Origin: Candidatus Zixiibacteriota bacterium
Lineage (GTDB): Bacteria; Zixibacteria; MSB-5A5; GN15; JAAZOE01
DNA: 15,247 nt
Direction: 5' to 3'
NCBI GenBank assembly: GCA_043819555.1
Contig: JBDREQ010000058.1
Coordinates: 1-15,247 of the forward strand
The stretch's first letter is position 1. The number at the start of each line of letters is the position of its first letter. The notes below the pieces were generated by a model, which worked only from the letters and a program-made list of their open reading frames with translations, ran no database searches and had not been told where the DNA came from. Made by a program: the position numbers and the translations under genes. Of this stretch, positions 1 to 15,247 are shown one piece after another.

Positions 1-3000
1 GCAAGCGGGATCACCTACAATTTCCAGAACACCAGTTGGTTTCTCACGGTCGAGAATTATACTGGCGGAACCATTGGCTTCATTTCCAGCCCGATCCATT
101 ACCCTGACATGTACTGTTCGCGTACCATCGCCAACGGCGAAGGTATGCGTTTCGGTACCAGTGTATGTCTGATAGACAGTGTTACCCTTGGCGGGATCGC
201 CAAAAGTATCATCTTCGGAAATCATAATCTTCCAGACACCACAGGTTTCGGTAAGAGTCAAATCAACCGGATTGGTAAGGAATCTAGTCTTGGCATCGCC
301 GTTACGAATCTCGACGAGATCAATAACAGGAGCTTCGGTATCGACTTTTATCCTGTCCCAAACCTGAGCGGAAACCACATCGGAGCAGTTCTTGCCTTCG
401 ATATGGACATATGTCCAGCCGCACTCGGTAGTTCCGGTCATATCAGCTGTATGAGTACCCGGATCGAAATCAATCCAGGCCACAGCGCTGAGATCCATTG
501 CAGCCGAGCTATTGGACACACCCATGCGAACATGAGTAATGTTGCTGGTAGCGCCGGCCAGAGCGAGGTTAGCTGTTAAGTCGTTAGTCCAGCCATCGCC
601 GCCATTAATTGTTAATGCGCCAACGCTGGTCGCACCCCACATACCGGTGATACTAGCATCAGCTTCATCGCTGACATTACCAACGTTATCTTTGACGGTG
701 GTAAATACTGTGTATAGATCACCGGGGGAACCACCACTTGTCCAGAGGTGAGTTCCTTCATAATAGGAGATACCTGCATCTACGTAATCAGGTGCACCTA
801 ATAGAACATAGCTACCAGCTCCGGTAGCATCACCCATTTTAAAGCGATTAGGATCGCCAGTAACACCCAGCAGGTAATCCACATTCCAGGTGACAGAGAA
901 TGCGCAATCTGCCGCCGGATCATTGTCAGCATCCATAATCACAAAGGATTCAATCACAGGCTGCGTTTTATCAAGAGTTACGATATCCGATTCAATTGCG
1001 GACACATTTCCAGCATCATCGCGAACGGCAAAGAAGACCTCATAGGGGCCATCCGGTGCAGAAGCGCCCAAATCAACCGGGAACGGATAGGAATTACCAA
1101 TCGGCCAATAGCAGGCTTGCCAATCCGCGCCGTCGCATGTTAAGGCCGCACCGCCGTCGTTAATCGAATAGGCGTACATTGTAGCTCCATAGTTACCCCA
1201 GTTTTCGACCTTACCATTTACGGTTGTATTACTGGTCAGAGTTGGAACATCAAAGGAGTACAGGGAATTATCCGGAGCGCTGGTATTGTATTCAATACTA
1301 TTGCTGCCCCAGCCGCTCTTGTTGCCATAAACGTCAGTAACCTGAACATACAGTGTATGCACAATATCACCCGGGTAGGTGACATTATCAAGATCGACGT
1401 CGAATGAAGCCACATATGCCTGAATCAGCCGAAAATCGCTGGCATAAGCCCATTGAACTTGACCCATGTCGTTCGGATCGGCGCTGTAATCGGTCGTAAC
1501 ATCGATAGTTACGCCGACGACATGCGTCCAGCCGTCTTCGGCGCATTCCTGCGAAGCAAGATCAAACGCCGGAGTCGCCGGACCGGTATTGTCAACCGAG
1601 AAAGCCAGGTCAAGAGTAGTATGGCCGCCATAGCCATTGCAATCATAAAGAAGCAGATTCAATGTATGATCGCCTGTGCCAAGGCCGAGAGCGCTGATAT
1701 CAAAGACGTGTGAACCGGTAAAGGATAAAACGCCAGCTCCACCCGGAGAGGCGATGTTAACCCATGAGCCAGCACCATCTATTTTATAGTAGAGCCCCAG
1801 CAGACAATAATCGTCAGCTAGTTCAAAATCGAGAGTCATATCAAAAGCGTCTGAATAAACATCATCGAACGTAGGTGAACCGCTGAGACCGGTGCTGACA
1901 AACTCTGGCGGCAGCTGATCGGAAACCGAAAACGCCATCGCCGGAGACATGGTTGGAATCGGATTGTTGTTCAAATCCTTATAGGATGAAGCAACAGTTA
2001 TGCTTCCCGAACCAACAGCGTCAGCTTTAGCTTCAAACGTAACGGTAACCAAAGTTCCCGAGGACGTCTGGGCTTCGGAATCACCACTACCAATATCTAT
2101 AGAAATTGAGCCCGCTGTGGAATTGTCATATACAAACGCAACCGGTTCCGGTAAGTAGTCGCCTTTTACTATCGAGACAACATCCAGAAGAGCGTCATCA
2201 TAGCTAATGACAAAATCGGCAGCTTTAAGCGCCGGGAACGGATCGCAAGTAGTGGCATCGTAAACGAAATCCACAACCATTGTCTCACCCAGCGCCAGAT
2301 CATCATTATCCGGAGTCGGTGTATTGGTCGCCATGACAGCGTAGTACCCCATATTGGCGCCGATCGGGAATGGATTGGCGCTTGTAGCATTATCTGAATA
2401 AAAGTTACCCAGTCCGCTACCCGTATACCAGAGGACCTGATATGGAGGCAAATACGCATTAACGTCCATAGCCGAGACGCCATTATTGTTCAAGCAGTTG
2501 CTGTAAATCGAAACAACTGTCGAACCAGCGCCATAAAGATGAGCGACATCAATACCAACGGCATTAAACTGGACATCGTTATCATGGAAGATACCCTGAG
2601 CGCCGGAAACACCGGCACGTAACAGGATACCTGCACCAACGGAAACATCAATATCGTTTCCGGAGACATCGTAGCCGGTTCCGGTACCCAAATTGATACC
2701 ATTACCGCCACTGTTCGAAACGATATTGCCAGTTACCATTCCGCCACCATCAACATCAATACCATCACCGGTACTTCCATCGACTGTATTATTGGTGACC
2801 GAAAGGGCGCCTACGACCATGATACCATCACCGGCGCTACCGGAAACCTCGTTGAGGTCTACAGTACAAGTACCAGTGACGTCAATACCATTAGCCGTGC
2901 TTCCAGAAACGGCATTACCGGAGATATCACCACTGCCAGTAACCGAGATGCCTTCACCAACGGTATTACCGGTGATTGCAAAACCAGTGCCACTGGCAAC

Positions 3001-3687
3001 CGATATGCCACCGGTGCCAACGGTGACACCATTGACTACCGAATTAGTGCTGACACCGATAAAGCCAAATCCCATAGCTTCGCCGCCGTCAAAGGAATTC
3101 ATATCCATGGCTGTACCAAGCGTGTTGTCAAATACAACACTGCCACCGGCCACACAATCGGTAAACATATTATTGTTAGCCGTAGTAAATGTGCCGTTAG
3201 TAAAGATACTAATTCCAGCAGACGCGGTGAGATTGGTGAAAACACCATCATTTACGTTCATCGACATGGCCATGAGATTGTCATCAAAGACAATATCATC
3301 CGCTGTCAGATTTGTAACACCGGTGCCACCAAAACCAGTAGCATATGCCATTATTGTCATTCCTGATATGATGATCCCATCGGTACCGCTTAGATCAAAG
3401 CCAGTACCTGTCTGATACGTTCCGGTAATTAATTGAACGCCTGCAGAGCTTTGTCCAAGGATTAAGAGATCATTATCAGATGCAACACAGGTTTCCGCAT
3501 ATACACCGTCATCAATATGAACGGTATCACCGTCGATACAATCATTGAGAGCAGCCTGGATTGTGACGTATTCGCCAAATCCGGCGCCCGGTCCGACAAC
3601 GTGACGCGCTGTCGCAAAGACCTGACCGGCGGTGAAAAGGCATATCAGAAAACCCAAAAGAAATAGTTTCTTTGTCATTGTCATCAT
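1..3687 (-). CDS. Large secreted/surface protein, 3'-truncated (>1229 aa): signal peptide, right-handed parallel beta-helix (~2400-3600), cohesin-like domain (~1925-2340), tandem Ig-like repeats (1-1920)
   Basis: Manual translation gives an uninterrupted frame from ATG at 3687 (alternatives 3684, 3678; GGAAGG RBS just upstream) to the window edge. N-terminus MMTMTKKLFLLGFLICLFTAGQVFA resembles a signal peptide. 'YVTIQAALNDCIDGDTVHIDDGVYAE' and GN-x-V-S/GIDV repeats are typical of beta-helix proteins. 'AADFVISYDDALLDVVSIVKGDYL...GTLVTVTFEAK' is cohesin-like. VxDxxGNxS motifs recur about every 100-110 aa. Absent from the ORF track because there is no stop in the window. Confidence 0.92.
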   Translation of the reverse strand, partial: MMTMTKKLFLLGFLICLFTAGQVFATARHVVGPGAGFGEYVTIQAALNDCIDGDTVHIDDGVYAETCVASDNDLLILGQSSAGVQLITGTYQTGTGFDLSGTDGIIISGMTIMAYATGFGGTGVTNLTADDIVFDDNLMAMSMNVNDGVFTNLTASAGISIFTNGTFTTANNNMFTDCVAGGSVVFDNTLGTAMDMNSFDGGEAMGFGFIGVSTNSVVNGVTVGTGGISVASGTGFAITGNTVGEGISVTGSGDISGNAVSGSTANGIDVTGTCTVDLNEVSGSAGDGIMVVGALSVTNNTVDGSTGDGIDVDGGGMVTGNIVSNSGGNGINLGTGTGYDVSGNDIDVSVGAGILLRAGVSGAQGIFHDNDVQFNAVGIDVAHLYGAGSTVVSIYSNCLNNNGVSAMDVNAYLPPYQVLWYTGSGLGNFYSDNATSANPFPIGANMGYYAVMATNTPTPDNDDLALGETMVVDFVYDATTCDPFPALKAADFVISYDDALLDVVSIVKGDYLPEPVAFVYDNSTAGSISIDIGSGDSEAQTSSGTLVTVTFEAKADAVGSGSITVASSYKDLNNNPIPTMSPAMAFSVSDQLPPEFVSTGLSGSPTFDDVYSDAFDMTLDFELADDYCLLGLYYKIDGAGSWVNIASPGGAGVLSFTGSHVFDISALGLGTGDHTLNLLLYDCNGYGGHTTLDLAFSVDNTGPATPAFDLASQECAEDGWTHVVGVTIDVTTDYSADPNDMGQVQWAYASDFRLIQAYVASFDVDLDNVTYPGDIVHTLYVQVTDVYGNKSGWGSNSIEYNTSAPDNSLYSFDVPTLTSNTTVNGKVENWGNYGATMYAYSINDGGAALTCDGADWQACYWPIGNSYPFPVDLGASAPDGPYEVFFAVRDDAGNVSAIESDIVTLDKTQPVIESFVIMDADNDPAADCAFSVTWNVDYLLGVTGDPNRFKMGDATGAGSYVLLGAPDYVDAGISYYEGTHLWTSGGSPGDLYTVFTTVKDNVGNVSDEADASITGMWGATSVGALTINGGDGWTNDLTANLALAGATSNITHVRMGVSNSSAAMDLSAVAWIDFDPGTHTADMTGTTECGWTYVHIEGKNCSDVVSAQVWDRIKVDTEAPVIDLVEIRNGDAKTRFLTNPVDLTLTETCGVWKIMISEDDTFGDPAKGNTVYQTYTGTETHTFAVGDGTRTVHVRVMDRAGNEANGSASIILDREKPTGVLEIVGDPAC

Positions 3688-3779
3688 TAAACCTTCCCAA
3701 TTAAGTTTTTTTAACTTCTGCGTTACGAAAATAGATTTGTAACTGCAGTAAAACGGGATTTTGCGGCGCAATGCGCCAC

Positions 3780-3816
3780 ATACAGGGATTTCCGGTTAGG
3801 GAGGAAATCCCTGTAT
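3780..3816. other. Perfect 14-bp inverted repeat (hairpin) in the leader of the surface protein gene
   Basis: ATACAGGGATTTCC-ggttaggga-GGAAATCCCTGTAT. Confidence 0.85.
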
Positions 3817-4105
3817 CCTTCGGCGCCTCAAAATTGAAGCCCCGAGAAACTGTTTACCATTGAGAAATGCAGGATAGCAAAGATATGCGGATTCGTATAG
3901 AACCGTCCCAGGTTAGGTGAGAGACCCCCACAAAATATTCACATTTCCTAACATCATCCCGTGGTAAGTACACCTACAAGAGTGTATAGCTTATAACTTC
4001 GGCCCGCTATCACCCCCCTTCGCATCTAAGAGGTTAAAACGCATAATTAAACCTTGATCAAAGCCTGTTACTTGACCACTTTAATTACAGCTATTAAACT
4101 ATATT

Positions 4106-4153
4106 AAAAAAGCCGAGGTGAATAAAGCGCTTAATTCTTTCACTGCCTCGACT
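4106..4153 (-). terminator. Possible intrinsic terminator/attenuator
   Basis: Minus strand GTCGAG-gca-GTGAA...TTCAC-CTCGGC followed by TTTTTT; imperfect stem with a large loop. Confidence 0.45.
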
Positions 4154-4258
4154 AATTCATCGGTTATCAATCCTCCCGTTAACATCGGTACAGAATTCTA
4201 AAAATATATGTGCTCATGTTGCGCTCTTTGTGTACAGTATAGATGGGCCTACGCTTGG

Positions 4259-4286
4259 AATATAACAATTACCGTTTCGAAGTCAA
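4259..4286 (-). promoter_or_regulatory. Putative sigma-70 promoter upstream of the surface protein gene
   Basis: Minus strand TTGACT-16 nt-TATATT with an extended -10 (TGn) element. Confidence 0.55.
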
Positions 4287-4377
4287 GGAAAATGTGAATT
4301 AATTTTTGTAAAAATCGTTGTACTTACACGCCTTAGTGGACGGATTAGTCTGTGCCAATAATTTTTTGGCGCGATGG

Positions 4378-4905
4378 CTATTGGGATGCGGTTATGGTGA
4401 GGCAAATGTCAATCGCATGCCCGCAAGATGGCGGCTTATTGGCCTTAATAAAGAACATCGCATTTTGAGATAAAAATACTTCCATAATTAATTCAGGATT
4501 GTTTTCAGGATCCCATATAAATTCCCGGCCGTCGAGATTAAGTGTTAATTCCCGCGCCGGTTTATCCTTATCAATTAATACCGCGAATTCCAGATCATAG
4601 ATTCCCTCAGGATTGCGAAACATCCAGACAATATCCTTTCGGACCGATGATATCCGTCCGCATATTATTTGAGATTGGCCCGCCCCGGATTCAATGATTG
4701 TTATCGTATCGATTAATGTAATGGTATCGATTTGGGTTAAAGTATCGATCACAACCAGGGTATCAACGCTGAACAAGGTATCTATATTGGGAACCGGATC
4801 GGCCCCGGTCACATCATCACTTTCAAGAGGATTGGAGCAATTTACGAAAATTACGCTGCCAACTAATAATAAAGCCCAAACGGCACAGATAATAAGCTTT
4901 TTCAC
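4378..4905 (-). CDS. Putative lipoprotein with five hexapeptide DT(L/I) repeats, function unknown (175 aa)
   Basis: Basic N-terminus, hydrophobic stretch and lipobox-like FVNC(23)SNP; IDTLFS-VDTLVV-IDTLTQ-IDTITL-IDTITI repeats; GTG start overlaps the upstream gene's TGA (GTGA). Confidence 0.82.
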   Translation of the reverse strand: MKKLIICAVWALLLVGSVIFVNCSNPLESDDVTGADPVPNIDTLFSVDTLVVIDTLTQIDTITLIDTITIIESGAGQSQIICGRISSVRKDIVWMFRNPEGIYDLEFAVLIDKDKPARELTLNLDGREFIWDPENNPELIMEVFLSQNAMFFIKANKPPSCGHAIDICLTITASQ

Positions 4906-5858
4906 TTTTCGCCTCCGAATGTTATGTGAGCCGTTATGGATAACAAAAACCGGTCCTTTTTCGTCTCGGATTTTGATTCTCCGGCAATAAGTTGCTTCGA
5001 CGGATTATAAGCGCCGGTAATTGAAATAAAATCATAAGGTGACACCCTCAATCCAAGCAATGGACCTTCAGACAATTTGGCATATTTGTAATACTTTTGA
5101 GAAATTTCCTCAATGCGAATCCACCCCCCGACGATGCCAACAAGTATGCGTTCACTTGGATAATAAATAATTTGACCGCCTATTAACCGTCGCCTTGTAT
5201 CCAGGTCAATTCCTTCAAATTCAAAAGAGCTTTTCCAGAATGAATGGCCGGCAAAGCCTTCGGCATATAGAGTATTTTTCCACGAAATGGCCCCGGTCGC
5301 GATTGGTATCCCCCCAAACGGCGATGTCGATAGTCCTACACCGAATTGAAGTCCCAGACTTTCCTTATATTCACTGGTGATTTCCTTGACTTCGGTAAAA
5401 TGCTTCTCCACGGGCGGCTTATCTTCCAGCGCTTTTACGCGTTTATTCAACTCGGAGAACTCGTTTATAACACGAACCGCGGCAAATCGGTACCTCCCGC
5501 CCATTTCCTTTGTATCCCCCGATTGAATAATAATTTGCGAGGAATCAATCTTAAACTCATTGATTAAGAGATTGCGGAGGACATGCGCCCGTCCGAGCGC
5601 CAGTCCCGGATTTTTGGCGTCATTGTCCTGCCTATATCTTTCGCCGTCAGCGCCCCCGGTTACTATTGCCCGGGCCAGCGGATATTTATGAAGCGTATCT
5701 TTTATCGCCTGCAATTCGCCAAAATAGGGAGCGAATAATTCTGGACTTACATCGCTGCCTACCCCGATCGGAAAATTGGTTATTATTACTTCCTGGGACG
5801 TAGCGATGGACGCCAGCAATAACAGAATCCCCGCTATTATAATGGTCAGATTCTTCAT
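4902..5858 (-). CDS. Outer-membrane protein: N-terminal OmpA-like peptidoglycan-binding domain, short coiled-coil linker, C-terminal beta-barrel (318 aa)
   Basis: Signal peptide; 'IVTGGADG...DAKNPGLALGRAHVLRNLL...YRFAAV' matches the OmpA_C G-x-x-D / N-x-x-L-x-x-x-R-A / R pattern; C-terminal half has alternating amphipathic strands (LGLQFGVGLS, LIGGQIIYYP, GPLLGLRVSP, FLLSITAHITF). Confidence 0.78.
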   Translation of the reverse strand: MKNLTIIIAGILLLLASIATSQEVIITNFPIGVGSDVSPELFAPYFGELQAIKDTLHKYPLARAIVTGGADGERYRQDNDAKNPGLALGRAHVLRNLLINEFKIDSSQIIIQSGDTKEMGGRYRFAAVRVINEFSELNKRVKALEDKPPVEKHFTEVKEITSEYKESLGLQFGVGLSTSPFGGIPIATGAISWKNTLYAEGFAGHSFWKSSFEFEGIDLDTRRRLIGGQIIYYPSERILVGIVGGWIRIEEISQKYYKYAKLSEGPLLGLRVSPYDFISITGAYNPSKQLIAGESKSETKKDRFLLSITAHITFGGEK

Positions 5859-5970
5859 AATTCACTCTTATCACTGTTAAAAGCCAAAGCATAGACCTTC
5901 ATTATTGATGCAATTCATTGCGTTTTAGTATTCTCCTGAATCTTCGCTGCATCTTTATAAATCTTTCTCT

Positions 5971-5990
5971 ATCACCGGATTTCCGGTGAT
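5971..5990. promoter_or_regulatory. Palindrome ~110 bp upstream of the OmpA-like gene (operator or leader hairpin)
   Basis: ATCACCGGA-tt-TCCGGTGAT, flanked by TTCTC/GAGAA. Confidence 0.45.
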
Positions 5991-6158
5991 TTTTGAGAAA
6001 AAATCAGATTGTTCAATACTGTTTGAGCAAATCCCATTCCTGATTTGTGTTTTGAAGGCAGGCATGGATCAATGAGAATTTATTGGAAAATTCATTAAGG
6101 GAAAAAAACTAAGGTGTCTGAATAAATTTTGGCCGGAATCGCTCTTTTGGAAGTACTT

Positions 6159-6197
6159 AAAAAATAACCCGGCGGGGAGAGCACAAACCCCGTCGGG
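6159..6197 (-). terminator. Intrinsic terminator downstream of the large secreted protein gene
   Basis: Minus strand CCCGACGGGG-10 nt-CCCCGCCGGG (one mismatch) followed by TTATTTTTT. Confidence 0.7.
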
Positions 6198-6286
6198 CAT
6201 TATGCTCAATCAACAGCTATTGATTGAGGCATCATCCCCGTTTATCACGTCCCCCTCTATTTCATTAGAAACATCTTTCTCAAATA

Positions 6287-6369
6287 GTAGGCATGGAGCC
6301 CAACGGGCTCCAGCCATTTACGCGTTCCGTCAAGTCCTGGACGCCGAAGGCGGGTGTAACCTGACGGAA
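6287..6369. repeat. Two adjacent REP-like palindromic elements
   Basis: GTAG-GCA-TGGAGCCC-aac-GGGCTCCA-GCC (6287-6315); TTCCGTCAAGT...ACCTGACGGAA (6325-6369) enclosing CGCC-GAA-GGCG. Confidence 0.45.
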
Positions 6370-6383
6370 TCCAAAATGAATCA

Positions 6384-9300
6384 TCACTTCATCAGTATCA
6401 TCTTTTTGGTATCTGAGTATATACCAGCTTCTAATCTGTAAAAATATATTCCAGAGGCAGCCGGGCGGCCAAAGCTGTCTTTACCGTCCCAAACGACTGA
6501 GTGCAAACCGGCTTCCAAATGAGCATTAATGAGACTTGTTATCCGTTGCCCCATAATATTGAAGATATCCAGTTTAACATCCACTGCATCGGGCAGCGCA
6601 AAGCTAATCTCCGTGGACGGGTTGAAGGGATTTGGGTAGTTTTGGCTGAGTGAGAACTCGGTTGGAAGCTGCTCCGCGTCATTCTGCTTGTAGGCGATAT
6701 TGGCGGTAGTGGGATCGAGCATGCCTGCCGGGACTATCTGTCCTTCGTTGATCATCTCCGCAATATCCTTGGCAGCCTCGTCGTTGTCCGCATTGCCGTC
6801 ACTGATCAGAATATTACAATAGGTAATGGCCTGTGAGACGGTGAGGGAATCCTCACTGATCGGATGCCACTGAGCGATCTTTCCGGAAACCATGTTTAGC
6901 AAAAGGGCAGTAAGATGGGCCCGAGCTTTCTCGTTCATTGTTGCTTTCCCTTTAGGAGAAATCGTAGCTCGTAGGGCTTCAAGCCGTTGATTGCAATCAT
7001 CTGTCAAAATAACTTCGAATACATTTACCGGATTCAGTCCATGCTGATTGAAATGAGCACGTATAAGCTCCATGTAATCGCACATATCCTCGTAGGTTTC
7101 ATGCGGATTTCCCTTGTCCGACAACAGTGCGTTTACTTGGTGCATCCAGTAGCCGCGTCCGCGTTGATGTGGTATGATATCGAGTGGTGTTAGAATGAAA
7201 ATGCACATTTCATTCAAACCCATAACTGCTATCTGTTGAGACTCTTCATCTGAATTATAGCCCAGAGGTGTTACCATAGCCACCACATATTCTCCGTTTT
7301 CCAAAGCCCCAAAATCGTAGTCTCCGTCGTTATTCGTGATTGCGGTTGCTATTAAGTTACCTAGTGAATCGTATAGGTCAACCGCAACGCCAATAAGTCC
7401 GACTCCTGAACTGGAAACTGTACCGGAAAGTGTTCCGTGAGTCAGCATCATCTCAACGTTTGTTTGCCAACTCCAGTCTGTTGCAGATAAGCTGCACTCA
7501 AAAATGCCATCAGCATCAAAGTCCACTAGCGCTGTTGTGTTTCGTATTTCTCGGCCTAATTTTATCTCAGCCTGTGATGACGGTGTAATTGGTATTCTAT
7601 ACGTAACTAGATCAAGCGTATTATCGGCATTATAGATTGAAATCATCACAAATGCAGAATCGAATCCTTTTCCGTAAATATTCAATGAATAGTCAGACGC
7701 AACTGGCAAATCAAATAGCCACGACTCATTTTTGTGGTCAAGATAGGCACCCTGTATTTCATCATATTCATTACCATTAAGTTCTCCTATTCTTCCCCCC
7801 ATATCATCAAGTATTACTACATCAACCGGACACCTTACGGATACTTTATGCATTTTCTTTTCCATGTAATCAGTGAGCACTCGCTGTGATATTGCCAGGA
7901 CTTCAGAAAAATGTCTCGACATGCCCGGCGTGCCTTCATAGTCCAAGAAGTCAAACCAGTCGTATGGCCTTACAGGGTTTATCCCCCCAACTATCCATGT
8001 GTCGTCATCTTGGGGAAGAGCTATGGTTGCGGTAGGGGTGGATGGGTTAATATTGTCGTAGGAAATCACAGAGAACTCTTCATCAATATTGCGGATCATT
8101 CCTGTCGGGACAATACTATGACCAAATCCAGAAGAGCTGTAAGAAAGAATAGGAGGTTCGTCATCTTCCAAGAACCACTTCAATCGAAGGCTCTTGGATT
8201 GTGGAGTTTCCCGCATTGCGTCTGGTCTTGAAAGGATTGATTTTATATTGAAAATCGTATGATGTTCGCTGATATCTTCCTGCAATTGAATGTTAGCGCT
8301 GGACCAAGAGAATACATCGCCGGGTAAGGGTTTTGAGGACTCATCTAAATAGTATTCAGAGCTAGATGCCGCCATACCTGAACAAAGTCCGAACTGGGTA
8401 TTCTGTTCTTCCACAACCTCACTACCTATTAAGTAGACATATAAATCCCGCAAGTTCTCGTAGATGTCAACGAGCACAGTAGCTATTTCCCAGAGTCCCT
8501 TACTGGTTATAAGTTCTGTAAGCTCAGTATTGGTGAAAGAGAAATTATCGCGTCCAAATTGAAATCCAGAGAAGTAAACATTGCAGGTTGCACTTGATGA
8601 CTCATTCATGGCATCCTTGACAATTAGTTTTGGAGTGATGTGTCGCTTGGACTGGCTGTCTCCATAATCAAAATGGATTAGTTGATTCTCATAATTCTGG
8701 ATCTGGTCAGGTGTGAAGCTGTCATCAATTATGCCATCTCCATTATAATCCATCTCATACAACACAATGTTATTGTCAGGATCTGTACTGTTTGTTAGCT
8801 TAAAAGAAACCTTGTAGAAATTGGAGTGTCCTCCAGTAAAGCGACCACGTAGTATTGCCACTGGAGGGCTGTTGGTACTTGATCCAGAATAACTCAAAAT
8901 GCTAAGTCCGCTGGCACCATCAGCCAAATAGACATAATCACCAACAACCTGGATACCCCAGTGCGGGTCTCCTCCGGTGGCATATTCGTCAAGCAATGTG
9001 GGGTTTGTTTTGTCGGAAATGTCTACAACCTAAAGGCCGTAGCTTCTCTCTCCAAGAAATGCCATGTTTCCTGAAATCGCAATACCCCAGGGATCACCAT
9101 GCGTTGGAAAGCCACTACCCAAACGCACCGGATCAGAGGGGTTCGAGACATCTACAACATTAAATGAGAATCCACTGTGGTAAACGTAATTGCCTGACGC
9201 GGTGATTTCATGTACAGAGTTGCTGCCGGACAGCGAAGCGACCTTGGTCTGAGTTAATGGTGATGAAATGTCAAAAATGTCTATTCCGTACGGTGAATGT

Positions 9301-10436
9301 TCTATCCCGACATAGAGGTAATTACCGGATACTGCCAGTGACGTTGCCCAGGCTGACGCTGAATAGGAAGTTATATAGACTGGACTGGCGGGATCAGAAA
9401 TGTCATACACCCGTACACCACCTGCTCTGTTAGCGAGGAATGCATATCCATTCGCAAAAACAAAATCCTTCGCCACGTCAGGAGGGTGATAAGACGGGCC
9501 CACTTTCGTCGGTGAAGAGGGATCAGAAATGTCGATCACTTCAAAACCCGAGAGATTCTCACCCAAATAAGCGTAATTACCTATAAGAGAAACGTTATAA
9601 ATGTACGGCACTCCTGGGTTATAAGTTCCCAACAGCAGTGGATTGGCCGGATCGGAAATATCCAATGTGTAGAATTCGGTAAATGAATTCACATACGCGA
9701 TGTTTCCTCTTACCTTGAGATCATATGCTGGTTTGTCAGTGTATTCCCCAACCAGTGTTATTTGGTCAGGATTTGGTGATCCGCCCTCTTCAATATATAA
9801 ATCCGGCCAACTGGCAATATCGCAGTAGTCAGCCGAGGGATACATATAGCCCACACCTCCCGGGCTGAACATAAAGTGAATGCCGACAGTCTCTCCCGGT
9901 GATACAGTCATATCCGAAAGAGGTATCTTGAACTCATAACTGATTTCACCAGTTCCAGAGAAGGCGTGCTCTGCGCCCGAGGGGGGCGTTACGGCGTCAC
10001 TCTGGACGACTCCGCAGGGTGGCCTTTCTGCCCAATATGCATTATATATTGAGTATAGCGGACTATTTGTACCTGCCTTGTTGTAGCCCAAGTCGGTGTG
10101 TGGCTCGGACATTATGCCGTTGAAAGAATGTGAGTGATCACCGTCGATGTAGATACCAAAGTACGCCGTTGGTGCAGACGGAAACGGTACCGTGGATGCG
10201 CAATATAGGAATGTTCCGTCGTTTAGCAAGTAAACGGGTGCGTCTACCGTGGTTTGATCGACGTTGCTGTGAAATGTCAGGTTGTAGGTCTGAGCGTCTT
10301 GCCATTCAGTGCCACCGATCACGCCGTCAATGGTTGGTGGTGTGTCGCTGACAGGAGCTGTTAGATTTGTTTGCCCCCACAGGCTTGATGAAATAATCAT
10401 CAACCCAATGGAAATGATTAGAAAAGTTCTTTTCAC
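6384..10436 (-). CDS. Multidomain secreted protein (~1350 aa if joined), interrupted by one in-frame TAG at 9030-9032: signal peptide, CBM9/DOMON-like domain, LVIVD-repeat propeller, PKD-like domain, putative papain-like Cys peptidase, SdrD-B/carboxypeptidase-regulatory-like domain, GYW helical domain, C-terminal FlgD-Ig/T9SS type A sorting domain
   Basis: ORFs 9030..10436 and 6384..8996 share a frame; the junction reads ERSYGL*VVDISDKTNPTLLDEYATGG, a continuous LVIVD repeat. GGAGG RBS at 10441-10445 precedes the GTG start. C-terminus LPTEFSLSQNYPNPFNPSTEISF...SGIYFYRLEAG...KKMILMK. Could be a pseudogene or a base-call error. Confidence 0.85.
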
Positions 10437-10571
10437 AATTCCTCCAATCCTTTGTTTTTTTTAATTAATTCTATGTATTTGGTTGTCTATTTAGTAATAG
10501 TCACGATAGCAGGCATATGTAGAATAAATATTAATTTTTTATCTTATTTTTTGAGGAAAAAATTTGTAAGT

Positions 10572-12902
10572 CTATTCTTCTGCCCGCAATTGGCCTCCGG
10601 TAACCCAACCAAAATCAGTCCAGTAAATAACGGCGTTCATGAGACCTGTTAGATATTCCGACCAATTTTCGATTGGTGGCAATTTGCCCTCGGCTACTAA
10701 TTCCTTGCGGCGGGTATTGAGAAAATCATTAAAGTAAACGTTAATAACTCGTAAATCATGATTTAAAGTGTAAATTATTTCCGCCTGGAATCCATGTTTT
10801 ACTGACTCACTGATATAGATTTTTATATTTCCGTTCTCTGAAATCTGAATTCCATGCGGTCCCGGCTGATTATAGCCCATGGGAAGTTCATTTTCCAATT
10901 GACCAATATCTGTTGTGGGGAAGACTATATACGCAAGTTGGTTCCCATGAGTATACCATCCGGAATCGACTATAGGGCAATCCTTATATGGCGAAAAGCC
11001 GAATGCTGAATCTTTATCCAAAATCAGCAATGCAGTACCTTCCATACTGTTATTGAAACATAAGAAAAACAGTTCGGGATTATTATTATCTCCGTTAATA
11101 TCCATAGCTTTTTGAAAAGTCCCATGACCCCAATTGATAAACCAACCAAGGGAATCACCTTTTCTATCCCAAATGCGTATGTGAGACCGCGCCGGCATTT
11201 CCTGACCAACTATAGATATTATTAGTTGTTCTTGATAATCATTGACCGTTGCGAAATACACAGGATCAAAAATAGTTCCTAGCGTGTCCCTGGGATATTT
11301 GTCAAGAACGGCAGCGTTCCTTTTAAACAATAATTGACCATCTTGCGAATAAAACCTGATCCGGGTTCTATCATCACATATATCATCAATTCTAGGGAGG
11401 AAGACAACTTCGTTTAACCCGTCATCATTCATATCAATTATTTGTCCAAAACTGGTGCTAAAGGGAAAATCGCTAGTATTTTCAGACATTTTGCATAATA
11501 GTGTATCCGACCATAACAATATGGAATCTCGATTGTAAGCGTCAAGGGTATTGGTCTGAGGATTAGCTTGAGCGAATGCGGGATTTTTATCAAACCACGG
11601 ATCGAAATATCTAGGCCAGAAAATTGCGGCGAGAATCCAAACCAAGGCAAACAATAGCGGCACTTGAATCCTGGCGGCGCGGGAATATTTGATTGCCTTT
11701 TTAGTCACATACTCCCCGATGCAAACTTTTTCATCCCTTAGAATATTGCGGTTTTCGATGGCGTCGCTGAACTTATTGAGCCCGATTATAATTAGATTGC
11801 GGCGAGGATATTTCTGATTCAGCTTTTTCAGATAATTATTGGCTTCGATATAATTTATTTCAGGCAAAACCAGGTACTTGACCGGAGAGAAAAAGGCTCG
11901 TTCGATTTTATACTTAAGCGAATCATCGTTTACTTTTGAAATTCGGCCCGACTTATCAATCCCCCCGGTACAGGTTATCTCCGCCGAAAGAAAACGGTCA
12001 ACTCTGGAAATATCAGGACGCATCAATTGTGTATAAGCCAAAAGCCCCGCCGCCAATCCAATCGAATCTCCGGTAAACGTCTGCCCACTATCCTGAATCG
12101 CGAAATGAGCATGATAAAACGAAGTTGATTCGGTTTTGTAATTCAGATTTTTGAAAATGTCTCGCACAGCCTTAAGGGCATCATACGACGCCCCGACAAA
12201 AGGATCATCCGGCGTTTTGATTTGATTATCGAACGTGATCTCATCGGTTGTGGCATTTTAGTCAAAACATTCCACCGAGCCTTTCAGAATCCTCATCCGA
12301 CCCCTGAGCGGCTGACCGTGGCCGGTCTTCTCGACAAATAAACAGTACACTCGGTCATAATAATAAGCGTCTCTGACCGATTCCCATTCATCGTGAATTT
12401 TAGATAAAAGTCGGATTAAACCCGGATTCGAATCTCGATAATAATTACAAACTGTATTAAACGCCGAATATGCATCCTGATCGTCCAATAATCCGTCGGG
12501 GATTGATATTGCATCATCCCCAATTATCGCTCCGCATAATTTTAACCCCTCGTCAATATCGCCAACAAAGAAATACAGAGACGCCAATTTCATGAAGAAA
12601 AGATTTATCGAGTAAGATACATGCTCATCGGTTCGAAAACGTCCGATATCAATCAGGGTTTCGATAATGTATTTTAATTCATCGACTTTAAAATCATTCA
12701 GATTTTTGCTATTTAGCACTAAATCCAAATAGGCATAGTACTCTTCAAAATAACTTTGATAACTGCGGTCGGTGACTTTTTCCTTAATGTGAGACCAGAA
12801 ATCCATCAGGCTAAGAAGCTGCAAGTCCTCCGCCGGAATTTTTGAGAATTCGGATTTAAATTTCTCAAATTCCTGTGCGAATTGTAATGGGGCCGCGCTC
12901 AT
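10572..12902 (-). CDS. Membrane-anchored Lon-type (peptidase S16) Ser-Lys protease (~776 aa if joined), interrupted by one in-frame TAA at 12258-12260: helical N-terminal domain, Lon_C domain, one TM helix, extracytoplasmic FG-GAP/VCBS-like domain; no AAA+ ATPase
   Basis: ORFs 12258..12902 and 10572..12167 share a frame (VECFD*NATTDEITFDNQIKTPDDPFVGASYDALKAVRDIF). Lon motifs: YHAHF, TGDSIGLA (Ser codon 12063-12065), TGGIDKSGRISKV, LKYKIERA (Lys codon 11907-11909), LVLPEIN. TM segment IQVPLLFALVWILAAIFW. DMNDDGLNEVV and DINGDNNNPEL Ca-loop motifs. ATG overlaps the upstream TAA (TAATG). Confidence 0.82.
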
Positions 12903-13756
12903 TATTGAAACAGCCTTATATTTATAGGGGTCGCGGGATCCGCGATATCAAAAGTCACCGCTTCATGAGGGCCGGCGCTAATAATTTTTGCCGCCTTGCC
13001 CTGAGATACCACTACTTTGATTGTATCAAAATCAGCCGAACCGTCAAGTTCAAGAATCTGGAGAGTAATTTGCTTTCCAACGGTTTTGCCCTGCAAGGTT
13101 ATCTGAATTTTATCATGTTTTTCGGTTTCAAGAACTGTCGTTTCCTGATATTTCACCTTCTCCGGATCATAAACAAGCGGTTCCAAATTAAAAATTGCGT
13201 CAGGCATTTTGATCTGCCATTTGAGCTTTTCTATATTTTCAAGAGGCTCGCCCTCAATGCTGGCATGTCCGGATTCATCGGTTGCAAATTCGCGCCCGAT
13301 TTCCGGCAATTGAATCATCACATGCGACACCAGATTGGCATCTTCACTAATAAGCTGTAGATAATCCTGTTTTTGTCTGGAATCATGCATAATTCGAAGG
13401 ATAACTTCCGGGTCGCGGGAAAATAAAGTCGCCAGGTTTTTTGTTTGCTCCCGTTTTATTTCACTACCATCCGCAGCCAGCTGATAAACTGGGTCGATTT
13501 TGACGCCCTCAAGCAATTCGAGAGGAATGATATTCGTATTGATTGATTGCCCAAAAAGTCGGCCGGCCAGCTTGCCTGCCTCCGGCGGGAGTTTTTCGGA
13601 CATGGATAATTTCATTGATTGTGAAAGCAACGCGTAATCTTTACAGAATTCACTGCAAAATTCGCATTGGGAAAGATGCCTTGAAACTAAATCATTATCC
13701 GTATCTCCCGGCCGCCCTTCGACATACGATTTTAGTATTTCTTTATTCGGATGCAT
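12902..13756 (-). CDS. zf-HC2 (ZAS) anti-sigma factor-like protein with a soluble beta-rich C-terminal region (284 aa)
   Basis: H2...YVEG...H27-LSQ-C31-EF-C34 zinc motif (HxxxCxxC) at the N-terminus; no TM segment; AAGGA RBS; directly downstream of the sigma-like gene. Confidence 0.82.
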   Translation of the reverse strand: MHPNKEILKSYVEGRPGDTDNDLVSRHLSQCEFCSEFCKDYALLSQSMKLSMSEKLPPEAGKLAGRLFGQSINTNIIPLELLEGVKIDPVYQLAADGSEIKREQTKNLATLFSRDPEVILRIMHDSRQKQDYLQLISEDANLVSHVMIQLPEIGREFATDESGHASIEGEPLENIEKLKWQIKMPDAIFNLEPLVYDPEKVKYQETTVLETEKHDKIQITLQGKTVGKQITLQILELDGSADFDTIKVVVSQGKAAKIISAGPHEAVTFDIADPATPINIRLFQ

Positions 13757-13796
13757 TTAAATTCCTTTTTTTGCCTTTCCATTATATTAATAGCCT

Positions 13797-14849
13797 CTAT
13801 TTCTGACGATTATAGGATTTTTTTAATCTCCTCAGGAACTCTTCTTCAGCTTTTTGAATTACCGTCTCAAAAATGTATTTATATTTTGACAAGTACCTTT
13901 CGTGTTCTTTTGGGGGCATAACTTCACGAAAATACCGGGGCAATAAATCTGCCGGAGGAGAAAAAGCAAAATCTGACAGATATAGCTGAACAGCCCATTC
14001 AAAATGGGCTGCGTTTTGTACCGTTAAGGAGTTCTTCTTAATGAACTTCACAAGTATATTCTCTCGAATCCAGGGTAAGACTCCTTTTATAGTCTGTTCT
14101 GCCTCTCGAAATAGCATATCATTTTTTGCATTTTGAGAACAGTACGATTGAATATTTTCCACTTCAACATATTTGATATTGACGGCAATCATCGAACTTA
14201 CCAGTTCGTGCTTATTGATGATTTTTTGATATTTTTTGGATTTATACAATGCCTCAAATATACTTCTGCACCATTCGACTCTATTGTGGTTTTTGAGATA
14301 TGATTCTTCAACTATTCTTAAAATTTCCTCATACGGAATAATTTGTAAATCAGTGCATATTCGATCTCTATTTTTCGACAGAAAAATCTGATTGATTCCG
14401 CTCAGATTTGACGTTAATGTGGTATACTCATCGCGTTTCAGTATTTCATTAATCCTGCGCTTGAGATTGGCTTTCTGGGGGTCGGTTTCATTTTTTAGCT
14501 TACTTAACTCCTGTCTTATAAAACCGAACAATAGTGCTTTGAATCTTTCGTATAATTCAGCAGCATCCGCATTTTTAAAATTAGTAATTCCGATTTGCCG
14601 GAAAAAATCAAAGATCAAATAAAACGGTCTGTCTTTTGTGCTTCGCAGGAAGGAATTTAATATATCCAGAGTAAGATCAACTAATTGATTTCCATCGATG
14701 TTTGATGCGACAGGTAAATTATAGCCTTTTTTCTGCAAAAACCGTAAATATCCTATGGTCGACCGATAGCAGAATTCGAAGAAGGCATTAAACTTCTTGC
14801 GAGATTGACAATCAGTTAAAAAATGTTGAATTAAATCCCCGTTTTGCAT
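13797..14849 (-). CDS. Divergent sigma-70/ECF-like protein with a large central insertion (350 aa)
   Basis: Region-2-like 'FNAFFEFCYRSTIGYL...LVDLTLDILNSFL...FKALLFGFIRQELSKL'; region-4-like basic C-terminal helix 'FETVIQKAEEEFLRRLKK'; sits just upstream of a ZAS gene. The CDS is secure; the sigma assignment is an inference. Confidence 0.6.
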   Translation of the reverse strand: MQNGDLIQHFLTDCQSRKKFNAFFEFCYRSTIGYLRFLQKKGYNLPVASNIDGNQLVDLTLDILNSFLRSTKDRPFYLIFDFFRQIGITNFKNADAAELYERFKALLFGFIRQELSKLKNETDPQKANLKRRINEILKRDEYTTLTSNLSGINQIFLSKNRDRICTDLQIIPYEEILRIVEESYLKNHNRVEWCRSIFEALYKSKKYQKIINKHELVSSMIAVNIKYVEVENIQSYCSQNAKNDMLFREAEQTIKGVLPWIRENILVKFIKKNSLTVQNAAHFEWAVQLYLSDFAFSPPADLLPRYFREVMPPKEHERYLSKYKYIFETVIQKAEEEFLRRLKKSYNRQK

Positions 14850-14901
14850 TTAAATCCTTGCCTGCTTGATTACAATGAACGCATCCCCGCAAAACATACT
14901 T

Positions 14902-14929
14902 ATAATATTGAATTTGAAATTATTATCAA
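14902..14929 (-). promoter_or_regulatory. Possible sigma-70 promoter for the sigma/anti-sigma/protease operon
   Basis: Minus strand TTGATA-16 nt-TATTAT about 50 nt upstream of the ATG; the AT-rich context lowers specificity. Confidence 0.3.
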
Positions 14930-14965
14930 AGAAATATTTTTATCGAAAGCAATGGTTTTAAAAAA

Positions 14966-14988
14966 TAGCGGAGCAGGGACTTGAACCT
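14966..14988 (-). other. tRNA 3'-end-like fragment (T-arm plus acceptor strand, tRNA-Met-like); not a complete tRNA
   Basis: Minus strand AGGTTCAAGTCCCTGCTCCGCTA; no matching 5' acceptor strand, D-arm or anticodon arm upstream. Confidence 0.4.
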
Positions 14989-15106
14989 TTGTTACAGGTG
15001 CCAATTAATATTAAAATCCTCTCACCTGCTAAATATCGGAAAAAATCAGCCTGAGCCCAAACTCACACACACAACCCTGATTTTCGTTAAAGTAAGTAAT
15101 AAATAT

Positions 15107-15138
15107 AACAAAGGGCCGGAATAATTCCGGCCCCTGTT
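15107..15138 (-). terminator. Intrinsic terminator after the dockerin gene
   Basis: GGGCCGGAA-3 nt-TTCCGGCCC stem (15113-15133) followed by TTTGTTATATTT on the minus strand, ~25 nt after the stop. Confidence 0.8.
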
Positions 15139-15160
15139 CTATTTCATATCAGCTCGATTT

Positions 15161-15247
15161 CTAAGGACAATTCACACCTTCGCATGGATTCGGGCCACCT
15201 TTAAAAACATAGTTGATGATAAAAACAGCATCGCCAATATCGGTCGA
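15161..15247 (-). CDS. C-terminal end of a dockerin type I domain-containing protein (5'-truncated)
   Basis: Translation STDIGDAVFIINYVFKGGPNPCEGVNCP* matches the second dockerin repeat (DxxDxxxLINYxFxGGP); TAG stop followed by a terminator. Confidence 0.85.
   Translation of the reverse strand, partial: STDIGDAVFIINYVFKGGPNPCEGVNCP

Follow-up and report, generated by a model that had tools for sequence, protein, structure and literature searches.

A candidate transmembrane receptor-protease cassette for a divergent sigma-like factor in uncultured Zixibacteria

How might an envelope signal reach a sigma-like factor through a soluble anti-sigma-type protein and a membrane-anchored Lon-type protease encoded beside it? 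This question is raised by a 15,247-nt stretch of a Candidatus Zixiibacteriota genome (hereafter the window), in which three co-oriented minus-strand genes were found:

13797..14849, minus strand: sigma-like protein, 350 aa, from sequence
12902..13756, minus strand: soluble ZAS (zf-HC2) anti-sigma-type protein, 284 aa, from sequence
10572..12902, minus strand: receptor-protease frame, 776 codons, broken in this genome, from sequence

The sigma-like and ZAS genes are separated by 40 bp, and the ZAS and receptor genes overlap as TAATG at 12902; all of this layout, claimed in an earlier note on this DNA, is read directly from the sequence. The analysis presented below points to a probable switch, in which a receptor-protease controls a divergent sigma-like factor whose regulon would be a single gene encoded at the locus.

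Homologues of the three genes occur together. Among sigma-anchored loci, a ZAS gene was present in 40/40 and a receptor gene in 39/40, and 38 of the 42 receptor-anchored loci whose upstream DNA was long enough had the partner genes (36 scored, two by eye). Receptor and sigma-like genes were found in the same 24 of 61 genomes, a 25th sigma-like match running off its contig, which bears out the expected co-occurrence of the triad. Split loci hold a lone receptor (L037, L048 and L076) or the sigma-ZAS pair only (L110, L111 and L145), and two genomes with a lone receptor, G019 and G051, both encode sigma-ZAS elsewhere. The sigma-like family, which forms 1338 clusters at 50% identity, is present in 86 of the 201 genomes of the phylum; its range outside the phylum was judged from record labels and Atlas taxa, including an Abyssobacteria-labelled record. 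The cassette is common in uncultured Zixibacteria. No plasmid match was found, and an att-like scar lies upstream of this copy:

14959..14987, minus strand: 29 bp identical to the 3' end of tRNA-Met(CAT), the tRNA itself lying on contig C78

In genome G001, a full tRNA-Met precedes the same cassette by ~4.2 kb; this genome has an intact homologue at C24:193018-197255.

The receptor-protease comprises an N-terminal helical domain (residues 1-180), an ATPase-less Lon domain (184-392), a transmembrane (TM) helix (410-428) and an outer beta-propeller (435-776), its fold having been modelled on the intact homologue P0006 (59% identical). In the P0006 model the Lon fold was matched at Z 21.0 (rmsd 2.3, 177 residues aligned) and by Foldseek at E 1.9e-8, and the outer domain, ~340 C-terminal residues that carry DxDxDG loops and are predicted to form a beta-propeller, matched propeller structures at Z 11-13.6. 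The GDS serine is codon 280 (12063-12065) and the lysine is Lys332 (11907-11909); this dyad is invariant in 90/90 homologues, in agreement with the catalytic role proposed for it earlier, and is also present in 17/17 sequences of an alignment drawn mostly from a second clade, with its Lys aligning with archaeal Lon. The protein has one hydrophobic segment (~410-428, KD 2.08) with basic residues on its N side. An AAA+ module is absent, the N-terminal 180 residues being all-helical in the model and no AAA Pfam family being found in 28 members, and the Lon-TM region was not found within any longer fusion among 1026 candidates, a count that is weak evidence. A family search of the window proteins returned no SAVED or Cas families, and the region after the Lon domain is TM helix plus propeller; likewise, the receptor folds are Lon and propeller, with no M56 zinc metalloprotease or penicillin-binding sensor. 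The earlier note's motifs, single TM helix, Ca-loop domain and lack of AAA+ are thus retained, as is its statement that SAVED and CRISPR are missing from the window; its domain list left out the ~180-aa N-terminal helical domain carried by all full-length homologues, and its intact frame is not what the DNA encodes (see below).

The ZAS protein is built from a zinc domain with a helix (1-75), a linker and a beta-sandwich region (99-284). Its zinc motif, H/C-x(~24)-HxxxCxxC, is present, H27, C31 and C34 are invariant in 22 members, and 12 of these 22 match the zf-HC2 profile. The best solved relatives are RsiW, the 3hug anti-sigma and DdvA (the last a weak PDB match); the C-terminal region, which was not folded alone, gave matches with TM > 0.5 only to unnamed clusters. 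No membrane-spanning segment was detected (best KD window 0.85), so the protein is the soluble zf-HC2 type that had been claimed, and the distinction drawn from DegS/RseP on this ground holds.

The 350-aa partner was modelled at pLDDT 93.8 as a sigma-2-like helical domain (~1-122), an alpha/beta insert (~124-234) and a C-terminal helical domain (~241-349) standing in the sigma-4 position. All nine structural matches that fall wholly within residues 1-122 are to sigma factors, at weak Z-scores of 5.6-7.1; no sigma-2 Z-score reached 8, and the C-terminal domain matched unrelated helical bundles at up to 7.7. Whole-sigma alignments spanned residues 1-350 only at rmsd 15-19 Å, with the C-terminal domain not folded alone, and a sigma-4 fold was not recognised in the structural comparison of the 350-aa model. 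Foldseek of the same model gave no match at E ≤ 0.001, its weak top matches being MukF and gyrase at E 0.013 and above. At the sequence level, no sigma family (Sigma70_r2/r4) was found in 22 members by Pfam or in 144 by NCBIfam, and HHalign against 11 ECFs returned a probability of 0.6%. The earlier assignment as sigma-like leans on the weak sigma-2 matches and on context and has no counterpart in sequence. These gaps, together with the extra alpha/beta domain and the MukF and gyrase matches, are what would be expected if the 350-aa protein were a non-sigma DNA-binding activator that recruits housekeeping holoenzyme, with ZAS as its anti-activator and the protease step unchanged. Against such an activator stand the exclusively sigma-factor matches of residues 1-122 and the predicted docking of the ZAS helix on the sigma-2-like domain. 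The sigma-like protein and ZAS gave a complex score of 0.78 against 0.10 for the best control, beyond a mark reached by 116 of 157 solved pairs and 2 of 215 mismatched pairs; the runs share at least 74% of contacts at a partner pLDDT of at least 66, and the predicted interface joins sigma-like residues 14-76 and 184-190 to ZAS 31-73. This score, which agrees with the pairing envisaged from the DNA, may reflect likeness to solved ASD-sigma complexes. From structure and context, the 350-aa protein is probably a sigma factor.

Next to the part of ZAS predicted to bind the sigma-like protein lies a conserved motif:

13472..13480, minus strand: Leu-Ala-Ala (residues 93-95) in the linker, predicted cut site after Ala95, from conservation and likeness to CalpT

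The motif has the form [LMI]AA, with A95 in 66/66 sequences, A94 in 63/66 and L, M or I at position 93 in 66/66; at linker positions 88-92 no residue exceeds 16/66. According to two preprints (bioRxiv 10.1101/2024.05.08.593097,.593092), CalpT is cleaved within LAA|A, which exposes a degron, CalpL is activated by oligomerisation and the RseA degron is VAA. By analogy, a cut after Ala95 would expose a ClpX-type C-terminal degron; ClpX, ClpP and a tmRNA tag ending MAA are encoded in this genome. Alternatively, the Lon domain may be active with ZAS not being the substrate of the switch and LAA serving as a docking or inhibitory motif, in which case ZAS would be freed by redox change or zinc loss, or the receptor would cut itself or another protein. 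According to a review (PMC8999054), oxidative stress is the usual signal for soluble ZAS proteins; receptor genes are also found away from the sigma-ZAS pair, and ZAS cleavage is itself deduced from conservation and analogy. Against this reading stands an invariant di-Ala in a variable linker, just after the sigma-binding part, that matches the site cut in CalpT by another ATPase-less Lon domain as the preprints describe it; moreover, the ZAS and receptor genes are translationally coupled, and the lone receptors of G019 and G051 have sigma-ZAS partners in the same genomes. We judge it improbable, the least likely of the alternatives considered here, and continue with ZAS as the putative substrate.

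The putative output of the cassette lies directly after the receptor gene:

10496..10527, minus strand: private bipartite promoter-like site, TTCTACA (10524-10518), 17 nt, CTATT (10500-10496), from conservation
6384..10436, minus strand: predicted output gene, 1350 codons, broken by TAG, with signal-like N-terminus, LVIVD repeats, SdrD_B and FlgD_ig/Por_Secre_tail

Downstream of the receptor gene, TCTACA-N17-CTAT occurs in 37 of 43 loci (shuffles: mean 5.5, maximum 10), and other spacings of the halves occur in 1-9 loci; an 18-nt spacing, present in only 5/43, was rejected. The motif was recovered in 20 of 27 held-out loci, three of the remaining seven having near variants of the strict form, and with a matrix trained without it the site of this copy was the top match in the whole genome. 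The -35 part follows the core clade, with A in 16/20 H-clade and G in 10/10 C-clade sites, the latter having forms such as CCGGCA and TCTGCA, and, among held-out sites, ACA in 14/17 and GCA in 3/3; phylogeny confounds this link, to which L023, L066, L163, L165 and L173 are exceptions, and a column-wise covariation scan did not separate recognition from clade. A housekeeping sigma-70 promoter was rejected because tRNA promoters are TTGACA-type (score ≤ 5.9) and conservation is lacking at the sixth -10 position. A wide regulon was likewise rejected, the exact pattern giving 11 matches in 61 genomes (six at cassettes, five elsewhere) against six for the reversed control. Many ECFs are autoregulated; no autoregulatory site was found upstream of the sigma-like gene. 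The motif precedes a gene for a variable secreted protein, and FlgD_ig, Por_Secre_tail or dockerin was found in 25/31 downstream proteins, a count with no background rate for other genes. The halves CTAC...CTAT lie about two turns apart, as an activator would allow, but the motif lacks symmetry, its spacer is fixed at 17 nt and the C-clade halves are not repeats; weighing this with the structural matches above, we consider the activator rather unlikely. Conservation marks the motif as a putative promoter, which the sigma-like factor would use.

The favoured mechanism would run as follows. At rest, the soluble ZAS would hold the 350-aa factor, the helix after CxxC packing on the sigma-2-like domain as predicted. 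A ligand on the outer propeller would switch on the Lon Ser-Lys domain in the cytoplasm, which needs no ATP; clustering would be the probable trigger, in analogy to the oligomerisation that activates CalpL. The protease would then cut ZAS after L-A-A95, and the N-terminal fragment ending LAA would be removed by ClpXP, both steps being suggested by conservation and by the CalpT and RseA precedents. The freed factor would bring RNA polymerase to TCTACA-N17-CTAT, and transcription from this site would yield one large secreted protein. The co-occurrence, the dyad and the predicted complex all support the idea, first put forward from the DNA, that protease, anti-sigma and sigma logic is wired here to an envelope sensor. 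None of the findings that the earlier note had named as refuting it turned up among those open to computational analysis.

The copy in the window is damaged at two places, one of them within the receptor:

12258..12260, minus strand: in-frame TAA (codon 215) within the Lon fold, where homologues are a single frame through the position

This TAA, missed in the earlier note, which took the Lon-protease gene as intact, splits the frame into ORFs of 214 and 531 aa, with the first two Lon-fold strands preceding the stop; receptor homologues are single frames of 710-930 aa. The output gene has an in-frame TAG at 9030-9032 (minus strand). What the note had observed stands for gene layout and motifs, and is not borne out for the intact third gene or for sigma likeness at the sequence level. 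Because receptor and output gene each hold a nonsense codon, the copy is probably a pseudogene, most likely decaying. Stops were found in five of 176 orthologue-like matches (the receptor gene and four read as shadow frames or 5' extensions), and a nonsense check of 93 other places gave one further probable case. The genome is known from an assembly, neither frame is interrupted anywhere else and this copy retains the dyad, LAA and promoter-like site, so that assembly errors or readthrough at a functional locus might be supposed; the rarity of nonsense codons elsewhere and the presence of different stops (TAA and TAG) in two adjacent genes make this unlikely, and decay remains the preferred reading.

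Comparison of receptors revealed an exchange of parts. The receptor of this copy shares 87% identity with that of G001 in the Lon domain and 35% in the ectodomain, and with that of L024 the values are 25% and 51%, the L024 downstream gene being 58% identical to the output gene of this copy. Sensor domain and output gene thus appear to be exchanged between lineages at the TM segment, with the cytoplasmic core kept.

RseA/sigmaE and RsiW/sigmaW use a membrane-spanning anti-sigma that is cut by two separate proteases in response to an envelope signal, with ClpXP. As proposed, the cassette would resemble these systems in envelope signal, anti-sigma domain, Ala-Ala degron and ClpXP; here a soluble anti-sigma and one receptor-protease would act instead. 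With CalpL-CalpT-CalpS, as described in the above preprints, it shares an ATPase-less Lon Ser-Lys domain (CalpL, Z 12.5) and a soluble anti-sigma with an LAA motif, C-degron and sigma release, with cleavage, degron and release presumed here. It differs in having a TM helix and outer propeller in place of SAVED, cA4 and CRISPR, a ZAS rather than the MazF-fold/DUF2080 anti-sigma CalpT, and a 350-aa factor that, unlike CalpS, is not a recognisable ECF and has a putative private promoter and a predicted secreted output. BlaR1-BlaI, as presented in PMC9834060, offers a parallel to the proposed mechanism: its membrane receptor has a protease that faces the cytoplasm and itself cuts a soluble regulator of transcription. 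There the parts are a zinc metalloprotease, a penicillin-binding sensor and a DNA-binding repressor; here they are a soluble Lon domain carried by a single TM helix, a propeller and an anti-sigma. The claim that the protease is the receptor has a precedent in BlaR1-BlaI. DdvA-DdvS of Myxococcus xanthus shares a ZAS domain, a protease-fold partner domain and a sigma partner, DdvA itself being, according to PMC11506125, a membrane protein whose periplasmic domain is of the TPR-CHAT type and whose active site is incomplete. A literature search, with subscription papers outside its scope, found no paper on this architecture, in line with the earlier note's suggestion that it is undescribed; the main text of PMC7826278 contains no whole word 'Lon' or 'Zixibacteria', and its supplements, outside the scope, may list such contexts.

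The chances are slightly better than even that the cassette represents a new transmembrane signalling class, in which interchangeable single-pass Lon-fold receptor-proteases would make one cut in a soluble ZAS to release a new, profile-invisible sigma-70-like family that has an additional domain and an altered sigma-4, and each cassette would serve a single promoter of its own and a single exchangeable secreted protein. The cassette may be a non-immune relative of the CRISPR CalpLTS cascade. The review PMC8999054 gives three mechanisms for soluble anti-sigmas, and if the proposal is true, a further route not among these three would carry a signal across the membrane to free a sigma factor, and a large sigma-like family would have been missed by Pfam-based censuses. 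The predictions are exact as to the catalytic Ser, the cut site Ala95|Asp96, the promoter sequence and the target gene, and the natural exchange of sensors at the TM helix, combined with the private promoter, suggests that biosensors could be built on it as a modular chassis linking receptor to transcription.

The layout proposed in the earlier note, three co-oriented genes with a 40-bp gap and then a TAATG overlap, was confirmed in the window, which makes up all of contig C58 of genome G000:

13797-14849, minus strand: gene of the 350-aa sigma-like protein
12902-13756, minus strand: gene of the 284-aa ZAS protein, 40 bp from the sigma-like gene
10572-12902, minus strand: receptor-protease frame of 776 codons, overlapping the ZAS gene at TAATG
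6384-10436, minus strand: output gene, a 1350-codon secreted-protein frame adjoining the broken receptor gene
14959-14987, minus strand: 29 bp matching the 3' end of tRNA-Met; att-like scar
15111-15247, minus strand: gene tail ending in a repeat that we take to be dockerin-like

The third gene had been read as encoding a single protein, but a TAA lies in frame at codon 215. Searching with X in place of this stop retrieved at least 100 matching proteins, most of them 710-900 aa long and covering 85-100% of the frame (those with a named source, among the matches listed, were mostly labelled Zixibacteria), indicating that the receptor family is one protein and that the copy in this genome (G000) is split, with the first two Lon-fold strands ahead of the break. 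The output gene carries a single in-frame TAG at 9030-9032, inside an LVIVD repeat. Among 176 orthologue-like matches to a same-genus contig a stop was judged real in the receptor gene only, with one further probable nonsense case at 93 other places compared; since stops are rare elsewhere in this comparison, the sequence makes local decay of the cassette more likely than noise, and this copy is probably dead. A tRNA-Sec gene in G000 (contig C25, 38574-38668) explains neither the TAA nor the TAG.

Of 61 related genomes, 24 carry the receptor; the sigma-like gene is found in all of these and also in G052, whose cassette operon runs off a contig end. Co-occurrence of the triad was borne out at single loci. 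Among 42 receptor-anchored loci having 2.1 kb or more of upstream sequence (two wrongly merged loci were left out), 38 had sigma-ZAS-receptor (36 scored, 2 by eye), one had ZAS only and three were lone receptors. In the 40 sigma-anchored loci, hand-picked from 108 places and including 8 repeats of earlier loci, ZAS was always next, and the receptor was present in 39 (in pieces in 3). Split cassettes take two forms: lone receptors (L037, L048 and L076) and sigma-ZAS pairs without a receptor (L110 in G019, C32; L111 in G051, C6; and L145). At L026, L039 and L041, tRNA genes are found about 1 kb or less upstream of the cassette. In G000, the gene tail at 15111-15247 is followed by a strong terminator-like hairpin, and a 22-29-bp stretch of the intergenic 15067-15096 (minus) recurs twice on contig C42.

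In the model of an intact receptor homologue with 59% identity (P0006; pLDDT 91.6, pTM 0.58), a helical N-domain is followed by a Lon domain, a single TM helix and a beta-propeller (propeller matches at Z 11-13.6), in agreement with the Lon, single-TM and outer-domain reading. The Lon fold is matched at Z 21.0 (rmsd 2.3, 177 residues; CalpL at Z 12.5), although Pfam Lon_C scores weakly, in 6 of 28 members. Ser280 and Lys332 are kept in 90/90 receptor sequences, and the dyad in 17/17 of an alignment mostly of the second of two core clades (support 100/100). Basic residues on the N side of the TM helix suggest that the protease domain is inside and the propeller outside.

Relatives of the 350-aa protein form a large family without a name, with 1338 clusters at E <= 0.001 and members in 86 of 201 genomes from the phylum. 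Its sigma identity stood in part: profile searches gave no sigma match and Foldseek no significant match, and by sequence the protein does not qualify as an ECF sigma factor, but in a wide structural search all nine rows confined to residues 1-122 were sigma factors, all with Z < 8 (ShbA best, Z 7.1, rmsd 3.0, 86 aligned; the others being pro-sigmaK, SigI6, SigW, AlgU, SigC, BldN, CnrH and SigK). For the C-terminal domain the matches are unrelated bundles, the highest at Z 7.7. A non-sigma activator is an unlikely identity for a protein that we infer to act as a sigma factor. The ZAS protein is soluble, as claimed, with a zf-HC2 match in 12 of 22 members and anti-sigma factors as best solved relatives (E 0.0065-0.073). 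The proposed complex modelling predicted binding of ZAS residues 1-97 to the 350-aa protein (0.78 versus 0.10 for the best control; the mark was reached by 116/157 solved and 2/215 mismatched pairs), with the runs agreeing in at least 74% of contacts and partner pLDDT at least 66. The ZAS post-CxxC helix is placed on residues 14-76, the sigma-2-like domain. This arrangement resembles known anti-sigma-domain complexes, from which likeness the score may derive.

Ala94, Ala95 and the zinc ligands are invariant in 22 ZAS members from both clades. Across 66 members Ala95 is universal and position 93 only L/M/I, while positions 88-92 vary freely; the few deviating members are distant (L172, L181). 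A non-substrate role for ZAS appears more improbable still than a non-sigma activator. CalpL cuts CalpT within LAA/A, exposing a QLAA degron (bioRxiv 10.1101/2024.05.08.593097); the corresponding G000 sequence is QLAA/DG. ClpX and ClpP are encoded in G000, whose tmRNA tag ends in MAA. A ligand would switch on the Lon domain, which would cut ZAS after Ala95; ClpXP would then degrade the cut ZAS, freeing the sigma-like factor to act at a motif before the output gene. We consider this whole chain reasonably probable.

When dyads were counted de novo 3' of the receptor stop, the highest counts reached 17, and shuffled sequences did not exceed 8. With one frameshifted locus removed, CA-N17-CTA was present in 37 of 43 loci (shuffle mean 5.5, other spacings 1-9); among loci fetched later it was present in 20 of 27, not counting 8 repeats, 4 loci with unusable ends and 1 that lacked the receptor. 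Eight second-clade metagenome loci, one of them shared with the later-fetched set, gave four perfect TCTGCA sites and four near variants. A matrix built on 16 sites in other genomes placed the G000 site, 91 nt before the output gene, first in 3.35 Mb (score 21.4); shifted-spacer matrices still gave 0-2 matches above 20, so its position outweighs its score as evidence. tRNA promoters in G000 are TTGACA-type. Beyond the cassette the exact pattern occurred at background level only, and at cassette loci it was absent upstream of the sigma-like gene. The -35 half reads ACA in most H-clade sites, and the strict C-clade sites all have GCA; there are exceptions, and shared ancestry is a confounder. 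The lone receptor L037 retains the site 3' of its stop, pointing to action in trans.

The downstream gene has the orientation of the cassette and differs among close relatives; FlgD_ig, Por_Secre_tail or dockerin occurred in 25 of 31 proteins scanned, a raw count without background rate. The receptors are mosaic. The G000 and G001 receptors share 76-94% identity over residues 151-400 and 28-42% over 451-750, against 8-28% rising to 42-65% for G000 and the other-clade L024, whose downstream gene is also the best match of the G000 output gene (58% over 303 aa). L034/L036 show a similar break, L038/L040 only a mild drop. The intervening site is TCTACA in G000 and TCTGCA in L024, so in this one pair the motif follows the core rather than the flanking sensor/output module. 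Past the output gene, genes for a 318-aa OmpA-like protein, a 175-aa lipoprotein-like one and a large protein of secreted type (4378-5858 and 1-3687, minus) follow in an order shared with G001.

The cassette would work like CalpLTS but is linked to the envelope and is no member of it. As in BlaR1-BlaI (PMC9834060) the receptor itself is the protease, yet the cassette is no member there either, nor of RIP systems; its soluble anti-sigma sets it apart from the DegS/RseP type, as first argued. No description of the architecture was found in the literature searched, which took in the main text of PMC7826278. This is a real, conserved and apparently undescribed signalling cassette, and it gives precise, testable predictions.
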